DNA of 64,000 nucleotides from a virus (taxonomy: Duplodnaviria > Caudoviricetes). Position numbers and translations under genes: made by a program. This document shows, piece by piece, positions 1 through 64,000 of this stretch (its first letter is position 1; each line of letters starts with the position of its first letter). Below the pieces are notes generated by a model. That model was not told the origin of the DNA. It saw only the letters and a program-made list of their open reading frames with translations, and did not search any database. The DNA is taken from positions 1 through 64,000 of the IMG/VR virus record IMGVR_UViG_3300048581_000044. One strand, given 5' to 3'.

Positions 1-876
1 GACCATACCCGAGCCCATGATGATAGCGCGAGTGACGAGATGGACCGTGGCGTCTACTTGGTCGGATGAGGCATCGTCGTTACCGGAGAAGTCTTTGAGT
101 TCCGTGCGCCATGCTTCGAGCCAGGGGGCATAGGTAGGGGAAAGGACGCGGTGCTGACGAAACCATCCTTGGACGGAACCGGCGGTTTTTAGCGTAACGC
201 TGTTAACTGCGCGAGCACCTTTGGAGGCGGTGGCGGGCATTGGGACGATTGGAATGCCTGAGGATTCTAGGGATTGGATAAGGGAAATGCCCGAGGCTTT
301 CTTTTCGATTAAGACCTCTTGCGGACGCCAGAGCTGGTAAAGGGTTTTGGCTGCGTTGACCAAACCGCCCCAATCGACACGACGGCGGAAGACATCTAGG
401 ATGAGCACGTCGAAATGATAATCACAAGGACCGACGATGGCGGGGTTTTCGCCACGATGGTAGGCTTGACAGGGGACGATTAAGGCCGTGACGCAGACGG
501 TGTGCGCGGCTTGGAGAGACGTGGAGAAAGCCGTGTCCCAAGCCTGAAGGACACAATGCCCTTGCGAGACAAAATCTCGGACGTAAGGGGACGGCATTCC
601 GAGAGCGAGTTCAGATGGAGAGAACTGAACGCCGCGGACGAGGCACTGATAAAAGGAATCAAGATCGTCGGCTAGGAAGATTGAGCCTTGGCGCGAGCCA
701 GGACGGCATTGATAAGTTGCCTCGAAGACATCGGGCGAGGAGCGTTTAATGATTAAGACTTCAGAGCGCTTTTGCTCGGACTCTGGCCAGTAAAAACCCA
801 TGCCTTTGGGATCAATGCCATAAGGCATTCGAACGCGATAGATGCGGCGAGGGGAGTCGTTGTGAGTGGAAGGCAT
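1..876 (-). CDS. terL: Terminase large subunit, C-terminal RNase H-like nuclease half (runs off the window edge; absent from the ORF track)
   Basis: Hand translation from ATG at 876 (RBS-like CAGGAAAG upstream) is open to position 1: MPSTHNDSPRRIYRVRMPYGIDPKGMGFYWPESEQKR...QAWDTAFS...VLIEKKASG...DDASSDQVDA. WDTA, IEKKASG and DxxDA are TerL nuclease motifs. Confidence 0.88.
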   Translation of the reverse strand, partial: MPSTHNDSPRRIYRVRMPYGIDPKGMGFYWPESEQKRSEVLIIKRSSPDVFEATYQCRPGSRQGSIFLADDLDSFYQCLVRGVQFSPSELALGMPSPYVRDFVSQGHCVLQAWDTAFSTSLQAAHTVCVTALIVPCQAYHRGENPAIVGPCDYHFDVLILDVFRRRVDWGGLVNAAKTLYQLWRPQEVLIEKKASGISLIQSLESSGIPIVPMPATASKGARAVNSVTLKTAGSVQGWFRQHRVLSPTYAPWLEAWRTELKDFSGNDDASSDQVDATVHLVTRAIIMGSGMV

Positions 877-901
877 TTACAGCTTTCCTGCTTGTCTGTT
901 G

Positions 902-1564
902 TCAAGCCTCAACATTTATAAGCTCTCCAGGACGATGAAGGACAAACTTGTGCTTGTAAAAGCTACCAACTTTTGTATGACCAAGTGCTAGCATTTCAGC
1001 TTTCACGCGATTTTTTGTAGCCTTCTGTGCGACTTGTTTTCCGTTTGCATCCAACCACCGAGGGTAAGGGCCTGTACGTCCTACGTACAACCAGTTAGCT
1101 GCACGATAAATCTGTCCAAAATGGTTTTGGCTTTCGTCTGCATAAGTGACAAGCGTTACAAAGCGATTGTCTGACCAAATGCGCCTAACAGAATGTGCTA
1201 ACAGAAAAGAGGCCGCGTTTTTTGGAACGTCCGGTAAGATAACCAGCCGTGTTAATGAAAGGACTTTCTTCCAGTTAAGCTTATTGACGCTCTCACAAGC
1301 GACACGCGTTGGTGGAAGCCACCACGCTACGCCCGCTAACTGCCCAGAGACACGATTGTATAGCCCATGCATATAGCAGCAAGTGTTGCTGCCTCCGTGT
1401 GCATAATGCCACTGCTTAACAAGCGCCTGACCTTCTTTTAGCGGTGCATCCGCAACAAGCCAGTCACGCTTTTGGAGCAGCAAGATCGGAATCGAACCGT
1501 CTTCCTTCTGTTGGACAACAGAAAGCTCTACCAATGAGCTATTGCTGCAAAGCCTCTTCAACAT
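902..1564 (-). CDS. mom: Mom-family (GNAT fold) adenine-modification enzyme
   Basis: Motifs WHY, LTRLVILPDVPKNAASFLL and VTYADESQNHFGQIYRAANW match the Mu Mom-like family. The start is uncertain (ATG 1564 or TTG 1483), and both overlap or precede the tRNA-like element. Confidence 0.8.
   Translation of the reverse strand: MLKRLCSNSSLVELSVVQQKEDGSIPILLLQKRDWLVADAPLKEGQALVKQWHYAHGGSNTCCYMHGLYNRVSGQLAGVAWWLPPTRVACESVNKLNWKKVLSLTRLVILPDVPKNAASFLLAHSVRRIWSDNRFVTLVTYADESQNHFGQIYRAANWLYVGRTGPYPRWLDANGKQVAQKATKNRVKAEMLALGHTKVGSFYKHKFVLHRPGELINVEA
1473..1548 (-). tRNA. tRNA-Gly-like cloverleaf with an 8-nt anticodon loop (UUGUCCAA) and a bulged T-stem; atypical tRNA or tRNA-like element
   Basis: Reverse complement reads GCAGCAA TA GCTC ATTGGTA GAGC T TTCTG TTGTCCAA CAGAA GGAA GACGG TTCGATT CCG(A)TC TTGCTGC T CCA: 7-bp acceptor stem, D arm, TTCGA loop, encoded CCA. 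U73 and G1-C72/C2-G71 are Gly-like identity elements. Confidence 0.85.
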
Positions 1565-1573
1565 TCAAACACC

Positions 1574-3259
1574 CTAGATAATGTCCCTCTCAGGCTCAGA
1601 GAAGATAAGCTTGGACTCTTCAGCAAGCGCGCTTTTTAACGCTTCTTCTGAAGGCTTTAACAATGCCTCATCCGAACCAACGTTCTCAAACCCAACAGCT
1701 TGAATCATCGAACGTGCGTCTTCGGACTTGGGGATGCCTAAACAGGCAGGATGCTCTCCACGCATCATTTCTGTAAAGACACATTCTAAGCCTTCGGGAA
1801 TCGTAACGTCCCAATACAGATAATCCGCCTTCTCGCGAATGTTAGGAAGCTCCATAACAACCCATTCGCCTGTGCGCTTGAGATGGCCATAGATGTCTTC
1901 ATCGTGCCAACGGCGGCCTGCAAAGATAAATCTCGCACCGCGCGGATCAGCGCGGCCTAAGATTTGAGAATAAAACGTATCGCGGACGCTTTTGCAGGCT
2001 TCAGCTGAGGAGGAGTTTTCCTTATCATGCAAGTCGTCCCCGATAATAATCCGCGCGTGAACGCCGGTTAGGCGCTTAGACGAAAGCCCAGCCGCAAGAT
2101 AAGAAGCATCAGGGTCGCCAGCCGCGTGCCCAGAGACAAACATCCCGCGCTCGGTGGACCAGCCACGGCCTTTGTCAGGGAGGACTTGCGGGAAAGCAGC
2201 TTTCCAGCCAGGAGCGTGTTCAACCCATTCCATAACCGCTGACATGAAGCCTTGCATAAGGGCTTCACCAGCCGAAATCCCGACGATGGTTGTGTCAGGG
2301 ACTTGGCCAAGCATGTAAGCAGGGAAGACAGTAGAGAGGAGCGCAGAGTTATGCGTGACGATGTTGTTTTCGATAACAAACAACCCAGCAGGATGATCGA
2401 TGTTGATGCAGACGGAAGGGGACTCGAATGCTTCCTGGTGAATAGACATGATCTCTAAGCTGGCGAGATCGTTGTATGTAGAGCTGCATTGCTGCACGTA
2501 CCATTTTACGCGATTGCCTCTTGGCGCATGTTTATAGAGGCAAATCTCCTCAGTCGTGCGAATGCGCCAGTCAAGGTCTACGTTTCCAAGCTTGAAGTCC
2601 TTATTATAGACCTTCCATAGGTGATTCCCATTGGCGCGGATTAAACAGCCATCGGCAAAGTTTAGACGGTAGAGGCGGCTTAAAGGCTGCTCGAACACGC
2701 CACGGACCTTAACCCAAGTCTTCCCGTCAGGGATCATCACGAAGTCAGATGTTGTAAGCGCCCCCATGCGAAGCCAACCGCGCTTGGTAAGGACTTTGGT
2801 ATCGGGGTGCAGGGCTTTGCCCGACCCTGGGCCGATTACGATTAGGAGCTTTTTGATACGAGGGTCAGAGAGGGCGAAGGCGGGGTATTGCAGGTGAGGC
2901 GGAAAGGAAAACCCACGTGCGTGATACATGAGGTTGTAGAAGGTGATTAAGCCGACCGCGTTATTAGGGATCGTGGAGGCAAGACGATACGTAGGGGCGT
3001 TGCGACCTTGGCTGATCGCGGGGGAAGCCACGCCGGGAGATAAGGCTTCGCCAGAACCATACGGAGAGGCGGCGGGGGAGGAGGCCGGGGGAGGAAGATC
3101 GTCTTCTAAACCGGAAGTTAGAAGCTTTTGACGCTCCTTTAAATCCCATTGTGCTTTGATGAAGTCAGGATCGCGTGAGCGGGGCGCAGCCTCGGAGTCG
3201 GGGCGGGCTTTGGGCGGCCGACCGCGTTTCTTTGGAAGGATTGGCAGGAGATCACGCAC
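1574..3259 (-). CDS. terL: Terminase large subunit, N-terminal ATPase half, intein-containing
   Basis: After intein removal Walker A reads IGPGSGK|S. Also Walker B IIIGDD and the coupling-motif region AGRRWHDED. The ORF stops before the nuclease domain. Confidence 0.9.
   Translation of the reverse strand: MRDLLPILPKKRGRPPKARPDSEAAPRSRDPDFIKAQWDLKERQKLLTSGLEDDLPPPASSPAASPYGSGEALSPGVASPAISQGRNAPTYRLASTIPNNAVGLITFYNLMYHARGFSFPPHLQYPAFALSDPRIKKLLIVIGPGSGKALHPDTKVLTKRGWLRMGALTTSDFVMIPDGKTWVKVRGVFEQPLSRLYRLNFADGCLIRANGNHLWKVYNKDFKLGNVDLDWRIRTTEEICLYKHAPRGNRVKWYVQQCSSTYNDLASLEIMSIHQEAFESPSVCINIDHPAGLFVIENNIVTHNSALLSTVFPAYMLGQVPDTTIVGISAGEALMQGFMSAVMEWVEHAPGWKAAFPQVLPDKGRGWSTERGMFVSGHAAGDPDASYLAAGLSSKRLTGVHARIIIGDDLHDKENSSSAEACKSVRDTFYSQILGRADPRGARFIFAGRRWHDEDIYGHLKRTGEWVVMELPNIREKADYLYWDVTIPEGLECVFTEMMRGEHPACLGIPKSEDARSMIQAVGFENVGSDEALLKPSEEALKSALAEESKLIFSEPERDII
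2348..2815 (-). mobile_element. 156-aa mini-intein with Ala1, class 3 (WCT) signature
   Basis: Starts ALHPDTKVLTKRGW immediately after GSGK and ends IVTHN|S. Block B H-L-W, block F SVCINID (Cys), block G Thr. No endonuclease motifs seen. Confidence 0.88.
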
Positions 3260-3738
3260 TATGAAACGTTCTCTTTCCAGTCTTCATCGACCTCAGCAAA
3301 GACCTCTGGCCCGAAAACAAGTTCCCCACGATAGGGAAGCTTTCCCGTTAGAGCAAGCTGATCGCCGTAATATGTGAGCGTAACGTGTGGGTGATAGTCG
3401 TCATAATCCCAAGACGCGCCTTTGTTGCAGAAGTCTATCCAGCGCAGCTCGAATTTGTTCGACGAAAAGAGCAGCACGACCGCGCCTTCGTCACCAAGTG
3501 GGGCGAGCTTTCTAACGCCATAGCCTTCAGGGATGATGACACGATTGCGTTTGGGCTTGAGATGACTCCAGTCGAACGCCTTTCGGCTGAAGGCCAAGGT
3601 AACGTGCATGTCGTCAGGAGAAAGCGGTTGCTCAAAGCCATTACGCTGTGCCCAAGCGAAGAGCGCTTTAGCGTTGAGAAGAGGACGGGAGACGTAGAGA
3701 GTTTTTGGACGGGCTTTTGCAAGCAGGGGCTTTTTCAT
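3259..3738 (-). CDS. 2H phosphoesterase, Acb1/T4 gp57B-like anti-CBASS nuclease
   Basis: Two HxT motifs (MHVTLAFS, PHVTLTY), plus TLYVSRPLLN and GASWD. ATG 3738 follows GGAGA. The stop TAG overlaps the terL GTG. Confidence 0.75.
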   Translation of the reverse strand: MKKPLLAKARPKTLYVSRPLLNAKALFAWAQRNGFEQPLSPDDMHVTLAFSRKAFDWSHLKPKRNRVIIPEGYGVRKLAPLGDEGAVVLLFSSNKFELRWIDFCNKGASWDYDDYHPHVTLTYYGDQLALTGKLPYRGELVFGPEVFAEVDEDWKENVS

Positions 3739-3739
3739 T

Positions 3740-4057
3740 TTAGTCTCCAGGACAGTGAACGCCTTCGGCACCGCTTTCAATTGCGTCTAGCGCAGCCTTA
3801 TCGAGCATCCGGTGGACAGGTGTGCTGCCGTCTTCTTCCTCTTGCGAGAGCGCACAGTCTATGGCTTGCGCAAAAACCAGCGGGTCAGTGACTTCGGGGT
3901 ATTCGAACTCGCCAGTTTCCTCGTTAAACAGCGAAAGGCTAGGATCAAACTCGATAGCGTGTGCGAGACAAGCAATGCCGATGGTGATTACAAGCCGTCC
4001 ACCAACGACTTGAACTTTAAGAGGCTCGTCTTCTGGCGAGAAGCTTACATCCAACAT
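3740..4057 (-). CDS. Hypothetical phage protein
   Basis: 105-aa acidic ORF tightly packed in the terminase operon. Confidence 0.6.
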   Translation of the reverse strand: MLDVSFSPEDEPLKVQVVGGRLVITIGIACLAHAIEFDPSLSLFNEETGEFEYPEVTDPLVFAQAIDCALSQEEEDGSTPVHRMLDKAALDAIESGAEGVHCPGD

Positions 4058-4061
4058 GTGT

Positions 4062-4154
4062 TTAGTCTCCGCGGGAATTAGTAGGGCTAGCTAAGACAGT
4101 AAATATAAGCGCTATCACAGCGACGCATACTGCGATTCCTAACCATATGGGCAT
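4062..4154 (-). CDS. 30-aa single-TM membrane peptide
   Basis: Hand translation MPIWLGIAVCVAVIALIFTVLASPTNSRGD with GGAAGG upstream. It fills the gap between two ORFs. Confidence 0.5.
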   Translation of the reverse strand: MPIWLGIAVCVAVIALIFTVLASPTNSRGD

Positions 4155-4173
4155 GTGAAGCCTTCCTCTCCAA

Positions 4174-4839
4174 CTAAACTGCGTTTTTCACCGCAGCTAG
4201 TTTACGATCTCGATCTTCGTTCCAGCTTGCCTCAATAGCAATGCCGACACAGTTTCGACGATGACCTTCCCTAGATGAAAATTCCGCATTGGCTTCCGTC
4301 TGTCGCTGAAACTGAAAATCAACAGGCAGTCCAGTACGTCGTTCAAACCATTCCGAGATAACGACGTTCATGAATAAGTGCTGCGGAGAATATAGCCACC
4401 TGAACATTTCATCAAATTGAACATCGCCAACGATGCAACGTAAATCAACATCTCGCCAATTCTGCCGTGTAAGTGAACTTCCGACTTGGTAGAGTCCATA
4501 ACCAATGTTCCGGTGTGCTTTATTGAAGATTACACTAGCGCACTCGACAGCGTATTGCTGTTGAACAGTTAGATGGGTTACACGCCGCTTTTCTGGTTTT
4601 TGGCTTAATGCCCTTCCAAAATCAGGATCATACATGTCGTCAATTTTGCGCTTAGCCTCTTGCTCAGACGCAGCAGTGCCGCATTCATACCTCGTTGGGC
4701 TGTCAGGCGCACCGTCAAACGCATCCGACCAGAACTCCCATACCTCGCCAATCGGATCGCCGTTGCCGCTTAGGCTGATGTTCCAACCGCGATAGCGGAT
4801 TGGGTTGGACTGGCTGGAGCCTGGGATGCTGTCGCTCAT
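4174..4839 (-). CDS. Two-domain protein with C-terminal Pol-beta-like nucleotidyltransferase motif
   Basis: The C-terminal half carries LYQVGSS...RDVDLR (GS...DxD). The N-terminal half resembles a separate small phage protein. Confidence 0.5.
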   Translation of the reverse strand: MSDSIPGSSQSNPIRYRGWNISLSGNGDPIGEVWEFWSDAFDGAPDSPTRYECGTAASEQEAKRKIDDMYDPDFGRALSQKPEKRRVTHLTVQQQYAVECASVIFNKAHRNIGYGLYQVGSSLTRQNWRDVDLRCIVGDVQFDEMFRWLYSPQHLFMNVVISEWFERRTGLPVDFQFQRQTEANAEFSSREGHRRNCVGIAIEASWNEDRDRKLAAVKNAV

Positions 4840-5078
4840 GCCTGTACCTCTTCAAGATAACGCCAAGCTACCACACTCGCCGCAAGGCTTTCCCCATCCC
4901 CCGGCTCATTATCTTCATCAACCGGGATGAAATCCCAATCTCCTGCTTCCATGATATTGCAAGAGAAGAAAGCTTTGGTCAGCGTCCCGTCCTTAAGCCT
5001 GATCTCAACGAGAGATTCATCCGCGGGCATTCGGGAAACAACCCAAGCGCCGTCATAGGTGATTGGAATAAAGTCCAT
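4836..5078 (-). CDS. Hypothetical phage protein
   Basis: 80-aa ORF with ATGA-type overlap to the next gene. Confidence 0.55.
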   Translation of the reverse strand: MDFIPITYDGAWVVSRMPADESLVEIRLKDGTLTKAFFSCNIMEAGDWDFIPVDEDNEPGDGESLAASVVAWRYLEEVQA

Positions 5079-5101
5079 GAGCCTTAGCCTTTATCTATTG
5101 C

Positions 5102-5380
5102 CTAGTACCATTTTCCATCAACGCCAAGAACACCGCCTGGAAAGCCTATAGAGCTTCCATGCTGTATCGGCTCTCTAGTTGTTGGCGGTTCAGGAAGCGG
5201 AAGCCAGTACGTGTAAGGTGCTTCAGGATATTGGAAATGGGCACTCGGCCATTTTGGTGAGAAGCTGTCTACTCTATAATAAGGAGCGTCTGCGTTCTGA
5301 TTAGACGCTCTCTTTTTTCCCGGACTGTAGAACAAACAAGGCGTCCCGTCCCTTGGTGCTGTCTCAATCGATTGCCACAT
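5102..5380 (-). CDS. DUF551-like phage protein
   Basis: WQSIETAPRDGT...YWLPLPEPP signature. Confidence 0.7.
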   Translation of the reverse strand: MWQSIETAPRDGTPCLFYSPGKKRASNQNADAPYYRVDSFSPKWPSAHFQYPEAPYTYWLPLPEPPTTREPIQHGSSIGFPGGVLGVDGKWY

Positions 5381-5386
5381 GAGGCT

Positions 5387-5638
5387 TTATCCTTCTACGC
5401 TAATCAAATCATCCGCCTTCTTCACCTGTTCAATCAACCCCCTCCCATAAAGCTCGATCAATCTCTTCTCACTCATCCCCCTGCCTTTATGAAACCTCAC
5501 CGCTGCAATCGTCTCAGCTTGCGCCCATAATCTCCTCTCTTTAAGCTCCCGCTGCTCTAAAATCAGCCGCTTGATTGCTTGGTGGTCTGCCTTAGACCGA
5601 GTTTCTTTCACACAAGCCAAGAGCTTAGCGTCAGCCAT
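5387..5638 (-). CDS. Hypothetical phage protein
   Basis: 83-aa basic ORF in the operon. Confidence 0.55.
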   Translation of the reverse strand: MADAKLLACVKETRSKADHQAIKRLILEQRELKERRLWAQAETIAAVRFHKGRGMSEKRLIELYGRGLIEQVKKADDLISVEG

Positions 5639-5696
5639 GATAACGAGAAACCTTAGAATGCACCCAAGTTTCTAGATAGCATGATTGGGAGGGGGT

Positions 5697-6098
5697 TTAA
5701 AGAGGGTTCTTTGGCACGCCTTCCTTAGCTTCAGACGCCTCCATTGTCTCAACAGCAGGCTCCTCAAACAGCACACAAAGCCCCGACGACTTCGGCTCAT
5801 AGCTCCAACAGGTCTCTGGCCTGTTCTCGTAATCTAGGCACCTTCCGGTCTTTTGACTCAGGTTAGGACACCAGAACCACCATGCTTCTTTTGAATCACG
5901 AAACAACGGCTTGAAAGGAAGCGTCTCGTCTGTCGAGGCGTTTCGTTTATCGATCCATGTCTGCACTTCCTCCACGGTCTTAAGTTCAGGAAGGCCGCCA
6001 TTAAGCGTAAACACGCGACAGCATTTTCCAGGCACGGGGCAGGAATCACAAAGGCTCTCCATAGCATAAAGCCTAAACACCCAACGCATAGAGTTCAA
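5697..6098 (-). CDS. YkgJ-family cysteine-cluster (Zn/Fe-chelating) protein
   Basis: CDSC...KCC...WCPNL...GRCLDYENRPETC pattern. The likely start is ATG 6062. Confidence 0.7.
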   Translation of the reverse strand: MNSMRWVFRLYAMESLCDSCPVPGKCCRVFTLNGGLPELKTVEEVQTWIDKRNASTDETLPFKPLFRDSKEAWWFWCPNLSQKTGRCLDYENRPETCWSYEPKSSGLCVLFEEPAVETMEASEAKEGVPKNPL

Positions 6099-6224
6099 GA
6101 AGGTGCAACGTTAAAAGAGGCGGCTATGGTGATAATGACAAGGGCAATGCAAAAAATGTTAAAAATTTAGCGAGGGGATAGCCCGTTTCCTCGCCTCCGT
6201 CCTTCCGTCCTCCCCGGCTACGGG

Positions 6225-6350
6225 GGGCATGGGGCTTGCGAAGGCCTAAGCCGCCAGGACAGGGGGGGGGGGGGGATTGAGCGCTGGCAAGGCGCGCGAC
6301 GTTGCAGCTGGCAAGGCGCAAGGCGCAAGGCGCAAGGCAAAGGCAAAGGC
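6225..6350. repeat. G14 homopolymer, G-tracts and tandem GCAAGGC heptamers in a divergent intergenic region
   Basis: G run at 6262-6275, then (GCAAGGC)x4 from 6311 followed by AAAGGC x2. Confidence 0.85.
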
Positions 6351-6509
6351 ATTAAGCGTGCCATAGTGATAAGCGTGTAGTGCATAAGAGGTATGCGTGT
6401 GGCGCTTAGAGATAATGAGGCATTGCGTAGCTATGGCGATAAGAGAGTGTTGCATAACGCGCGACTCTGCTTTATATAATAGAGACTGAATTGAGAGAGG
6501 AACAAGGCA

Positions 6510-6821
6510 ATGGCATTCATGCAAACGCAAATCGTATATGGCCGGTGGATCATGGTTGATGGACCTTGCGGCGTTGACGCGATCCCGTTTGACGTTGTGT
6601 ACGGCAATCCAAGCAAGAAGACCATGCATCCTACGTTTGAAGACGTAAGGGATTATACGGAGAATCGGGAAGCATGGGAGATTAGTGTGCGAGACGGTTA
6701 CGGCGCGCGTATGAGCGCTCCTGGTTATAGTGCTAACTTCGGGTCAGGCGCGGCTATGAAGGCTAAGGCAGTGGGGCTCTTGCTGCCTGATTTCAAAGTC
6801 CCGGAGCTATTCGCCGCTTGA
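6510..6821 (+). CDS. Hypothetical phage early protein (GARxSAPGY family)
   Basis: ORF with GYGARMSAPGY; purine-rich RBS upstream. Confidence 0.55.
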   Translation: MAFMQTQIVYGRWIMVDGPCGVDAIPFDVVYGNPSKKTMHPTFEDVRDYTENREAWEISVRDGYGARMSAPGYSANFGSGAAMKAKAVGLLLPDFKVPELFAA

Positions 6822-6898
6822 GTCAACGCTAATTAGGGGAGCTTGAAACGCTCCTCTTTTTGGGCAATGATAGACAATCAGGCATAAGGAAAAACGCT

Positions 6899-7609
6899 AT
6901 GACAAAGCTTTACAAGTTAACGGATCAAGAAGGTTACACACGTCGCGGTGAATCAAACAAATGCCTTTGGGGCAAGGGAGTCTCACATTCTGGGACGGGC
7001 GAGGGGGAGCTATGCAGGCCGGGACTTGTTCATGCTTATGAGCATCCGTTGCTGGCTGTGTTGCTTAACCCGATTCACGCAAATTTTTCAAACCCGCGGC
7101 TTTGGGAAGCGGAAGGCACGATTGCTAAAAGCGAGGGGCGGCTAAAATGCGGTTGTGTAACGCTCACAACGGTTAAAGAGATTGCGTTGCCGATAGTTAC
7201 GAAAGAACAACAAATCAGGTTTGCGATTCTATGCGCAAAAGCTGTTTTCACTGACGAGGCTTGGAATCTATGGGCTGATAGCTGGTTGTCAGGTAAAGAT
7301 CGTACCACTGAGGCAGCTGAGGCAGCTTGGGCAGCAGCTCGGGCAGCTAAGGCAGCTTGGGCAGCAGCTGAGGCAGCTTGGGCAGCAGCTGAGGCAGCTT
7401 GGGCAGCAGCTGAGGCAGCTTGGGCAGCTGAGGCAGTTCGGGCAGCTTGGACAGCAGCTCGGGCAGCTTGGGCAGCTCGGGCAGCTTGGACAGCAGTTCG
7501 GGCAGCTTGGGCAGCAGCTCGGGCAGCTGAGGCAGCATGGGCAGCTAAAAAATCCATTGATCTCATAACCATCGCCAAAACCGCCTGCAATTGGGAAGAA
7601 ACGCCATGA
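6899..7609 (+). CDS. Phage protein with C-terminal Ala/Trp-rich tandem repeats (AAWAAAEAA)
   Basis: Globular N-terminal half, then near-identical GCAGCTTGGGCAGCAGCT units at about 7310-7545. Confidence 0.75.
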   Translation: MTKLYKLTDQEGYTRRGESNKCLWGKGVSHSGTGEGELCRPGLVHAYEHPLLAVLLNPIHANFSNPRLWEAEGTIAKSEGRLKCGCVTLTTVKEIALPIVTKEQQIRFAILCAKAVFTDEAWNLWADSWLSGKDRTTEAAEAAWAAARAAKAAWAAAEAAWAAAEAAWAAAEAAWAAEAVRAAWTAARAAWAARAAWTAVRAAWAAARAAEAAWAAKKSIDLITIAKTACNWEETP

Positions 7610-7902
7610 ACACACCAGCTATTCGCCAGTGCTTGCACAACGCGCGGGCGATTCTCTTAACCGCCTTGATCCTGGAAGCAATCCCAGGCGGCATGTTTTT
7701 CGCCGCGGTCAATTGTATCGCAGAGCGGCTAGATAACGCCCTGCCCGTGCCGGGAGCGCTGATTACAGTCGAGCTGATTTGCCTTTACGTGCTTATCGCG
7801 ATTGCCACAGGCGCCTTGCTCGGCCTAGCGCAGGTTCTTTATCAGCTGAATCGCTTGGTTAGCGAGGCGCCTGAAAGCGAGCAAGACTCACTCTATATAT
7901 AG
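7606..7902 (+). CDS. Two-TM membrane protein
   Basis: Two hydrophobic segments; ATGA overlap with the upstream gene. Confidence 0.6.
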   Translation: MNTPAIRQCLHNARAILLTALILEAIPGGMFFAAVNCIAERLDNALPVPGALITVELICLYVLIAIATGALLGLAQVLYQLNRLVSEAPESEQDSLYI

Positions 7903-7976
7903 GGGCCTGTACAGGCGCCAAAGCCTTGACGCCTAGGCAGGGCAACCGCTACGCTCCTCCCCGGATCGCTCAAGCC

Positions 7977-8009
7977 AAAAGCCTCGCCTCGCCGCGGGGC
8001 TTTTTCTTT
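7977..8009 (+). terminator. Rho-independent terminator
   Basis: AAAAGCCTCGC-loop-GCGGGGCTTTTTCTTT. Confidence 0.75.
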
Positions 8010-8185
8010 GCCCAACCAAAGCCTTAGCAGGCGGCTTGATTTTAATCCTAGCGTTTTGGCCTCAAATCCTAGCGCCGATTTCCCATATTCCCCATTATCA
8101 GAAGCCTGGAATAGAGGCTTAAGCGGGGATTAAGAGCCTAAGCGTTAGGGCTTTGCTCCTAAAGCCGCGATTTCCCATAATCACA

Positions 8186-8311
8186 AGCAAGATTCATGCC
8201 TGTTAGCGATTCGTTCTAGGCATTGGCATGAGTCTTGCATCGCGGTCGGCTGAACAAACTGGCATGAGTCTTGCACGCCGCTAGGGCTTTGATCTTGGCA
8301 TGAGTCTTGCA
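8186..8311. promoter_or_regulatory. Array of four sigma54 (-24/-12) consensus-like boxes
   Basis: TGGCATGAGTCTTGCA at 8224, 8260 and 8296 (exact 36-bp period), plus an inverted AGGCATGAATCTTGCT at 8186-8201. Confidence 0.7.
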
Positions 8312-8350
8312 TGGACTGAGGGGCTGGAAAGCTAGGCGGCTGAAAAGGCA

Positions 8351-9184
8351 TTAAGCCTTATCCACGATCTCCGTGCCATTAAGCGTTAACGCGCCTGTCT
8401 TAGCAGCGTTCCCAATCTCTCGCACCTTGCCGCTGTCTTCCAAAGCCGCCTCGCTTGTCTCATCGGCGATCACCGCTTCGAAGCTCCCCTCAATCGCGGG
8501 GATTCCAGCCGCCGAGACTCCTTTCAGCCCTTTTGTAACGCTCGCAACGGCGCCCGCGACGATTGTGGCAAAAACATCACGCATTGCTTGTGCATTTTCA
8601 TTCTCTTGGTCATTTATGTCCAAAACCTTGCCATATTCTAACGGTGCGGTTGCTTTGAGTTTAAAAATCCCAACATTAGCTTTCACGGAGGTTAATTTTA
8701 CGTCATTTAGCTTCGTTTCGAGGCACAAAACCCTCTTGTTGGCACCAATCTTGCATGATTCGTCAAACTCGGGGTAGCGTGCGCGCCATTTCGTGATGGT
8801 TTCGGCCGTTACGCCAATGTGACCGGCGAATGCGGTTAGGGAATAATCGTTCGCCATGAATTCCGAAACCATGGTGATGTATTCGGGGCGAAAGATCGAG
8901 GGCGCCCCGACCGGGAGGACTGGGGGGAGGATGTAGGTCTTTGCGACGGGGGGTTTTGGTTTGGATTCTTTCGAATCAACCAAGGAAGCTGCGATTTCTT
9001 GAGAGGTTTGGAGGCTTGGCTTAGGGTCGAGCGAAGGAACGACTTGGAGCGGCTTAGGGAAGGTCGAGGGAGGGGGAATCATGGGCGGGAGGGGGTTTAT
9101 CATGGCGAAGGAGAGGATAAGGCGGGAGGTGGGAGGGAGGCAAGAGGGGTTATGTGAGGAGGGGGATGGTTGCAGATTAGACAC
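8351..9184 (-). CDS. terS: Terminase small subunit-like HTH protein with Pro-rich N-terminus
   Basis: GAPSIFRPEY...DYSLTAFAGHIGVTAETITKWRARYPEFDESCKIG resembles TerS HTH domains. Confidence 0.65.
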   Translation of the reverse strand: MSNLQPSPSSHNPSCLPPTSRLILSFAMINPLPPMIPPPSTFPKPLQVVPSLDPKPSLQTSQEIAASLVDSKESKPKPPVAKTYILPPVLPVGAPSIFRPEYITMVSEFMANDYSLTAFAGHIGVTAETITKWRARYPEFDESCKIGANKRVLCLETKLNDVKLTSVKANVGIFKLKATAPLEYGKVLDINDQENENAQAMRDVFATIVAGAVASVTKGLKGVSAAGIPAIEGSFEAVIADETSEAALEDSGKVREIGNAAKTGALTLNGTEIVDKA

Positions 9185-9224
9185 ATGAGGCGCATTGTCA
9201 CATTAAAAAATAAGGGCGAGAGGC

Positions 9225-9253
9225 TTGACTTGAGCGGAGAGGGTAGAGATAGT
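9225..9253 (+). promoter_or_regulatory. Putative sigma70 early promoter
   Basis: TTGACT-17 nt-GATAGT upstream of the early gene block. Confidence 0.45.
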
Positions 9254-9315
9254 GGTTATCACAAAAGAAACACGGCGCCTCGCGTGTTTGACTCAGGGAC
9301 TTAGGATTTAAGGCT

Positions 9316-10083
9316 ATGACGCGGTTTCACAAAACGGACGTTGAGCTGCATTCGGATGGTTATCGGACGGCAAATCCCGCCATTAACGTCAAGGTGCGGA
9401 GGGGATTCGGCCCGGATGTCGCGGTTATTGTCGAGAGGTTTCACTGCGATCACGAGACGGCCGAAAAGGCGTTAGGGTTCGCCTGGGACATGGCGCAAGA
9501 GGCGTTTTGGGAAGATGCGGCAGGTGAAGTAGCGGAGATTTTCCCTAACGCACATATGGAAAGCGAAGGAAGGTCGAGCGGCTGGTTGACTGTTCACGGA
9601 CTGCCGGACGTGGAAAGCTGGAACGCGATTGCAGTTATGCGCTGGGCACGGCTGGTAAAATGGTGCCGCGTGGAGATTGCATGGCTTTGCAGCGCCGAAA
9701 AGGTGTTTGAGGACATCGCAGCGAACGAATGGGCAAAGCCGGGTGCCGAGCTTTATAACTTCGTGGACACGAAAGACGGAAAGACTCAGTGCATTATTAT
9801 GAAAATGCTAGAACACACTCCTGGACCTTGGCGCTATGAACCCAAGTCAGGCACGCTCCGTAGCGAACCCGAAAACTATTGGCTTGCTACGATGGATTCC
9901 TGGGACGGCATGGTGAAGCCGCACAATGAGGCAAACGGGCGTTTGATCGCCGCCGCGCCGGAGCTGCTTGAAGCGCTCCAAAGCATTGAGGCAAACCTTA
10001 CGGGGCGTGATTGCTTTCCTGAACGTGTTGCCGACAGCCTTAGACGCTGCAAAGAAGCGATTGCCAAAGCGACGGGAGTCTGA
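9316..10083 (+). CDS. Hypothetical early protein; C-terminus has the HTPGPW...NGRLIAAAPELLEAL phage module
   Basis: AGGA RBS; recognisable C-terminal module, possibly a fusion. Confidence 0.65.
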   Translation: MTRFHKTDVELHSDGYRTANPAINVKVRRGFGPDVAVIVERFHCDHETAEKALGFAWDMAQEAFWEDAAGEVAEIFPNAHMESEGRSSGWLTVHGLPDVESWNAIAVMRWARLVKWCRVEIAWLCSAEKVFEDIAANEWAKPGAELYNFVDTKDGKTQCIIMKMLEHTPGPWRYEPKSGTLRSEPENYWLATMDSWDGMVKPHNEANGRLIAAAPELLEALQSIEANLTGRDCFPERVADSLRRCKEAIAKATGV

Positions 10084-10087
10084 GGCT

Positions 10088-10264
10088 ATGGCCCGCATCA
10101 TCGACCGAGACATCGCCTTTTATGAAGGCGACAAAGAGGAATGGAAGCGCAAGCTTCGGGAATGTGCGCCGAACCAAGAGCTTGCTTACCAAAGACGCTT
10201 ATATGCGACAGAGCGCGTGGTAATAGCTCTTGAAGCGTACAAAGAAGCACTGAAAACGCTATGA
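10088..10264 (+). CDS. Small hypothetical early protein
   Basis: ATG after GAGG; ATGA overlap with the next gene. Confidence 0.5.
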   Translation: MARIIDRDIAFYEGDKEEWKRKLRECAPNQELAYQRRLYATERVVIALEAYKEALKTL

Positions 10265-10482
10265 CGAATCATCCTCATCGTTCCGCCCGCGTCCCGGCTG
10301 GCACAAGCCTTTATGTCGTCACCACGCCGATTCGTTTCGATCCGTCTGAGCCTTGGCGAGAGGATTCGACCACGATTAGGGCGTTTAATTCGGCCCAGGC
10401 GATTCAGGCGGCAAGGTCGAGGCTTGTGCGGCTGGGGTTTGAGACGGGTTTGAGCGTGACAGCTAAAGGCATTGGGAGTTGA
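10261..10482 (+). CDS. Small hypothetical protein (MTNHPHRS N-terminus)
   Basis: ORF track entry; overlap-coupled. Confidence 0.55.
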   Translation: MTNHPHRSARVPAGTSLYVVTTPIRFDPSEPWREDSTTIRAFNSAQAIQAARSRLVRLGFETGLSVTAKGIGS

Positions 10483-10486
10483 GAAC

Positions 10487-10891
10487 ATGACAAAAGTCTT
10501 ATCTGTCGCCCGTGCCAAAGATCGCGAGGCCATGGCGTTGCTGATCGAAGAAACCGTTAAAGCGCACGGCGGAATCGCGGCACGCGTCGCTGCTGGTCTT
10601 TCTGGCCTGAGGGAGATTCGCTTAGAAATCCGAGCGGCTAACGGGCTGACTTGTGGCCTTGAGCTGGATGGTGACAGCCGCATGGACCACGGCGGGGAGT
10701 TTTGCCTGCCTTGGTTTTTACGAGGCAACGCGCGCATGTCGGATGAATTCGACCGCGTGGCTGGATCGAGCGTCAATCCGTTTCATCGTCAAAAATGTAC
10801 GGCCTTTGCGAATGGCTTTGACGATTTGTTGACAAAGATCGCGGCTGTTTTGGATTGCGTGGCAGCTGGTGAGGCGTTTGAAAAGCTTTAA
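10487..10891 (+). CDS. Hypothetical early protein
   Basis: ATG 10487 after GGAG; 134 aa. Confidence 0.6.
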   Translation: MTKVLSVARAKDREAMALLIEETVKAHGGIAARVAAGLSGLREIRLEIRAANGLTCGLELDGDSRMDHGGEFCLPWFLRGNARMSDEFDRVAGSSVNPFHRQKCTAFANGFDDLLTKIAAVLDCVAAGEAFEKL

Positions 10892-10894
10892 GCT

Positions 10895-11086
10895 ATGGCA
10901 AGCCGTCGCGACTCACTAACTCGCCCTTTGACGCACGTCGTCCAGGTCCCTATGGCGCGCGCTAACGCCGCAACGTATTGGGAAACCGTAGCAGGGTTTC
11001 ATAGCGCAAAGGCCGCAGAAGCATGGCGCGAGAGGCTTAGTGCAGTTAAGGCGAGAGTTTTAACGCTTCCGGCGCCAAGGAGATGA
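10895..11086 (+). CDS. Small hypothetical protein
   Basis: ORF track entry, tightly packed. Confidence 0.5.
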   Translation: MASRRDSLTRPLTHVVQVPMARANAATYWETVAGFHSAKAAEAWRERLSAVKARVLTLPAPRR

Positions 11087-11093
11087 AAAGCGA

Positions 11094-11279
11094 ATGTTTA
11101 AAATCTGGACACGTAGTCCCAAATCTGAAAGCCCAATCGGGAAAGGCTGGCACTATCTGCCCGGACGGCTAGTCGAATTCCAAACACGAGAGGCCGCGGA
11201 GAAGGCGTTGACAGCTTATCGCCATAGAGATTATCTTGACGCGGAGTTTATTGTTAGCGATTTGAAGCCAGAGGATTGA
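11094..11279 (+). CDS. Small hypothetical protein
   Basis: ORF track entry, tightly packed. Confidence 0.5.
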   Translation: MFKIWTRSPKSESPIGKGWHYLPGRLVEFQTREAAEKALTAYRHRDYLDAEFIVSDLKPED

Positions 11280-11310
11280 GAGCGCAATGCTTAAATCCAT
11301 GCTTATCCGC

Positions 11311-11339
11311 TTGACACCCACAGGTACTAGGTCTATATA
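11311..11339 (+). promoter_or_regulatory. Inward sigma70 promoter with its -35 inside the left IR
   Basis: TTGACA-17 nt-TATATA. Confidence 0.7.
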
Positions 11340-11388
11340 GTTGGACATAGGTCGCGCCTCGGACCGCTTCAGGGGCAGAGTGACGAAG

Positions 11389-11688
11389 ATGAAAACTCTC
11401 ACCGACATTAAGCGCCGCATCCAGTTTGGGATCGTTCTTACCTTGGTCGAGAACACCAAGCGCCCAGAACTCAACGGGCAGGCCCGCCGCGTCACCCATA
11501 CCCAGGGGAATGCCTTTACTTGGCGTCTTGTTGGAGCACCGGAAACGGAAGCCCGTAGTTGGACCTACTATGCGCCGGCCAAGACGGTCCGGATTATTGA
11601 CGCTGACACATTCAGTATGGCGTTGACCGATGCTTGGGGCCACGTCACCACCGATAGCGTCACGCTTCGCTTCACTGGGGAGGTCTAA
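11389..11688 (+). CDS. IS passenger gene 1, hypothetical
   Basis: MKTLTDIKRRIQFG...; inside the IRs. Confidence 0.65.
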   Translation: MKTLTDIKRRIQFGIVLTLVENTKRPELNGQARRVTHTQGNAFTWRLVGAPETEARSWTYYAPAKTVRIIDADTFSMALTDAWGHVTTDSVTLRFTGEV

Positions 11689-11691
11689 ACC

Positions 11692-11913
11692 ATGATTAAC
11701 CACCCCAACCGTTCGAAAAAGGCGCGTAATGAACTTGGCGTTTCGAACCTTACCGGCGTACTCAAAGGGTCCTTCCGGTTTGTAAAAAAGTTTCGCTTCC
11801 AAAGCCCTAGCGGTGAAATTGCTACAGTTTTTGCCGCTACTGAGGCTGAGGCCAGGGAGCACGTACCAGACAATTGGGACTTGTGCCGCGTTCGTCCTGA
11901 GCCGGAGGAGTGA
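11692..11913 (+). CDS. IS passenger gene 2, hypothetical (MINHPNRS N-terminus)
   Basis: GGAGG RBS; inside the IRs. Confidence 0.6.
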   Translation: MINHPNRSKKARNELGVSNLTGVLKGSFRFVKKFRFQSPSGEIATVFAATEAEAREHVPDNWDLCRVRPEPEE

Positions 11914-11916
11914 CCG

Positions 11917-12945
11917 ATGGCCCCCGACATTTTCTTGCACGCTTACCTGCCGTTTCCTAAGTCTTTGCCGCAGTTTCAGCGGCTTTTCCCGGACGATGCG
12001 GCATGCGCGACCTACCTTGAGCGCATCCGCTGGGAACACGGCTTTGTCTGTCCGCTGTGTGGAAATGCCGGGGAGCCGTTCCGTTTTGTGGCCCGTCCAG
12101 GTGTCCTGCGCTGCCGGAAATGCCGCCGTGACACGGCGCTGACCGCCGATACCGTCATGGAGCGGACCCGGACGCCGCTTTCGACGTGGTTCTGGGCAGC
12201 GTACTTGGTTGCCAGTCAGACAGCGGGCATGAGCGCCTGCGAATTTCAGCGGCAACTTGGCCTCAAGCGGTACGAGACGGCCTTCCAAATCCTTCACAAG
12301 CTCCGGGCTGGCATGGTCCGCCCCGACGCCGACAAGATCGGCAAGTCGGGGAGCAAGGACCATGTGGAGGTTGACGAAACGTGGATCGGCGGCGCGACCA
12401 AAGGCGAAGGGGCCGGAGTACACCATCAAACCCTGGTCATCGCGGCCATTGAGGTTCGTCAGCGGGAGCCGAAGGAAGGCAGCACCGCCAAGACGCGGCG
12501 CGGTGGTCGTTACGCTGGCAGGCTCAGGCTCCAAGTGGTCGAGAACCGGACGGCTAAGACCTTGTGCGGCTTTGTAGAAGGCGCAGTGCAGCCCGGCTCT
12601 ATGGTCGTCACAGATGGTTGGCGAGCTTACAACGGCCTCTCTGACCTGTACGAGCATCTTGCGGCGGCTGAGGGCGGCGAGGCTGAGGTTGCCGAAGAAT
12701 ACCTCCCTATCGTTCACTTGGTTTTCAGCAACTTGAAGGGCTGGCTTCGCGGCTGTCATCACGGTGTCAGCCCCCAGCACCTTCAAGCCTACCTGAACGA
12801 GTTCACCTTTCGCTTTAACCGGCGCTTCTACCCGTTCAACGCCTTTCGGTCCTTGCTTGGGATCGGTGGCGAGAGCGAGAGCCCGACCTATCGCGAACTT
12901 TACAGCGGGGAGTGGGAACATCCCACGGCTAGCGGTCATGGGTGA
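11917..12945 (+). CDS. IS1595-family DDE transposase with Zn ribbon
   Basis: CPLCG...CRKC, VEVDETWIGG, VVTDGWRAY, HLQAYLNEFTFRFNRR. Confidence 0.93.
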   Translation: MAPDIFLHAYLPFPKSLPQFQRLFPDDAACATYLERIRWEHGFVCPLCGNAGEPFRFVARPGVLRCRKCRRDTALTADTVMERTRTPLSTWFWAAYLVASQTAGMSACEFQRQLGLKRYETAFQILHKLRAGMVRPDADKIGKSGSKDHVEVDETWIGGATKGEGAGVHHQTLVIAAIEVRQREPKEGSTAKTRRGGRYAGRLRLQVVENRTAKTLCGFVEGAVQPGSMVVTDGWRAYNGLSDLYEHLAAAEGGEAEVAEEYLPIVHLVFSNLKGWLRGCHHGVSPQHLQAYLNEFTFRFNRRFYPFNAFRSLLGIGGESESPTYRELYSGEWEHPTASGHG

Positions 12946-12958
12946 TAACCGGATAAGC

Positions 12959-13333
12959 ATGCTTAAATCTTTAGACAAGATAGATTTAGCGCTAGTTACC
13001 GAACGCTTGGAATTCTGGGAACGGCTCAAAGGCCCCAGGCGTGGCGATTTTCTCAGACTCCCAACTGGAGAGCTTGTTGCATTCAATCGCTGGGACGATG
13101 ACCTTGAGGCGATGTTAATTCGGGCGAGAGTTCACCCTGACTGGGTTTTTCATTTGGACGACGTTCCGGTGGGATATGTTGGATCGAATAAGCTTGCGTT
13201 TAACAGCAGCAGCCTTGTAGAGACGGATGAAAAAAAGACAAATCGCTTTTGGATTTTTCATCATGGCAAGCTGAAAGTCGATACGGAGGTTGAGTTTAAG
13301 GCACCATGCCGTGTGTTTGAACTGAAAGATTAA
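12959..13333 (+). CDS. DUF4121-like hypothetical protein; IS target gene restarted from the IR-derived ATG
   Basis: MLKSLDKIDL...GPRRGDF...FWIFHH. The original ATG CTT AAA TC remains at 11287-11297. Confidence 0.6.
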   Translation: MLKSLDKIDLALVTERLEFWERLKGPRRGDFLRLPTGELVAFNRWDDDLEAMLIRARVHPDWVFHLDDVPVGYVGSNKLAFNSSSLVETDEKKTNRFWIFHHGKLKVDTEVEFKAPCRVFELKD

Positions 13334-13432
13334 AAAGGTTGACAAGCTTTAAGCGATGACTTTTTAAGCTCTCATCCCTCACCGCTTAAAACGTGTCAAT
13401 CTCGACACGACCACGGAAAAAGGAATCATGTT

Positions 13433-13717
13433 ATGCCTAAAGGCGTTTTTGATCGAAAGAAAGCAAAGAAAGCGAAAAAGGCCAAGCGCGCTTGCAAGGT
13501 TGCTGCCCACAAGCCGGAAGTTGTCGATGTTGTTCTCCCGCCGACTCCTGCCCCGACTCTCGTTCCTTCGCTCGCAAGCCAGCTCGCTATTCTGTCAGCG
13601 GCTATTACTGAAAACTTGGCGGCTGATTTGGCCAAGCTGCACGCACAGTTTATCGCCGATGCGGCCGCGGTGCGGGCAAAGGCCGAGCGTGAGTTCAAGC
13701 AGGTTTTTGGCGAATAG
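13433..13717 (+). CDS. Lys/Ala-rich hypothetical protein
   Basis: 94-aa ORF with a basic N-terminus. Confidence 0.55.
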   Translation: MPKGVFDRKKAKKAKKAKRACKVAAHKPEVVDVVLPPTPAPTLVPSLASQLAILSAAITENLAADLAKLHAQFIADAAAVRAKAEREFKQVFGE

Positions 13718-13786
13718 CTTTCGCTTGGTAAGCTTTTCAAATGAACAGGAGGCGAGCGGTAGGAGAACTGCCGCGCGTTTTATAAA

Positions 13787-13975
13787 ATGACAACTGGAAA
13801 CACAGGTCCGTTTTTCTGCCGTTTCTGTGGTAGAAAAATCGAAAAAGATACGTTTTTCTGTTCATCCTTGTGCGCACAAAATTTTGGCATAATGGCCGCA
13901 AAGAAAAACCTCTGTACCACCGCAAGCTACGAAATGGCGGTTTATCACGCCAATTTTGCGGATCATTCTTCTTAG
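13787..13975 (+). CDS. Small Zn-finger-like protein
   Basis: CRFC...FCSSLC. Confidence 0.45.
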   Translation: MTTGNTGPFFCRFCGRKIEKDTFFCSSLCAQNFGIMAAKKNLCTTASYEMAVYHANFADHSS

Positions 13976-14294
13976 CCCAAAGCCCATGCCCAAACGCCCT
14001 CGCGTTTTTAAGCTCTTCGCCGAGATGCCTTTGCACTGGGAATCACGAGGCGCTTGTCTGACGCACCCTGCCCTGACACAGCGTTTTCTAGTCGAATGGG
14101 CTGAGGCAGGTCGAAAGCTTTCAGTTATCGCGCTGTTTGATTTAAATAGGCAGATGCTTTTGCCTAATGGCGAGATCGGGGCGGCACCTGGGTTTAAGGT
14201 TCTTCGCGAGAGATTCATACAAGTGGATAAAGGACTAGCCGGGAAACTATGCGCTTCAATCTTGGAAGCTGTTAAAGCGAAGGAAGAGGCTTGA
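13956..14294 (+). CDS. Hypothetical protein
   Basis: ORF track entry in the operon. Confidence 0.5.
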   Translation: MRIILLSPKPMPKRPRVFKLFAEMPLHWESRGACLTHPALTQRFLVEWAEAGRKLSVIALFDLNRQMLLPNGEIGAAPGFKVLRERFIQVDKGLAGKLCASILEAVKAKEEA

Positions 14295-14346
14295 CAGCCA
14301 AAGCGATAGAAGCTATCTCTTTGTCTTAAATGTAAGGTAGAACGCC

Positions 14347-14586
14347 ATGGAACAAACAGAACACACGACAGGCGGCATGAAATCTGCTCTCAAGTATCTT
14401 GAACAAGGCGTAGCCTCGAATGTCGTCTTTTTAGATGACCAGCGAGAACAAAAAGCCGTTAAGGCCAAAGAGCTTGAAACCCCAAAGACTGATTCAGACG
14501 TTTGGGGCTGGCGGTTAGCTTTTGGCTTTTCGATCACCTTCTGGCTTCTTGTCGCTCTCTTTGTCTGTCGCTTTCTTCCTTTTTAA
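14347..14586 (+). CDS. C-terminally anchored membrane protein
   Basis: Hydrophobic C-terminal helix; followed by a terminator-like hairpin at 14593-14629. Confidence 0.55.
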   Translation: MEQTEHTTGGMKSALKYLEQGVASNVVFLDDQREQKAVKAKELETPKTDSDVWGWRLAFGFSITFWLLVALFVCRFLPF

Positions 14587-14656
14587 TCCGCCAAGGCGAT
14601 TCGCTTAGGAAAGAAGCCTTCGCCTTTTTCATCCCTCTAATCGAAAGCTAACGAGG

Positions 14657-15004
14657 ATGCGTAATAGGGACTTTGAAGACAATGGCCGCAATAGCGAACC
14701 GGATGACTTCCTTCCGCCCAATCCTGAAAAGCTAACTGCTCACGACCGAGCGGATGAGCTGCTTAGGCAGGAGGAAGAAAGCCGGGCGCGCTGGGAACGG
14801 GCCATGAGCGAGAAATGGGAACGCTTTCGCTATGAAAAGCGTTATAGCGTGGAAGCTGCAAAGCTGATCGCTAGTTGCCGGAGGGCGGCTAAGGAGCAGA
14901 ATGAAAAACTGATGCTCGCAGTAATGACACGGCTGTCGTTTGTCCTTTATAAGAACTGCCGGGGGATTTTTATGGAGCGGCGGGATGGGAGGGCTGAGGC
15001 ATGA
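14657..15004 (+). CDS. Hypothetical protein
   Basis: GAGG RBS; ATGA overlap. Confidence 0.55.
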   Translation: MRNRDFEDNGRNSEPDDFLPPNPEKLTAHDRADELLRQEEESRARWERAMSEKWERFRYEKRYSVEAAKLIASCRRAAKEQNEKLMLAVMTRLSFVLYKNCRGIFMERRDGRAEA

Positions 15005-15381
15005 GCGATAAGCTGGACGACCTTCACGACCTTCTGCTTTTAAATGTAGCAGAAAACGAAAGGTATGAGGAGGCAAAGGCGCTTAAGCTTGTAAAGGCTA
15101 TTAGTACGCTTAACTTCGCACCCCAAGCCGAAGAGCCTGCCTCAGTCATCACAAAGGACATTGAAACGGTTCATATCGTACTCAAGCGTGTAAATGGGCA
15201 TTTTGAGCCAATGGCACCCGTGATTGAATCCTTCCCGACGCCAGAAGCCGCCTCGACTCATAGAAGCCTGCTTGCCAAGCGGCACCAAGGCCAGACGTTC
15301 GCGGTGTTCGCGCTGGTGCAGCAGGAGACTTATCAGCCGATTGCGGTTGTTGAGACGGTGAAGGCTGGGGGAGAGTGTTAG
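15001..15381 (+). CDS. Hypothetical protein
   Basis: ORF track entry, coupled. Confidence 0.55.
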   Translation: MSDKLDDLHDLLLLNVAENERYEEAKALKLVKAISTLNFAPQAEEPASVITKDIETVHIVLKRVNGHFEPMAPVIESFPTPEAASTHRSLLAKRHQGQTFAVFALVQQETYQPIAVVETVKAGGEC

Positions 15382-15521
15382 AGCGTGGCCCGTTTCTCTC
15401 ACGACCATCGTATTCGCCTTGCTGATATCTGCCTGACAGTCATGGTGATCTTGCTTGTTGTCATTGCTGTCGGCGGTTATATGACGGCATGGCTTGATCA
15501 TTTGAGATAAGGAAGCCTATC

Positions 15522-16007
15522 GTGACTATCGAAAACTTTGAAGAAGGCGATATTTTTCACTGGCGCTGGAAAGACGAAACACGCCATTACAGTTCAGGCG
15601 TCTCTACGGCTTATTGGTGCAAGTCACGGATCGCTATTTTCAGTAGGGGTTCTCTTTGTGACACCTATTGGGGCAGTGAGGCAGAACACCCGCTCGACCT
15701 TACTGAGGTTGAGTTGGAGTTTAAAGGAAACGCTAATGAGATGAAGCGTATCCAGGCATGGGAAAAGGACTGGTATCGTTCTGAAGACATCGTGAACATG
15801 AATCATTCCAACAACTCAAATGCTCCAGTTTATTTAAAAACAGGCGCAACGCGTGACGCACAGACTATGAGAGATCATTTCGCTTACAAGATCGAACGCG
15901 CTGAAAGTGAAGCGCGCTGGGCAGTGGAGAAGGTTGAAAAATACCGTGCTGCATTAGCTGCGGTAGATCGCGGTGAGCTTGACGGTAATTTTCCAAGCTA
16001 TTCTTAA
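15522..16007 (+). CDS. Hypothetical phage protein
   Basis: 161-aa ORF after AGGAAG. Confidence 0.6.
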   Translation: MTIENFEEGDIFHWRWKDETRHYSSGVSTAYWCKSRIAIFSRGSLCDTYWGSEAEHPLDLTEVELEFKGNANEMKRIQAWEKDWYRSEDIVNMNHSNNSNAPVYLKTGATRDAQTMRDHFAYKIERAESEARWAVEKVEKYRAALAAVDRGELDGNFPSYS

Positions 16008-16026
16008 GAAGGAAAGGGTTTTACGT

Positions 16027-16272
16027 ATGTATGCTATCAGCCGTTCCTCCACCCGTTGTATCGACGGCCGCCTCATGCGCCACGATCCTCAGCCTGACGA
16101 TCCTTATCTCGAAACCGACATCGGCCAATGCCCCGACTGCAACGGCAAGGGCTGTTACCCGCCCTGCCCTGAGTGTGAAGACGGCGGCTGGGTTTTGACG
16201 CACAGCGAACACCCTCCAGCTTTTGAAGTCTGCCCAAGCTGCGGGAATCCACACAACAACCCTTGTCCTTAG
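16027..16272 (+). CDS. Small Cys-rich Zn-binding protein
   Basis: CPDC, CPEC and CPSC motifs. Confidence 0.55.
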   Translation: MYAISRSSTRCIDGRLMRHDPQPDDPYLETDIGQCPDCNGKGCYPPCPECEDGGWVLTHSEHPPAFEVCPSCGNPHNNPCP

Positions 16273-16328
16273 TTGTATTTAACAGCTTTAGCACTGTGTT
16301 ACCTAAACCACACAGTCAAAGCTGTTGA
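16269..16328. terminator. Long two-part hairpin after the early block
   Basis: TTAACAGCTTT/AAAGCTGTTGA outer arms and ACTGTG/CACAGT inner arms. Confidence 0.5.
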
Positions 16329-16423
16329 ACTCTTGGCATAGGCCCTCATCCCCCAAGCTGTTAGACTCCTCTCAGCCGCAACCGCCTCCTCAGGCGCCCC
16401 TACACGGCCGATTGGAGTCTCCC

Positions 16424-16618
16424 ATGCCAGCCGTCCCCCTTTCCAAGCTCCCCGCCTCCAGCCTCGCCGCTGTGGACGAGGCGAACCGTTTGGTCTCAGC
16501 TGACAAGCGCGTGCCTGAGCCGCCTTTGTCTTGGAAACCTGGGGATGTGAGAGCTGGCCGGATGAGCCAGGGAGTCGAAGGGATCAAGACTCGTCTGGCT
16601 GAAGCTTTACGCGATTAG
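16424..16618 (+). CDS. Small hypothetical protein
   Basis: GGAG RBS before ATG 16424. Confidence 0.4.
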   Translation: MPAVPLSKLPASSLAAVDEANRLVSADKRVPEPPLSWKPGDVRAGRMSQGVEGIKTRLAEALRD

Positions 16619-17504
16619 GGCTCACACGCTCGTAAACCCATTCCCGAAACTTGTTCTTTTCAAAAACCAGCTCAATAACAGCATTCATCCGTTTGAGGTG
16701 GGCAAGATTGCTCTTTGCCTTGAGAAGCTTTTCCAAGATGTCTGATTGAGTTGTCGGCCATAAGGTGAAATCCGTCTCAGTTAATATCTTTTCCCACGGA
16801 TCGTCTCCATAAGCACAAAGCGATTCCATACCAGCTTTAGGCTGTTTAAAGGAAGCTTTGAATTTTGCTTTCCAAAGTGCCAGCTTTGCAGACCCGCGAT
16901 TGATCTCTGTTTCCTCACCATTGAAAACATTTTTCATTATTATTTTGTAGGTAACCGCTTTAACTGTAGCTAAGAAATCGATAACTCTAGCAATGTCGTC
17001 TGTATTATTTCTAGGAAAACGTATTCCATTAGGAAATCTTCCATCAAGTCTTTTGACTTCTACAGTTTTAATCTCAGGAACAGGAGCATCCGCAGGGAAG
17101 AGTCTTTTCCATTCGGCAAACACCGTTTCGTCAAGACGTTTCTTGTTTGTTAAAAAGCTAATGAAAGCTTTCAAACGGATAGAAGGGTGAAACCATTCTT
17201 TACGAAGCTTCCCAGGACGTAAAATCGATTTAACAGCGCTGCTTCTAAATTCTCCATGCACAAGCCCTTCAAACTCTACCGGAGCTGGAACACTCAAGAG
17301 TTCCTTAAGCTCCAAAACCGATCCTACTTGCAGCATGTCCAGCCGCAGCCGCGTTCTCGAACCTGTGAAGCCTATCTTCACACAGCCGGTGTAATCTCCG
17401 GCCTCCCCTTGCACTTGGATGAAATAAACAAAGCCCTGCAAACGTGCCCGGCGTTGGAGCTGTCTGGAGCCTTCTTTCATGGCCTCGATTCCTCTATGCT
17501 GCAC
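16584..17504 (-). CDS. GIY-YIG (T5orf172/MUG113-like) nuclease domain protein
   Basis: GFVYFIQ...VKIGFT...RLDMLQVG...EGLVHGEF...EWF. Confidence 0.75.
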   Translation of the reverse strand: MQHRGIEAMKEGSRQLQRRARLQGFVYFIQVQGEAGDYTGCVKIGFTGSRTRLRLDMLQVGSVLELKELLSVPAPVEFEGLVHGEFRSSAVKSILRPGKLRKEWFHPSIRLKAFISFLTNKKRLDETVFAEWKRLFPADAPVPEIKTVEVKRLDGRFPNGIRFPRNNTDDIARVIDFLATVKAVTYKIIMKNVFNGEETEINRGSAKLALWKAKFKASFKQPKAGMESLCAYGDDPWEKILTETDFTLWPTTQSDILEKLLKAKSNLAHLKRMNAVIELVFEKNKFREWVYERVSPNRVKLQPDES

Positions 17505-17519
17505 CGCAACATTACAAAC

Positions 17520-17900
17520 ATGTAATTTTGCCTCCCTTCATGCTGATTTCGAGCCTATGGTTGTACGCTATATATATAGATTCTATAATCTAGAGTCTGA
17601 TAAATATAATATAAGAGAGACAGGGAGACCACGAAATACACCATTGCTTTTATTGGGATTTTTGAAGCGATTGCCCGGCTCCCTTATGCCTCCCTTAGCC
17701 ATTTGCTGTGCAAGGGAGGCGACTTTTATGTAAATAAATCAAGCAGTTAAGTTTTAAGGCCACACGCGTACAACCGTATAAATCCCTGAAAATTGCCTTG
17801 TAAGCCATTGAAAGTGTTCAATTTTCCAAAACGAGAAAATCCAATGAAATCAATGGGGGCAAAATGCCTCCCATTGAAATTTTATTACCAAGGGAGGCAT
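17520..17900. repeat. AT-rich non-coding region with TGCCTCCCTT iteron-like repeats (candidate origin)
   Basis: Copies at 17529, 17687 and 17865 (variant); inverted copies at 17712 and 17890; AT-rich core at about 17565-17620. Confidence 0.5.
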
Positions 17901-17914
17901 AGCAATAATGGAGC

Positions 17915-19390
17915 CTATTTGCAGCGCCGAAATACGCGCTTTTTGGTCCCATCTTCGGCACGCAACTGCACGCGCTCCCACCCCAGATGCCTGAGTACAT
18001 CGGCAATGCGCTTTTGATCCCCACGGCTGCTCTGTGCCGGGTCGATCTCAAGCACCAAGTCCATGATCTCAGCGATGCTGACATGCTCGCGCTTTTCTAA
18101 AAACCGCGCAATGGCGTCTTCGTTAACGTCTTCTTCAAAGCGCTCTTCCTGCGCTTCTTCCGCTAGGGCCACGAGATCGGGGGAATCAAGCCACCACTTT
18201 TCCCCTGAATCAAATCTCGCCTTTGCCTCAGCCCAGAGCTGATCGCGGTTAGCGCGAAGTATCTCACGATCAACAAAATGACATCGTACCGGCCAAAAGC
18301 GTCGATTTCCTGTGGTGTCTCCCAAAGTCTCAAAGCGATTCGTTGTTGAAGCAAAGATACATTGTCGGGGGAAATCCCCAACTCCCCGCCCCCATGGCGG
18401 CCGATAGCGATCAACTGTTCGACTGATGAATGCCTTTTGAGACTCCCAGCTTTTCCCGCTTAACGCTGCAAGTTCGGAAAACTCGACAATCCACCGGCCA
18501 GCAAGGCCCATGGCAGCTTCCCGGCCGCCAACATCCCTAATTTCATCGCTAAACCATTGTGATTTGACAGCTAAGATTTCTAAAGCCGTGCCTTTACCAA
18601 TCCCTTGCCTTCCTTCCAATTGCAAAAGCGAATCAGCTTTGCATCCAGGCGTCATGATTCTAGCAACACCCGATATTAGATATTTCGCCCCGATAGCCGA
18701 ATGATAAGGCGTGTTATCCGCCCCCATAATCGTGTGAAGCCATTCGTGTATGCGCGGTTGCCTGTCCCATTTGAGCGCTGTTAGATAATTGCGAATAGGA
18801 TGAATAGGGTGTTCGCGTGCGGCAGCTTGAATCGCTTCGGCAGCGACAGAAATTCCAACATCGATGTTGTTCTTTTGAAGCCATTCGGTCCAAAGCCGGT
18901 CGTCCTGATCGGTCCAAGGACGGGCTTTCCAAGCTGCGGCTTCCTGCTCTCCCACCCATGGTGGGGCCTTTAACAGAAGCACAGCCAGCGCACAGGCGTC
19001 ATATTGAAGAATGCCCCGCCATTCAGAAGCGCGGCGGAGAGGGAGGAGTGCGTTGGCTAGGAGCTTGCGAATCGGTCCCTTGGTTCCCTTGCCAGAACGA
19101 AGGAGCTGGGATTTCCAGAGCGGGGCGATGGGCGTGAGAGGGGCTGGCGCGGACGCTGGAGGCGGGGAGCTGTCTGGGGTAGTGCTGGGAGCCTGAGAGG
19201 CTGGAGCGCTGTCTGTATCTGCCGCTGTGGCGGCTGGAGGCGTCTGATCAGCCTGCTTACTAGCTACCGGGAGCGCAATAACGCTAGCCGAACCAGCCGA
19301 AACAATCGAGGAATCATTAAAATCATCATCCGCCCCTTGTACATTAACGCCGTCTCCTGCGTTAGCAGAAGCATCGTTATTTGCTGACAT
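17915..19390 (-). CDS. VapE/VirE-family P-loop helicase (SF3-like) without a primase domain
   Basis: LEGRQGIGKGT, WIVEFSEL, RPPWGR...FPRQCIFASTTN...DTTGNRRFWPV; low-complexity N-terminus. Confidence 0.85.
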   Translation of the reverse strand: MSANNDASANAGDGVNVQGADDDFNDSSIVSAGSASVIALPVASKQADQTPPAATAADTDSAPASQAPSTTPDSSPPPASAPAPLTPIAPLWKSQLLRSGKGTKGPIRKLLANALLPLRRASEWRGILQYDACALAVLLLKAPPWVGEQEAAAWKARPWTDQDDRLWTEWLQKNNIDVGISVAAEAIQAAAREHPIHPIRNYLTALKWDRQPRIHEWLHTIMGADNTPYHSAIGAKYLISGVARIMTPGCKADSLLQLEGRQGIGKGTALEILAVKSQWFSDEIRDVGGREAAMGLAGRWIVEFSELAALSGKSWESQKAFISRTVDRYRPPWGRGVGDFPRQCIFASTTNRFETLGDTTGNRRFWPVRCHFVDREILRANRDQLWAEAKARFDSGEKWWLDSPDLVALAEEAQEERFEEDVNEDAIARFLEKREHVSIAEIMDLVLEIDPAQSSRGDQKRIADVLRHLGWERVQLRAEDGTKKRVFRRCK

Positions 19391-19793
19391 GTTCCACAAC
19401 CCGGCTCTGTTAGAAGCCCTTCCCGGCTGAGGCCATGGAGCGGGGGCTTAAGGGAAAAGTGCTGTTGAATGGTTGACTGTGAAGGGTTTAGCGTGAAGGG
19501 CAAGCGGGATTTTGACGCGGGGAGGCTTTTAATTTCTTGACAGGTGGAGAGTCCTAAACAGGCGCTTTTGGTCCTGTCTTGAGAGATTTTGACTTGCATG
19601 CGCCGTGATTCCAGAGATGGGAATTTCGGCGTTTCAGTTCGGCGTCATATTGATTAGCGAGGATTTGTAGACAAAGTGATTCTAGCCTATCTGCCGTACA
19701 TGTTGCCCGTTGCAGATAAGCATTGCGCACGTCACTAAGTTCTGGAATTGTTAAGTCAGTGGGGCATTTTAAAGCAGGCATCGAAAACTCCTC

Positions 19794-20102
19794 ATGCACA
19801 CAAAGCAAACAACTAAACACGCTAATAAAAAGCCAGCCTTCAACAAGCCAGTCTCACGCCCAATCCCTTACATCGCTATTGGCCAAATCTGGAAAGAAAG
19901 CGATCCAAAGCTCTCACGTTTTGTCCAAGTAGCTGGCGTTTTTCCATCCATAAACCAAGTCGCGCTTCAAACAGTCGAGCTGATCGATGGTGTTTGGCGT
20001 GTGAAGCGTAAGGATTTTCAAAGCCGTTCGGACATGAAACGCTTTAATAATGCAAATCGTGGGTTTATGCTGGTACAGGACACTGAAGAGATTCCATTTT
20101 AA
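19794..20102 (+). CDS. Hypothetical protein
   Basis: 102-aa ORF divergent from the helicase. Confidence 0.55.
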   Translation: MHTKQTTKHANKKPAFNKPVSRPIPYIAIGQIWKESDPKLSRFVQVAGVFPSINQVALQTVELIDGVWRVKRKDFQSRSDMKRFNNANRGFMLVQDTEEIPF

Positions 20103-20112
20103 AGAAGCGGCC

Positions 20113-20304
20113 TCATTTCTCAGTTTCTGGCGCTGTCGCCATCAGTTCAATTCTTGGCTTCACACCAAGCGCCCAGCAAAATTGCGCTACAAGCTGCAAG
20201 CTGCCAGCCTCATTCACTGCTGGAGCTTTGCCGCCATAGGATTCAATTACCTGAACCATGCGGGCATATAGCTTTTCCGGCTGGCTTATTGGGCGGTCTT
20301 CCAT
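20113..20304 (-). CDS. Small hypothetical protein
   Basis: ORF track entry, resolvase-flanking block. Confidence 0.5.
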   Translation of the reverse strand: MEDRPISQPEKLYARMVQVIESYGGKAPAVNEAGSLQLVAQFCWALGVKPRIELMATAPETEK

Positions 20305-20311
20305 TGCGGCT

Positions 20312-20557
20312 TCAATTCTTCAAAGCGTTGTCGATGAACTTGCCGAGGTCGGTATCCATGTCGGCACCGTCTATGATGGCGTGTTCAATCATCTGCCCGC
20401 GAATGAATGCACGGCAGGTCTTCAGCGCAGCCCGCAGCATCTCAATCTTTTTGATCTGCTCTGCCGCCTCAGCAATCGTCGCCTGCTGTGATGGGTTTGC
20501 GAACGGCAGAATGGCGCGAAGATCATCGTATAGCGGCATGGACGGCCCTATCTGCAC
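20312..20557 (-). CDS. Small hypothetical protein
   Basis: ORF track entry, resolvase-flanking block. Confidence 0.5.
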   Translation of the reverse strand: MQIGPSMPLYDDLRAILPFANPSQQATIAEAAEQIKKIEMLRAALKTCRAFIRGQMIEHAIIDGADMDTDLGKFIDNALKN

Positions 20558-21054
20558 GGAACGGGTTGAACGTCATACGGCACATAAAGCGGGTGTTCCG
20601 GCTTCCCACTCTTGACCGTCAGTCTTAGCGCCTTCGGAACGATGGACCAACTATCCAACCATCCCAAAACGGTGCACTCCTGACCCATGTACGAGCCGTT
20701 AGCGCCCCATGCGCAGATTACCAAGCCGCCGTTCTTCGCCGCGCGCTCGCACATCCACGCTAGATGATCGTGGTTGTCCGGCCCGACCGGGTCATGGGCG
20801 CGCATCATGTCCTTCGGATCGGTGGCACGTACGGCGAACAGGTTGCCGACGTAGATGCCGCCCATGTTCCAGAGGCGCGCGAAGCCCATGCACTTTCGAA
20901 TCGTCGGATCGTCAATGTTGGCGTCTGCCGTGCTGGGGTTGAGCATGATGAACGTTGCTTCCGGCAGCGCGTCATCCCAATGCCGGGACAGCCGATAGCG
21001 GTACTTGCCATCCTCGGAGAGTGTAGCTTTGCGGTCCAGAAGTAAATCAAGCAC
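20548..21054 (-). CDS. DUF1643 family protein
   Basis: ATLSEDGKYRYRLSRHWD...FIMLNPSTADANIDDPTIRKC...GNLFAVRATDP. The likely start is GTG 21054. Confidence 0.8.
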   Translation of the reverse strand: MLDLLLDRKATLSEDGKYRYRLSRHWDDALPEATFIMLNPSTADANIDDPTIRKCMGFARLWNMGGIYVGNLFAVRATDPKDMMRAHDPVGPDNHDHLAWMCERAAKNGGLVICAWGANGSYMGQECTVLGWLDSWSIVPKALRLTVKSGKPEHPLYVPYDVQPVPCR

Positions 21055-21064
21055 GAGCCGGCCT

Positions 21065-21436
21065 CTACTGTTTGAGTGCGTCGTTTGCGATTTCGATAGC
21101 TTCGTCCAGCGGCTCCCCGGCCTCGCTATCAGCGAGATCAGCGATCTTCTGGAGCGCGCGCCGCAACTTACCGCGCTGCTCGATGATGCCATCCGTATCC
21201 AGGGGAAACGCTTCGACCTCATGAATGGCCGCGGCCCACGCATCGCGGATTGACTGTGCCGCGCTTTCCATCATGACGCGCCCGAAATGCTTCTGCTCGA
21301 TGCCGTTGGTGATCTTCACTTCGGGGAATATCTCCGGCGCATAGGTCTCAAGCATGATTGCCGTCTGCTCTAGTCCCCGCAATGATCGGATTGCGGCGAG
21401 CGCACTGGCTTCCTTGAATTTTTCCGTCACGGTCAT
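21065..21436 (-). CDS. Hypothetical protein
   Basis: AGGAG RBS; 123 aa. Confidence 0.6.
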   Translation of the reverse strand: MTVTEKFKEASALAAIRSLRGLEQTAIMLETYAPEIFPEVKITNGIEQKHFGRVMMESAAQSIRDAWAAAIHEVEAFPLDTDGIIEQRGKLRRALQKIADLADSEAGEPLDEAIEIANDALKQ

Positions 21437-21564
21437 AGAAGACTTCTCCTGAAGAAAGCGGGCGGCGGACTAAGTCCCTACCTTCTAAGGTTCCCACCGG
21501 GTGCTGGCTGCCTCGCGAGCAGTATCAGACCGCTCTTCATGTATTCGACGCAGCCTATGTACGC

Positions 21565-21582
21565 GCCGATTTTGAAATCGTC
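21565..21582. promoter_or_regulatory. Candidate res crossover site
   Basis: CGATTT-TG-AAATCG palindrome with a 2-bp centre, upstream of the resolvase. Confidence 0.4.
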
Positions 21583-21660
21583 AAGTGCCGTTCAATAATT
21601 CAGTCAATAACTGTCAGAAATGGCCTTGACGTAATCCTTGCAAAATTCTACAAGTCGCTG

Positions 21661-22344
21661 ATGCAAAGAACGGCCCAACCCCTAGAACTTGCCCCGCCGA
21701 CGCCAGCCGAGGAAGTCGGCTATTGGCGCATCTCGACCGGTCGGGATCAATTCCCGGACATGCAGATTGCCGCCATGAAGGCGCGCGGCATCCCTGACGC
21801 CAATATCTTCGGCGACGTGAAGTCTGGCCGCAAGGCGAAGCGCCCCGGCTTGGAGCGCGCCCTACGGCTCATGGCTGGCCGTCCTGGCTGGTCTCTGGTC
21901 GTATGGAAACTTGACCGGCTTGGTCGCGACACGTTGGAACTCTACCGGCTCATGCAGGAGTTTGAGGCCGAGGGCTGGAACCTCGTTAGCATGACGCAGA
22001 ACCTCGACACGAGATCGGCGATGGGAAAGGCGTTTTTCGGAATGCTGGCCGTGTTCGCACAGTTCGAGAGTGACACCACGAAAGAGCGCACGGCGGCCGG
22101 TATGGCCCAGGCCAAACTGAACGGCTCACAGGTCGGTGCAAAGTCGAAGCTGACGCCCAAGCAATTCGAGCAGGCCGAAAAGCTCTTGCTGTCGCCGCGC
22201 GGGCACCCGCTATCGGTCAACGCAATCGCGCGGCGCTTCGGGGTGTCTGCCGGAACCATTCACAACAACTTCCCGCAGTGGCGGCTTAAGACCGTCGCTG
22301 AACGCAAGCAGTGGCGGCGTGAAAACCCGCTGCCGAAACAATGA
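21661..22344 (+). CDS. Small serine recombinase (resolvase/invertase family) with C-terminal HTH
   Basis: YWRISTGRDQ (catalytic Ser), VWKLDRLGR, AQFE...ERTAAG, HTH AIARRFGVSAGTI. Confidence 0.92.
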   Translation: MQRTAQPLELAPPTPAEEVGYWRISTGRDQFPDMQIAAMKARGIPDANIFGDVKSGRKAKRPGLERALRLMAGRPGWSLVVWKLDRLGRDTLELYRLMQEFEAEGWNLVSMTQNLDTRSAMGKAFFGMLAVFAQFESDTTKERTAAGMAQAKLNGSQVGAKSKLTPKQFEQAEKLLLSPRGHPLSVNAIARRFGVSAGTIHNNFPQWRLKTVAERKQWRRENPLPKQ

Positions 22345-22355
22345 GGAGCGAAGCG

Positions 22356-22508
22356 ATGGTCTACTATGTTCCGAGAGTGTCAGCAGCTGAGTTCGATGAC
22401 CTATTGGTCGCGCTTGGCACCATGACTGAGAAAGAGCGCGAGACCCGCGCATGGGATCGCATTTTCGCCAACATGACGCGCCGCGCTCGCGGCCTGCGTC
22501 GGATTTGA
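22356..22508 (+). CDS. 50-aa hypothetical protein
   Basis: Hand translation MVYYVPRVSAAEFDDLL...; GAGGAG RBS. Confidence 0.5.
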   Translation: MVYYVPRVSAAEFDDLLVALGTMTEKERETRAWDRIFANMTRRARGLRRI

Positions 22509-22517
22509 GGAGCGGCC

Positions 22518-22736
22518 ATGAGCGACACGATGGTTATGTGGTACGGCGGCATTGGGATCATCGCTGCTATTCTCGCGATGTTTATGCAGGGCGACCGGCA
22601 TAACGGAACCTACGTGATCGAAGAAGAGGGGGTTGGGTTCACCGCGATGTTTGCCTTTGTCGCATGGCCGCTTATCGTCTTCGGTATTATTTTACTTTGT
22701 ATCGTTGCGCTACGTGAGTGCTTTCGTCACCAATAG
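22518..22736 (+). CDS. Two-TM membrane protein
   Basis: Two hydrophobic helices; GAGGAG RBS. Confidence 0.6.
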   Translation: MSDTMVMWYGGIGIIAAILAMFMQGDRHNGTYVIEEEGVGFTAMFAFVAWPLIVFGIILLCIVALRECFRHQ

Positions 22737-22870
22737 AAGAGGAGTTTGAATTGCGTCCGTCCACTGGCAACAGTGCAACATCCCGACCTGAACCAACAGG
22801 CGGCGCCGGATCATGCGGTGCACCGCACCCGGCGGGGCGCATCTATTTTACCAATTTATGAGGAGTGGCC

Positions 22871-23083
22871 ATGCTAAACGCTGATAAGATGGAAGATGCG
22901 CTACGATCAATCGAAACGTGGTCGCGCGCATATCCGCTTGCAGTTTTCCCTGAGCCAGATTTTGCGAAGGCTGAGGCATTACTTAAAGCGGGTGGCATGT
23001 CGCTAGACATCCTAAGCGCTAGCAACATGCGTCACGTCATCAGCACTGTCGGGAAGATTGCCCGTAACGGACTATCGGATTGA
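22871..23083 (+). CDS. Hypothetical phage protein
   Basis: GAGGAG RBS; WSRAYPLAVFPEPD. Confidence 0.6.
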   Translation: MLNADKMEDALRSIETWSRAYPLAVFPEPDFAKAEALLKAGGMSLDILSASNMRHVISTVGKIARNGLSD

Positions 23084-23094
23084 GGAGAGAACCA

Positions 23095-23286
23095 ATGCAG
23101 TGGTTTCTTATTTTATACGTAACCGTTTGCGTTCCATATCAAACAGAGCAGTGTGCTGGCGCCGCGCAGATGGTTCGTATTGAAATGCCGTCGCGAGAAG
23201 TCTGTGAACAAATCGCAGCAGTAAACAAAGATCACCTGCCCGAGTGTTGGGCGCAGATTATTCCCACTGCGAAGACAGAAAACTGA
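23095..23286 (+). CDS. Small exported Cys-rich protein
   Basis: Hydrophobic N-terminus and 4 Cys. Confidence 0.5.
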   Translation: MQWFLILYVTVCVPYQTEQCAGAAQMVRIEMPSREVCEQIAAVNKDHLPECWAQIIPTAKTEN

Positions 23287-23295
23287 GGAGCCGCT

Positions 23296-23967
23296 TTGAA
23301 CCTTCTCACAAACATCGTTGAGAGTAGGCCGGATAGCGTCATGCTTGCGCGCGATCCAGAAGTTTTGCGCACGATGCTAGACTTCTACGCGTGGCCAACG
23401 GCTAGAGTTCTGGACGTAACCGCCAATGAGCGTCGCATGTGGCGCGGGGTCGGGTGGCCGTCCGTGACATATGCCGACATCGACCCGCAGATGAATCCGG
23501 ACATCATCGCTGACTTTCGCGCGCTTCCGGTAGAAAACGAATCTTATGATGTGATTGTTTTTGATCCGCCACACCTTCCGGCTGCGGCATCTAGCCCGGA
23601 GTCGGATCAGGCGTTCGTCGGGCGGTTTGGGCTTGGGTATTCCCCGCACGCGGACAATATCTCAGAATACTTCGCGCCGTTCTTGGCTGAGGCTCACCGT
23701 GTGCTCACCACTGACGGGCTGGTCTTCGCGAAGCTCAAAGACTTCGTTCACAATCACGCCTACCAGTGGACGCTGACAGACTTTATTGGTGCCGTGCGGG
23801 TGCAGCCGGGATTAACAGCCTGTGATTTGATTGTGAAGCGTGATCCGAGCGCCGGGAATATGAAGTCGTCCAAGTGGCAGAAGGCGCACCATGTCCGCAA
23901 CGCACATTGTTGGTGGATAGTAGTCCGCAAAGGCCGGTGCGAATCTCGCAGACCGGAACACAGATGA
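23296..23967 (+). CDS. Amino (N6A/N4C-type) DNA methyltransferase-like protein
   Basis: VLDVT, ADFRALP, VIVFDPPH. Confidence 0.72.
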   Translation: MNLLTNIVESRPDSVMLARDPEVLRTMLDFYAWPTARVLDVTANERRMWRGVGWPSVTYADIDPQMNPDIIADFRALPVENESYDVIVFDPPHLPAAASSPESDQAFVGRFGLGYSPHADNISEYFAPFLAEAHRVLTTDGLVFAKLKDFVHNHAYQWTLTDFIGAVRVQPGLTACDLIVKRDPSAGNMKSSKWQKAHHVRNAHCWWIVVRKGRCESRRPEHR

Positions 23968-23979
23968 GGAGCACTGGCC

Positions 23980-24264
23980 GTGAGTGGACAACCTGAGCCA
24001 ACGACGATTAGCAAGGTTAGGCAAGCCCTCGTCCGTGAGGCGGACATAGAGGATCGGCTGCGCGAGCTTGCGGAGATGACCAATAGGATCAAACAGGAGT
24101 GCCAGTCACTCAGCGATGAACGGTCTGTCCTGCGCAAGGAGCGCTGGGAGATGATGAGCCGCATGGACCTGACGTCATCGGGAAACTATGGATACGAGAG
24201 GCGCACAGACGTGTTTCTGATGGAACTGGTCAAGCCAATCGTTCCACAAACACCAACAACTTGA
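23980..24264 (+). CDS. Coiled-coil hypothetical protein
   Basis: ORF track entry; GAGGAG RBS. Confidence 0.55.
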   Translation: MSGQPEPTTISKVRQALVREADIEDRLRELAEMTNRIKQECQSLSDERSVLRKERWEMMSRMDLTSSGNYGYERRTDVFLMELVKPIVPQTPTT

Positions 24265-24273
24265 GGAGTGCCC

Positions 24274-24804
24274 ATGATCTTAGCAGCGACAGGACATCGT
24301 CCTGATAAGCTTAATGGCTTTAGCGATTCAGCCTTCAACGCCTTAGTCACACTTGCCACCGCTTATCTAACACACCACAAACGAACAGTCATAGGCACAA
24401 TTGATAGCACAATCTCAGGCATGGCTCTTGGTTGGGACCAAGCTTGGGCGCAAGCGTCTTTCGACTGTGGCATTCCCTTTACGGCTGCCGTTCCTTTCTT
24501 TGGGCAAGAATCACGCTGGCCGTTAAAATCCCAAGCAGCTTATCAAGCTCTTTTATCTAAGGCTTCTAATATTGTTTATGTCTGTTCTCCTGACTATGCG
24601 GCTTGGAAAATGCAACGACGCAACGAATGGATAGTTGATCACTGTGACCGTCTTGTTGCTCTCTGGGATGGTGGGGAAACTGGCGGTACGGCAAACTGCA
24701 TCCGTTATGCACAAGAGCAAGGCCGTGAGATCGTTAATCTTTGGCCGAAGTTCGAAAAAATTAGCAAATCTGCTCAAGAGTGCTTGCTATTCCCAAAGCA
24801 ATAG
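24274..24804 (+). CDS. SLOG-superfamily YspA/DUF1273-like protein
   Basis: TGHRP, SGMALGWD, RRNEWIVDHCD, WDG...GGTANC. Confidence 0.85.
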   Translation: MILAATGHRPDKLNGFSDSAFNALVTLATAYLTHHKRTVIGTIDSTISGMALGWDQAWAQASFDCGIPFTAAVPFFGQESRWPLKSQAAYQALLSKASNIVYVCSPDYAAWKMQRRNEWIVDHCDRLVALWDGGETGGTANCIRYAQEQGREIVNLWPKFEKISKSAQECLLFPKQ

Positions 24805-24843
24805 CCTATATGGCTATTAACGAATTTCAAAACGAGGTTTCCA

Positions 24844-25311
24844 ATGACTCAAATGCTTATCGGTCAGAGCTTCACGAGATTTTCGAAAGAAGAGCTTGAG
24901 AAGTTATTCGGTGGTTGGAATAGCTGCCCGCTCAATATCGAGAAAGCCACAGCGAACGATTTTAACACGTTGCTCATGCGAGATCACGGCTTTACGGTTT
25001 TGCAGCGACAGCCTTATGTTGATGGAAAGCTTTGGATTGAGCGTCGTGAGATTGTTCCGGTTACTAGCTATCATCCAGGCACCTCTCTTCTCTCTAACGT
25101 CAAGCTCTTCGTCGCGCCTGATCTTTCGGGAATCATGGCCGTGTTTATCACGGGGTGGAGCAACGTATATAAAGACCAGCACTTTGAACCGTTCTTCTTC
25201 AAATTCCAGCAATGTTTGCATGAAGTTGAGACGGTTCAGACAGGCCGCTGCCTGACACGTTCGACTTGCAAGCTCTGCGGGTTTTCGACTGAAGTTGATT
25301 CGGGAGATTGA
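24844..25311 (+). CDS. Hypothetical protein
   Basis: GAGG RBS; 155 aa. Confidence 0.55.
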   Translation: MTQMLIGQSFTRFSKEELEKLFGGWNSCPLNIEKATANDFNTLLMRDHGFTVLQRQPYVDGKLWIERREIVPVTSYHPGTSLLSNVKLFVAPDLSGIMAVFITGWSNVYKDQHFEPFFFKFQQCLHEVETVQTGRCLTRSTCKLCGFSTEVDSGD

Positions 25312-25639
25312 TTTAATGCAAACCCGTACTCTCCGCTGGTACGAACGCTGCCAGTTACAGCTTAGTCTCAATTTCCAGCTAGTGCCGTCAAAGGACATGA
25401 GCTTAAAGGAATGGGCCTTTTCCCCATACTTCGGGATAACGAAGCCAAAGCAGCAAATCACTACGCGTTTTCAGCTACCAGAAGGTACAAGCTATTCAGT
25501 CGATACGCTTAGTGTCGGGGAAGGGCCTGATAAAAAGTTCTATTCAAATGTCTTTTGGATTCGCGGCGCCGTGCGTGTGCTTGGGCTCGATGTAGGGGCT
25601 GGGTTTTTCTGGCGTGTTAAGCAAAGTGTAAAAGTTTAA
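25295..25639 (+). CDS. Hypothetical protein
   Basis: ORF track entry. Confidence 0.45.
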   Translation: MIREIDLMQTRTLRWYERCQLQLSLNFQLVPSKDMSLKEWAFSPYFGITKPKQQITTRFQLPEGTSYSVDTLSVGEGPDKKFYSNVFWIRGAVRVLGLDVGAGFFWRVKQSVKV

Positions 25640-25652
25640 GGAGAACAAAACC

Positions 25653-26003
25653 ATGCAAGTCAAAATTATAGAAATCCGTGATGAAGCCACCTACATTGCG
25701 GCCCTCTGTGTCGATATGAACCCTGATCTAGATGACGACAGTACGCAACGCTACTACCTCCGCCGCGAAGGCTATCCCTGCAACGGCGAACCCAACATCC
25801 TAATCACCCGCCTCTCAGCTGATGGCACGCCAGCCACCAACGATCCCTATTACTGGCAAGGCCGCACATGGCCTAACGCACACCATTACATTCTCGAACA
25901 CTGGGCTGAGCTTGAAAACGGCAGCGTTGTTGATGTGTCTTATATTCTTGGTGAGACTGACACGCCTAAGATCAGCGAGCGTTTTACAGCTTCTAGCTTC
26001 TAG
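25653..26003 (+). CDS. Hypothetical phage protein
   Basis: AGGAG RBS; NDPYYW...W motif. Confidence 0.65.
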   Translation: MQVKIIEIRDEATYIAALCVDMNPDLDDDSTQRYYLRREGYPCNGEPNILITRLSADGTPATNDPYYWQGRTWPNAHHYILEHWAELENGSVVDVSYILGETDTPKISERFTASSF

Positions 26004-26021
26004 CTTCTAAGGATTTTCAAA

Positions 26022-27203
26022 ATGATCGTCTTCAAAAACCCCGGTCTTATCGACTTAGACGCCGCTTTCACAATGGGTGTCAACGCCAAGCTAACAGACA
26101 ACGCCTTTGGCTTTTTTGGAACAGGCTTAAACTACAGCGTTGGTGTGCTTCTTCGCACATGCCACGAGGTTATTATCTATCGCGGTACTGAGCGCTTTAC
26201 GCTAACAACTAAAACACTTGAATCACGAGGCAAGACTTTCCAACGTATATATCTGAACGATGCGCCTCTCGGCTTTACGACCGAACTCGGCAAGAAATGG
26301 GAACTCTGGCAAGCTTATCGGGAGCTGTACTGCAACTGCATGGACGAGAACGGGAGCGTCTTTAAAGCCGATAGCTTTGAGCCGCAAGCCGATGAAACTG
26401 CCGTCATCGTAATCGGCTCGCTTTTCGAAGACCTCTTTTCTGAAAGCGCTGAATTCATCCTCGCCACGCAGCCTATCAAAAAGCTCAAAGGCTTAGAAAT
26501 CCATCCCGGTGCAAGCCGCACGATTTTCTATCGTGGTATCGCTGTTGGACGCTTTGCCGAAAACAAAGCCCCCCTCCACACTTATAACATCACCGATTTT
26601 CTCAGTCTCACAGAAGACCGCACGGCGAAATACAACTGGGAAGTCGAGCAGTTTATCGCTAAGGCTCTACATACGGCGGATGACGAAAAGCTGATCGAAG
26701 AAACCGTTCACAGTCCCAAAGGCTCGCTTGAACGCACCATCGATCATTGCTTCCTTGGCACCACGCCCTCCCCCGTCTTCCTAGCTGTTGTCGAGCGCCT
26801 GCAGCGTACACACGCTGACGACATGAACGAGAGCGCTGTTGTTCACGCTAATGCGTATCGGCCGCTTCCTCCCATTCAATCTTTTGAACTCGGCGCCATG
26901 GAGCAGACTCAATTTGCCACAGCCGTGTGCTTTCTTGTCGATCTTGGCTACAACGTGCAAGATCACCCGATTAAATTTGTCGAATCGCTCGGGACGGGCA
27001 TTTATGGCACAGCTTCTTGTGGCGAGATCACACTAACTCGCCATGCCTTTATCACTGGAACCAGGCAGCTTGCCATCACGCTCTTAGAGGAGCACTTGCA
27101 CCTAACAACCGGCCTAAGTGACATGACTCGTGCTTTCCAGGATCGCATCTTGCACGAGCTTGTTATGCTTGGCGAACGGCGTGTTTTGGGACATGCGTTA
27201 TGA
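26022..27203 (+). CDS. GHKL (HATPase-like) domain phage protein
   Basis: FKNPG, MGVNAK, FGFFGTGL, AYRELYCNCMDENG. Confidence 0.7.
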   Translation: MIVFKNPGLIDLDAAFTMGVNAKLTDNAFGFFGTGLNYSVGVLLRTCHEVIIYRGTERFTLTTKTLESRGKTFQRIYLNDAPLGFTTELGKKWELWQAYRELYCNCMDENGSVFKADSFEPQADETAVIVIGSLFEDLFSESAEFILATQPIKKLKGLEIHPGASRTIFYRGIAVGRFAENKAPLHTYNITDFLSLTEDRTAKYNWEVEQFIAKALHTADDEKLIEETVHSPKGSLERTIDHCFLGTTPSPVFLAVVERLQRTHADDMNESAVVHANAYRPLPPIQSFELGAMEQTQFATAVCFLVDLGYNVQDHPIKFVESLGTGIYGTASCGEITLTRHAFITGTRQLAITLLEEHLHLTTGLSDMTRAFQDRILHELVMLGERRVLGHAL

Positions 27204-27388
27204 GACCTTATCTCGGCCCCATTACCCTTAGCGACGGCCGTCAGGGGCGGCTCATTTGCGACGACGTTAAAGACGCATGGCCTTTATATGCCTTGATCTT
27301 AGACAAAAACGGCAAAGAATACGGAATGCCTTTTGACGAATTTGGTAGACAAGGCACCGCAGGAATTCATATAAAAAGCTGCGATTAA
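27200..27388 (+). CDS. Small hypothetical protein
   Basis: ATGA overlap. Confidence 0.5.
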   Translation: MRPYLGPITLSDGRQGRLICDDVKDAWPLYALILDKNGKEYGMPFDEFGRQGTAGIHIKSCD

Positions 27389-27445
27389 GCCTTATCACCC
27401 ACTTGACAGCTTTCCATTCCCACTTCTAAGATGAGTCAAAATCCC

Positions 27446-27718
27446 ATGCCAAAGCTCAAGCTCACAACCGCTGATGTTCAAATCATCAAACGCCGAATCT
27501 GGAACGGGGAAACCCGTGAGGCGCTTGCGAAGGAATTTAGCATTTCGGTTAGCGAGCTTTGCAGCATTGGAGCAGGGTTTAGGTGGAAAACCGTAGCATG
27601 GCCGGATGGCTCAGATGGAGCCCTCCCGGACGCGCGTAAAGCAAAGATAGCAAGCGCGAGATTGCGCTTGAAGGCTAAGTATAAGAAGCATATGCAACAG
27701 GAATTGCACGTGCGTTAA
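27446..27718 (+). CDS. HTH DNA-binding protein
   Basis: KLTTADVQIIK...REALAKEFSISVSELCSI; TTGACA-18-TAAGAT promoter at 27403-27432. Confidence 0.6.
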   Translation: MPKLKLTTADVQIIKRRIWNGETREALAKEFSISVSELCSIGAGFRWKTVAWPDGSDGALPDARKAKIASARLRLKAKYKKHMQQELHVR

Positions 27719-27747
27719 AAGCTAACCGTTTGAGGAGACCATTTCAA

Positions 27748-28362
27748 ATGTCCGAATCCTTTCGCCTAACTCGTGAAATGCGTGTGACTCTCACAGAACG
27801 AATCCTTGCTCATCGTTTTAAAGAGCGTGAAGACGCTCTAAAATACCGTTTCGCTACACTCGCAATTGCCTGCTACAAAAAGCAGTACAACGCCAAGCAG
27901 ATCGCACTTATGGAATCCCTTCCAGAAGGCTGGCTTCATACCAATACAGGTCTCAACGTCGCTTTTGGCGAAGCCAGTGATGGCTATGCGTTCTTAAGCT
28001 TTTCGCCTGCTTCCCCTGGTGCCTACATGTCACGCGACAACGGCCATACAGAATTCCGCTTCCCACGCTGTGACAAAGGCCAGTGTCGTCTTAAACTTCC
28101 CGACAACCACGCTCTTTCGACAACGTATTTTAAGCTACACAGCCAATGGGAAGAGCTTAAGAAGGAAAGGTCAGCCCTTTACAACGAAGTCCGCGGTACG
28201 CTCGGCTCTTTCTCTGCCACAAGCACGCTGTTAGACAAATGGCCTGAAGTTGCTCCCTTCCTTAAGGGCCTCGCGCCAGTTGTCTCGAAAAACCTCCCTG
28301 CTATTGTCGTCAAAGACCTTAACAAGCGGCTTGGCTTAACGACTGTAGTCGCTACGGCCTGA
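27748..28362 (+). CDS. Nucleotide-modification-associated domain 5 (Nmad5)-like protein
   Basis: RLTREMR...ILAHRF N-terminus and TL.S...LLDKWPE C-terminus. Confidence 0.6.
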   Translation: MSESFRLTREMRVTLTERILAHRFKEREDALKYRFATLAIACYKKQYNAKQIALMESLPEGWLHTNTGLNVAFGEASDGYAFLSFSPASPGAYMSRDNGHTEFRFPRCDKGQCRLKLPDNHALSTTYFKLHSQWEELKKERSALYNEVRGTLGSFSATSTLLDKWPEVAPFLKGLAPVVSKNLPAIVVKDLNKRLGLTTVVATA

Positions 28363-28419
28363 TCCTTCTTCCCTGTACAACGCCTCTAACCCTAACCCCC
28401 TCTTCTGGAGTCCCACTCA

Positions 28420-28920
28420 ATGCCCAAAACCCTCGTCCACGTCCGCCGGTCCAAAGCCGACAAAAACCCCGTCTCTGTCTCCTTCGATTTTGGAGATTCC
28501 TTGGCTGAATCCTCTGCCAAATTCGACGGCGCGCTGGCTATCGAAAAGGTCGTTCATGGTCTTTTTCTCACTGCCGCCAAGCAGCAGCTTCGCGATTTTG
28601 TTTTCAACCTCCTCGTCCCGGCCGCTCCCAAGCCGCGTAAAGTTCGTAAGCTGAAGAAGGGCGAGCTTCCCCCGCCTGTCCACGAAGCTCCCAAGCCCCT
28701 CACACCGGCTGAGATTCAGGAACGTGTCAACGCCTGGAAGCCCACGATTCAACGTCGTAGCAAGGCCACAGTGAACAAGGTGGCAAAGCTGGTTGGGAAG
28801 CTGTCTGAAGAAGAGAAGGCGGCTTTCTTGGCGCAGCTTGGTATCACGAATGAGGCTGAGTCTGCCGATGAAGCTGAACAGCACAAGCCTATTGGTGAAA
28901 GCCAGTACGACACTGAATAG
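28420..28920 (+). CDS. Basic hypothetical protein
   Basis: GGAG RBS; 166 aa. Confidence 0.6.
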   Translation: MPKTLVHVRRSKADKNPVSVSFDFGDSLAESSAKFDGALAIEKVVHGLFLTAAKQQLRDFVFNLLVPAAPKPRKVRKLKKGELPPPVHEAPKPLTPAEIQERVNAWKPTIQRRSKATVNKVAKLVGKLSEEEKAAFLAQLGITNEAESADEAEQHKPIGESQYDTE

Positions 28921-28969
28921 CATTTCACGAAATTGCGGCGTGAATTAATACGTCGAAGTTTGAGGCTCC

Positions 28970-29050
28970 TGTTTCATAGCTCCGCCCCCACCTAGCTATG
29001 AGGCGCATGTTTCATAACTTGGGGCGGTCTCCGCCCCCAATCATTTTTTC
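28970..29050 (+). promoter_or_regulatory. Two-hairpin attenuator-like element upstream of the NYN gene
   Basis: TCATAGCT/AGCTATGA stem with loop CCGCCCCCACCT, then TTGGGGCGG-TCT-CCGCCCCCAA followed by a T-run. Confidence 0.5.
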
Positions 29051-29081
29051 ACCCATTCCTTTTCAAAGGCGCTTCCTACCC

Positions 29082-29651
29082 ATGTCTCAAACCACCACCT
29101 GTGTCCTCTCCTATCCGACCGAGCGCCTTGTTCTCTTTATCGACGGGTTTTATCTCTACAGCGCTGCGAAATCCCTTCGCCTCGATATCGATTACCGCGC
29201 TCTCCTCACCACATTCGCCCGTATCGGCCAGCTTATCCACGCCCAAAGCTATCACGCTGTTCTCGATACCCAGGACGATGAAGAAAACCCTCTCCGCCCT
29301 CTGCTCGACTGGCTTGCCTTCAATGGCTTTATCGTCAAGACGAAGCTGCGTAGGGATTTCACCGACAACACAGGTGCCTTTCGTACCAAAGCCAACGTCA
29401 GCGTTGAGATCGCTTGTGACATGCTTCAGGCAGCAGCTTACGCGGATCACCTCGTGCTATTTTCTGGCGAGAACGACCTTATCTATGCGGTCGAGGCGGT
29501 TCAAAAGCTAGGAAAGCGCGTGACGGTTGTAGCGAGTACAACGGCGCAAAACGCGCTCGTGGCGTTGGATTTAAGGAAGCAAGCCGATTGCTTCATGGAG
29601 CTTGAAGATTTGAGAAGCAAGATTGGGAAGACTGCTAACGGGAAGGTTTAA
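29082..29651 (+). CDS. NYN-domain (LabA/DUF88, PIN-like) protein
   Basis: LFIDGFYL, KANVSVEIACDM, LFSGENDL...GKRVTVV, DLRKQADCF. Confidence 0.85.
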   Translation: MSQTTTCVLSYPTERLVLFIDGFYLYSAAKSLRLDIDYRALLTTFARIGQLIHAQSYHAVLDTQDDEENPLRPLLDWLAFNGFIVKTKLRRDFTDNTGAFRTKANVSVEIACDMLQAAAYADHLVLFSGENDLIYAVEAVQKLGKRVTVVASTTAQNALVALDLRKQADCFMELEDLRSKIGKTANGKV

Positions 29652-29666
29652 GAGGAACAAGCTGTT

Positions 29667-29855
29667 ATGAAAATCGCAATAGGTCCGAAAGGTCATCAAA
29701 CAATGATCCGCGTTCTGTTTCACTACTGTGGCTCCGGAAAACGCTGGGGGCGTAGCAAGTTCGCAAATGGGTACAGCCTTAGGCTTGGTTTATTCCATAT
29801 GAGGATATGGTGGCCTCGTGGAAACGATCTCGGCAGCGACTACGCCCCAACCTGA
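29667..29855 (+). CDS. Small hypothetical protein
   Basis: ORF track entry. Confidence 0.45.
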   Translation: MKIAIGPKGHQTMIRVLFHYCGSGKRWGRSKFANGYSLRLGLFHMRIWWPRGNDLGSDYAPT

Positions 29856-29865
29856 GGAACATCTG

Positions 29866-30174
29866 ATGGACTGGGGTAGGTGTAAAAACTGTGGCGGCTA
29901 TGGTTATCTTCCACACCGTTGCGTCGAGTTTGAAGTCTGTTGCGAAGGCGAGGACACCTGGGACACGCAATACGGTGTTGATTATGAAGATGCGCTTGAA
30001 CGTTGGGCCGAACAAGATGACTGTCAAGGTGATTACACGATCATCAAAGCTGGAGAGTGCGGTGATCTTCACGTGTTAATCCGTAATGCGGCACATCCTG
30101 AAGAAGTGAAAAGGTATCACGTCATTGGTGAGACTGTGCCGCAATATCATGCTTATGCAGCAGAAAAAGTTTGA
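29866..30174 (+). CDS. Hypothetical protein with CxxC
   Basis: GAGG RBS; CKNC. Confidence 0.55.
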   Translation: MDWGRCKNCGGYGYLPHRCVEFEVCCEGEDTWDTQYGVDYEDALERWAEQDDCQGDYTIIKAGECGDLHVLIRNAAHPEEVKRYHVIGETVPQYHAYAAEKV

Positions 30175-30186
30175 GGAGTCCTTGTT

Positions 30187-31248
30187 ATGCCTGACGAAGC
30201 AACCGCTTTGATTCCCCTTCGCCTTTACGATAATTCCCGTTTAAGCGACTATAAGAAGTGTCCAAGATACTTTTTATTGCGTCATTGCTACAACTGGACT
30301 CCCACACGCAAACGCCTTCCCCTGATCTTCGGCTCAAGCTGGCACGCCGCGATGGATGTCATCTGGCGCAACTACGCCGCTCCCAAACAGCAATTCGAGC
30401 GTGTGATCGCTGAAGCCTATGCTGCCTTTATAGCAACATGGCAAGAAAACGGGATGCCGCATCCTGACGAGCTTTCGCCTGATGAGATCGATGAATACAC
30501 GCCGAGAATTCCTCAGATCGCGGAGGAAATGCTTTATAACTACATCGAGGCTCGGCAATATATCTTCAAAGACCCGACGTTCAAGCTGATCGATGTCGAA
30601 CAGCCATTTGCTGTGCCACTTGATCCTGACAATGAATCGTTATGGTATGTCGGACGGCTTGATAAGGTTTTTGAACTGCGGAATAAGGTCCTTTTTGGCG
30701 AACATAAGACGACAACTTCTTACCGCAAGAGTCCCACTGTTCCATTCCGTTCCGAATATCTCGACTCATTCAGCCTTTCTAGCCAAATTGACGGCTATCT
30801 CTACAAGCAGCTTATGGAATACGGCGACAAGGCCGGAGGCGTCTACGTTGATGCCGCTTTGGTTCACAAAACCGTTCATGACGGCTTTACGATCATCCCA
30901 ATCGATAAGAAATTCGCTCAGATCGAAGCTTGGCTTTGGACGGCGCATCAGTGGATTGCTGATATTGAACGCAATAAAGCCGTGCTGATCGAACGAAGCG
31001 CGCTTGATCTTAATTATCTAGCAGCGTTCCCGCAAAACACGGGAAGCTGTGGAAATTTTGCAGGCTGCGACTTTGCAGACATCTGCCGCGGCGTGGCGAA
31101 TCCAGCTAAGCTTGAAGAGGTTCCTATGGGATTCAAAATTGAACACTGGAGTCCTTTTGACGCCATGAAGCTTGAAGCAATTGGCTTCACACCGGATCGC
31201 GCGGGTGAGCCACCAAGGCTTAAAGAGCATTTGATTTCGGAAGGTTGA
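30187..31248 (+). CDS. PD-(D/E)XK (RecB/Cas4-like) nuclease
   Basis: YKKCPR, FGSSWH, VEQPF, GRLDKV, EHKTT, QIDGY, C-terminal Cys cluster. Confidence 0.88.
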   Translation: MPDEATALIPLRLYDNSRLSDYKKCPRYFLLRHCYNWTPTRKRLPLIFGSSWHAAMDVIWRNYAAPKQQFERVIAEAYAAFIATWQENGMPHPDELSPDEIDEYTPRIPQIAEEMLYNYIEARQYIFKDPTFKLIDVEQPFAVPLDPDNESLWYVGRLDKVFELRNKVLFGEHKTTTSYRKSPTVPFRSEYLDSFSLSSQIDGYLYKQLMEYGDKAGGVYVDAALVHKTVHDGFTIIPIDKKFAQIEAWLWTAHQWIADIERNKAVLIERSALDLNYLAAFPQNTGSCGNFAGCDFADICRGVANPAKLEEVPMGFKIEHWSPFDAMKLEAIGFTPDRAGEPPRLKEHLISEG

Positions 31249-31270
31249 ATTTTTACACAAGGCAAAAGCT

Positions 31271-31489
31271 ATGGACATTTCGCAGTGCAGGCCCGGTGTT
31301 GTCTGCCGTCATCATTCTGGGCGCGTCTACACGATCTTAGGCGTAGCAAATACAAAAAGCCTAGACTTTTCAAAATTCCCCACGATTGTTTATTATCGTG
31401 GAGCAAACGGTGAGGAATGGGCACGCCTGTTAAAGGATTTTGCTCCAAACTTTTCCGTTTTGTTTGATGGCGCAACTTTAGCTGATTGA
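31271..31489 (+). CDS. DUF1653-like protein
   Basis: HHSGRVYTILGVA...IVYY...WAR..DF. Confidence 0.6.
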   Translation: MDISQCRPGVVCRHHSGRVYTILGVANTKSLDFSKFPTIVYYRGANGEEWARLLKDFAPNFSVLFDGATLAD

Positions 31490-31501
31490 GGAAAGCCTCT
31501 C

Positions 31502-31885
31502 ATGTCTTCCAACGACACCATCCAGCAGCTTATCAGCTCCGTCATAGCGACCAAATCCCTCCCGCCCGACCCTCACCCCGAAGACCCTCGCATGGTCTCG
31601 GCTGGGGCCTTTATCAAACCCGATCTCCCGCACGACTATCTTGTCACAATCCGCTTAACGCCTAATGAATCTCCCGTCGAGACTCCTTTCACCGACCGCC
31701 ATCTAGCACTCCAGCTCTACATGGCCGCACGAATGCGCTTTAACGATTTCTCGCAAGAGCCTGAGAACTTCCTTGTACGGATTTTCTGCGACGGCGAGGA
31801 GTTTTTCAATAACAAGGACCATTCGGCAAGAGGGGCGATTATAGGATCAGGCACGCCGATAAAGTCAGACAGGCGACTGCCATGA
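31502..31885 (+). CDS. Hypothetical protein
   Basis: 127-aa ORF. Confidence 0.55.
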   Translation: MSSNDTIQQLISSVIATKSLPPDPHPEDPRMVSAGAFIKPDLPHDYLVTIRLTPNESPVETPFTDRHLALQLYMAARMRFNDFSQEPENFLVRIFCDGEEFFNNKDHSARGAIIGSGTPIKSDRRLP

Positions 31886-31973
31886 GGCGTGATTGGGAAC
31901 TGTGGGTAGCGGGTGGTTATTTAATAGCTTTGGTGATTGCTTGCCTGATCGTTGTGCTTCATGTGAGGTTCCG

Positions 31974-32330
31974 ATGAACGCCTTTCAAACTGCTGTAGAC
32001 GCCTGGATGGCAGAAATCCTCGGCCCAGAAATCTCTGCCGACAAAACCGAACGTGTTTACCGTTTTCTTGAAGAAGCTTTAGAGCTTGTTCAAGCGCTCG
32101 GCTGTTCAAAATCCGACGTTCTTAAGCTTATCGATTACACTTATAACCGCCCAGAGGGTGAACCTGCGCAAGAAGTCGGCGGGGTTATGATGACTCTTGC
32201 TGCGTTGTGTTCAGCACACGGGATCAAGCTTGATAAAGCTGCCTGGGATGAGCGACATAGATGTTGGGAGCAGCGTAAAAGAATTCGAGCTAAGCAGTTA
32301 AGCAAGCCAAAAGGCTCTCCACTTCCGTAA
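31974..32330 (+). CDS. MazG-like nucleotide pyrophosphohydrolase
   Basis: RFLEEALELVQA...QEVGGV; all-helical acidic motif. Confidence 0.7.
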   Translation: MNAFQTAVDAWMAEILGPEISADKTERVYRFLEEALELVQALGCSKSDVLKLIDYTYNRPEGEPAQEVGGVMMTLAALCSAHGIKLDKAAWDERHRCWEQRKRIRAKQLSKPKGSPLP

Positions 32331-32513
32331 GCTGTTGCGAGCTTGGCGCAGAAGCCAGCTAACCATCTTGAAGCTTTCGCTGCGGCATTTTGCAAAAGCA
32401 CCGCGCTTGATCCACGTGATTGTGCGTTGGTACAGCAGACGGATGGAAACCTCATACGTTGGCGGTTTGAGCCTAAAGAGCGCAGGTCTTCAGTAAGCTA
32501 AGGAGTTCATCTA

Positions 32514-32789
32514 ATGGAATGGCGCCGTTACGATTACAAAGACAAAGCAACTTGGCCGACTGAATCAGGCGCCTATCGTGTAATGGTAAGCGGCAATTCA
32601 GAAAGCTGCGACGGCTACACAGTTTTTGAATACCCTGACTATCCAACATGGGCCGATGTCTTTGAAGATGAAGATGACGACGGCAAGCCTTGTCTTCGAT
32701 TCAACCAAGGCCCCTATGCTGAAGAGCCCGAGACTTTCTTTGCTTATTGCGGACCGTTTGCAATACCACCGCTGCCTGAAAATCTTTAA
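32514..32789 (+). CDS. Hypothetical acidic protein
   Basis: AGGAG RBS. Confidence 0.55.
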   Translation: MEWRRYDYKDKATWPTESGAYRVMVSGNSESCDGYTVFEYPDYPTWADVFEDEDDDGKPCLRFNQGPYAEEPETFFAYCGPFAIPPLPENL

Positions 32790-32800
32790 GGATCGATTTT

Positions 32801-34015
32801 ATGGACATTATGCTTTCAGCCGAACAATCCCTCGCGCTAGACGCAATTGGCGAATGGCTGCAAAACCGTAGCAAGCCTTTCTTTATTCTTCACGGGCCCG
32901 CCGGGACCGGCAAAACCACGGTTGGAAAGTACATCGCGGCACTCCATAACGGCCCTACATATCATATGGCATTTACTGGCAAAGCCGTACAGGTCATGTG
33001 TTCCAAGGGCATGAACGCTAAAACCATCCATGGCTCTATTTATCTCCCAACAGCCGAGCGTCAAGAAGAAGCGCAAGGGCTTGAAACCGAACTTGCCCAA
33101 CTTGCGGCAAAGGAATCCAGAACCCAAGCCGACGAAAAGCGTGAACACAAAATCCGCAAGCGCTTAGAAGAGCTTTATCAGCCCGATTTCGTCCTCCGCC
33201 CCGTCTCTCCCTTTGAACGTAACGGCCTTATCATCTGTGATGAGGTCTCTATGGTCTCGGCGCGTGAAGCTAACGATCTTCTCTCTTTCGGCCTTCCTGT
33301 CCTCGTTCTTGGCGATCCTGGCCAGCTTCCCCCAATCGAAGGCCAAGGGTTTTTCAACCGCAATCCCGACTTCTTCTTGCGCGAAATCCATCGCCAAGCT
33401 CTTGAATCCCCAATCATCCGCCTCGCCATGCTTGCGCGTGAAGGCAAGCCTTTGCCTTTTGGGAAATATGGCGAGTCCTCTGTTATCCACGCCCGAGACA
33501 TCACGAAGGAAGTTGCGCTTAGGGCGACTCAAATCATCACAGGATCGAACAAGGCGCGAATCAACTTCAACAATGAAATCCGCCAGCTCCGCGGCTTCTC
33601 TAGCCGTTACCCGCTCGAAGGTGAGCAAGTGATGTGCCTTCGTAATAACAAGGCTATCGGTATCTTCAACGGCCAGACGTTCGATGTTAAGGCCGATACA
33701 GTTGACGATGATTCAAACCCTGATCTTTATATCAGGCTCTCGTTAGAGTCCGAAGGATTCCTCGACCCTAGCGTCAAAGTCCATCGCGAGTGCTTTCATG
33801 ACATCGATAAGCTCAAGTCATGGCCTTACAAGCGGCGGTCTTATGCTAATGAGTTCACATTTTCATATGCATGTACCGTGCATAAATTCCAAGGCTCGCA
33901 AACGCCTCGTGTGTTGCTTTATCCTGATTTGTTTAAGTGGGATCGGGAGAAATACGCACAACTCACGTACACAGGAATAACCAGAGCGGTTGATTCAGTG
34001 GACATCGCGCTATGA
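32801..34015 (+). CDS. SF1B Dda/RecD-like DNA helicase
   Basis: GPAGTGKTT, CDEVSMV, GDPGQLPP, YACTVHKFQGSQ, YTGITRA. Confidence 0.92.
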   Translation: MDIMLSAEQSLALDAIGEWLQNRSKPFFILHGPAGTGKTTVGKYIAALHNGPTYHMAFTGKAVQVMCSKGMNAKTIHGSIYLPTAERQEEAQGLETELAQLAAKESRTQADEKREHKIRKRLEELYQPDFVLRPVSPFERNGLIICDEVSMVSAREANDLLSFGLPVLVLGDPGQLPPIEGQGFFNRNPDFFLREIHRQALESPIIRLAMLAREGKPLPFGKYGESSVIHARDITKEVALRATQIITGSNKARINFNNEIRQLRGFSSRYPLEGEQVMCLRNNKAIGIFNGQTFDVKADTVDDDSNPDLYIRLSLESEGFLDPSVKVHRECFHDIDKLKSWPYKRRSYANEFTFSYACTVHKFQGSQTPRVLLYPDLFKWDREKYAQLTYTGITRAVDSVDIAL

Positions 34016-34386
34016 CACAGAGCCCCCGACCTTCTTACGTAAAAAAGCGTCTCGTAGTTCTTGAATCACCTTATGCTGGTGACATCGAACGCAACACTGC
34101 CTACGCGCGTGCCTGTGTGAACGACTGCGTTCATCGCGGTGAAGCTGTCCAGGTGTCACATCTTTTATACACTTTGCCCGGAATTCTAAACGACAACTCC
34201 CCAGAAGAACGCCAGCTTGGCATGGAATGCGGCTGGGCTTGGATGCGTGTCGCTGAAGCTGTTGTCGTCTATAGCGACTTTGGGATCAGTCCCGGCATGG
34301 CTTTAGGGATAACACACGCCCTAAGCCTTGGCCTGCTTATCGAATATCGAGTCCTCTCTGACAAGCTTTGGGCACCATTCAAATGA
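34012..34386 (+). CDS. Nucleoside 2-deoxyribosyltransferase-like protein
   Basis: VVLESPYAGDIERN...SHLLY...EAVVVY...ISPGM. Confidence 0.7.
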   Translation: MTQSPRPSYVKKRLVVLESPYAGDIERNTAYARACVNDCVHRGEAVQVSHLLYTLPGILNDNSPEERQLGMECGWAWMRVAEAVVVYSDFGISPGMALGITHALSLGLLIEYRVLSDKLWAPFK

Positions 34387-34625
34387 CTCCAATCGATCTT
34401 GGTACGTACAAAATGCGTAACGGCCTCACAGCCACCGTCATATCGATCTCACGTCGCGTTCCCTGTACAGACAAAACCACCGGTGCCCACGGCTTTGTAG
34501 ACATCGCTTGGGGCGTTGATAGCTTGAACAACACGCATATGTGGGACGTTGCAACTGGCGCACGGCCTCCCTGCGCAGAAGACGAAACCACCCCGCTAGA
34601 CCTTATCGAAAGGATTTCAGAATGA
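34383..34625 (+). CDS. Hypothetical protein
   Basis: ATGA overlaps. Confidence 0.55.
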   Translation: MTPIDLGTYKMRNGLTATVISISRRVPCTDKTTGAHGFVDIAWGVDSLNNTHMWDVATGARPPCAEDETTPLDLIERISE

Positions 34626-34927
34626 AAGCGAAAGCTGTCTTTACCCCGACCGACGAACAGCTCCGCCGTGCTTATACGTTAAAGCCTTTGGCACAGGCTA
34701 TTATCGATACGCGAGAAGCTGTCATACGTGCAGAGACTGTATTAATGAAGGCTAAAGCTGCTTACAAAGACGCTGCGGCGGTAAGCGTAGACGTTCAGAT
34801 TGAGACGCTGGTTTTTTCCAACGACCTTTGCAAGAATCTCGTCGCCAGCTACTGTGTTTATAGCAAAGGGGCTGACTCAGCCGAGCCCGTCTGTATCTTT
34901 TGCGGCTCCTCGCCAAAGGCTCCTTAG
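34622..34927 (+). CDS. Hypothetical protein
   Basis: ATGA overlap; C-terminal CxxC. Confidence 0.55.
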   Translation: MKAKAVFTPTDEQLRRAYTLKPLAQAIIDTREAVIRAETVLMKAKAAYKDAAAVSVDVQIETLVFSNDLCKNLVASYCVYSKGADSAEPVCIFCGSSPKAP

Positions 34928-34929
34928 CC

Positions 34930-35337
34930 ATGCCTATCCAAACACTCGAATTCATCAGCCGCGCTTTTGCGCGTGCTCATCCTAACGATCTTTTCGTCTT
35001 CGGTGATAACCTCGCACGTAATGGCTTTGGCGGACAGGCTAGGGAAATGCGTGGGGAGCCTAACGCTATCGGACTGCCAACAAAGCGCTTGCCCTCTATG
35101 CGTCCTGAAGCTTTTCTATCAGATGCCGACTTGTCTGAGATCACGCGTGTCATCGCCGTCGATTGCTTGCGCCTTATGGATCAGCTCAAGCATGGCGGCG
35201 TTGTTTTTATGTCCTCTCACGGTATTGGAACAGGCCGTGCGCGGCTTGCAGAAAAAGCGCCAAAAATCTTCATTTACTATGATGACTTTTTCGAAACCCT
35301 GCGAAAAATAGCAAAACAGGCCGCCCCTCCCTCTTGA
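34930..35337 (+). CDS. Conserved phage protein (FVFGDN...GGQA...IGLPTK; macro/SLOG-associated type)
   Basis: Recognisable motif string. Confidence 0.6.
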   Translation: MPIQTLEFISRAFARAHPNDLFVFGDNLARNGFGGQAREMRGEPNAIGLPTKRLPSMRPEAFLSDADLSEITRVIAVDCLRLMDQLKHGGVVFMSSHGIGTGRARLAEKAPKIFIYYDDFFETLRKIAKQAAPPS

Positions 35338-35390
35338 CTCAGCTGTCTATCTTTTCGTAGAACTCTCACCCCTAAGAAGACTTTTCATTT

Positions 35391-36308
35391 ATGGCAAACG
35401 CCAAAGACCTTACCACCGCTAACACCTTTCAACGCATTCTCGCAGTCGGCCTTGGCGGCGCAGGCAAGACCTCACAGCTTTTAACGCTTCCAGGAAAAGT
35501 ATTTGGCTATATTTTCGATCCGAGTGCGCTTGCCTCCTTGGCAGGCCACGATATCGAATATGCGCTTTTCCTCCCCGAGGCGGCAGAACTCGACGCCACG
35601 TTGAAAGGCTTTAATAAGAACGCAAGGCCCGACGACAAGCCGAAAGGCGCACGTGAGCCAACTGTTTATTCACGCTGGGTTGAAGACTTGAATCAACGTG
35701 AGAAAGACGGCTTTTTCAAAACAATCGACTGGCTTTATCTCGACTCTCTCACGCTGCTCAAAAGCGCCTTGATGGACCGGCAGCTTTGGATCAATAATCG
35801 CTATGGCTCTATCGAGGACCTTGGTGATTATCGTGTCACAGGCTCTAAGCTTGTCGAGGTTCTCCGTTCCGTCTTTTCTCTCCCAGTCAACATCTTCTGC
35901 ACCGGGCATTTAACATCCTATCAGGACGAAAAGACTAAAAAGATCGAAGTCCAAGTCGATCTCCCCGGCAAAGCGCGTTTAATGCTTCCCTTGTTGTGCT
36001 CAAACATCTGGGAATTCCGCGCCACCACTGAAGATGAAGAGCGTTACAACATGCTAACCCGCCCGGAAGTCCGAGGCTTCCAGAGCATCCGTTCTTCTAT
36101 TAAAGACCTCCCTCCCGTCATCGACGTGACGATCAAGGACTTCTCTCATCCCGGCGACTACGGCGTCGGTGCAATTCTCGCCGGAAAAATAACCAAAGGC
36201 ATGGCTCTTTCCGGCAATTCCAAGCCAGAACGCCCAGCCTTAAAAAAGCTCCAAACTCTCCCTGCTAGCGATTCGAGTGCCGCCAGCAAAGAGCCCTCCG
36301 CGTCCTAA
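35391..36308 (+). CDS. AAA_24/Sak4-like RecA-fold ATPase
   Basis: VGLGGAGKT, YLDSLT, TGH. Confidence 0.8.
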   Translation: MANAKDLTTANTFQRILAVGLGGAGKTSQLLTLPGKVFGYIFDPSALASLAGHDIEYALFLPEAAELDATLKGFNKNARPDDKPKGAREPTVYSRWVEDLNQREKDGFFKTIDWLYLDSLTLLKSALMDRQLWINNRYGSIEDLGDYRVTGSKLVEVLRSVFSLPVNIFCTGHLTSYQDEKTKKIEVQVDLPGKARLMLPLLCSNIWEFRATTEDEERYNMLTRPEVRGFQSIRSSIKDLPPVIDVTIKDFSHPGDYGVGAILAGKITKGMALSGNSKPERPALKKLQTLPASDSSAASKEPSAS

Positions 36309-36338
36309 CCGCACTCACTCAATCAGGAGACTCAATTC

Positions 36339-36749
36339 ATGCCTCTTATCCGTGACGACGAAAACTATGCCGATTTGGAAGACAAGACGATTTCCAAGGA
36401 AGGCGAATATCCGCTCCGTATCATCAAGGGCGAATACAAGGCGACCAAGGCCGGTGACAACCACATGATCGTGGCGACTCTCTCGGTCGAGGGCGAGGAA
36501 GGCGAAGGTGTTGCGCCGTTCCAGCATTACATGACTGTCCCGTCTGCCGATGGCAAAGGCCAGTATGACCGTATGCGCAAGCGTGATCTCGTGCGCTTCT
36601 TGGTCAAGTTTGGCGTTGATCCCAAGGCGTTTGATCCCGAAGAAGACGCGCCTCAGCTCGCCGGTCTGACAGCTACGGTGCTCGTGAAGCTCGAAAAGGG
36701 CGACGATGACGAGTTTTACCCGCGTCTGCGCCTGCCGCGCATCGCTTAA
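36339..36749 (+). CDS. DUF669-like single-stranded DNA-binding protein
   Basis: EGEYPLRIIK...KAGDNHMIV; follows the AAA_24 gene; strong RBS. Confidence 0.65.
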   Translation: MPLIRDDENYADLEDKTISKEGEYPLRIIKGEYKATKAGDNHMIVATLSVEGEEGEGVAPFQHYMTVPSADGKGQYDRMRKRDLVRFLVKFGVDPKAFDPEEDAPQLAGLTATVLVKLEKGDDDEFYPRLRLPRIA

Positions 36750-36773
36750 TCGGCGGTTTGCGGAAGGCTTTTT

Positions 36774-36825
36774 AGGGCGTCAGGGGTTTTGTGTTTGTAC
36801 ATGTTCCTCTGACGCTCTTTCTTCC
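36774..36825 (+). terminator. Hairpin terminator after the SSB gene
   Basis: AGGGCGTCAGGGG/CCTCTGACGCTCT followed by a T-rich tail. Confidence 0.55.
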
Positions 36826-36845
36826 TCCTTGGAGATCAGTTCCTC

Positions 36846-37076
36846 ATGCCAAAAGCTCTTATTTCCCGTGGCCGCGAGAAAAAGCCCATCTTAGGCAAGA
36901 ACGGCCGAGTTTTAACCGTTAAGCATCTGGCCGAAAAGGATTATCAGACTATCCACCAGTTGCCACACGGCTTTAGGCAAAAAGTCCTAAAGGCTCTTCT
37001 CGCCTGTGCGACACAGCGGTCTAAGCGTTACGGCCCCGGCTGGCACCTGAAGCTCTTGTCACAGAAGACGCTCTAA
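36846..37076 (+). CDS. Small basic protein
   Basis: ORF track entry. Confidence 0.5.
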   Translation: MPKALISRGREKKPILGKNGRVLTVKHLAEKDYQTIHQLPHGFRQKVLKALLACATQRSKRYGPGWHLKLLSQKTL

Positions 37077-37077
37077 C

Positions 37078-37656
37078 ATGGCAATCGTGCGACTGCCTCC
37101 CAAAATCGCGCCTGTCGTCGCTTCTAAGGCAGTCTCAGCGCCCACACGTTCTTTAGTTCTCCTCTCTAAGCCAGCCGCGTCTTCCCCACCTGTAGCCGCA
37201 CCTGTAGCAGCCTCTGAGACGTCTCAGCCCGCCCCTCTTCCTCCCCCGGCTCCCACTCCCGTCTCTGTCCCTCAACCGCCGCCAGCCGCTTCCGCTGCTC
37301 CTTCTGGCCCAGAAATCACGGCCGCAGCGGCTAAGAAGCTGGCCCAGATCGGCGGGGACTTCCTAGCCCTCTCTCCCGAAGCAGCCTTAGCAGCTGTCTT
37401 GGAAACACGAGAACGCCGCAGCCAGCGGCAGGTGACGATCTCGGCTACCAAGCGCAAAGCACCTAAGCCTCCCAAGGCGCTTAAATCGATCAAGGTTCCT
37501 AAAGAGCCTAAGCTGCCCAAAGCGCCAAAAGTCCCCAAGGTTCCAAAGCCCAAAAAGCGAAAAGGAAAAATCGATGAAACAAGCGAAGAAAGTCACAGTG
37601 ACACGTCGAGTAATTCGGTCGAAGCGTTCGGCGAAGAAGGTATTTCACAAGAATGA
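37078..37656 (+). CDS. Pro/Ala/Lys-rich, histone-H1-like disordered protein
   Basis: KAPKPPKALK...PKVPKVPKPKKRK. Confidence 0.55.
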   Translation: MAIVRLPPKIAPVVASKAVSAPTRSLVLLSKPAASSPPVAAPVAASETSQPAPLPPPAPTPVSVPQPPPAASAAPSGPEITAAAAKKLAQIGGDFLALSPEAALAAVLETRERRSQRQVTISATKRKAPKPPKALKSIKVPKEPKLPKAPKVPKVPKPKKRKGKIDETSEESHSDTSSNSVEAFGEEGISQE

Positions 37657-38110
37657 AGAGAAGGCTTTTTTTGAAGAAGCTCTTCAACATGTAGCACGTT
37701 CCCAAGCTGCGCTAGCCGCAAATTCTGAATCGAACAATGAGCCTGCAACACCTATAGCTATTACGCTTCCGCGTGAACAGCTCATTGCCTCCGCCAAAGA
37801 ACTCATCTGCACCGACCGCAATTACTCCTACGGCGATCCGATGGAGAACTTTGGCGTCGTAGCAGCGTTGAAGGCTACTTTCTGGAGGGCCATACAGCGT
37901 TCAAAAAACACAGCCCTTGTTGAATGGCGTCCGGCAATCCATTCGCAAAATAGCGCCTTCGGTCACGCTATCGACATGATCCTCCTCAACCTCGCGCGTC
38001 TCGCTACCTCTCCTAAGAGCGTCTACGAGAAAGATCGCTTTCTCGACTTGATTGGCTATTCCGCCCTAGCTGGAGAAATCGTTGAGCGTGTCCGCGCCGA
38101 AAAGCCCTAA
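37574..38110 (+). CDS. DUF6378-like protein
   Basis: DRNYSYGDPMENF...MILLNLAR...DLIGYSAL. Confidence 0.75.
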   Translation: MKQAKKVTVTRRVIRSKRSAKKVFHKNEEKAFFEEALQHVARSQAALAANSESNNEPATPIAITLPREQLIASAKELICTDRNYSYGDPMENFGVVAALKATFWRAIQRSKNTALVEWRPAIHSQNSAFGHAIDMILLNLARLATSPKSVYEKDRFLDLIGYSALAGEIVERVRAEKP

Positions 38111-38115
38111 CTACA

Positions 38116-38487
38116 ATGAACATCCCACATGTCAAAATCGAGCGTCGTGTCTTCCACCCGATCAACGCCTGCCCTCCACCCTTCCCTCAAGCCCATCCGC
38201 TTGTGCATTTCATTTATGTCCAAATGCTCAACGAGCGGATGTCACGAGCCGAGGTAGCGCGTAGGGCAGGCTTAGCCGTCGCTACAATGATTTCTTGGTG
38301 GAAGGCGCCAAACAAAAAAGGAAAAGGCGGCATTGCGATCCAAAATCTCGAAGCCGCCCTTGGCGTGTTTGGTTACGCTTTAAAACCCACCCCGCTCCAA
38401 GATCAAACCATCGCTCCGCCTAAGCGCAAGCGCAAAACCGGTCCTCAAAAGAATTTCACGCTTATCCCTTTGGAGAAGCTTCCTTGA
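38116..38487 (+). CDS. XRE-type HTH protein
   Basis: MSRAEVARRAGLAVATMISWW...NLEAALGVFG. Confidence 0.7.
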   Translation: MNIPHVKIERRVFHPINACPPPFPQAHPLVHFIYVQMLNERMSRAEVARRAGLAVATMISWWKAPNKKGKGGIAIQNLEAALGVFGYALKPTPLQDQTIAPPKRKRKTGPQKNFTLIPLEKLP

Positions 38488-40250
38488 CAACCGAATACGA
38501 AGACGGCTCAGACGATGCGCCTATTTGTCTCTTGGGAGAAGCACCGTCTTTTGTCGAGATGAAAGAGCACAAGCCCTTTGTCGGCCCGGCTGGTGAAATC
38601 CTCGAACGTTGTATGCACTCAGCTGGAATCCCTCGACGTAACTGTCGAATCCTAAACGTCTTCGAAACCCCAATCGTCAAGCCGAAAATCTCCAAAGGCA
38701 AAATCTTCAACCGTGACGGGGAGCTTCTCTGGGCTCCTGGCAAAGGCTTTACCGAAGCAGGCCACGCTGCCACAGCTTCCTCTCTCATGCGCCTTCGTCG
38801 CACGACTTCTAACGTTATCGTCCCTATGGGTGGGGTTGCCTTAACCCTCGCTCTCGAAGCGCGTTCGATTACAAAATGGCGTGGCTCAATTATCCCAGGC
38901 GGTGAGCAAATCAACCACCGCAAGATTGTCCCTACAATCCACCCTTCTGCTGTCCTGCAAGGCAAATATGAATACCGCTATCTCATTATCAACGACCTCA
39001 AGCGCGCCAAGCGTGAGAGCGCTTATCCTGACATCCGCCCGATCAAGCGCAATTTAATCATCGATCCCACTTATGAGCAGTGCATTTCTTTTCTCGAAAA
39101 ATGTCTAGACGCCAAGCTTGTCAACACCGACATTGAGCTTCTTCATGGGCACATGGATTGCTTCTCTCTCGCTATCGATCCCTTAGAAGCCATCTCAATC
39201 CCAATCGTCGATGCGACGTTTGAAAGCCGCTGGAGCCCAGAAGAAGAGCTTAAAATCTTCCAACTCTACGCTCAGATCATCGGCGCACCCCATATTGCTA
39301 AGGTTAACCAAAACATCACCTTCGATTTAGCGACTCTCCTTCAGCTTTACAGAATCGTCCCTCGTGGTGTTGTCCATGATCCTATGGTCGCACATTCGAT
39401 TATGTATACGACTTTGGATAAAAGCCTGGGGCTGATTTGTTCTATGCACGCCGAAGAGCCTTATTACAAGGACGACGGGCAGCTTCACGACTCCCCAACC
39501 GTGGCGGATTTTACCCGTCGCTGGGAATACAATGCGAAAGACTCTGCGATCTCGTTAGAAAGCTGGCTTGCCTTAGAACCCTCTATCGATCCAGAAGGCT
39601 ATCGTGCTACCTACGACATGACGATAAACGTTGTTTCATCGCTTATTTACATGATGGCGCATGGGATTCCTGTTAACGCTAAGGCTCTGATCGCTACACG
39701 CGAGGAAGCAAACGCACAACTAATCGCAATTGTTGAGCGCTTGAGAAAGAGCTTTAACCGACCGATTCTCACAGAGGCCCCTAAACGTGCGGCTGATAAG
39801 CGTGCGGCTATTGCGGCTAACGCTATCAACATCAACTCTCCCGCACAGCTTTGCGCTTATTTCTATGGTGAAAAAGGCTTGCGTCCTTATAAAAACATGG
39901 CAGGCGCCCCAACTGTTGATGACAAGGCACTCACGCGAATCGCTTCACGCTTCAGCTTGGAAGAAGCTCGAACACTCCAAGAATATCGCAAGATCGATAA
40001 GATCATCTCGACTTATTTGAACGTCCGCTATGACGTGGATGGAAAGCTAAGAAGCTCGTTTAATATCCGGGGAGCTTGGACAGGGCGGTTAAGTTCGTCG
40101 CAGACTGTGTTTGAGACAGGCTTGAACTTCCAAAACCTCCCGATTGTGTTCCGGCAATTTATGGAGGGGGAGGGTGTTGAGGCACATCCGCATTTGGAAG
40201 AAATTATGAAAATCCCTGAAAGCCAACTCGAATGGAATCCCGAACCATGA
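38484..40250 (+). CDS. polA: Family A DNA polymerase N-terminal half: UDG-like domain + 3'-5' exonuclease + thumb
   Basis: UDG: GEAPS, FVGPAG, HPS. Exo: NTDIE, NQNITFD, YNAKD. Ends GRLSSS...NFQNLP before motif A. Confidence 0.9.
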   Translation: MTTEYEDGSDDAPICLLGEAPSFVEMKEHKPFVGPAGEILERCMHSAGIPRRNCRILNVFETPIVKPKISKGKIFNRDGELLWAPGKGFTEAGHAATASSLMRLRRTTSNVIVPMGGVALTLALEARSITKWRGSIIPGGEQINHRKIVPTIHPSAVLQGKYEYRYLIINDLKRAKRESAYPDIRPIKRNLIIDPTYEQCISFLEKCLDAKLVNTDIELLHGHMDCFSLAIDPLEAISIPIVDATFESRWSPEEELKIFQLYAQIIGAPHIAKVNQNITFDLATLLQLYRIVPRGVVHDPMVAHSIMYTTLDKSLGLICSMHAEEPYYKDDGQLHDSPTVADFTRRWEYNAKDSAISLESWLALEPSIDPEGYRATYDMTINVVSSLIYMMAHGIPVNAKALIATREEANAQLIAIVERLRKSFNRPILTEAPKRAADKRAAIAANAININSPAQLCAYFYGEKGLRPYKNMAGAPTVDDKALTRIASRFSLEEARTLQEYRKIDKIISTYLNVRYDVDGKLRSSFNIRGAWTGRLSSSQTVFETGLNFQNLPIVFRQFMEGEGVEAHPHLEEIMKIPESQLEWNPEP

Positions 40251-40534
40251 AAACCTTTCTTATCTCTGCCCTAACTTGCTTCCCAAGCTTCAACTCCCCT
40301 ACCGAAGATATGGGCCATCGTGCAGCAATCGTTGCAGCAAATTCGCAACAAGAAGCTATCGGGATTTTTGTGCTGGATGCTTTTAAAAGCAGCCCCTGTG
40401 CAATCACTGATGTGAACGCTTCCGAGCTTGGGGATGACGGTGTTCCGGGCTTTAAGCGCGTTGTGGAAGAAGTTATGAAGCCTATCCCCCTTGAAGACGC
40501 GCATGGAGAGCTGCCAGCCGAAAGCCATTCCTAA
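40247..40534 (+). CDS. Small hypothetical protein inside the split polymerase
   Basis: ATGA overlap with the Pol-N stop; TAATG overlap with the next gene. Confidence 0.6.
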   Translation: MKTFLISALTCFPSFNSPTEDMGHRAAIVAANSQQEAIGIFVLDAFKSSPCAITDVNASELGDDGVPGFKRVVEEVMKPIPLEDAHGELPAESHS

Positions 40535-41112
40535 TGCACGACACAGCGCGCGAACTCGGCAAGCTCTTCCTCAGCCTCTACCATTCCCCCTCTTGTACAA
40601 CCATCCTCGACTTTGGCGCCATGAACATCAACGGCACCTTGCGCGACTACTGCCCACCCGGCGTGACCTATCTTGGCGTTGATCTCTCCCCCGGCCCGGA
40701 CGTTGATCTAACGCTCGACGCCTTCAATTCCCTCCGCTACCCTTCCACCCGCTACGACCTCATCCTCGCAACTTCCGTCTTTGAGCACGACGCCCTTTTC
40801 TGGAACACCTTTACCGAACTCTGTTCCCTCCTCTCGCTCCAGGGCGCCCTTTATCTCAACGTCCCCTCAGACGGCAAAGTCCACCGCCACCCGCTTGACT
40901 GCTGGCGCTTCTACCCTGACGCGGGCTTGGCGCTTCAGCGTTGGAGCGTGCTTGCAGGCTGTCCTGTGAGGCTTATTGAGAGCTTTGTTGCGAATCAAGG
41001 AGGCGAGGGCTGGAGCGATTTTGTTGCTGTCTTTTCCCCTAGCGCGCTGATGCCTAGATTGGCGAACGCTTATGGCATGAGAAATCTAACACATTACCAA
41101 ACTGGACAATGA
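40534..41112 (+). CDS. Class I SAM-dependent methyltransferase (type-11/sugar-cluster-like)
   Basis: ILDFGAMNINGTLR, GVDL..GPDVD, SVFEH, HRHPLDCWRFYPD. Confidence 0.85.
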   Translation: MHDTARELGKLFLSLYHSPSCTTILDFGAMNINGTLRDYCPPGVTYLGVDLSPGPDVDLTLDAFNSLRYPSTRYDLILATSVFEHDALFWNTFTELCSLLSLQGALYLNVPSDGKVHRHPLDCWRFYPDAGLALQRWSVLAGCPVRLIESFVANQGGEGWSDFVAVFSPSALMPRLANAYGMRNLTHYQTGQ

Positions 41113-41115
41113 TTC

Positions 41116-43005
41116 ATGCTTCTTAACTTTGACCTTTCGGGTGCCGAGTGGAACGTGGTCGCTTATCTTTCCCAAGACCCAGGGATGCAAGCTGTTGTGC
41201 GCTCTGGGAAGTCTCCCCACATTGTCACGGGGGCCAAGATCAGCGGGCTACCTGAAGACGTTGTAAAGAAAGAAGCGTCAATTATCGGCGACCTGAATGA
41301 CCCAATTCATATCTCAGAGCTTCGGCAGACAGAGCTTAAAGGACTTTTGGACGGTGCTAAGTTCCTGCCGCGCACGATGTCTATTCGTCAAGCCGGTAAG
41401 AAGTGCCTTGTAGCTGGAACAGAAGTTCTCACACCTGAAGGTTGGGTAAAGATAGAGGATGTAAAGCAAGGCGATAAAGTCCTACAATGGGATGCTGGAG
41501 AGCTTAGCTTTGTAGAGACAAGCGCTATTTATAAATATGCTCTAGCTCCAGCTGAGGAGCTTATAGCTTTAAAAGGCCGACATTTTAGCCAGACTGTGAC
41601 AGCAAACCACCGCTTGCCACTAAAGCATTTGAAAAAATACTTCTTCGAAGAATGTACCGCCGCCACACTGCCTGAAAACTGTACGTATGGCATACCGTTA
41701 TCTGGAAACCTAAACAATAAAACAAGCCTATTAAACGCCTACGAGACACGCTTACTTGTCGCTATTCAAGCAGACGGCGTTATCAACCCCTACGGACAGG
41801 TAGTGTTCAAATTTGCAAAGGAAAGAAAACGCGATAGGCTTGATAGTATTTTAAGCGCTCTCGGAATCAGCGTAACGATCACTAAGGGAAACCAGTTTCA
41901 CATCCCACGCGGTCCTATAATTGACAAGCTTGTGAAGTTGCTAACAGGTGGTTTTGTCTACGAACGTCAGGAACGCCACGCTGTAAAAACCCTTCGTCAT
42001 GGAGCGCTTTTAAAAAATTACGGCCTTTATCTTTTACAGCTTGGTATTACAGAACTACAAGCTTTTGTTAATGAGCAACAATTCTGGGACGGGCACAACC
42101 GAAATGGTGGTGCTTGCTTTCAGGCTTTTACGACAAACAAGAACAACGCTGACTGGATACAGACCATAAGTCATCTGTGTGGGTGTCGTTGTACTTTAAT
42201 AAGTCGCGAACCAACTGGGGGATTTGGAAAAAAGACTCTTCATTGGTTGAGCATTGGAAAGGCTGACACTACCACAACCTCAGTGCTAAAACGTAGTAGC
42301 GTAAAGGCCGATAGCGTTTACTGTTTGACAGTTCCAAGTGGATTCTTCATGGTTAGATATGAAAGTATCATAAGTATAAGCGGTAATAGCAATCACTCGC
42401 TGAACTACAGACTTGGTTATCGAACATTCGCACAGCGCAATGAAATGGATGAAAAGGAAGCGCAAAAGATCGTAAATCTATACCGCGGTGAACGCATCGG
42501 GTCAACTATCCGCGGTGGTGCCTACCCCGAGCTAAATCACTGGTACGACCGGATCGATGAGCAAATCCGCAAGACCCGTACCATGACAAACTGCTTTGGG
42601 CGGAAGATGTATTTCATGGGCCAAATGGGCGATGATCTCTTTCGAGAAGCCACCGCGGCCGTCCCGCAGTCAACCGTCGTGGATATCACCAATCGTGCGA
42701 TGCCTTTGATGCTTAATGACAGCTCTCCAGCTTTTGAGCCTGCGAAATTGCTCGCACAGGTTCACGATTCAACACTTATCGATTATGTCTCGATGGAATT
42801 TCACGCCATGGCGCGGTTTGTTATAAAAATGGGACTCGATTATCTTAGCCCAACGCTCGATTATGGCGAGCCTTTTAAGCTTGGCGTTGATCTTAAAGCG
42901 GGTGTTAATTGGGGCGAGAGTATGAAAAAGATAGACATGACTCCTGATGAAGATGTCATGGCTGAACGCTTAAAACTATGTTGGAAAGCTTTTAGCCTCA
43001 TGTGA
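41116..43005 (+). CDS. polA: Family A DNA polymerase C-terminal half (motifs A, B, C), intein-containing
   Basis: Motif A NFDLSGAE; spliced motif B RQAGKK|SNHSLNY; motif C QVHDS. Confidence 0.92.
   Translation: MLLNFDLSGAEWNVVAYLSQDPGMQAVVRSGKSPHIVTGAKISGLPEDVVKKEASIIGDLNDPIHISELRQTELKGLLDGAKFLPRTMSIRQAGKKCLVAGTEVLTPEGWVKIEDVKQGDKVLQWDAGELSFVETSAIYKYALAPAEELIALKGRHFSQTVTANHRLPLKHLKKYFFEECTAATLPENCTYGIPLSGNLNNKTSLLNAYETRLLVAIQADGVINPYGQVVFKFAKERKRDRLDSILSALGISVTITKGNQFHIPRGPIIDKLVKLLTGGFVYERQERHAVKTLRHGALLKNYGLYLLQLGITELQAFVNEQQFWDGHNRNGGACFQAFTTNKNNADWIQTISHLCGCRCTLISREPTGGFGKKTLHWLSIGKADTTTTSVLKRSSVKADSVYCLTVPSGFFMVRYESIISISGNSNHSLNYRLGYRTFAQRNEMDEKEAQKIVNLYRGERIGSTIRGGAYPELNHWYDRIDEQIRKTRTMTNCFGRKMYFMGQMGDDLFREATAAVPQSTVVDITNRAMPLMLNDSSPAFEPAKLLAQVHDSTLIDYVSMEFHAMARFVIKMGLDYLSPTLDYGEPFKLGVDLKAGVNWGESMKKIDMTPDEDVMAERLKLCWKAFSLM
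41404..42387 (+). mobile_element. 328-aa intein with LAGLIDADG homing endonuclease
   Basis: CLVAGTEVLTPEG...VTANH...LLVAIQADG...FWDG...YCLTVPSGFFMVR...ISGN|S. Confidence 0.9.
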
Positions 43006-43251
43006 TAGCATCTGTCACCGCCTCAAGCAGCCATTTCGTTTCGATTCGGTTGGCGCTGGCGTTGATCTGGAGAAAGGAACTGAGGGATGATCCTGGGTCA
43101 CTCATGTCATTTTCCTTCCGGTTGCGGCGCGCTCGCCAGAGCGGTCACAAACTCCTGCGCCCTGGATACCATGTCACCGACGCTGCTCATGACTTACCTC
43201 TACGTTTGTACTGCGAATATGGCTGAGGGCAACCCCCGAACAGCGCATCCA

Positions 43252-43518
43252 CTATTGCTTTTTTACAGGTTCCTGGTCAGATATTTGAGCACTGTATTGC
43301 GCCATTAGTTCAGTGTATAGATTCGTAATACCAGCCCGATTCGCGTCGGCAAGGGTGATCCTACCCACACCGTCGAGAATAATAGCAGCATCAGATCGTT
43401 TCATTTTCAGTGTAATGACCTGATCGGCTCTTGGACGCGGTTGTGGAACAAGTATATCGGCAGAAAATGCAGGTACTATGACCATCAGTATGAAGGCCAC
43501 GCAATACGCTTTTTTCAT
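43252..43518 (-). CDS. Signal-peptide protein resembling small fibre-associated chaperones
   Basis: MKKAYCVAFILMVIVPAFSA-D leader; helical C-terminus ITLKMKRSDAAIILDGVG. Confidence 0.55.
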   Translation of the reverse strand: MKKAYCVAFILMVIVPAFSADILVPQPRPRADQVITLKMKRSDAAIILDGVGRITLADANRAGITNLYTELMAQYSAQISDQEPVKKQ

Positions 43519-43796
43519 TTTGGGCATACCTCTTTCCTGCTTGGTTTCGGAAAATGGGGGAATAGAAAAAACGCGTTATACGCGCGAACTGGCTTGGAGA
43601 GTTTGCATTCCAAAACGATTTTGTACGACCCGTCCGCCGTATAATCTCGGATTTGCACAACCGAAGTTGTCAAATCTGCTGAGATGCTATCAGCAGGCAC
43701 CGCGTAAACCAGACCGGCGCTATGCTGCGGCGGCAGAGTTTCTGCACTTGCGGCAGCGCCCACGATCATTGCCGCAATTACCGCTATGATCCGCAT
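43515..43796 (-). CDS. Small exported protein
   Basis: MRIIAVIAAMIVGAAASA-E leader; 2 Cys. Confidence 0.6.
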   Translation of the reverse strand: MRIIAVIAAMIVGAAASAETLPPQHSAGLVYAVPADSISADLTTSVVQIRDYTADGSYKIVLECKLSKPVRAYNAFFLFPHFPKPSRKEVCPK

Positions 43797-43806
43797 TGAT
43801 GGCCTC

Positions 43807-44538
43807 CTAACAGGTTGTTGTTGTTCCCATATAAACGGCTTTTGTAGTGCCATCTATACAAAGCATATTTTTTCCAGTTCCAGTTGTTATCGTTGGAAAA
43901 TATATCAATTGTGTGGCTTCAATACGAATGGCGGCTGTCCCGTTCGTCCCAAAGACCAGATTTGCCGCTGAAGGTTCGCTGCGGATGAATGCGGGATTTG
44001 TATATTGTGCACTACCTGCCGCGGTGTAGAAATCTACTTCTGCATTATACCCAGAATTTGTTACATCAAGACCAACAATGGTCGCAGCGTTTGGCTTTTT
44101 AATCGTCGCGGCTACCCCAACAATGGGGGCTTCCCCAACGGACAAAGAGGCTAACATCGTATTTGCGTCAGGAGTCCATCGCACAGCAAGGGTCCCGCCG
44201 TTTGCCCCGGTTCCTGAAACAGTACCAGTATTACCTGTGCGTAATTCCACAGTGCTACCGGTACCTGTGCCCGTCCCGCGGGGAAAAGCCACCTGGATAT
44301 TGGTGGCATTAACGTTGGCGGTGCTGCCGCCTGATAGGACATATGGAAATTTCCAAATAATGGTTGTGGGTGGTGCGGTATCGCCAGTCGCATCGGCGTG
44401 AGGTCCGATGTTCCAGGTATTTGGGGACCAAACGGCGCCCACACCTGCCGCCCCGCTGGGTGTGCTACCAAAATATATCTGTGCATTTGCCGGAATAAAT
44501 AGTAGAGCAAAAATTCCGGCCACGAGTGTGCGTTTCAT
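43807..44538 (-). CDS. Fibre-like Gly/Thr-rich protein with signal peptide
   Basis: MKRTLVAGIFALLFIPANA-Q leader; FGTNGTAAIRI fibre-type motif; C-terminal Cys pair. Confidence 0.65.
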   Translation of the reverse strand: MKRTLVAGIFALLFIPANAQIYFGSTPSGAAGVGAVWSPNTWNIGPHADATGDTAPPTTIIWKFPYVLSGGSTANVNATNIQVAFPRGTGTGTGSTVELRTGNTGTVSGTGANGGTLAVRWTPDANTMLASLSVGEAPIVGVAATIKKPNAATIVGLDVTNSGYNAEVDFYTAAGSAQYTNPAFIRSEPSAANLVFGTNGTAAIRIEATQLIYFPTITTGTGKNMLCIDGTTKAVYMGTTTTC

Positions 44539-44539
44539 A

Positions 44540-46273
44540 TTAATTGCCTCCCACGTTGTCGTTCATACCCGTCACTGTGATCGTCGGTCTCGGCCATGAC
44601 CCATTGTTTGCGTCGGGAGTCAAAAACGACGAAACACCACCCACGTTAGCATCGTAGATGCGGTAGTCAACGGTGTACACTCCACCCGTTTGGATGTTTA
44701 GCGGTAGAGGAAGCGGCACAGAGACACATTTTGTTTCGCCGGGATTAACGCCAGTGGCGAGTGGAAACTCATACACTCCTGGGGATACTGTCGAGCCTGC
44801 CGCTGAAAAAACAAAAGATGCCATTACTTTCGAGTTACTGTCAGCAACGAACGCAGCGCATGCCCGAACGCTAATCTCGCCCAAAGGCGGAGTTAGCCCT
44901 AGACTGGCGGGAGAATAGGCCGAGGCATTAGCTGGCACGCGAAAGGTAACCGCTCCATATGATGTCGCGGTCTTTGGTATCGTAAGCCCACTAACGAGAT
45001 CAGCGATCAGATTTTCGCGCGCAACGAGTGAATTGTTGTTCAGCAGGAATAGTGGAAACCCTCCGCTAATTATTACTGTTCCGGCAGCCACGCCTGCCCC
45101 TGTGATTGCCTGTCCCGATTGCAGTTGACCGTAAGCTACGTCTGATGTCGACGCATGCAAGTAGTTTCCCGAGTTAGTACACCCAGAAACGTCGCCTATG
45201 CACCCCACAAATTGAGCTGTTCCTGCTATTTTTTCGCGCACAATCCCAGGAACAGCCGCAGTCGTTTGCGCGCCGATTCCTATAGTTGCAGGGTCTGCCG
45301 AAGTCGCAGAACCACGCCGCACATAAGCCTGATCGCCACTTTCAGGCACGGCAATGTAAACTTCTTGGGCGGCCCATGTTGACGGATACGCTGCAAAATA
45401 GGTCTGCTGATCACAGCGATCCTTGGACCAGTAGGGGCGGTCCGGTAAAAGCAAACAGACGCGACCAGACTTTTGATCTAGTGTAAACGCTACTGAGAAT
45501 AATGTGTTTTCAGGGATCATGGTGTCGAGAATGCCAGATAAATTTGCATCCCCCAGCAAGGCACCCGTATTATCAATGTACTCTGCGATGTAAGACGTAT
45601 TTTGTGTAACAAGATGCACCGCCGCACACGGCAGTGAAGGAGGACCGGTCCATGTTCCGTAGTTCTGACACCATGCCACAAGATCAACCGATGTTGAGGC
45701 GCTAGTTCCTGCGGTAGGCTGCAACAAAAAATCACCACTTACGTAAGTGACTAGACCGGGCAACTGTTCGATGACGTGCAAAGCATGTTGATGTGTATCA
45801 GCGTAACGCTGGCAGCTAAGTAGCCCTAGGTATGACCCGACCGCACCAGAAAAAATAGGGCTGCATGTCCCCTTTGTACTTATCGTAAGGGCGTTGCCCG
45901 CGTAGCTAGTCGTTGGCAGCGCACCATCAACTGGAGTAGACCATCCATCTGCGGCCCCCGGAAACATGCCACCAATAAACAGCGCTGTATTATTCTTAAC
46001 CCACCGCCCCGTCGCCGGAGCGTCCGCGAACGCGAGCACGGTCACGCCGTCGATGGTTGCCGTGGAGTCGGCAATTGCGTCGTAGCAGCCTGCATAACCG
46101 GTCTCTATGATGCACACGTGCTTGTACGTGCCGGTGAGCGCGGTTGCCTTTGTCATCGTGGAAAGTGACGCGCGGGTTGGATACGCGCTATCGGAATACG
46201 ACGGGTACGCCGAATTTGCCAGCGCGGCGCCAGAGAGCATCACGATAGCGGCAAGGTAACGGAGGAATTTCAT
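44540..46273 (-). CDS. Large beta-rich fibre/adhesin-like protein with signal peptide and 12 Cys
   Basis: MKFLRYLAAIVMLSGAALA-N leader; six sequentially adjacent Cys pairs. Confidence 0.65.
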   Translation of the reverse strand: MKFLRYLAAIVMLSGAALANSAYPSYSDSAYPTRASLSTMTKATALTGTYKHVCIIETGYAGCYDAIADSTATIDGVTVLAFADAPATGRWVKNNTALFIGGMFPGAADGWSTPVDGALPTTSYAGNALTISTKGTCSPIFSGAVGSYLGLLSCQRYADTHQHALHVIEQLPGLVTYVSGDFLLQPTAGTSASTSVDLVAWCQNYGTWTGPPSLPCAAVHLVTQNTSYIAEYIDNTGALLGDANLSGILDTMIPENTLFSVAFTLDQKSGRVCLLLPDRPYWSKDRCDQQTYFAAYPSTWAAQEVYIAVPESGDQAYVRRGSATSADPATIGIGAQTTAAVPGIVREKIAGTAQFVGCIGDVSGCTNSGNYLHASTSDVAYGQLQSGQAITGAGVAAGTVIISGGFPLFLLNNNSLVARENLIADLVSGLTIPKTATSYGAVTFRVPANASAYSPASLGLTPPLGEISVRACAAFVADSNSKVMASFVFSAAGSTVSPGVYEFPLATGVNPGETKCVSVPLPLPLNIQTGGVYTVDYRIYDANVGGVSSFLTPDANNGSWPRPTITVTGMNDNVGGN

Positions 46274-46373
46274 TGAAGCACCTCGTAAACATTCTGTGGA
46301 AGTAACCCGCGGTCCAATTCGCGCTGGACGCGGGCGACGATTTCAGCCTTTGTGCTCTTGCCGTCGTGGGCCA

Positions 46374-47000
46374 TCATGGAACACCCAAAACCCTGTCGAT
46401 TGTTCCGTCCATCTCAATGTCAAGAAATCCAGCACCACCAGCATCGTTCTGGTTGATAACATAAGCGACAACGGTTGTTCCATCTGATGTGATGATGCAA
46501 TAATTTGTGTCAGCGCTTATTTTTTCGATCCGTACACGCAAGACTGCGGCCGAAGACCCGAGTGCTGGCGGCGCGGTGAATGTGACGTTTCCTGCCGTGC
46601 TATCACATCTGACAATGCCATCGCTCGACTGGATTGTTTTGTTTCCAATAGAGTACGTAACTACCCTAATAGCTAGTTTAAGCGCTTTTCGTACCCAGCA
46701 ACTCGTCGTCGCCACGCCTGTAGCAGCAATATAAGGGTCTCCAGCGGTTACACCGGGCGCAGCGGCAGTGCCAGGGCAAGCAACGTTATATGGTGCATAA
46801 GATGCGCTCAAACTTGCGCTATACCAATCGTATCGAACACCGGCTACTTCGGCGCTAAGCGTTAACGAACTCGCCGCACCGAGATCAGCCATATCTTGCA
46901 AGGTGCCGATTTTTACAATTGCGCCCTGGGTTCCAGCTAGGGATGGAATCGCCCACGCAACAAAGGCAAAGGCAGCTAGCGTGAAAGCTTTTATGTTCAT
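46374..47000 (-). CDS. Fibre-module protein with signal peptide
   Basis: MNIKAFTLAAFAFVAWAIPSLA-G leader; C-terminal DSTAGNVTFTAP...RIEKISADTN tail-fibre module; 4 Cys. Confidence 0.65.
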   Translation of the reverse strand: MNIKAFTLAAFAFVAWAIPSLAGTQGAIVKIGTLQDMADLGAASSLTLSAEVAGVRYDWYSASLSASYAPYNVACPGTAAAPGVTAGDPYIAATGVATTSCWVRKALKLAIRVVTYSIGNKTIQSSDGIVRCDSTAGNVTFTAPPALGSSAAVLRVRIEKISADTNYCIITSDGTTVVAYVINQNDAGGAGFLDIEMDGTIDRVLGVP

Positions 47001-47025
47001 AACGTCCTCGACTTAGGAGCAGCTA

Positions 47026-47451
47026 TCATCCGAACTTGAAGTGGATGCGGATATAATCGACGATTACGCTGACAACGTACAAGAATCCGGTCCCGAGCAG
47101 ACCAACCACAGCCCATCCTGCGCCCTTCGCCATAGAGATATCACCGCTCAAGATATCAACCGTGGCCTTGATTGCGTCGATCTTCACGTCTTGCTCGCCA
47201 AGATGCATCTGACGGTCCTTTGTCTGGTCATCGAACCGCTTATCGTTCGCGGCGCGCTCGGCTTCGAACAGGTCCAGGATTCTCTGAAAATCCACCCGGT
47301 TGTGTTCCGAGTGATCTTTGCGGATGGTCTTTTCTTCGTCAATCTCGCGGCGGAACCCTTGCATCTCGGCAAGGATCGCGCCATTACCCGATAGAACCTC
47401 ACGCAGGCTGCTTTCGATGCGACGAAGATTTGAGTTTTCGGATTCGGTCAT
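47026..47451 (-). CDS. Coiled-coil protein with C-terminal TM (XhlA/holin-like)
   Basis: ATG 47451 in ATGA overlap; C-terminal hydrophobic helix. Confidence 0.55.
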   Translation of the reverse strand: MTESENSNLRRIESSLREVLSGNGAILAEMQGFRREIDEEKTIRKDHSEHNRVDFQRILDLFEAERAANDKRFDDQTKDRQMHLGEQDVKIDAIKATVDILSGDISMAKGAGWAVVGLLGTGFLYVVSVIVDYIRIHFKFG

Positions 47452-47753
47452 TTCGCCACTGCGGTAGGTTTGACATCGCGACACTTGGCGACGACGGTTT
47501 CGAGAAGGTCAAGCCGCTTAGCGCGCAACCGCGCCCCGGAGTCCAATAGCTTTTCGAAGTCTGCCAGTTCGGCCGCGGATTTGAGCGCGTCCAGCGTATC
47601 GGGATAGGTTGGTGCCGCGGTGACAGTATCTGGGACACATGACACTGGCGTTGGAACGTCGGCTGTTACGGTGTTAACAACAGGCTCGGATGGCTTGTCG
47701 GCACACGCGGAAAGCAAGAGGGCAAGTGTAGCCATGGCGATACATCGGTTCAT
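47448..47753 (-). CDS. Outer-membrane spanin (Rz1-like lipoprotein)
   Basis: Lipobox LLSA-C; Pro-rich TPVSCVP. Confidence 0.75.
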   Translation of the reverse strand: MNRCIAMATLALLLSACADKPSEPVVNTVTADVPTPVSCVPDTVTAAPTYPDTLDALKSAAELADFEKLLDSGARLRAKRLDLLETVVAKCRDVKPTAVAK

Positions 47754-48190
47754 CGGCTTCGATCCTCTATGATCTGTGCTCGCGCGGATATGGCCCGCTC
47801 ACATTCATTCGCTCCAGCTGGTTTGGCTGCTGCTAGAACCGCTAAGCGTGTCAGTAACGCCTCTCTTTCGGTTTGGTTCTTGGCTATAACATCGGCTAGA
47901 GCTGCCCGCAGCACGTCGCCCTGCTTCCCAAGGGCGAGAATTTTGGTATTTTGCTTTGCCACAGCAGTTTCGAGGCCGTCAACGTTCCCGTGGCACTGTC
48001 CGAGACTATCCCGTGCCGTCTTGAGCTGCGCTTTCAGCCCCGGCGCTCCCCACCAAAGAATCTGATAGCCGTTAATCTCGAACGCTTGGTAGAGCGCAAC
48101 GGGCGTGAAAATAACACCGCACAAGGCTGCGACGGCCACAACAGCAACCGCGATTTTGTTTGCTGCCCACGAGGCTATGGTTGCCCACAT
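47750..48190 (-). CDS. Inner-membrane spanin (Rz-like)
   Basis: N-terminal TM, coiled coil, C-terminal Cys. Confidence 0.7.
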   Translation of the reverse strand: MWATIASWAANKIAVAVVAVAALCGVIFTPVALYQAFEINGYQILWWGAPGLKAQLKTARDSLGQCHGNVDGLETAVAKQNTKILALGKQGDVLRAALADVIAKNQTEREALLTRLAVLAAAKPAGANECERAISARAQIIEDRSR

Positions 48191-48486
48191 TACGTCGGTC
48201 CTCCTGCCTTTACTGCCGTGTGTTTATCCCACGATCCAAAGGCCGCTGTTCCAGCAAACACGCTTGAGATTAGCCCTACAGCCCATACGGCTGAATCTGG
48301 AGAGTTAATGTACTGCGCGATGCGTACCAGCACATATGCCAAAGCAAGCCCAATCATCAACAAGCCGATAGGGCGGGCTAACACCGAGATCGCAAGCACA
48401 GTCTCCCGCAACCATTTCGTCTCAATCTGAGACGCGCTGGCATTGATTTGGAGAAACGAATTAAGGGCTTGGCCGGGATCACTCAT
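48190..48486 (-). CDS. Holin-like two-TM protein
   Basis: Two TM helices within the lysis cassette. Confidence 0.6.
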   Translation of the reverse strand: MSDPGQALNSFLQINASASQIETKWLRETVLAISVLARPIGLLMIGLALAYVLVRIAQYINSPDSAVWAVGLISSVFAGTAAFGSWDKHTAVKAGGPT

Positions 48487-48501
48487 CTCATTACCTTAGC
48501 T

Positions 48502-48765
48502 TTAAGCCGTCCAACGACCAAGCATGAAGCTACCAACAATAACCCCAAACGCGATGACAATCGCCCACGTCGGATGTTCAGAAACCCACGTCGCCTCTTT
48601 GGTCTCAAGATCAACAAGACGAAGCTGCACTGCGGTAGAGGCGCTTGCAATTTTACTAAGGACCACATTCTTCCGCATAACCAGCGCCTTCCAGTCTGCG
48701 TTCAGCTCATGGATTTCCGCATTGAGCATGGCAGCCGCAACGCCGATGTCTTGCTGAATAGTCAT
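48502..48765 (-). CDS. Small membrane-anchored protein in the lysis cassette
   Basis: Coiled coil plus C-terminal TM. Confidence 0.55.
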   Translation of the reverse strand: MTIQQDIGVAAAMLNAEIHELNADWKALVMRKNVVLSKIASASTAVQLRLVDLETKEATWVSEHPTWAIVIAFGVIVGSFMLGRWTA

Positions 48766-48778
48766 GTCGATTTCTCCT

Positions 48779-49207
48779 TCAGGACTTTAAAGCTGCGGCA
48801 ACACCAGCCGCAAGATCAGAATCTTCAAAAAACCACCCGCCACATTCGTGCGTGGCGATGGCTTTAGCAAGCGCTTCAAGCACTGGCGCATCGTCTAGCT
48901 TAAGCGGCCAGTCTGGCGCGCGATGACAAGCATCAGACACGGCCTTGATATAAGCGTCTGTGTTGTTCTCGCTTGGAGGTGCCCACCGGCCGATGATCTG
49001 GCGTATCGTGTTAAGCCCATGAAGCCGATGATAGTTACACAGCACGGTTGCAAGCGCGCGGAAGCCCCACATTGGCGACTTGAACACAGCGAAGCGTTGT
49101 TCGTCCAACTGTTCCGGCGACATTTCGTGCGGATCGGCAAGTCCCTGCCATTGAACGCCGCGTTCGAGATTTCCAGGATTAGAATTTCGCAAAGCCCTAA
49201 CCGTCAT
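48779..49207 (-). CDS. Endolysin, lysozyme-like (P5/virion muramidase type)
   Basis: RNSNPGNL, FAVF...GFRA, TIRQIIGRWAPPSENNTDAY. Confidence 0.82.
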   Translation of the reverse strand: MTVRALRNSNPGNLERGVQWQGLADPHEMSPEQLDEQRFAVFKSPMWGFRALATVLCNYHRLHGLNTIRQIIGRWAPPSENNTDAYIKAVSDACHRAPDWPLKLDDAPVLEALAKAIATHECGGWFFEDSDLAAGVAAALKS

Positions 49208-49815
49208 GACGCGCTCCTCAAGCTAATAACACTCGTGCCATTCACGCGGATCGCCAGCGTCGGGACCTGTCCTCCATTTACCGGAGCGCTAATCGCATCG
49301 ATTAGATTCACCTGCGTCGTATTCGACGACGACACACAATCGTAAACCGCTATCGTGTTTCCCGTTGCGTCATTTACAACATCACGCATCGGCCAGCACA
49401 CAAAAGGAACCAAAGAGCTGCCTAGCGTTCTCGGAACAGTAATCGAACCCGCTCCGCTAGTCGCGTTGATCACAAGCACATAGCCGTAATCAGCAGCTAC
49501 AACCACATGACCAAGTGCTACAGCTTTTTCAGGAGGCGCCGATACGGGAATAAAAACACCGTTCGTCTCATTAAAAGTCCCGACTAAAATCCAAGCTGTA
49601 TCGGCTTGGTTTCTGCATTTAAGCGTATTCGTGCTTAAATCGTGCCAATAAATCCCTGCTACGGAGGCCAGCCCTGTCGAAGCAGCTGTCGGTGCAGAAG
49701 TCCCAGCTTGAAAGGTCGAGGTAGCTTGAAAGGCAGTATTTAGGTTAGCCGCTAAAGTCGTCCCTGGGTAGGGAGGCGGAGAAGACGTTGGAAACTGCAC
49801 CTTGCCTTGACTCAT
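49204..49815 (-). CDS. Tail fibre-associated protein
   Basis: FQAGTSAP...WHDLSTNTLKCRN...WI; fibre module at the C-terminus. Confidence 0.65.
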   Translation of the reverse strand: MSQGKVQFPTSSPPPYPGTTLAANLNTAFQATSTFQAGTSAPTAASTGLASVAGIYWHDLSTNTLKCRNQADTAWILVGTFNETNGVFIPVSAPPEKAVALGHVVVAADYGYVLVINATSGAGSITVPRTLGSSLVPFVCWPMRDVVNDATGNTIAVYDCVSSSNTTQVNLIDAISAPVNGGQVPTLAIRVNGTSVISLRSAS

Positions 49816-49883
49816 GTCTTAGGCTTTCACTGTTTAAGACTGAGAACTTATAAAATCACGCAAACGCTAATTCATCAGCTCTA

Positions 49884-51725
49884 TTAAAAACCAAAGAAGG
49901 TCATTATTGCCAGCCCCGGCATTAGCCCTGTGTTAGCAAGCGATGCAAATCTGAACGTCGCAACACTTCCAGGCCCAACCAAGTTTAGCGGCGGACAGCC
50001 TACACAATTCTGTGAACCATCTTGGTTGGTACAGCTCACTGTAGCGATACCTGTCCAGGAAGTTCCAGCAGGAGACGGGCTGCTTAGCGTCACATCGATG
50101 CCATTGCCACCATTCTGTGCAATGCCTGAAACCCCAAAGGACTTAACTAATGTAATCGATCCGCCGCTGTATTGACAAATAGCAAACGCCTTTGCCGAAC
50201 ACTGATAAGCGAACACTGATTCAGGCACACCTTGCAAGATAAAAGCCGTGCCGTTGTAAATAACAGTAAAGATACTATCTGGCGGAAGCTCTGCAATAAA
50301 TAACGGAGAGCCGTTGCCATGCGTAACAGCTGTAGCCGCGAGGCTGCCAACTTTTAAAGTAACAGCCCCGGAATTGCCGAAACTAGCATTCTTCTGTACA
50401 CGGATCGGTACGCCAAGCAGCGCTGCTAGTGACGCTGGTGTGGGCGAGAGCGTTATTGCCAGAGCGTTAGACGTGCCAGTGTCAACAGCATAGTTTCCAG
50501 ACTGTTTTTGCACGTATGAGAGACTAGCTAGGCCAGAAACTGCGTTGTTTACATACGTCGTAGAGGCCAAGCCTGAAACGGCATTGTTTACATAGATTGT
50601 AGAAGCCAGACCAGAAACAGCCGCGCTTATCTGACTGTTGACGTAGCTTACAGAGGCCAGACCGCTAACAGCTGCGCTGATTTGGCTATTGACGTAGGAT
50701 ATTGAAGCCAGTCCAGAGACAGCTGCGGAAATCTGACTATTGACATACGTTGTAGAGGCCAAGCCTGAAACAGCAGCAGAAATTTGGCTATTCACGTAGC
50801 TCGTTGAAGCCAAGCCGCTGATTGCAGAAGCAACATCTTGCGTGATTCCAAATTGTGAGCTTCCAACAACGCGCCATATACCGTTAGAGGCAAGGAGCAA
50901 AACCGTTGTGCCTTGTGGAATCGTGAAAGACCCAACGCCTGTACTTGGGGAGGCGACTGTCCCAAAGATAACATCAGCGCCATTGGCCTGTGTTGTAACA
51001 ACACCCGATGTCGCAGAAGCCAGTGCAAACAGCGATCCGTTTACGAGCGCGACAACTGGAAGATTGAATGTCGTGGCGCTTGTTGCTTGTAAAAGCGTTC
51101 CAGCGTTTCCGCTAGCAAGCGTCAGCGTTCCTGAAACGTTGAACGGTTGGAGCGTGTTATTAGCCGATAGCACTGTTTGATAAGCCGTATTCGGCGCAGG
51201 AAGCGTCGAGGCCCCAGCAGCTAACGCAAACCGACAAAGCTCAAACGTTGTTTGATTGTCTGGCGCCGTTGTCGAAGCGCCAAGAGTTATCGAGTTCACC
51301 AAAGACGCATAGGCCGTGTACGGAACAAAGCTAGGATTATAATCAGGATGCCCTTGCGGCGGCCCAATCACCTGGAAAGGGTCTTGTTGGATCGCCGTCA
51401 GCTGCGCGATCAGATAAGCTGTCACGCTCCCTGAACCCGGTACGACGCTCGTGAAATCAGTCGTATAGGTCTGGGTATCAGCGTTGGATTGCGTGCCGTG
51501 TGCGCGTGCAAGCTGCCCATTGCTGAACAGCACGCCAAAGGGCGCAGGCAAAACCGACGTGAGAACCAAGCCTGTGCTCGTATAGGAAGCGCTCTGTACT
51601 GCCACCAAGCCGCTCAGGAGCGCACTCTTTGCCAACTCCGCCGTATCAGCCTCCAACATTGCACAGGCAACGTTAAAAGCCCCGGCGTTGACATATTGCT
51701 CCGGTGCGAAGTTTGGCGTCTTCAC
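49884..51725 (-). CDS. Baseplate-anchored tail fibre protein
   Basis: Follows the baseplate wedge genes; coiled-coil repeats; YAVDTGTSNAL module. Confidence 0.8.
   Translation of the reverse strand: MKTPNFAPEQYVNAGAFNVACAMLEADTAELAKSALLSGLVAVQSASYTSTGLVLTSVLPAPFGVLFSNGQLARAHGTQSNADTQTYTTDFTSVVPGSGSVTAYLIAQLTAIQQDPFQVIGPPQGHPDYNPSFVPYTAYASLVNSITLGASTTAPDNQTTFELCRFALAAGASTLPAPNTAYQTVLSANNTLQPFNVSGTLTLASGNAGTLLQATSATTFNLPVVALVNGSLFALASATSGVVTTQANGADVIFGTVASPSTGVGSFTIPQGTTVLLLASNGIWRVVGSSQFGITQDVASAISGLASTSYVNSQISAAVSGLASTTYVNSQISAAVSGLASISYVNSQISAAVSGLASVSYVNSQISAAVSGLASTIYVNNAVSGLASTTYVNNAVSGLASLSYVQKQSGNYAVDTGTSNALAITLSPTPASLAALLGVPIRVQKNASFGNSGAVTLKVGSLAATAVTHGNGSPLFIAELPPDSIFTVIYNGTAFILQGVPESVFAYQCSAKAFAICQYSGGSITLVKSFGVSGIAQNGGNGIDVTLSSPSPAGTSWTGIATVSCTNQDGSQNCVGCPPLNLVGPGSVATFRFASLANTGLMPGLAIMTFFGF
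50520..50822 (-). repeat. Tail fibre peptide repeats SGLASxxYVN(SQISAAV/NAV)
   Basis: Four 17-aa units and two 13-aa units, with divergent synonymous codons. Confidence 0.85.
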
Positions 51726-51815
51726 TAAATCAGCCTCAAAAACGATAACGTCTAGTTATGGCGGCTGATTATGCCATAATGTCCGACCGGGGGAGGATAG
51801 CAGGAAAGACCGAAT

Positions 51816-52472
51816 CTAGGCGGAAAGTGAGGGATTTAGCGTCGGATCAGTGAGGAAAAGGTCAGGCAGGCTTGGTGACGTGCTGTTGGTTGCGGCTGGG
51901 AGGCTGGTCAAGGATTCAGACTCTCCTGAAGTCAAATAAGCACCTGTCACACTTGGAGAAGCGTCAAAGAAATTGATCGTGTTTAGATACAAACCGCTTC
52001 CAGCTTTGTAAACAGCTGTGATTGGAACACCGGCAGGGCGTACACGCGCGAGACTTACCAAGAGCGCTAGAATTTGTGCGTCAGTTAAGGCGGTTATAAA
52101 GGTAAGGGAATAACCAACAGCGGGTAAGGATTCCTGTACCGTTACATCAACCTGCCAGACAGCTTTGACCCAAGCCGCAATGCCTACTGGCGTACCGCCG
52201 CCAGCTAAAACAATGTAAGCAATTCGTGTTAGATAAGCTCCATCGCTTTCGTTATTAAACCGTGGAACATTGAACAAAAGCCCCCAGATGTCCAGCCAAC
52301 CAAATCGAGCGTTCTGGAAAGCAGCGACTTGCTGGCTGATCTGATCGCTAGCACCTGTGTAACGCACCAATCCAGCCGTATTCGCGTCCAGCCACTGCGT
52401 GAAAGGAATTTGCGGGCGCAAAAACGTCTTAGGAAGGGCCGTTAGAACAGCTTGTACTTGCGCAAAGTTCAT
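51816..52472 (-). CDS. Baseplate wedge protein (gpI/gp48-like)
   Basis: WLDIWG...ESDGAYLTRI...RPAGVP; position after gpJ. Confidence 0.7.
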   Translation of the reverse strand: MNFAQVQAVLTALPKTFLRPQIPFTQWLDANTAGLVRYTGASDQISQQVAAFQNARFGWLDIWGLLFNVPRFNNESDGAYLTRIAYIVLAGGGTPVGIAAWVKAVWQVDVTVQESLPAVGYSLTFITALTDAQILALLVSLARVRPAGVPITAVYKAGSGLYLNTINFFDASPSVTGAYLTSGESESLTSLPAATNSTSPSLPDLFLTDPTLNPSLSA

Positions 52473-53653
52473 TGACTCAAGTCCATTGCTAGATTGGCAA
52501 GCAGGACGCGCCCAGATGGAGGAGGTGTTATGATAGCTAGAGGGCTGCCGCTTATGGAATTGGAAAGTGTGATCGCTAGGGAACTAAACTGTAAAGAGGC
52601 CGTGTTTGAGACAGCTGCGGCTATTTGCGCCTGTTCAGCTTTTGTACCGAAAGGAAGCGTGAAATAAGCATTCACGGCGCTGACTAACGCGCCGCTCACG
52701 AGCGCGACGTTGGCGCTAGAGACGAGTGTGCCAGAGACGCTCACGTAGGCCCAGGTTGGGGTTACGGCGTAAATGCCATAAGGCACCCCAGCGTCACGGT
52801 AACCGATAGCGCCTGATGCGTTGCTGGCACCTGAGACAGTGCCCCCAGTCAATTTGGCGCCCACAGCTGCGATCAACCCTGACGACGCAGTGCCATTGCC
52901 GTTGTCGATAAAGAGCTGCCAGCCTGCTTGTCCTGAACCTGCACCGCTTCCAGCTTCCAGCCAGGGTTCGAAACAGGTGGCGTAGGCAACCGTCTCGCTT
53001 CCATAGCTCACGCCTTGTGCAGCGTTAGCTATTGCAACTGGCGAACTCAGCCCAATCGAGGCTACAACAGCGGAGAACTCTGCCAAGGACGCCGATAAAC
53101 TTGGCGCATTAGCGCCACCAGTCGCAGCCGTAGGATTGGTAACAAAAAGCGGATAAGTCAAGCCTGAGACAATCGCTGTGATCGAATTGGCTGGAACATT
53201 TCCCGCTGCTCCAGCGATCACTGCGCTAACCGGTACGGAGATGCTGTTAGTCCCGGCTGAAAGCGTTACGGCCGTTGTCGTCTTAAACTGCACGCCGCCG
53301 TTCGTCTGAACAAACGTCCCGGCTGGAATCGTAACATTTTGAGAAGCTGGTGGCGGGGTTCCCGACGAAGCGGTTGAGAAATCAACAATCGTTGTGGCAG
53401 CTGTAGGCTGCCCAGCAAAAATCCCAAACAGCGACAACGCACTAAACACAAGCGCCTGATAAGCCAAAGCCTGTGTTTGAATCCCTTGTTGCTCAATCAC
53501 GGCCCCTTGGCTTTCAGCCATTGTTCGAATTTGAGAGCCTGGATTGTAATCCGTAAGCACCCCAGACAAAGCTGCCATTAAAGACAGCTCTTGGCTTGCG
53601 ATCTCTGCCGTAGTCGGCGGTGCCGCGATTGTGATTGTTGGTGAATCGGCCAT
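52469..53653 (-). CDS. Baseplate J/gp47-like protein
   Basis: TDYNPGSQIRT, IPAGTFV, AGAAGNVPANSIT, NPTAATGG. Confidence 0.88.
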   Translation of the reverse strand: MADSPTITIAAPPTTAEIASQELSLMAALSGVLTDYNPGSQIRTMAESQGAVIEQQGIQTQALAYQALVFSALSLFGIFAGQPTAATTIVDFSTASSGTPPPASQNVTIPAGTFVQTNGGVQFKTTTAVTLSAGTNSISVPVSAVIAGAAGNVPANSITAIVSGLTYPLFVTNPTAATGGANAPSLSASLAEFSAVVASIGLSSPVAIANAAQGVSYGSETVAYATCFEPWLEAGSGAGSGQAGWQLFIDNGNGTASSGLIAAVGAKLTGGTVSGASNASGAIGYRDAGVPYGIYAVTPTWAYVSVSGTLVSSANVALVSGALVSAVNAYFTLPFGTKAEQAQIAAAVSNTASLQFSSLAITLSNSISGSPLAIITPPPSGRVLLANLAMDLSQ

Positions 53654-53664
53654 AGGCTTTTACC

Positions 53665-55113
53665 TCAAGGAGTCGGCGAGAAAACTTCATTAACTGTGGC
53701 AGGTGTGGTGTTAAAACCGCCCGGCTGGACAGTTCCTAAGAACGAGATTTGGCCGTTGGTAAGAAGAGTTGCTTTTGCTGACAACACCGCTACGACACGC
53801 GGGTCAGAAGCCAAAGCGCTTTCCCCATATGCACCAATGTGTCCAGCTGTTTGGTTATCTTGCACGGCCCCAACTTGCGGCGGGATGCGGCTTCCGAAGA
53901 GCAGGTGGTAAATAAGCGTCCCTTGCGTTGTCTGCAAACGGCGTCCTAATGAGATCGCTAGATTCTCATAGCCAGAGATGACTTGGAAGTCTCCAGTCCA
54001 AGGAGGCATGGAGCCGTTAATCGGCCCGATGTAAATATCAGTGCCGAGATAATTTATCGTATAGGACGGAATCGTTCCAACTGCGGCAAGCTGTGTCCCC
54101 GGAGACGGAAGCACAAGCTTTGTTCCCCAGCCCGCGATCCCCGGAGAGCTGCTCATTCCAACATAGGGAGGCACAAGCGCGTTTAACGTCGCGATCTCAG
54201 GCCAACGTTCAAAGTCCCCAAGCGTTCTAGCTGCAACGCTACTGAGTGATTCGTTATTCAAAAGCGTCGTCATTTTAATCTGTGTTACGAGCGGCTGACG
54301 AAGTGAAAGCAAGAAATTAGAAATCTTAGCGGCCGTCACACTCATAACGTTACGCAGTACGGCCTGTTGCTGAAGCTGTTGCGTGTAAGGCGCTCCGGTT
54401 AGGGAATCAGCACACATGAGCATGGCAGGAAGCGTAACGACTTGGTTCCAAGTGTTTAAGGCCACAACGTTGTTAGCAAACGGCCCTGACGTGACAGACG
54501 CGAGTATTTGTGCAACCGACTGGGCGCAAAGATATTCACGATAGGCAACGTCATAGAGCTGTGTGACGTTGTTGCCTTGGTAAACACTAATGGCATTGGC
54601 AACGATTAAAAATGCAGCCGCTGTAGTGGTAGCTTCAGCGACAAGATTTGTAGCAGTCAATCCGCTTGGTGGTGTTTCATAGGCGAACACTGAAAAGAAA
54701 TCCAAAAGCCTAGGAGACGTTATAGCCGCTTCACCGTTAGTCAGTGTCGAAGCTGCGCCATAAGGCGGAAAGGGCACACGTGGTGCCAAGGCAGCGTTAG
54801 CTGTTTGATAAGCCACAAGACGATTTGTAAAAATAGCTACTGTTGCAGGATCAAGCGCTAACGGAAGCGCTTCGATTTCTTGCAAGTAAAGAATCTCTGC
54901 CGTCCAGGCATTGTTAAGGGCATAAGCGTTAACTGCCTCGATACCGTTTTCTAAAGTCGCAAGCATACTCTCTGACATGAGGGCGATTAGGCTTATAGAG
55001 GGTGTTACAACACCAGACACAGGCGTGTTAAAGGCTTCAAGCTGCGCTGTATAATAAGCGAGCGCTGTGTAGGCTGTTTGCCAGAGTGTTCCTGAATAGC
55101 CGACATAAGTCAT
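53665..55113 (-). CDS. Baseplate protein with LysM-like and gp25/GPW-like C-terminal domains
   Basis: ESLSSVAARTLGDFERWPEIATLN; GYENLAISLGRRLQT...FGSRI...DPRV. Confidence 0.7.
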   Translation of the reverse strand: MTYVGYSGTLWQTAYTALAYYTAQLEAFNTPVSGVVTPSISLIALMSESMLATLENGIEAVNAYALNNAWTAEILYLQEIEALPLALDPATVAIFTNRLVAYQTANAALAPRVPFPPYGAASTLTNGEAAITSPRLLDFFSVFAYETPPSGLTATNLVAEATTTAAAFLIVANAISVYQGNNVTQLYDVAYREYLCAQSVAQILASVTSGPFANNVVALNTWNQVVTLPAMLMCADSLTGAPYTQQLQQQAVLRNVMSVTAAKISNFLLSLRQPLVTQIKMTTLLNNESLSSVAARTLGDFERWPEIATLNALVPPYVGMSSSPGIAGWGTKLVLPSPGTQLAAVGTIPSYTINYLGTDIYIGPINGSMPPWTGDFQVISGYENLAISLGRRLQTTQGTLIYHLLFGSRIPPQVGAVQDNQTAGHIGAYGESALASDPRVVAVLSAKATLLTNGQISFLGTVQPGGFNTTPATVNEVFSPTP

Positions 55114-55883
55114 AACGTGATCCCCAGCGCTCCAGGCGTTGAGCTTTTGTAATTTGCAAGCACTGAGACATTAGAAATAGCCATAGCTGCAATTGCTTGC
55201 GGCTGCGACAACGCCAATGCCGAAAGAATAGAATCATTCGCTGTGTCGGTTTGAGGTTTCGCAACAGGGGCAATCCCAACTAGCCGAAAAGCGTATTCGA
55301 AAAGCAGCGGTCTGCGTTCGTTTTGTCTAACTACCTGCGGCCCAACAGGGACGACTTGCCAATAGCTTCCAGAGAAATAATCGTAAAACTCCATCGTATA
55401 AAGATCAGCGCTTCCGCTCTTGCGCTGCTGTGCGTTAAAATAAGCGAATTGATTCACAATGTCTTGAAGAGCTGCAATAGCTTCTAAGCCCGTGCTGCTA
55501 TAGCCATCCGTACTATGATATTGCCAGCCGGTCGTCCCTTCGATCCGATACGTGACAGGGGAGTTGCCATAAATATCAACCTCACGGTGCACACCAAATT
55601 CGCTAGGGTCTCCTGCTACGTCGTAAACATTCGACATAGCCGTGAATTCCTTAAACACTGTCGATGGTGATAAAGGAAACGTGAAAGACTGAAACGGTGT
55701 GCTTGTGTTATGCGACTCAAAAATAGAAATAGCGTAAAGGGCCGTCCGAGAATTTGGAAGCGGGATCGTCTGAAACGATTGTCCAACAACTCGCGCAGAA
55801 AGCGCAACAGTTGAACCGTTGAAGCCAATCCCAAGCTGTGTGCCAGAGGCCGCTAAGTTAAAGGGAAACCCTAAGCCTGCCAT
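55110..55883 (-). CDS. Tail/baseplate tube-initiator-like protein
   Basis: FTFPLSP, YRIEGTTG, RPLLFEY; position in the baseplate cluster. Confidence 0.55.
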   Translation of the reverse strand: MAGLGFPFNLAASGTQLGIGFNGSTVALSARVVGQSFQTIPLPNSRTALYAISIFESHNTSTPFQSFTFPLSPSTVFKEFTAMSNVYDVAGDPSEFGVHREVDIYGNSPVTYRIEGTTGWQYHSTDGYSSTGLEAIAALQDIVNQFAYFNAQQRKSGSADLYTMEFYDYFSGSYWQVVPVGPQVVRQNERRPLLFEYAFRLVGIAPVAKPQTDTANDSILSALALSQPQAIAAMAISNVSVLANYKSSTPGALGITL

Positions 55884-57745
55884 TAGATGATCTCCAAAAC
55901 AATGTCGTTTAACGAGCTTGTGGCAAAAAGGCTATTATTTATCCATTGCAGGCTGGAGATTCCCAAAGGTGTTGCTTGGGGCTGTCCTGTAAACTGCGTG
56001 ATAACACCCGAAGCAATGACTCCTCCCGTGGGAGAGATTGTAAAAAGCTCATTTTGCAAAGTCGCGACTGTTATGCGGCCCGAGGGATCAAACGTCAAAG
56101 CTGTAGGGATATAGCTTTGGAGGTTAGTTGTTACCCAGCCTGAGCCGTTGTATGTTGAAACCTCTCCGTTCTTGTTAGCAGCTAAAGCATAAGGCGCAGA
56201 GAGGTTAAAAAACTCTGTAGCACCGCTTCCTGCCGCGATGATCGTTGTAGCGACAGTGATCGGTGATATGATCGATGTTGCGTTTAAGGCTTGTAAGCTG
56301 TTTGGCCCTTGGTAATCGTTCTGTTCTGTAAGCGCACCAGCGAATAAACTGAACACACGCAGACGTGAATTAGTGCCATCAGCGATCACGTATTGGCCTT
56401 GCTGGTAAAACAATCCAACAACTGATCCTGAGAACGTAGCTGTCAGCCCTTGCGTATAAAGATAGCCGTTAGCTCCTTGAGTTCCAGCGGCAATGATGTT
56501 TCCAAGGGAATCACTCGCAAGATAAGAGGGTGTGAACGAGAGAGTCGTTGAAGCTCCAATCACCCAGGCTCCTAACGTGTATTGTAAATTAACCAACGCG
56601 CCACTTGCCCCTACAACTGCGGTAGAGGCCGTAGGTAAGAAAACCGAACTAGCTTTAGCAATCGAAAGCGGTGCGCCTAGTGCCCAGGTTGAACCTCCTA
56701 GGCTCAAAGACGTTACGGTGTTTAAGCTTGGCTGACAAGCGAGCGCTTTTGTTGCGTTAGGCGTGAGGCCAACAGCGGTTGCACCGCTAAGAGCAAGAGT
56801 TTGAGAACGCGTCAGCGAGCCGAACGTGTAGTTAAACACGCTTAGGACGTTATTGATGGAATCAGTTCCAAGTAGTGTGTTCCCGATAGAAGACCACGCT
56901 AGGGCGTTTAGACTCCCAATACCGCTTAGCGTTTGGGTTTCAGCCCAGCCGTTAAGACCATTGAGCTGCCAATACGAGATAGCTGAAACAGCAGGCGTTG
57001 CTCCAATGAAGGAAGTGTTGTTTAGAGGATTAGCCGCAAGCGCTGAAAAGCCAGAGCTTATAGTCATTGTCCCCCAACCGCCTACAGCAATAAGGCTTCC
57101 GCTGACAGCTAGACAGCTTGGCACAGGCATAGGCGTAGCGATGAGGCTACTAGTCACAACAGCGCCTGAACCTGTTCCTGAGATCGTGGCAGTGCCTATG
57201 CCGCTAGCTGTTGCTGATAACGTGTAAAGCTTATTACCTTGGCCGGACAGTGTTAGAGCCGGAGAGCCAAAGGTTCCAATTGCGACTAACCCACTCGTCC
57301 CAAGTCCAGATGACGCAAAGAGATCGGCTGTAGAGAGAACGTCATAGAGACTAAGAATGTCGATAGTTGTCGTGTTTTCAGCTAGCGTGTAGATATTTCC
57401 CGACGCATCAACAGCGTAAGGGACTGTACTAAGTGATCCGAGTCCTGTAAAAACAATGGCTGCATTTGGAGGAACATAAGCGTTAACGATCCCGCTCATG
57501 TTGTAAAGGCTAAGTGGCCCATAAAAAGGCAGAAGCCAGAGTCCGACGTTACCGCTAGGGGCTACGCCAGCAAAGCCAAGCTCTGTGCTACCTGACACTG
57601 CCGTGGTCGCAATGACGCCAGCGTTAAGCTGATAAGCGCTTGGGTGCTCCCAGGCAGGCAAAAACACCCCACTCGCCCACGCGGTTTGCAAGGTCGCTCG
57701 GATCGACGTATGTGAGTCGCTATAGCGATAGTAGCCTGAAGCCAT
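55883..57745 (-). CDS. Beta-propeller-like virion structural protein
   Basis: 620-aa Ser/Thr/Gly-rich beta-strand repeats. Confidence 0.5.
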   Translation of the reverse strand: MASGYYRYSDSHTSIRATLQTAWASGVFLPAWEHPSAYQLNAGVIATTAVSGSTELGFAGVAPSGNVGLWLLPFYGPLSLYNMSGIVNAYVPPNAAIVFTGLGSLSTVPYAVDASGNIYTLAENTTTIDILSLYDVLSTADLFASSGLGTSGLVAIGTFGSPALTLSGQGNKLYTLSATASGIGTATISGTGSGAVVTSSLIATPMPVPSCLAVSGSLIAVGGWGTMTISSGFSALAANPLNNTSFIGATPAVSAISYWQLNGLNGWAETQTLSGIGSLNALAWSSIGNTLLGTDSINNVLSVFNYTFGSLTRSQTLALSGATAVGLTPNATKALACQPSLNTVTSLSLGGSTWALGAPLSIAKASSVFLPTASTAVVGASGALVNLQYTLGAWVIGASTTLSFTPSYLASDSLGNIIAAGTQGANGYLYTQGLTATFSGSVVGLFYQQGQYVIADGTNSRLRVFSLFAGALTEQNDYQGPNSLQALNATSIISPITVATTIIAAGSGATEFFNLSAPYALAANKNGEVSTYNGSGWVTTNLQSYIPTALTFDPSGRITVATLQNELFTISPTGGVIASGVITQFTGQPQATPLGISSLQWINNSLFATSSLNDIVLEII

Positions 57746-57773
57746 AATGCGGCTAGGGTACTACAGAATCAGC

Positions 57774-58625
57774 CTAATCTGAGATACCGATAATGGTGCT
57801 GGAGATGTCTGAGGCTGAGAGATTTGTCGTCGGTGTGCCGCTGTTGGCTGTTCCAGCTTGCACAAGCTTATGCGTGTGATTATTGAACTTATCGATAAGC
57901 TTAGAGACTAGCGTTAGGAAATCGGACGGAGAACTGCCACCTTGGGTGATATTAAGCTTGTCGCCGCCAGCAAGCGCGATTGTGGCTGTTCCTGTGTTGC
58001 CAATCGATAGCGTTGTGCCGCCAATTACAATATTCAAAGCTGAAACGCCGGAGACTGCCACGCTTCCACTTGTATCAACCTCGATTGTTGTTCCGGTAGC
58101 GTGTTTGAAAAAGAAATTGAAAGGTGAAGGAGGCGCCGTGACACGTTCTGCATATGTGAAAGGAATTCGTTGCTGTGCGTTGCTTGCGTCTACTGTGTGG
58201 CGATAGGCGGTAGGGAGTGTAGTTCCCGAGGCGGCTACAATATAGCTTCCATCAGCAAACTGCTCTGCAAGATTTCCTAAGCCGTCGAGTAACCGCCAAT
58301 GCCCCGAGAAGGTGGATTCATAATCGATAAAGGGATCAGTTGGGGCTGAGCCGCTTGCCTGTGTAGCGGTCATGGCGTCCAGGCCGCTGGGGAGATAAGC
58401 CCCTAGCCAAATTCCATTACGAATGTCGCCATAAGGGAAGATGACAACTCCCCAAGAGCCGATTTGAGGTAAGGGTTTCTGTTTAACACGCACAGCGTCT
58501 GCGTAATCGAGCAGCATAAGGACATCTGCTGCAAGCTCCTGGCCGGTGGACTGAAAAAGCACACGAAGCCCACGCGGGGGGCTGAGAGCTGTGACTCGTG
58601 CTAGGGCGAAGGAGAGTCCTTGCAT
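57774..58625 (-). CDS. Baseplate central spike (gpV/gp45-like)
   Basis: N-terminal OB-like region, beta-helix repeats, C-terminal HxH (NNHTH). Confidence 0.78.
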   Translation of the reverse strand: MQGLSFALARVTALSPPRGLRVLFQSTGQELAADVLMLLDYADAVRVKQKPLPQIGSWGVVIFPYGDIRNGIWLGAYLPSGLDAMTATQASGSAPTDPFIDYESTFSGHWRLLDGLGNLAEQFADGSYIVAASGTTLPTAYRHTVDASNAQQRIPFTYAERVTAPPSPFNFFFKHATGTTIEVDTSGSVAVSGVSALNIVIGGTTLSIGNTGTATIALAGGDKLNITQGGSSPSDFLTLVSKLIDKFNNHTHKLVQAGTANSGTPTTNLSASDISSTIIGISD

Positions 58626-58638
58626 TTTTTAGTGTTCC

Positions 58639-59505
58639 TTACACCTCATCATGTGCCCAGAGCAGATACTCGTTTTCCAAGTCTTCCAGAACCGTAGGGA
58701 GTTTAAGCTCAAACGTCTCACAAAAGGTCTTGTTGGAAAGAACGCTATAAGCCGGACGCGGATTAGCCAACGTTCCAGTTCGCACGTTAGCTCCAGAAAC
58801 AGCTTCATATAAAGAAAGCGCCTTCAAAGCAAAAAAGTCTTTCCAGACAGGCTCCCAAGTCACGAGATTGTACAGTCCCCCAAGCGGCTGCTTGGACTTG
58901 TTAACAAATTCCAAAGCTTCAAACATCTTGTGTGCAATGAGGCGTGTTGAGGTTGGTGTCGTAAGCTGTTTCAAGACTTTGATCGGGTTTTCAACTGTCC
59001 CTTTGCCAGCACGATACTGCTTAATAGCGTCTAGCGATCCGCACATGTCAGCACTATCGTAAATAGAAGACAGCCGGAAGATAAAATGTTCCGGCGCCCG
59101 CAAAGCCAAAATCGCTTGTTCTCCGCAGTATTTAGAAATGCCATAGACTCCCCAAGGAACACCTGTCGAGGGTGTGAGTTTGTTAGAGCAACAGGCGTAA
59201 TCAGTAGAGAAATGAACGAACGAGGCTTGGCAATCGCGTGCCCCAAGAGCCATTTCTAACGGGGCAAGCGTGTTGAGGAGAAAAGCTTCTTCAGGATCAG
59301 CTACACACTGTTCCAAGCCATTCTTAGCCGAACAGTTAATCACGAGATCAGGGTTGTATTCTGAAACGAAACCGCGGATTTGAGGAGAATAGCTCAGGTC
59401 AAGGTCTTCCCGACTCACACCACTGACCTTATGGCCGTGCGCTCCAAACTCTTCAACAATACGCTTCCCAAGCCGTCCTTTGGCGCCAAAAACCAAAACG
59501 TGCAT
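58639..59505 (-). CDS. rmlD: dTDP-4-dehydrorhamnose reductase-like SDR
   Basis: GAKGRLG, INCSA, HFSTDY, YGISK. ATG 59505. Confidence 0.85.
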   Translation of the reverse strand: MHVLVFGAKGRLGKRIVEEFGAHGHKVSGVSREDLDLSYSPQIRGFVSEYNPDLVINCSAKNGLEQCVADPEEAFLLNTLAPLEMALGARDCQASFVHFSTDYACCSNKLTPSTGVPWGVYGISKYCGEQAILALRAPEHFIFRLSSIYDSADMCGSLDAIKQYRAGKGTVENPIKVLKQLTTPTSTRLIAHKMFEALEFVNKSKQPLGGLYNLVTWEPVWKDFFALKALSLYEAVSGANVRTGTLANPRPAYSVLSNKTFCETFELKLPTVLEDLENEYLLWAHDEV

Positions 59506-59509
59506 TTCC

Positions 59510-60067
59510 CTACTCCCAAGGCTCAGCTTCAGACAGCAACGGCGTAACGCGGTCTTTCGCCGATAGCACCACCTGCGCGCCAATCCCCATCGGCCATTGA
59601 ATCCCAATCACCGGGTCATCCCAACGCACCGCGCGTTCTAGCTCTTGGCTGTAATAAGCTGTCATGTCGTAATGAACAACCGCACCTTGCTCGAAGGCGA
59701 AAAAGCCATTAGCAAACCCAGGTGGCACCCAGACTGATTCGTTAGCCACGCCGTCGAGAACAACCCCAGCCCACGTTCCGAAATTTGGCGAACCAGCTCG
59801 TACATCAACAGAGACTTGGAAAATCTTTCCTGAAATGCAACGGAGGAGCTTACCCTGCATAGGCCGTCCAAGCTGATAATGCAGCCCTCTTAGCGTAAAC
59901 GGCACAGAGACGGAGAAATTGGACTGGACGAATTCCAAGCCAGTCGTCAAGTCCATGTATTCATTCGAACGCCTAGCGTCGAGAAAGAACCCGCGGTGGT
60001 CTCGGTAAAGGCGCTCAGGGGTAATGACTGTAACGCCGCCTGGGTGGATAAGCCTTGTGCGTAGCAT
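59510..60067 (-). CDS. rmlC: dTDP-4-dehydrorhamnose 3,5-epimerase-like cupin
   Basis: DHRGFF, LRGLHYQ, QGKL, VPPGFANGF, RWDDP.IGIQWP. ATG 60067. Confidence 0.88.
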   Translation of the reverse strand: MLRTRLIHPGGVTVITPERLYRDHRGFFLDARRSNEYMDLTTGLEFVQSNFSVSVPFTLRGLHYQLGRPMQGKLLRCISGKIFQVSVDVRAGSPNFGTWAGVVLDGVANESVWVPPGFANGFFAFEQGAVVHYDMTAYYSQELERAVRWDDPVIGIQWPMGIGAQVVLSAKDRVTPLLSEAEPWE

Positions 60068-60168
60068 TTCCCAAATCCCTCTCGCTAAGACGTTGTCTGT
60101 TGTGAGGCAATATGGTAGCAAATTCGTCCTTTGTCAAACAACGGCTATGGCTAAAAAGCGAGGAAACC

Positions 60169-61158
60169 ATGAGAGTTTTAATAGTTGGCGGCGCTGGCTT
60201 CATCGGTTCAGTGCTCGCTCCCGTGCTGCTTGCACGAGGGCATGAGGTTACGGTTTTCGACCTCTTCTGGTTTGGAGATCATCTGCCGAAAGCTGTCAAG
60301 AAGCAAAAAGTCAACGCTGGCGCGCTCAAGGCCGAAGACCTTAAGCCTTTTGACGCTGTGATTTTCCTCGCCGGGCTCTCCAACGATCCTATGGCCGATA
60401 CGGCGCCTTTCTCTAATTACGTTTTTAACGCTGCACTCCCAAGCTATCTAGCCTATATTGCACGGCAGGCAGGCGTTAAGCTTTTCATTCATGGCGGCTC
60501 GTGCTCTGTGTATGGGCGAACGGAAGAACGTGTTCGCGAAGACAGCCAGCCTCAGACTTTCTCGCCGTATGGCGTCTCTAAGCTTATCGCCGAAACAGGG
60601 ATTATCCAGCAGTATTGCCACGAGATGCGTGTCGTCCTCTTCCGCATGGGGACAGTCTGCGGCCCGAGTCCTCGAATGCGTTACGACCTTCTGCTTAACG
60701 CTATGGTCAAGGACGCAATCAAAAAACAAACCATCTCCGTCTTTGACAACATGGCCGAACGCCCAATCTTAGACATCGATAGCGCTTGCATTGCGTATGC
60801 GAATGCGCTGGAGGATAAAAAGGTCGTTGGGATTTACAATCTTCTCTCGTTCAACCTTGGCGTCTCATTTGCCGCCGATGCAGTGCAAAAACGCGTCTTT
60901 GCCAAAACGCGCACACTTCCTAAAATCGTTTATCAAGGCGGGACGGACATCCGCAGCTATTCGGTCAATGACGGTCGGGCACAGCGTGCTAACTTGTCTT
61001 TTGAGACGCTCCCAACAGCCACAATCGATAAAATCATTGATGGCGTGTTAGCTTCGACCGCTGACTTAGAGTCCTCAGCGTATCACAACATCAAACGTTT
61101 TAAGGAGTTGGTGGCGACTGAGTTCCCTGTGCTGTCAGGTACAGGTTGTCCAGCGTAA
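60169..61158 (+). CDS. NAD-dependent nucleotide-sugar epimerase/dehydratase (extended SDR)
   Basis: GGAGFIGS, FLAGLSNDP, SCSVYG, YGVSK. AGGA RBS before ATG 60169. Confidence 0.88.
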   Translation: MRVLIVGGAGFIGSVLAPVLLARGHEVTVFDLFWFGDHLPKAVKKQKVNAGALKAEDLKPFDAVIFLAGLSNDPMADTAPFSNYVFNAALPSYLAYIARQAGVKLFIHGGSCSVYGRTEERVREDSQPQTFSPYGVSKLIAETGIIQQYCHEMRVVLFRMGTVCGPSPRMRYDLLLNAMVKDAIKKQTISVFDNMAERPILDIDSACIAYANALEDKKVVGIYNLLSFNLGVSFAADAVQKRVFAKTRTLPKIVYQGGTDIRSYSVNDGRAQRANLSFETLPTATIDKIIDGVLASTADLESSAYHNIKRFKELVATEFPVLSGTGCPA

Positions 61159-62698
61159 TCATTTGCTCTGCAAACTTATTAGAGGGGAGTGCTTTTAGGA
61201 AGTCGCCTGATCCAGATGGCAGTCCGACTTTGTACTCCCCTCCTATACGCTGTGCGTTTCCAATGTGCATGTTGAAGAGTACGCCAGTTGTGCTTGAATC
61301 GTTATAGATAGCTGAAGGCAGCCCGCGCGTAAGCGTCAGATGCGTCATCGAAGGGCCGCCAAAGACATAATGGTTCGTAACGCCTTCGATATAAAAATCC
61401 CACAGCACTCCGTCTCGATAAGGTGCGTAGCTAAAGCGCGTTCCGATCTCAATATCAGGCCGCAGCCACGTCGAGACATCCGCTTTAGCCATAAGAGGCA
61501 TGGCTTCGTAATAGCCGCAAAGCTGCCCAAGCACAGTCGCCATGACTTCTGGCAGTGTCGCATTTTTACCTGTTTGCTGCGCAATCTGCCCTGTAATATC
61601 AGCAAACCACGAGATCGTCTGCATCCATGGCCGATAACCATAACGTGTTACTGACGCCCAATCTATTCCAGCTTCATAATTGAAAATGTATTGGCGTAGG
61701 TTTGAATTTGAATCGCCATTCTGCCCCATAAGCCATGTGGGGTTTATAGTGTAGAAATTATAGACTTCTGATTCTGAGAAAGAAATGTGTGAGCTTATAA
61801 AGCCAACACCTTCAAGATCGAAATTAGGAAGCTTCTGCCACGCTGATGTATCGATAGAATCAAATGACGGAAGGCTGCTTTTTATAGAGGTCACAAGTTG
61901 AGGCAAAGGATTTAGGCGTGCAATAACGGCCGGTGTAGCGGTGACAGACGCGCCTAAGCCAACTGTTGCGAAAGCTGTTCCACCTGATAGGGCGCTAAAA
62001 GTATTAGGCGCTGTTGTGGTGACGAAGAATTCGTAAAAGGGAAACGGAAAAATCGCACGGTATTTTGCCATCCAGGCACCGTTGATCCCTAGAAAATAGT
62101 CTGAGTACGGCACGTAGACTTTGAACTTGTCAAAGCGTGTCGCATAGAGATTCTTGAATGCTACTTTAGCCTTCTTGTACGAAATAGAAGTATCCTTAAA
62201 AACACCTTCCGTCATGATCGTATCATACCATGTCTTCCCCATCACGTCAGGTTCACCTGATAGCAAACCCGCAGCGTTTCCACCCTGTAAAAGCGCCCCC
62301 GTTGCTGTTAGGACCCATAGTGTGTAATAGTCTTCCATCATAAAATAGTACGCAATATCAGGGCCGGTTATGGTGATTGTACGCACGACTGATTTTTCAG
62401 GCTGCCATACCTGCCCTTCTTCAACTAACGAGATAAAGCCAAGCATTGTGACTGCTGATTTATCGGCGCGTTGCATCCCGATAACAACAAGTGACATAGG
62501 GGTTAGAATTTGAGCGGCTGATAAGCCGTTACCAAAAACAGTCGGCGCGAGAACAATTTTAAAGCTCCCAACGTCCTCTTTGAGCCTTTTGTTCGTAATG
62601 ACTTCCAAGACAGCCGCACCCGAAAACGAATAAGGCCCGCCCTCAAACGGGTAAATATCCACTGTACAAAAATCAAAAGCCGTACCGTTAGGACTCAT
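61100..62698 (-). CDS. Baseplate hub protein (gp44/gpD-like)
   Basis: Located between tape measure and spike; LRPDIEIG..., FYIEGVTNHY...THLTLTRG. Confidence 0.7.
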   Translation of the reverse strand: MSPNGTAFDFCTVDIYPFEGGPYSFSGAAVLEVITNKRLKEDVGSFKIVLAPTVFGNGLSAAQILTPMSLVVIGMQRADKSAVTMLGFISLVEEGQVWQPEKSVVRTITITGPDIAYYFMMEDYYTLWVLTATGALLQGGNAAGLLSGEPDVMGKTWYDTIMTEGVFKDTSISYKKAKVAFKNLYATRFDKFKVYVPYSDYFLGINGAWMAKYRAIFPFPFYEFFVTTTAPNTFSALSGGTAFATVGLGASVTATPAVIARLNPLPQLVTSIKSSLPSFDSIDTSAWQKLPNFDLEGVGFISSHISFSESEVYNFYTINPTWLMGQNGDSNSNLRQYIFNYEAGIDWASVTRYGYRPWMQTISWFADITGQIAQQTGKNATLPEVMATVLGQLCGYYEAMPLMAKADVSTWLRPDIEIGTRFSYAPYRDGVLWDFYIEGVTNHYVFGGPSMTHLTLTRGLPSAIYNDSSTTGVLFNMHIGNAQRIGGEYKVGLPSGSGDFLKALPSNKFAEQMITLDNLYLTAQGTQSPPTP

Positions 62699-64000
62699 GG
62701 CCGCGGTCTTTCAAGCGGACTCCAGCCAGGAGTGCTATAACCGCGGCGGCTGCTAGTATCTGCCCAAAGGGCCGAAAAGCCTTTAGCCGCCTTGGTCATT
62801 CCATCAATAGCAGACGTTAAGCCTTTGATCGCTGTCTCAGCAGCAGGAATAAGCGTGTGAATAGCAGCATTAGCTTCCGTCAAATCACCTGTGGCCTTTT
62901 CCGCATAAGCGCGATTAGCGCCTACTGGCAAATTAAGCGGCAGAGGCTGTGTGCCCATGCCAAGGCTTTGTCTGAAAATATCAGCGCCTGTTGCCAAGTT
63001 CCCGCTTACGCTTCTTAGTGCGCCGGGATATCTACCCCAGTTTGCACTATTAATCTGCATCATGCCAAAGTCATCGCTATTGTATTTGTCGTTATGCACA
63101 AAGCCAACATTGGGATTGATCTTAGAGACTAAACCTTCTCCGTGCTTTTCGCTTTCCTTTGCTGCTATAGCAGCCAAAGAAAGAGGGTCTGTCTCGCTAA
63201 ACAAACCAGCACGCGCAAATTCAGGCGCGAGATCAGGCGCCATTCCTGCTTTAAGCAGCATGTCTTTGTATTTGTCTAGCCCTATAGATTTGTCAAACTT
63301 TCCAGAACCAGGAGCTATGCCAAAGTTCTTCTTATAAATTTCAGCAACTGATTTTCCATAGGCTACGTTTACTTCACGCCCAGGCCCTTTGCCTCCGCCA
63401 TTATAACGCGCAAAAGCAGCCTCAATGCCTTTAGGCAGCCAACTATATGATCGTGTTGTATCTTGCGTAGCACCTGTAAGACCGGACAATATGCCCGGTT
63501 TCATATCACTATTGCCACCTGTTATGGAGTTTACAAAAGGATCAAGTATCTCAAAGGCGCGCTCTTTATTGGATTGCATAAAGGCAGAAGTGAGAATTCC
63601 CACTGCTATTGGGTAGCGTTCAGCTTGCGCAGCTTTTACAGCTTGTGCGATTACAATGTCGCGCATCTCAGGAGAAGCCGCGTTATAATTCTCTTCACCA
63701 ATAAAGGCTTTTACATCTTTGGCCGACTTTAAATTACCAAAGCGACCAATTTGTGAGAGCAACGCTGTAAGAAGTGATGGATGTGCTGTGACATTAGAAA
63801 GCGTCTCTGTCATGCCTTGCTGTGTAGCAAGCGTTGAAGCGCCGGTTAGCCCTCCAGGCGTTCCAGTCATAGCATTTTGGCGTAGCATGGCGGCAATTGC
63901 AGCAGGGGAAGCCCCTAAGCTGTCAGACTTGGCGATTGTTTCAAGCGAGCCTTGCATGGACTCAAGTACTTTAGAACTGTCGAGTCCTTTAACATTTGCT
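62695..64000 (-). CDS. C-terminal part of tape-measure-like protein with lytic transglycosylase domain (5' end outside the window)
   Basis: The frame stays open upstream of ATG 63957 to the window edge; AAKES...DFGMMQIN...NLATGADIF SLT-like motifs. Confidence 0.7.
   Translation of the reverse strand, partial: ANVKGLDSSKVLESMQGSLETIAKSDSLGASPAAIAAMLRQNAMTGTPGGLTGASTLATQQGMTETLSNVTAHPSLLTALLSQIGRFGNLKSAKDVKAFIGEENYNAASPEMRDIVIAQAVKAAQAERYPIAVGILTSAFMQSNKERAFEILDPFVNSITGGNSDMKPGILSGLTGATQDTTRSYSWLPKGIEAAFARYNGGGKGPGREVNVAYGKSVAEIYKKNFGIAPGSGKFDKSIGLDKYKDMLLKAGMAPDLAPEFARAGLFSETDPLSLAAIAAKESEKHGEGLVSKINPNVGFVHNDKYNSDDFGMMQINSANWGRYPGALRSVSGNLATGADIFRQSLGMGTQPLPLNLPVGANRAYAEKATGDLTEANAAIHTLIPAAETAIKGLTSAIDGMTKAAKGFSALWADTSSRRGYSTPGWSPLERPRP

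Follow-up and report, generated by a model that had tools for sequence, protein, structure and literature searches.

Tailed phages place a number of proteins in the envelope of their host, among them the moron products Bor and Lom of lambda, Llp of T5, and Cor of phi80, N15, and HK022. To our knowledge, the exclusion proteins described so far come singly, as small lipoproteins or membrane proteins, and never as five-gene sets with a 577-aa member.

Leader-bearing proteins of unknown function also occur in Porphyromonas phages, where they were interpreted as altering the surface of the host (Matrishin et al. 2023, PMC10367356); the same interpretation has been given for signal-peptide envelope proteins of huge phages (preprint 10.64898/2026.10.24.761521). 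In bacteria, the Tat-exported protein WceF of Pantoea stewartii has a tailspike fold and trims exopolysaccharide (PMC7949094).

Here, we analyzed a 64,000-nucleotide window (positions 1 to 64,000 of IMG/VR record IMGVR_UViG_3300048581_000044) from an uncultured peat phage with an 89-kb genome, which carries a private five-gene cassette 3' of its lysis genes. We see about an even chance that the five genes encode exported, disulfide-folded accessory cargo that acts in the host envelope.

Results

Layout of the cassette

The cassette consists of five consecutive, tightly packed minus-strand ORFs (43252-47000), namely A208, B577, C243, D93, and E88 (Table 1). As the first-pass annotation had placed it, it lies directly behind the lysis cassette, with the endolysin, holin-like genes, i-spanin, o-spanin, and X152 preceding the five genes. 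X152 is immediately upstream of A208, across a 25-nt gap, and the cassette occupies the point where the late operon and the replication genes converge. Each of the five ORFs has a Shine-Dalgarno site and a coding score that is positive in its own frame only and within the range of the genome. We set the start of D93 at an inner ATG that follows an AGGAGG site by 7 nt and the C243 stop by 10 nt; the start of E88 overlaps the stop of D93 (ATGA).

Table 1. Cassette genes and flanking lysis features, in window coordinates (↓, predicted cleavage)
Feature	Position	Strand	Description
A208	46374..47000	-	208-aa precursor; leader 22 aa, SLA↓G; mature 186 aa; 4 Cys as two pairs
B577	44540..46273	-	577-aa precursor; leader 19 aa, ALA↓N; 12 Cys as six sequential pairs
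C243	43807..44538	-	243-aa precursor; leader 19 aa, ANA↓Q; complete orphan
D93	43515..43796	-	93-aa precursor; leader 18 aa, ASA↓E; mature 75 aa; one Cys pair
E88	43252..43518	-	88-aa precursor; leader 17-20 aa; mature ~68 aa; 0 Cys
Endolysin	48779..49207	-	First lysis gene; phrog_873, E = 2e-46
Holin-like gene, 98 aa, functional	48190-48486	-	First ~30 codons and 6 upstream bases form repeat D1 copy 48397-48492
i-spanin	47750-48190	-	Rz-like spanin PHROG match
o-spanin lipoprotein	47448-47753	-	Rz-like spanin PHROG match; lipobox
X152	47026..47484	-	Coiled coil, C-terminal membrane anchor; last gene of the exchangeable lysis block
Holin-class gene, truncated 5' fragment	43107..43190	-	27 codons, own ribosome-binding site
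Second holin-class gene, truncated 5' fragment	42998..43105	-	35 codons; one copy of repeat D1 (43016-43111)

Leaders and cysteine pairs

All five ORFs begin with Sec/signal-peptidase-I leaders, as originally proposed, each with a basic n-region, 14-18 uncharged residues, and small residues at -3/-1. The leaders are predicted to be 17-22 aa long, with one to three Lys/Arg within the first five residues in every case; E88 would be cleaved at VPA↓F or at the less typical FSA↓D. We found no lipobox in any of the five, whereas the neighbouring o-spanin does carry one. The uncharged stretches of 14-18 residues include the c-region, and the hydrophobic regions are too short for stable membrane anchors. 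Leaders were called by a rule-based test across 128 ORFs genome-wide, which flagged 11 ORFs, one of them a false internal start; under this test, a run of at least five leader ORFs has P = 1.2e-4. The same test gave no leader for the baseplate genes or the anchored fibre, in agreement with the first reading of the sequence. We infer that the cassette proteins are most likely exported by Sec, which fits their sequences.

The mature forms of A208, B577, C243, D93, and E88 contain 4, 12, 2, 2, and 0 Cys, respectively, as initially counted. The 12 Cys of B577 do fall into six neighbouring pairs, in that the gaps within pairs (7-44) never reach the length of those between pairs (48-107; P = 0.002), and the C-terminal Cys pair of C243 includes the final residue. 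We observed an even Cys count in close pairs for six of the six Cys-containing leader proteins of the genome, including two from a second leader cluster; leaderless structural proteins have few Cys, wide spacing, and mixed parity. However, a Cys-rich tip also occurs in F613, a fibre without a leader, and paired Cys by themselves are therefore no proof of a periplasmic location. The first-pass annotation had proposed that these proteins are exported, oxidatively folded, and docked onto virions. The canonical leaders, short hydrophobic regions, and even, close-paired Cys are consistent with export and oxidative folding, but docking on virions found no support.

Homology searches and fibre-like composition

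All five proteins are orphans without a match in Pfam, PHROG, NCBIfam, or PADLOC; searches of these libraries revealed no homology to exclusion, receptor-blocking, glycan-active, or defence families, and PHROG gave no lysis family match. The sole match to A208 among 5.8e9 proteins was A208 itself, an exhaustive phmmer search of 1.84e9 representatives with C243 returned C243 only, and tblastn of A208, B577, and C243 against 50,697 phage records returned nothing at E <= 1. For the three large proteins, the one exception was the N-terminal domain of B577 (~70 residues, 2 Cys), which is common to two metagenomic proteins with unrelated C-terminal parts: P0002 (66% over residues 1-110), which has its own leader, and P0003 (73% over residues 29-94). 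This layout of conserved head and variable tail is typical of receptor-binding proteins and counts against an envelope role.

Three of the proteins had been described as tail-fibre-type, and this holds for composition only, with 46-55% G/A/S/T/N and 9-15% charged residues in A208, B577, and C243, against 35% and 21% in the rest of the proteome. The body of C243 is Gly/Thr-rich; D93 and E88 are ordinary in composition. Fibre homology was not found. A supposed module shared with the fibre genes at 49.2-51.7 kb did not hold up in BLASTP against F203 and F613 (E >= 0.4) or in hhalign of A208 against the fibre profile (0.2% probability), and the only resemblance left is a six-residue TxT[LA]PP. Nor did E88, once likened to small fibre chaperones, match anything in the family libraries searched.

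A208 is predicted to be all-beta. In the ESM Atlas, its feature score reached 0.94 with a 174-aa viral cluster and 0.90 with one that carries PF27114 (Phage_tail_beta); this language-model resemblance to small phage tail proteins, a lead only, also counts against an envelope role. AF2 single-sequence models were of low confidence, with a pLDDT of 34 for B577 and 38 for A208.

Related phages and a second leader cluster

The comparison covered 23 loci of related phages in which baseplate J, the baseplate protein after it, and the N-terminus of the fibre are all conserved. In these 23 loci, we observed no counterpart of any of the five genes, no leader run 3' of the fibre genes, and no docking domain common to the cassette proteins and these relatives with the same baseplate. 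The anchored fibre of the phage itself lacks a leader, and its N-terminus is conserved in relatives; a second fibre gene is leaderless as well. On the envelope reading, the cassette proteins do not belong to the conserved virion of this phage group. Receptor-binding genes, however, are typically private and swapped between phages, so that absence from relatives is compatible with a virion role.

The second leader cluster adjoins the capsid gene. It contains S412, whose gene comes right after the capsid gene and whose product combines a Sec-type leader with the head-spike-fibre domain NF048003 (GTA_spike_fiber; 41-44 bits against a curated cut-off of 36). None of the five cassette proteins matches NF048003, and five related records, four of which are at least 93% complete, lack S412. 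The presence elsewhere in the genome of a leader protein with a true head-spike-fibre domain counts against the envelope reading of the cassette. In a distant phage, L021, both fibre-slot genes have canonical leaders, and one of the two products showed weak tailspike-like matches, with a Pfam match just under the cut-off.

Recombination scars around the cassette

In L027, a different phage, the i-spanin, o-spanin, and X152 block is found at 86% DNA identity over 1136 nt. The L027 homologue of X152 (90% identical) is the last gene of the late operon, which ends there without the five genes. In our phage, both truncated holin-type 5' ends sit just past E88, the last gene of the cassette. One of them, the fragment at 43107..43190, is of the holin type found before the i-spanin in L027 (L027 7690-7738 against window 43160-43112, 90% by blastn). 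A diverged direct repeat, D1 (96 nt, 74% identity, spacing 5381), brackets the block, and its two copies encode the same residue at 22 of the 30 first codons. GC3 was 0.38-0.44 for A208, C243, and E88, compared with 0.54 ± 0.08 for the genome. Since the L027 operon ends at X152 and holin-gene remnants lie 3' of E88, the cassette is, by these signs, a recombination-acquired add-on at the lysis-block junction.

As expected of an accessory cassette, the block occupies a module boundary and bears signs of separate acquisition (the repeat, the truncated holin 5' ends, and GC3). Such a cassette should also have its own promoter and terminator, and these were not found. We saw neither a sigma-70-like promoter nor a terminator between the lysis genes and the cassette, no such promoter upstream of A208 or B577, and no convincing terminator for the cassette; the test is weak, since it covers one promoter type.

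Discussion

We propose that the cassette was added at the 3' end of the late (structural and lysis) transcription unit, and that its products would be made late, exported by the host Sec system, cut by signal peptidase I, and disulfide-folded in the periplasm. A208, B577, and C243 would be large, beta-rich, low-charge proteins of adhesin- or fibre-like build, and D93 and E88 would be small periplasmic proteins. The products may bind or mask a surface receptor or glycan, either to exclude other phages or to stop progeny from sticking to debris; alternatively, the envelope task may be the trimming of envelope polysaccharide. D93 and E88 may be partners or lysis modulators. The leaders, Cys pairs, coding scores, restriction to this phage, and recombination scars are observed, and from them export, late co-transcription, and an envelope-directed role are inferred. 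A cell-surface decoy or exclusion layer, raised at the outset as an alternative, comes close to this explanation, but derivation from fibre genes, which formed part of that suggestion, was not demonstrated for the five. Late expression weakens an envelope role, as it would leave little time before lysis, and so does the contrast with known exclusion proteins in gene number and size.

Phages are already known to export a few small envelope proteins; a late five-gene set of large, disulfide-paired, fibre-like secreted proteins would be another scale of investment. If receptor masking or surface-glycan remodelling is true, the cassette would add a new kind of phage tool for the control of adsorption in soil communities. 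The recombination scars also indicate how cassettes of this kind move, namely at the junction with the lysis genes, while the lysis block is itself swapped between unrelated phages.

We consider it unlikely that the large proteins are instead exported virion appendages, that is, extra receptor-binding fibres or spikes that fold in the periplasm with disulfide bonds and dock on finished particles when the holin and endolysin open the cell. The composition of A208, B577, and C243 is fibre-like, but the five show no detectable similarity to any fibre, the phage's own included, and two of them are small and of ordinary composition. The conserved N-domain and swapped C-terminal parts of B577, together with the ESM Atlas leads from A208 to small phage tail proteins, would suit appendages; the lack of a docking domain common with same-baseplate relatives would not. 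From the holin remnants past E88, the block would once have been directly upstream of a lysis cassette, the usual fibre slot, yet its present place is past the lysis genes, in an add-on stretch with scars, apart from the tail module. S412, which unites a leader and a head-spike-fibre domain after the capsid gene of the same genome, and the fibre-slot genes of L021 with their canonical leaders and, for one, weak tailspike-like matches, also favour appendages, but the phage already has an anchored fibre with a conserved N-terminus and a second fibre gene, both leaderless. P22 tailspikes, T4 fibres, and Hoc/Soc can join particles in vitro, which makes late docking biochemically feasible; in the literature, we found no tailed phage that builds virion parts in the periplasm. 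It is similarly improbable that the fibre-like proteins with leaders from the two clusters (A208, B577, and C243; S412) are host-recognition parts, periplasm-folded and disulfide-stabilised, that are joined to cytoplasm-built particles at cell opening. An assembly route in which periplasm-folded parts join particles at cell opening is not described for any tailed phage, and if the cassette proteins do join the particle, the rule of wholly cytoplasmic tailed-phage virion assembly would need an exception.

An extension of the lysis system, in which the exported proteins would assist in opening an unusual envelope or set the moment of its opening, appears quite unlikely. D93 and E88, small and of periplasmic type, are near in size to T4 RI, a small periplasmic antiholin, and might act like it, while the large proteins might loosen outer layers (an S-layer or thick polysaccharide). 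The cassette directly follows the holin, spanin, and X152 genes, with which it is apparently co-transcribed, and lysis-gene DNA flanks the block on both sides; however, L027 uses the same spanin/X152 block without the five genes, no relative carries them, none has a lysis family match, and the lysis factors known so far do not resemble large, Cys-rich beta proteins. It is very unlikely that the leader-like N-termini serve no export (as uncleaved tethers, chance hydrophobic starts on cytoplasmic proteins, or small ORFs that are no genes): all five are orphans and both AF2 models are of low confidence, but five canonical n-h-c leaders in a row (P about 1e-4), hydrophobic stretches too short for stable anchors, even, paired Cys that suit an oxidising compartment, in-frame-only coding scores with a ribosome-binding site per gene, and a leader that P0002 keeps despite divergence argue against this.

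Taken as exported envelope cargo, the cassette is like the morons in its secretion signals, its place beside tail-fibre/lysis genes, and its absence from close relatives, and morons act in the host envelope, not in the particle. However, each of these morons is one small lipoprotein or beta-barrel whose target is known, whereas the cassette encodes five leader proteins of soluble type. Three of the five are large, with paired Cys and a fibre-like composition, and no lipobox or homology was found. The Porphyromonas- and huge-phage proteins are likewise phage-encoded, carry signal peptides, and have no assigned function, but they belong to other hosts and phage groups, have no sequence relation to the cassette, and come from papers that describe no run of five genes, no paired Cys, and no bodies of fibre type. 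WceF is a tailspike-like protein sent out of the cytoplasm, as the large cassette proteins, fibre-like in composition, would be, and WceF acts on envelope polysaccharide without building a virion; it differs in its Tat signal, its chromosomal exopolysaccharide cluster, and its solved beta-helix fold, whereas A208, B577, and C243 are without an established fold or homology. Receptor-binding proteins with a conserved N-anchor and an exchangeable C-part resemble B577 in the sharing of its ~70-residue N-domain only, and in fibre-like composition; the cassette proteins, in contrast, have a predicted cleavable leader, lack similarity to fibre families or to the phage's own anchor, and are encoded outside the tail module. 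Elsewhere in the genome, S412 matches the NF048003 head-spike-fibre family and differs from it by a Sec-type leader.

Five consecutive leader-bearing genes lie directly behind the lysis cassette

The IMG/VR record is 89,137 bp long and ~95% complete by CheckV, and the window covers its first 64 kb. The late genes run on the minus strand from the baseplate through two leaderless fibre genes (F613 and F203) and the lysis cassette to X152, a coiled-coil protein, and then into five genes with predicted Sec/signal peptidase I leaders: A208, B577, C243, D93 and E88, where the number gives the precursor length in amino acids (see table). The cluster is tightly packed: gaps measure 25 nt (X152/A208), 100 nt (A208/B577), 1 nt (B577/C243) and 10 nt (C243/D93), and the start of E88 overlaps the stop of D93 (ATGA). 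Each of the five genes is preceded by a Shine-Dalgarno site; for D93, the sensible start is an inner ATG behind an AGGAGG site. The cluster ends convergent with the second half of a split DNA polymerase gene, in whose translation we also observed a Hint/intein-like insertion.

Features of the late region and of the sequence bordering the leader cluster
Feature	Coordinates	Strand	Match, predicted cleavage site or remark
Baseplate J/gp6-like		minus	phrog_6, E = 7.5e-32
F613 fibre	49884-51725	minus	
F203 fibre	49204-49815	minus	
Endolysin	48779-49207	minus	phrog_873, E = 2e-46
Two small membrane proteins			lysis cassette, after endolysin
i-spanin	47750-48190	minus	
o-spanin lipoprotein	47448-47753	minus	
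X152	47026-47484		coiled-coil protein with C-terminal membrane anchor, directly after o-spanin
A208	46374-47000	minus	SLA/G
B577	44540-46273	minus	ALA/N
C243	43807-44538	minus	ANA/Q
D93	43515-43796	minus	ASA/E
E88	43252-43518	minus	VPA/F or FSA/D
Truncated 5' end of holin-class gene	43190-43107	minus	own ribosome-binding site
Truncated 5' end of holin-class gene	43105-42998	minus	repeats first 30 codons of the phage's 98-aa holin-like gene
Split DNA polymerase, second half	41116-43005	plus	stop codon at 43005

We scored ORFs across the whole genome with a rule-based leader test that combines n-region charge, a 9-residue hydrophobic core and the -3/-1 rule. The test flagged 11 of 128 ORFs, namely the five, the o-spanin, two genes at 74-76 kb, two small ORFs and one false internal start in F613; with 10 of 128 taken as flagged, a run of at least five has P = 1.2e-4. 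The five leaders are 17-22 residues long, and their uncharged stretches of 14-18 residues (c-region included) are too short for a stable membrane anchor. With a codon model derived from 30 long genes of the same genome, every one of the five ORFs has a positive coding score in its own frame and a negative score in the other five frames. The first-pass annotation had described a run of five ORFs behind the lysis cassette, all with Sec-type leaders; the run holds up, and the leaders are canonical by the rule-based test. The five-gene leader feature is real and statistically robust.

Mature leader proteins contain even numbers of cysteines

The mature forms of A208, B577, C243, D93 and E88 contain 4, 12, 2, 2 and 0 Cys, respectively; our recount agreed with the numbers reported earlier, as did the gap pattern with the claim that the 12 Cys of B577 form six neighbouring pairs. 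Within the six pairs the gaps measure 7-44, and each is smaller than any of the five gaps that separate the pairs (48-107), a pairing reached in 0.2% of random placements. The mature products of the two genes at 74-76 kb, S264 and S412, contain 4 and 2 Cys, one close pair in S412, and the Cys count is even in all six Cys-containing mature leader proteins of the two clusters. The leaderless structural proteins carry 0-4 widely spaced Cys of mixed parity, with the exception of the F613 tip. We observed five close Cys in this C-terminal tip (window 49884-50200; residues 509, 517, 565, 574 and 577), which could form a metal site, or disulfides after release. Since a leaderless fibre also has a Cys-rich tip, Cys pairs alone are no proof of a periplasmic location.

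A208, B577 and C243 consist of 46-55% Gly/Ala/Ser/Thr/Asn and 9-15% charged residues, compared with 35% and 21% for the rest of the proteome. Their composition resembles that of the fibre and baseplate proteins and lies ~2 SD off the rest of the proteome; D93 and E88 are of ordinary composition.

The five proteins are orphans, and B577 has an N-terminal head found in two other proteins

None of the five proteins matched Pfam (also at E <= 10), PHROGs, NCBIfam or PADLOC. A208, B577 and C243 had no match among PDB sequences or, by tblastn, in 50,697 phage records, and blastn with the whole region found nothing. C243 retrieved only itself among 1.84e9 representatives, as did A208 among 5.8e9 proteins. 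For B577, a large protein search returned two partial relatives. P0002 (491 aa, NCBI MDE2106867.1, from a bin labelled Patescibacteria group bacterium), which starts with a leader of its own, matches B577 residues 1-110 at 66%; in P0003 (a 754-aa Logan protein), the region matching B577 residues 29-94 at 73% sits further in. The C-terminal parts of both are unrelated to B577 and to entries in Pfam, PHROGs and PDB. B577 thus combines a conserved head (~70 residues, 2 Cys) with a body that is exchangeable. An initial impression of a beta-helix in the C-terminal part of P0003 found no support in Pfam, PHROGs or PDB. The accessions of the two relatives reveal no more than a submission batch shared with a related baseplate protein. 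When B577 or its N-domain was used to scan for loci, the viral, metagenome and genome collections yielded nothing.

A module related to the phage's own fibre genes had been proposed for the cluster, which our comparisons did not bear out. When the five, the fibre and baseplate proteins, S264 and S412 were compared with one another by BLASTP, every match had E >= 0.4, and hhalign of A208 against a profile of the N-terminal 350 fibre residues, built from nine relatives, gave 0.2% probability. What is left is a six-residue likeness between TxTLPP in the fibre consensus and TFTAPP in A208. Nor did we find support for E88 as a small fibre chaperone.

AlphaFold2 models built without an alignment were of low confidence (pLDDT 34 for B577 and 38 for A208) and mostly or entirely beta. 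In the ESM Atlas, the feature score of A208 was 0.94 (184/256 features) against a viral cluster of 174 aa; a second cluster, 84% of whose members carry PF27114 (Phage_tail_beta), scored 0.90, and TM scores were ~0.5. By the tool's own calibration, this likeness to PF27114-type proteins is a lead. B577 scored 0.83 at best, which does not rise above noise. We also considered and rejected pili of the chaperone-usher or another type (no match to usher or chaperone families), outer-membrane barrels (no C-terminal aromatic residue) and lipoproteins (no lipobox). Inspection of the five by eye revealed no hydrophobic C-terminal sorting signal.

The leader cluster is private to this phage and bordered by recombination scars

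At E <= 1e-10 we counted 159 relatives of baseplate J; the best 120 of the 159 are 44-70% identical, and several of these are on contigs of ~90-110 kb. Locus searches with the single baseplate J or polymerase-half sequence found none, and a baseplate J profile built from its relatives recovered 23 IMG/VR loci. Nearly all closer loci retain baseplate J together with the baseplate protein that follows it. Of those extending into the fibre gene, most retain 180-340 N-terminal residues of F613, beyond which the loci diverge. We did not find counterparts of the five proteins in the 23 loci at E <= 1e-4; the cassette is thus private to this phage, near-identical contigs aside. Leader conservation among related phages, a check proposed in the first-pass annotation, was likewise not observed in these loci: every same-strand N-terminus downstream of the fibre gene was inspected, and the only leaders belong to spanins and holins.

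Behind E88 is a gap of 247 nt with two short ORFs, both on the minus strand and both similar to the beginnings of lysis genes. One (43105-42998) duplicates the start of the 98-aa holin-like gene in a 96-nt direct repeat (43016-43111 versus 48397-48492; 74% identity) and has the same residue in 22 of 30 codons; it also overlaps the polymerase 3' end on the opposite strand. The other matches, at 90%, codons 13-28 of a holin-like gene (115 aa) in phage L027/L028. From these remnants we conclude that the five-gene block formerly sat between fibres and lysis, with holin-type genes directly downstream, and that recombination moved it to its present site. The GC3 of A208, C243 and E88 (0.38-0.44; genome 0.54 +/- 0.08) fits a foreign origin.

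Baseplate J of L027 is only 27% identical to that of our phage, yet window 47072-48207 and L027:7984-9119 share 86% DNA identity over 1136 nt. The shared stretch opens 17 nt before the i-spanin gene, takes in the o-spanin and stops close to the end of X152, which is 90% identical as a protein. This block, X152 included, is thus an exchangeable lysis module, and it looks like a recent exchange. X152 moves together with the spanins and could itself be a lysis component not described before. We saw no promoter-like or convincing terminator-like site between the cluster and the lysis genes, and late co-transcription of the two would be the simplest reading. RNA folding of two intergenic gaps revealed nothing beyond chance; a GC-rich 12-bp hairpin with a weak U-tail in the A208/B577 gap (46274-46373) has z = -0.7, within shuffled controls.

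Exported envelope cargo is the favoured reading

We propose that the five products would be exported as accessory cargo directed at the host envelope, a reading to which we give about an even chance. It is favoured by the complete leaderless baseplate and fibre set that the phage has in common with its relatives, by the position of the five genes as private, scarred add-ons past the lysis genes, and by the small, ordinary nature of two of the proteins. Their specific role might be receptor or glycan masking, exclusion, anti-readsorption or glycan trimming.

The first-pass annotation had preferred virion appendages, folded in the periplasm and docked at lysis, which we consider rather unlikely. 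In its favour, S264 and S412 (G000 74131-76179 = L025:10131-12179, minus strand, outside the window) lie directly after the major head protein gene of the same genome, and S412 exceeds the curated cut-off of NCBIfam NF048003, a phage head spike fibre domain (41.2 bits, E = 2.4e-10 by hmmscan; 44.4 bits in the genome search); a head-spike-fibre domain on a leader protein means that the idea of virion parts should not be dismissed. S412 has no Pfam or PDB match, and five related records, four with a completeness of >= 93%, lack both genes. Furthermore, the fibre-slot genes of a distant high-GC phage (L021:13127-19040, plus strand; 1358 aa and 606 aa) both encode canonical Sec-type leaders. Their products share a C-terminal motif, and the 606-aa protein weakly matches pectate-lyase-like (just under the Pfam cut-off), tail-protein and pre-neck-appendage families. 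For virion parts matured in the periplasm, the five-gene cluster makes a weaker case than phages with leaders on their primary spikes.

An extension of the lysis system is unlikely: the late operon of L027 stops directly after X152, and the five leader genes do not belong to the exchangeable lysis module. That the five proteins are not exported at all is very improbable, their predicted export and oxidative folding being well supported by sequence features. A small share of probability goes to none of these four readings.

The envelope-cargo reading agrees with published interpretations of leader proteins: leader-bearing phage proteins have been interpreted as envelope modifiers (PMC10367356; preprint 10.64898/2026.10.24.761521), and a bacterial Tat-exported protein with a tailspike fold trims exopolysaccharide (PMC7949094). 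Overall, the cluster adds to a known kind, phage-encoded exported accessory proteins, from which it differs as a variant.
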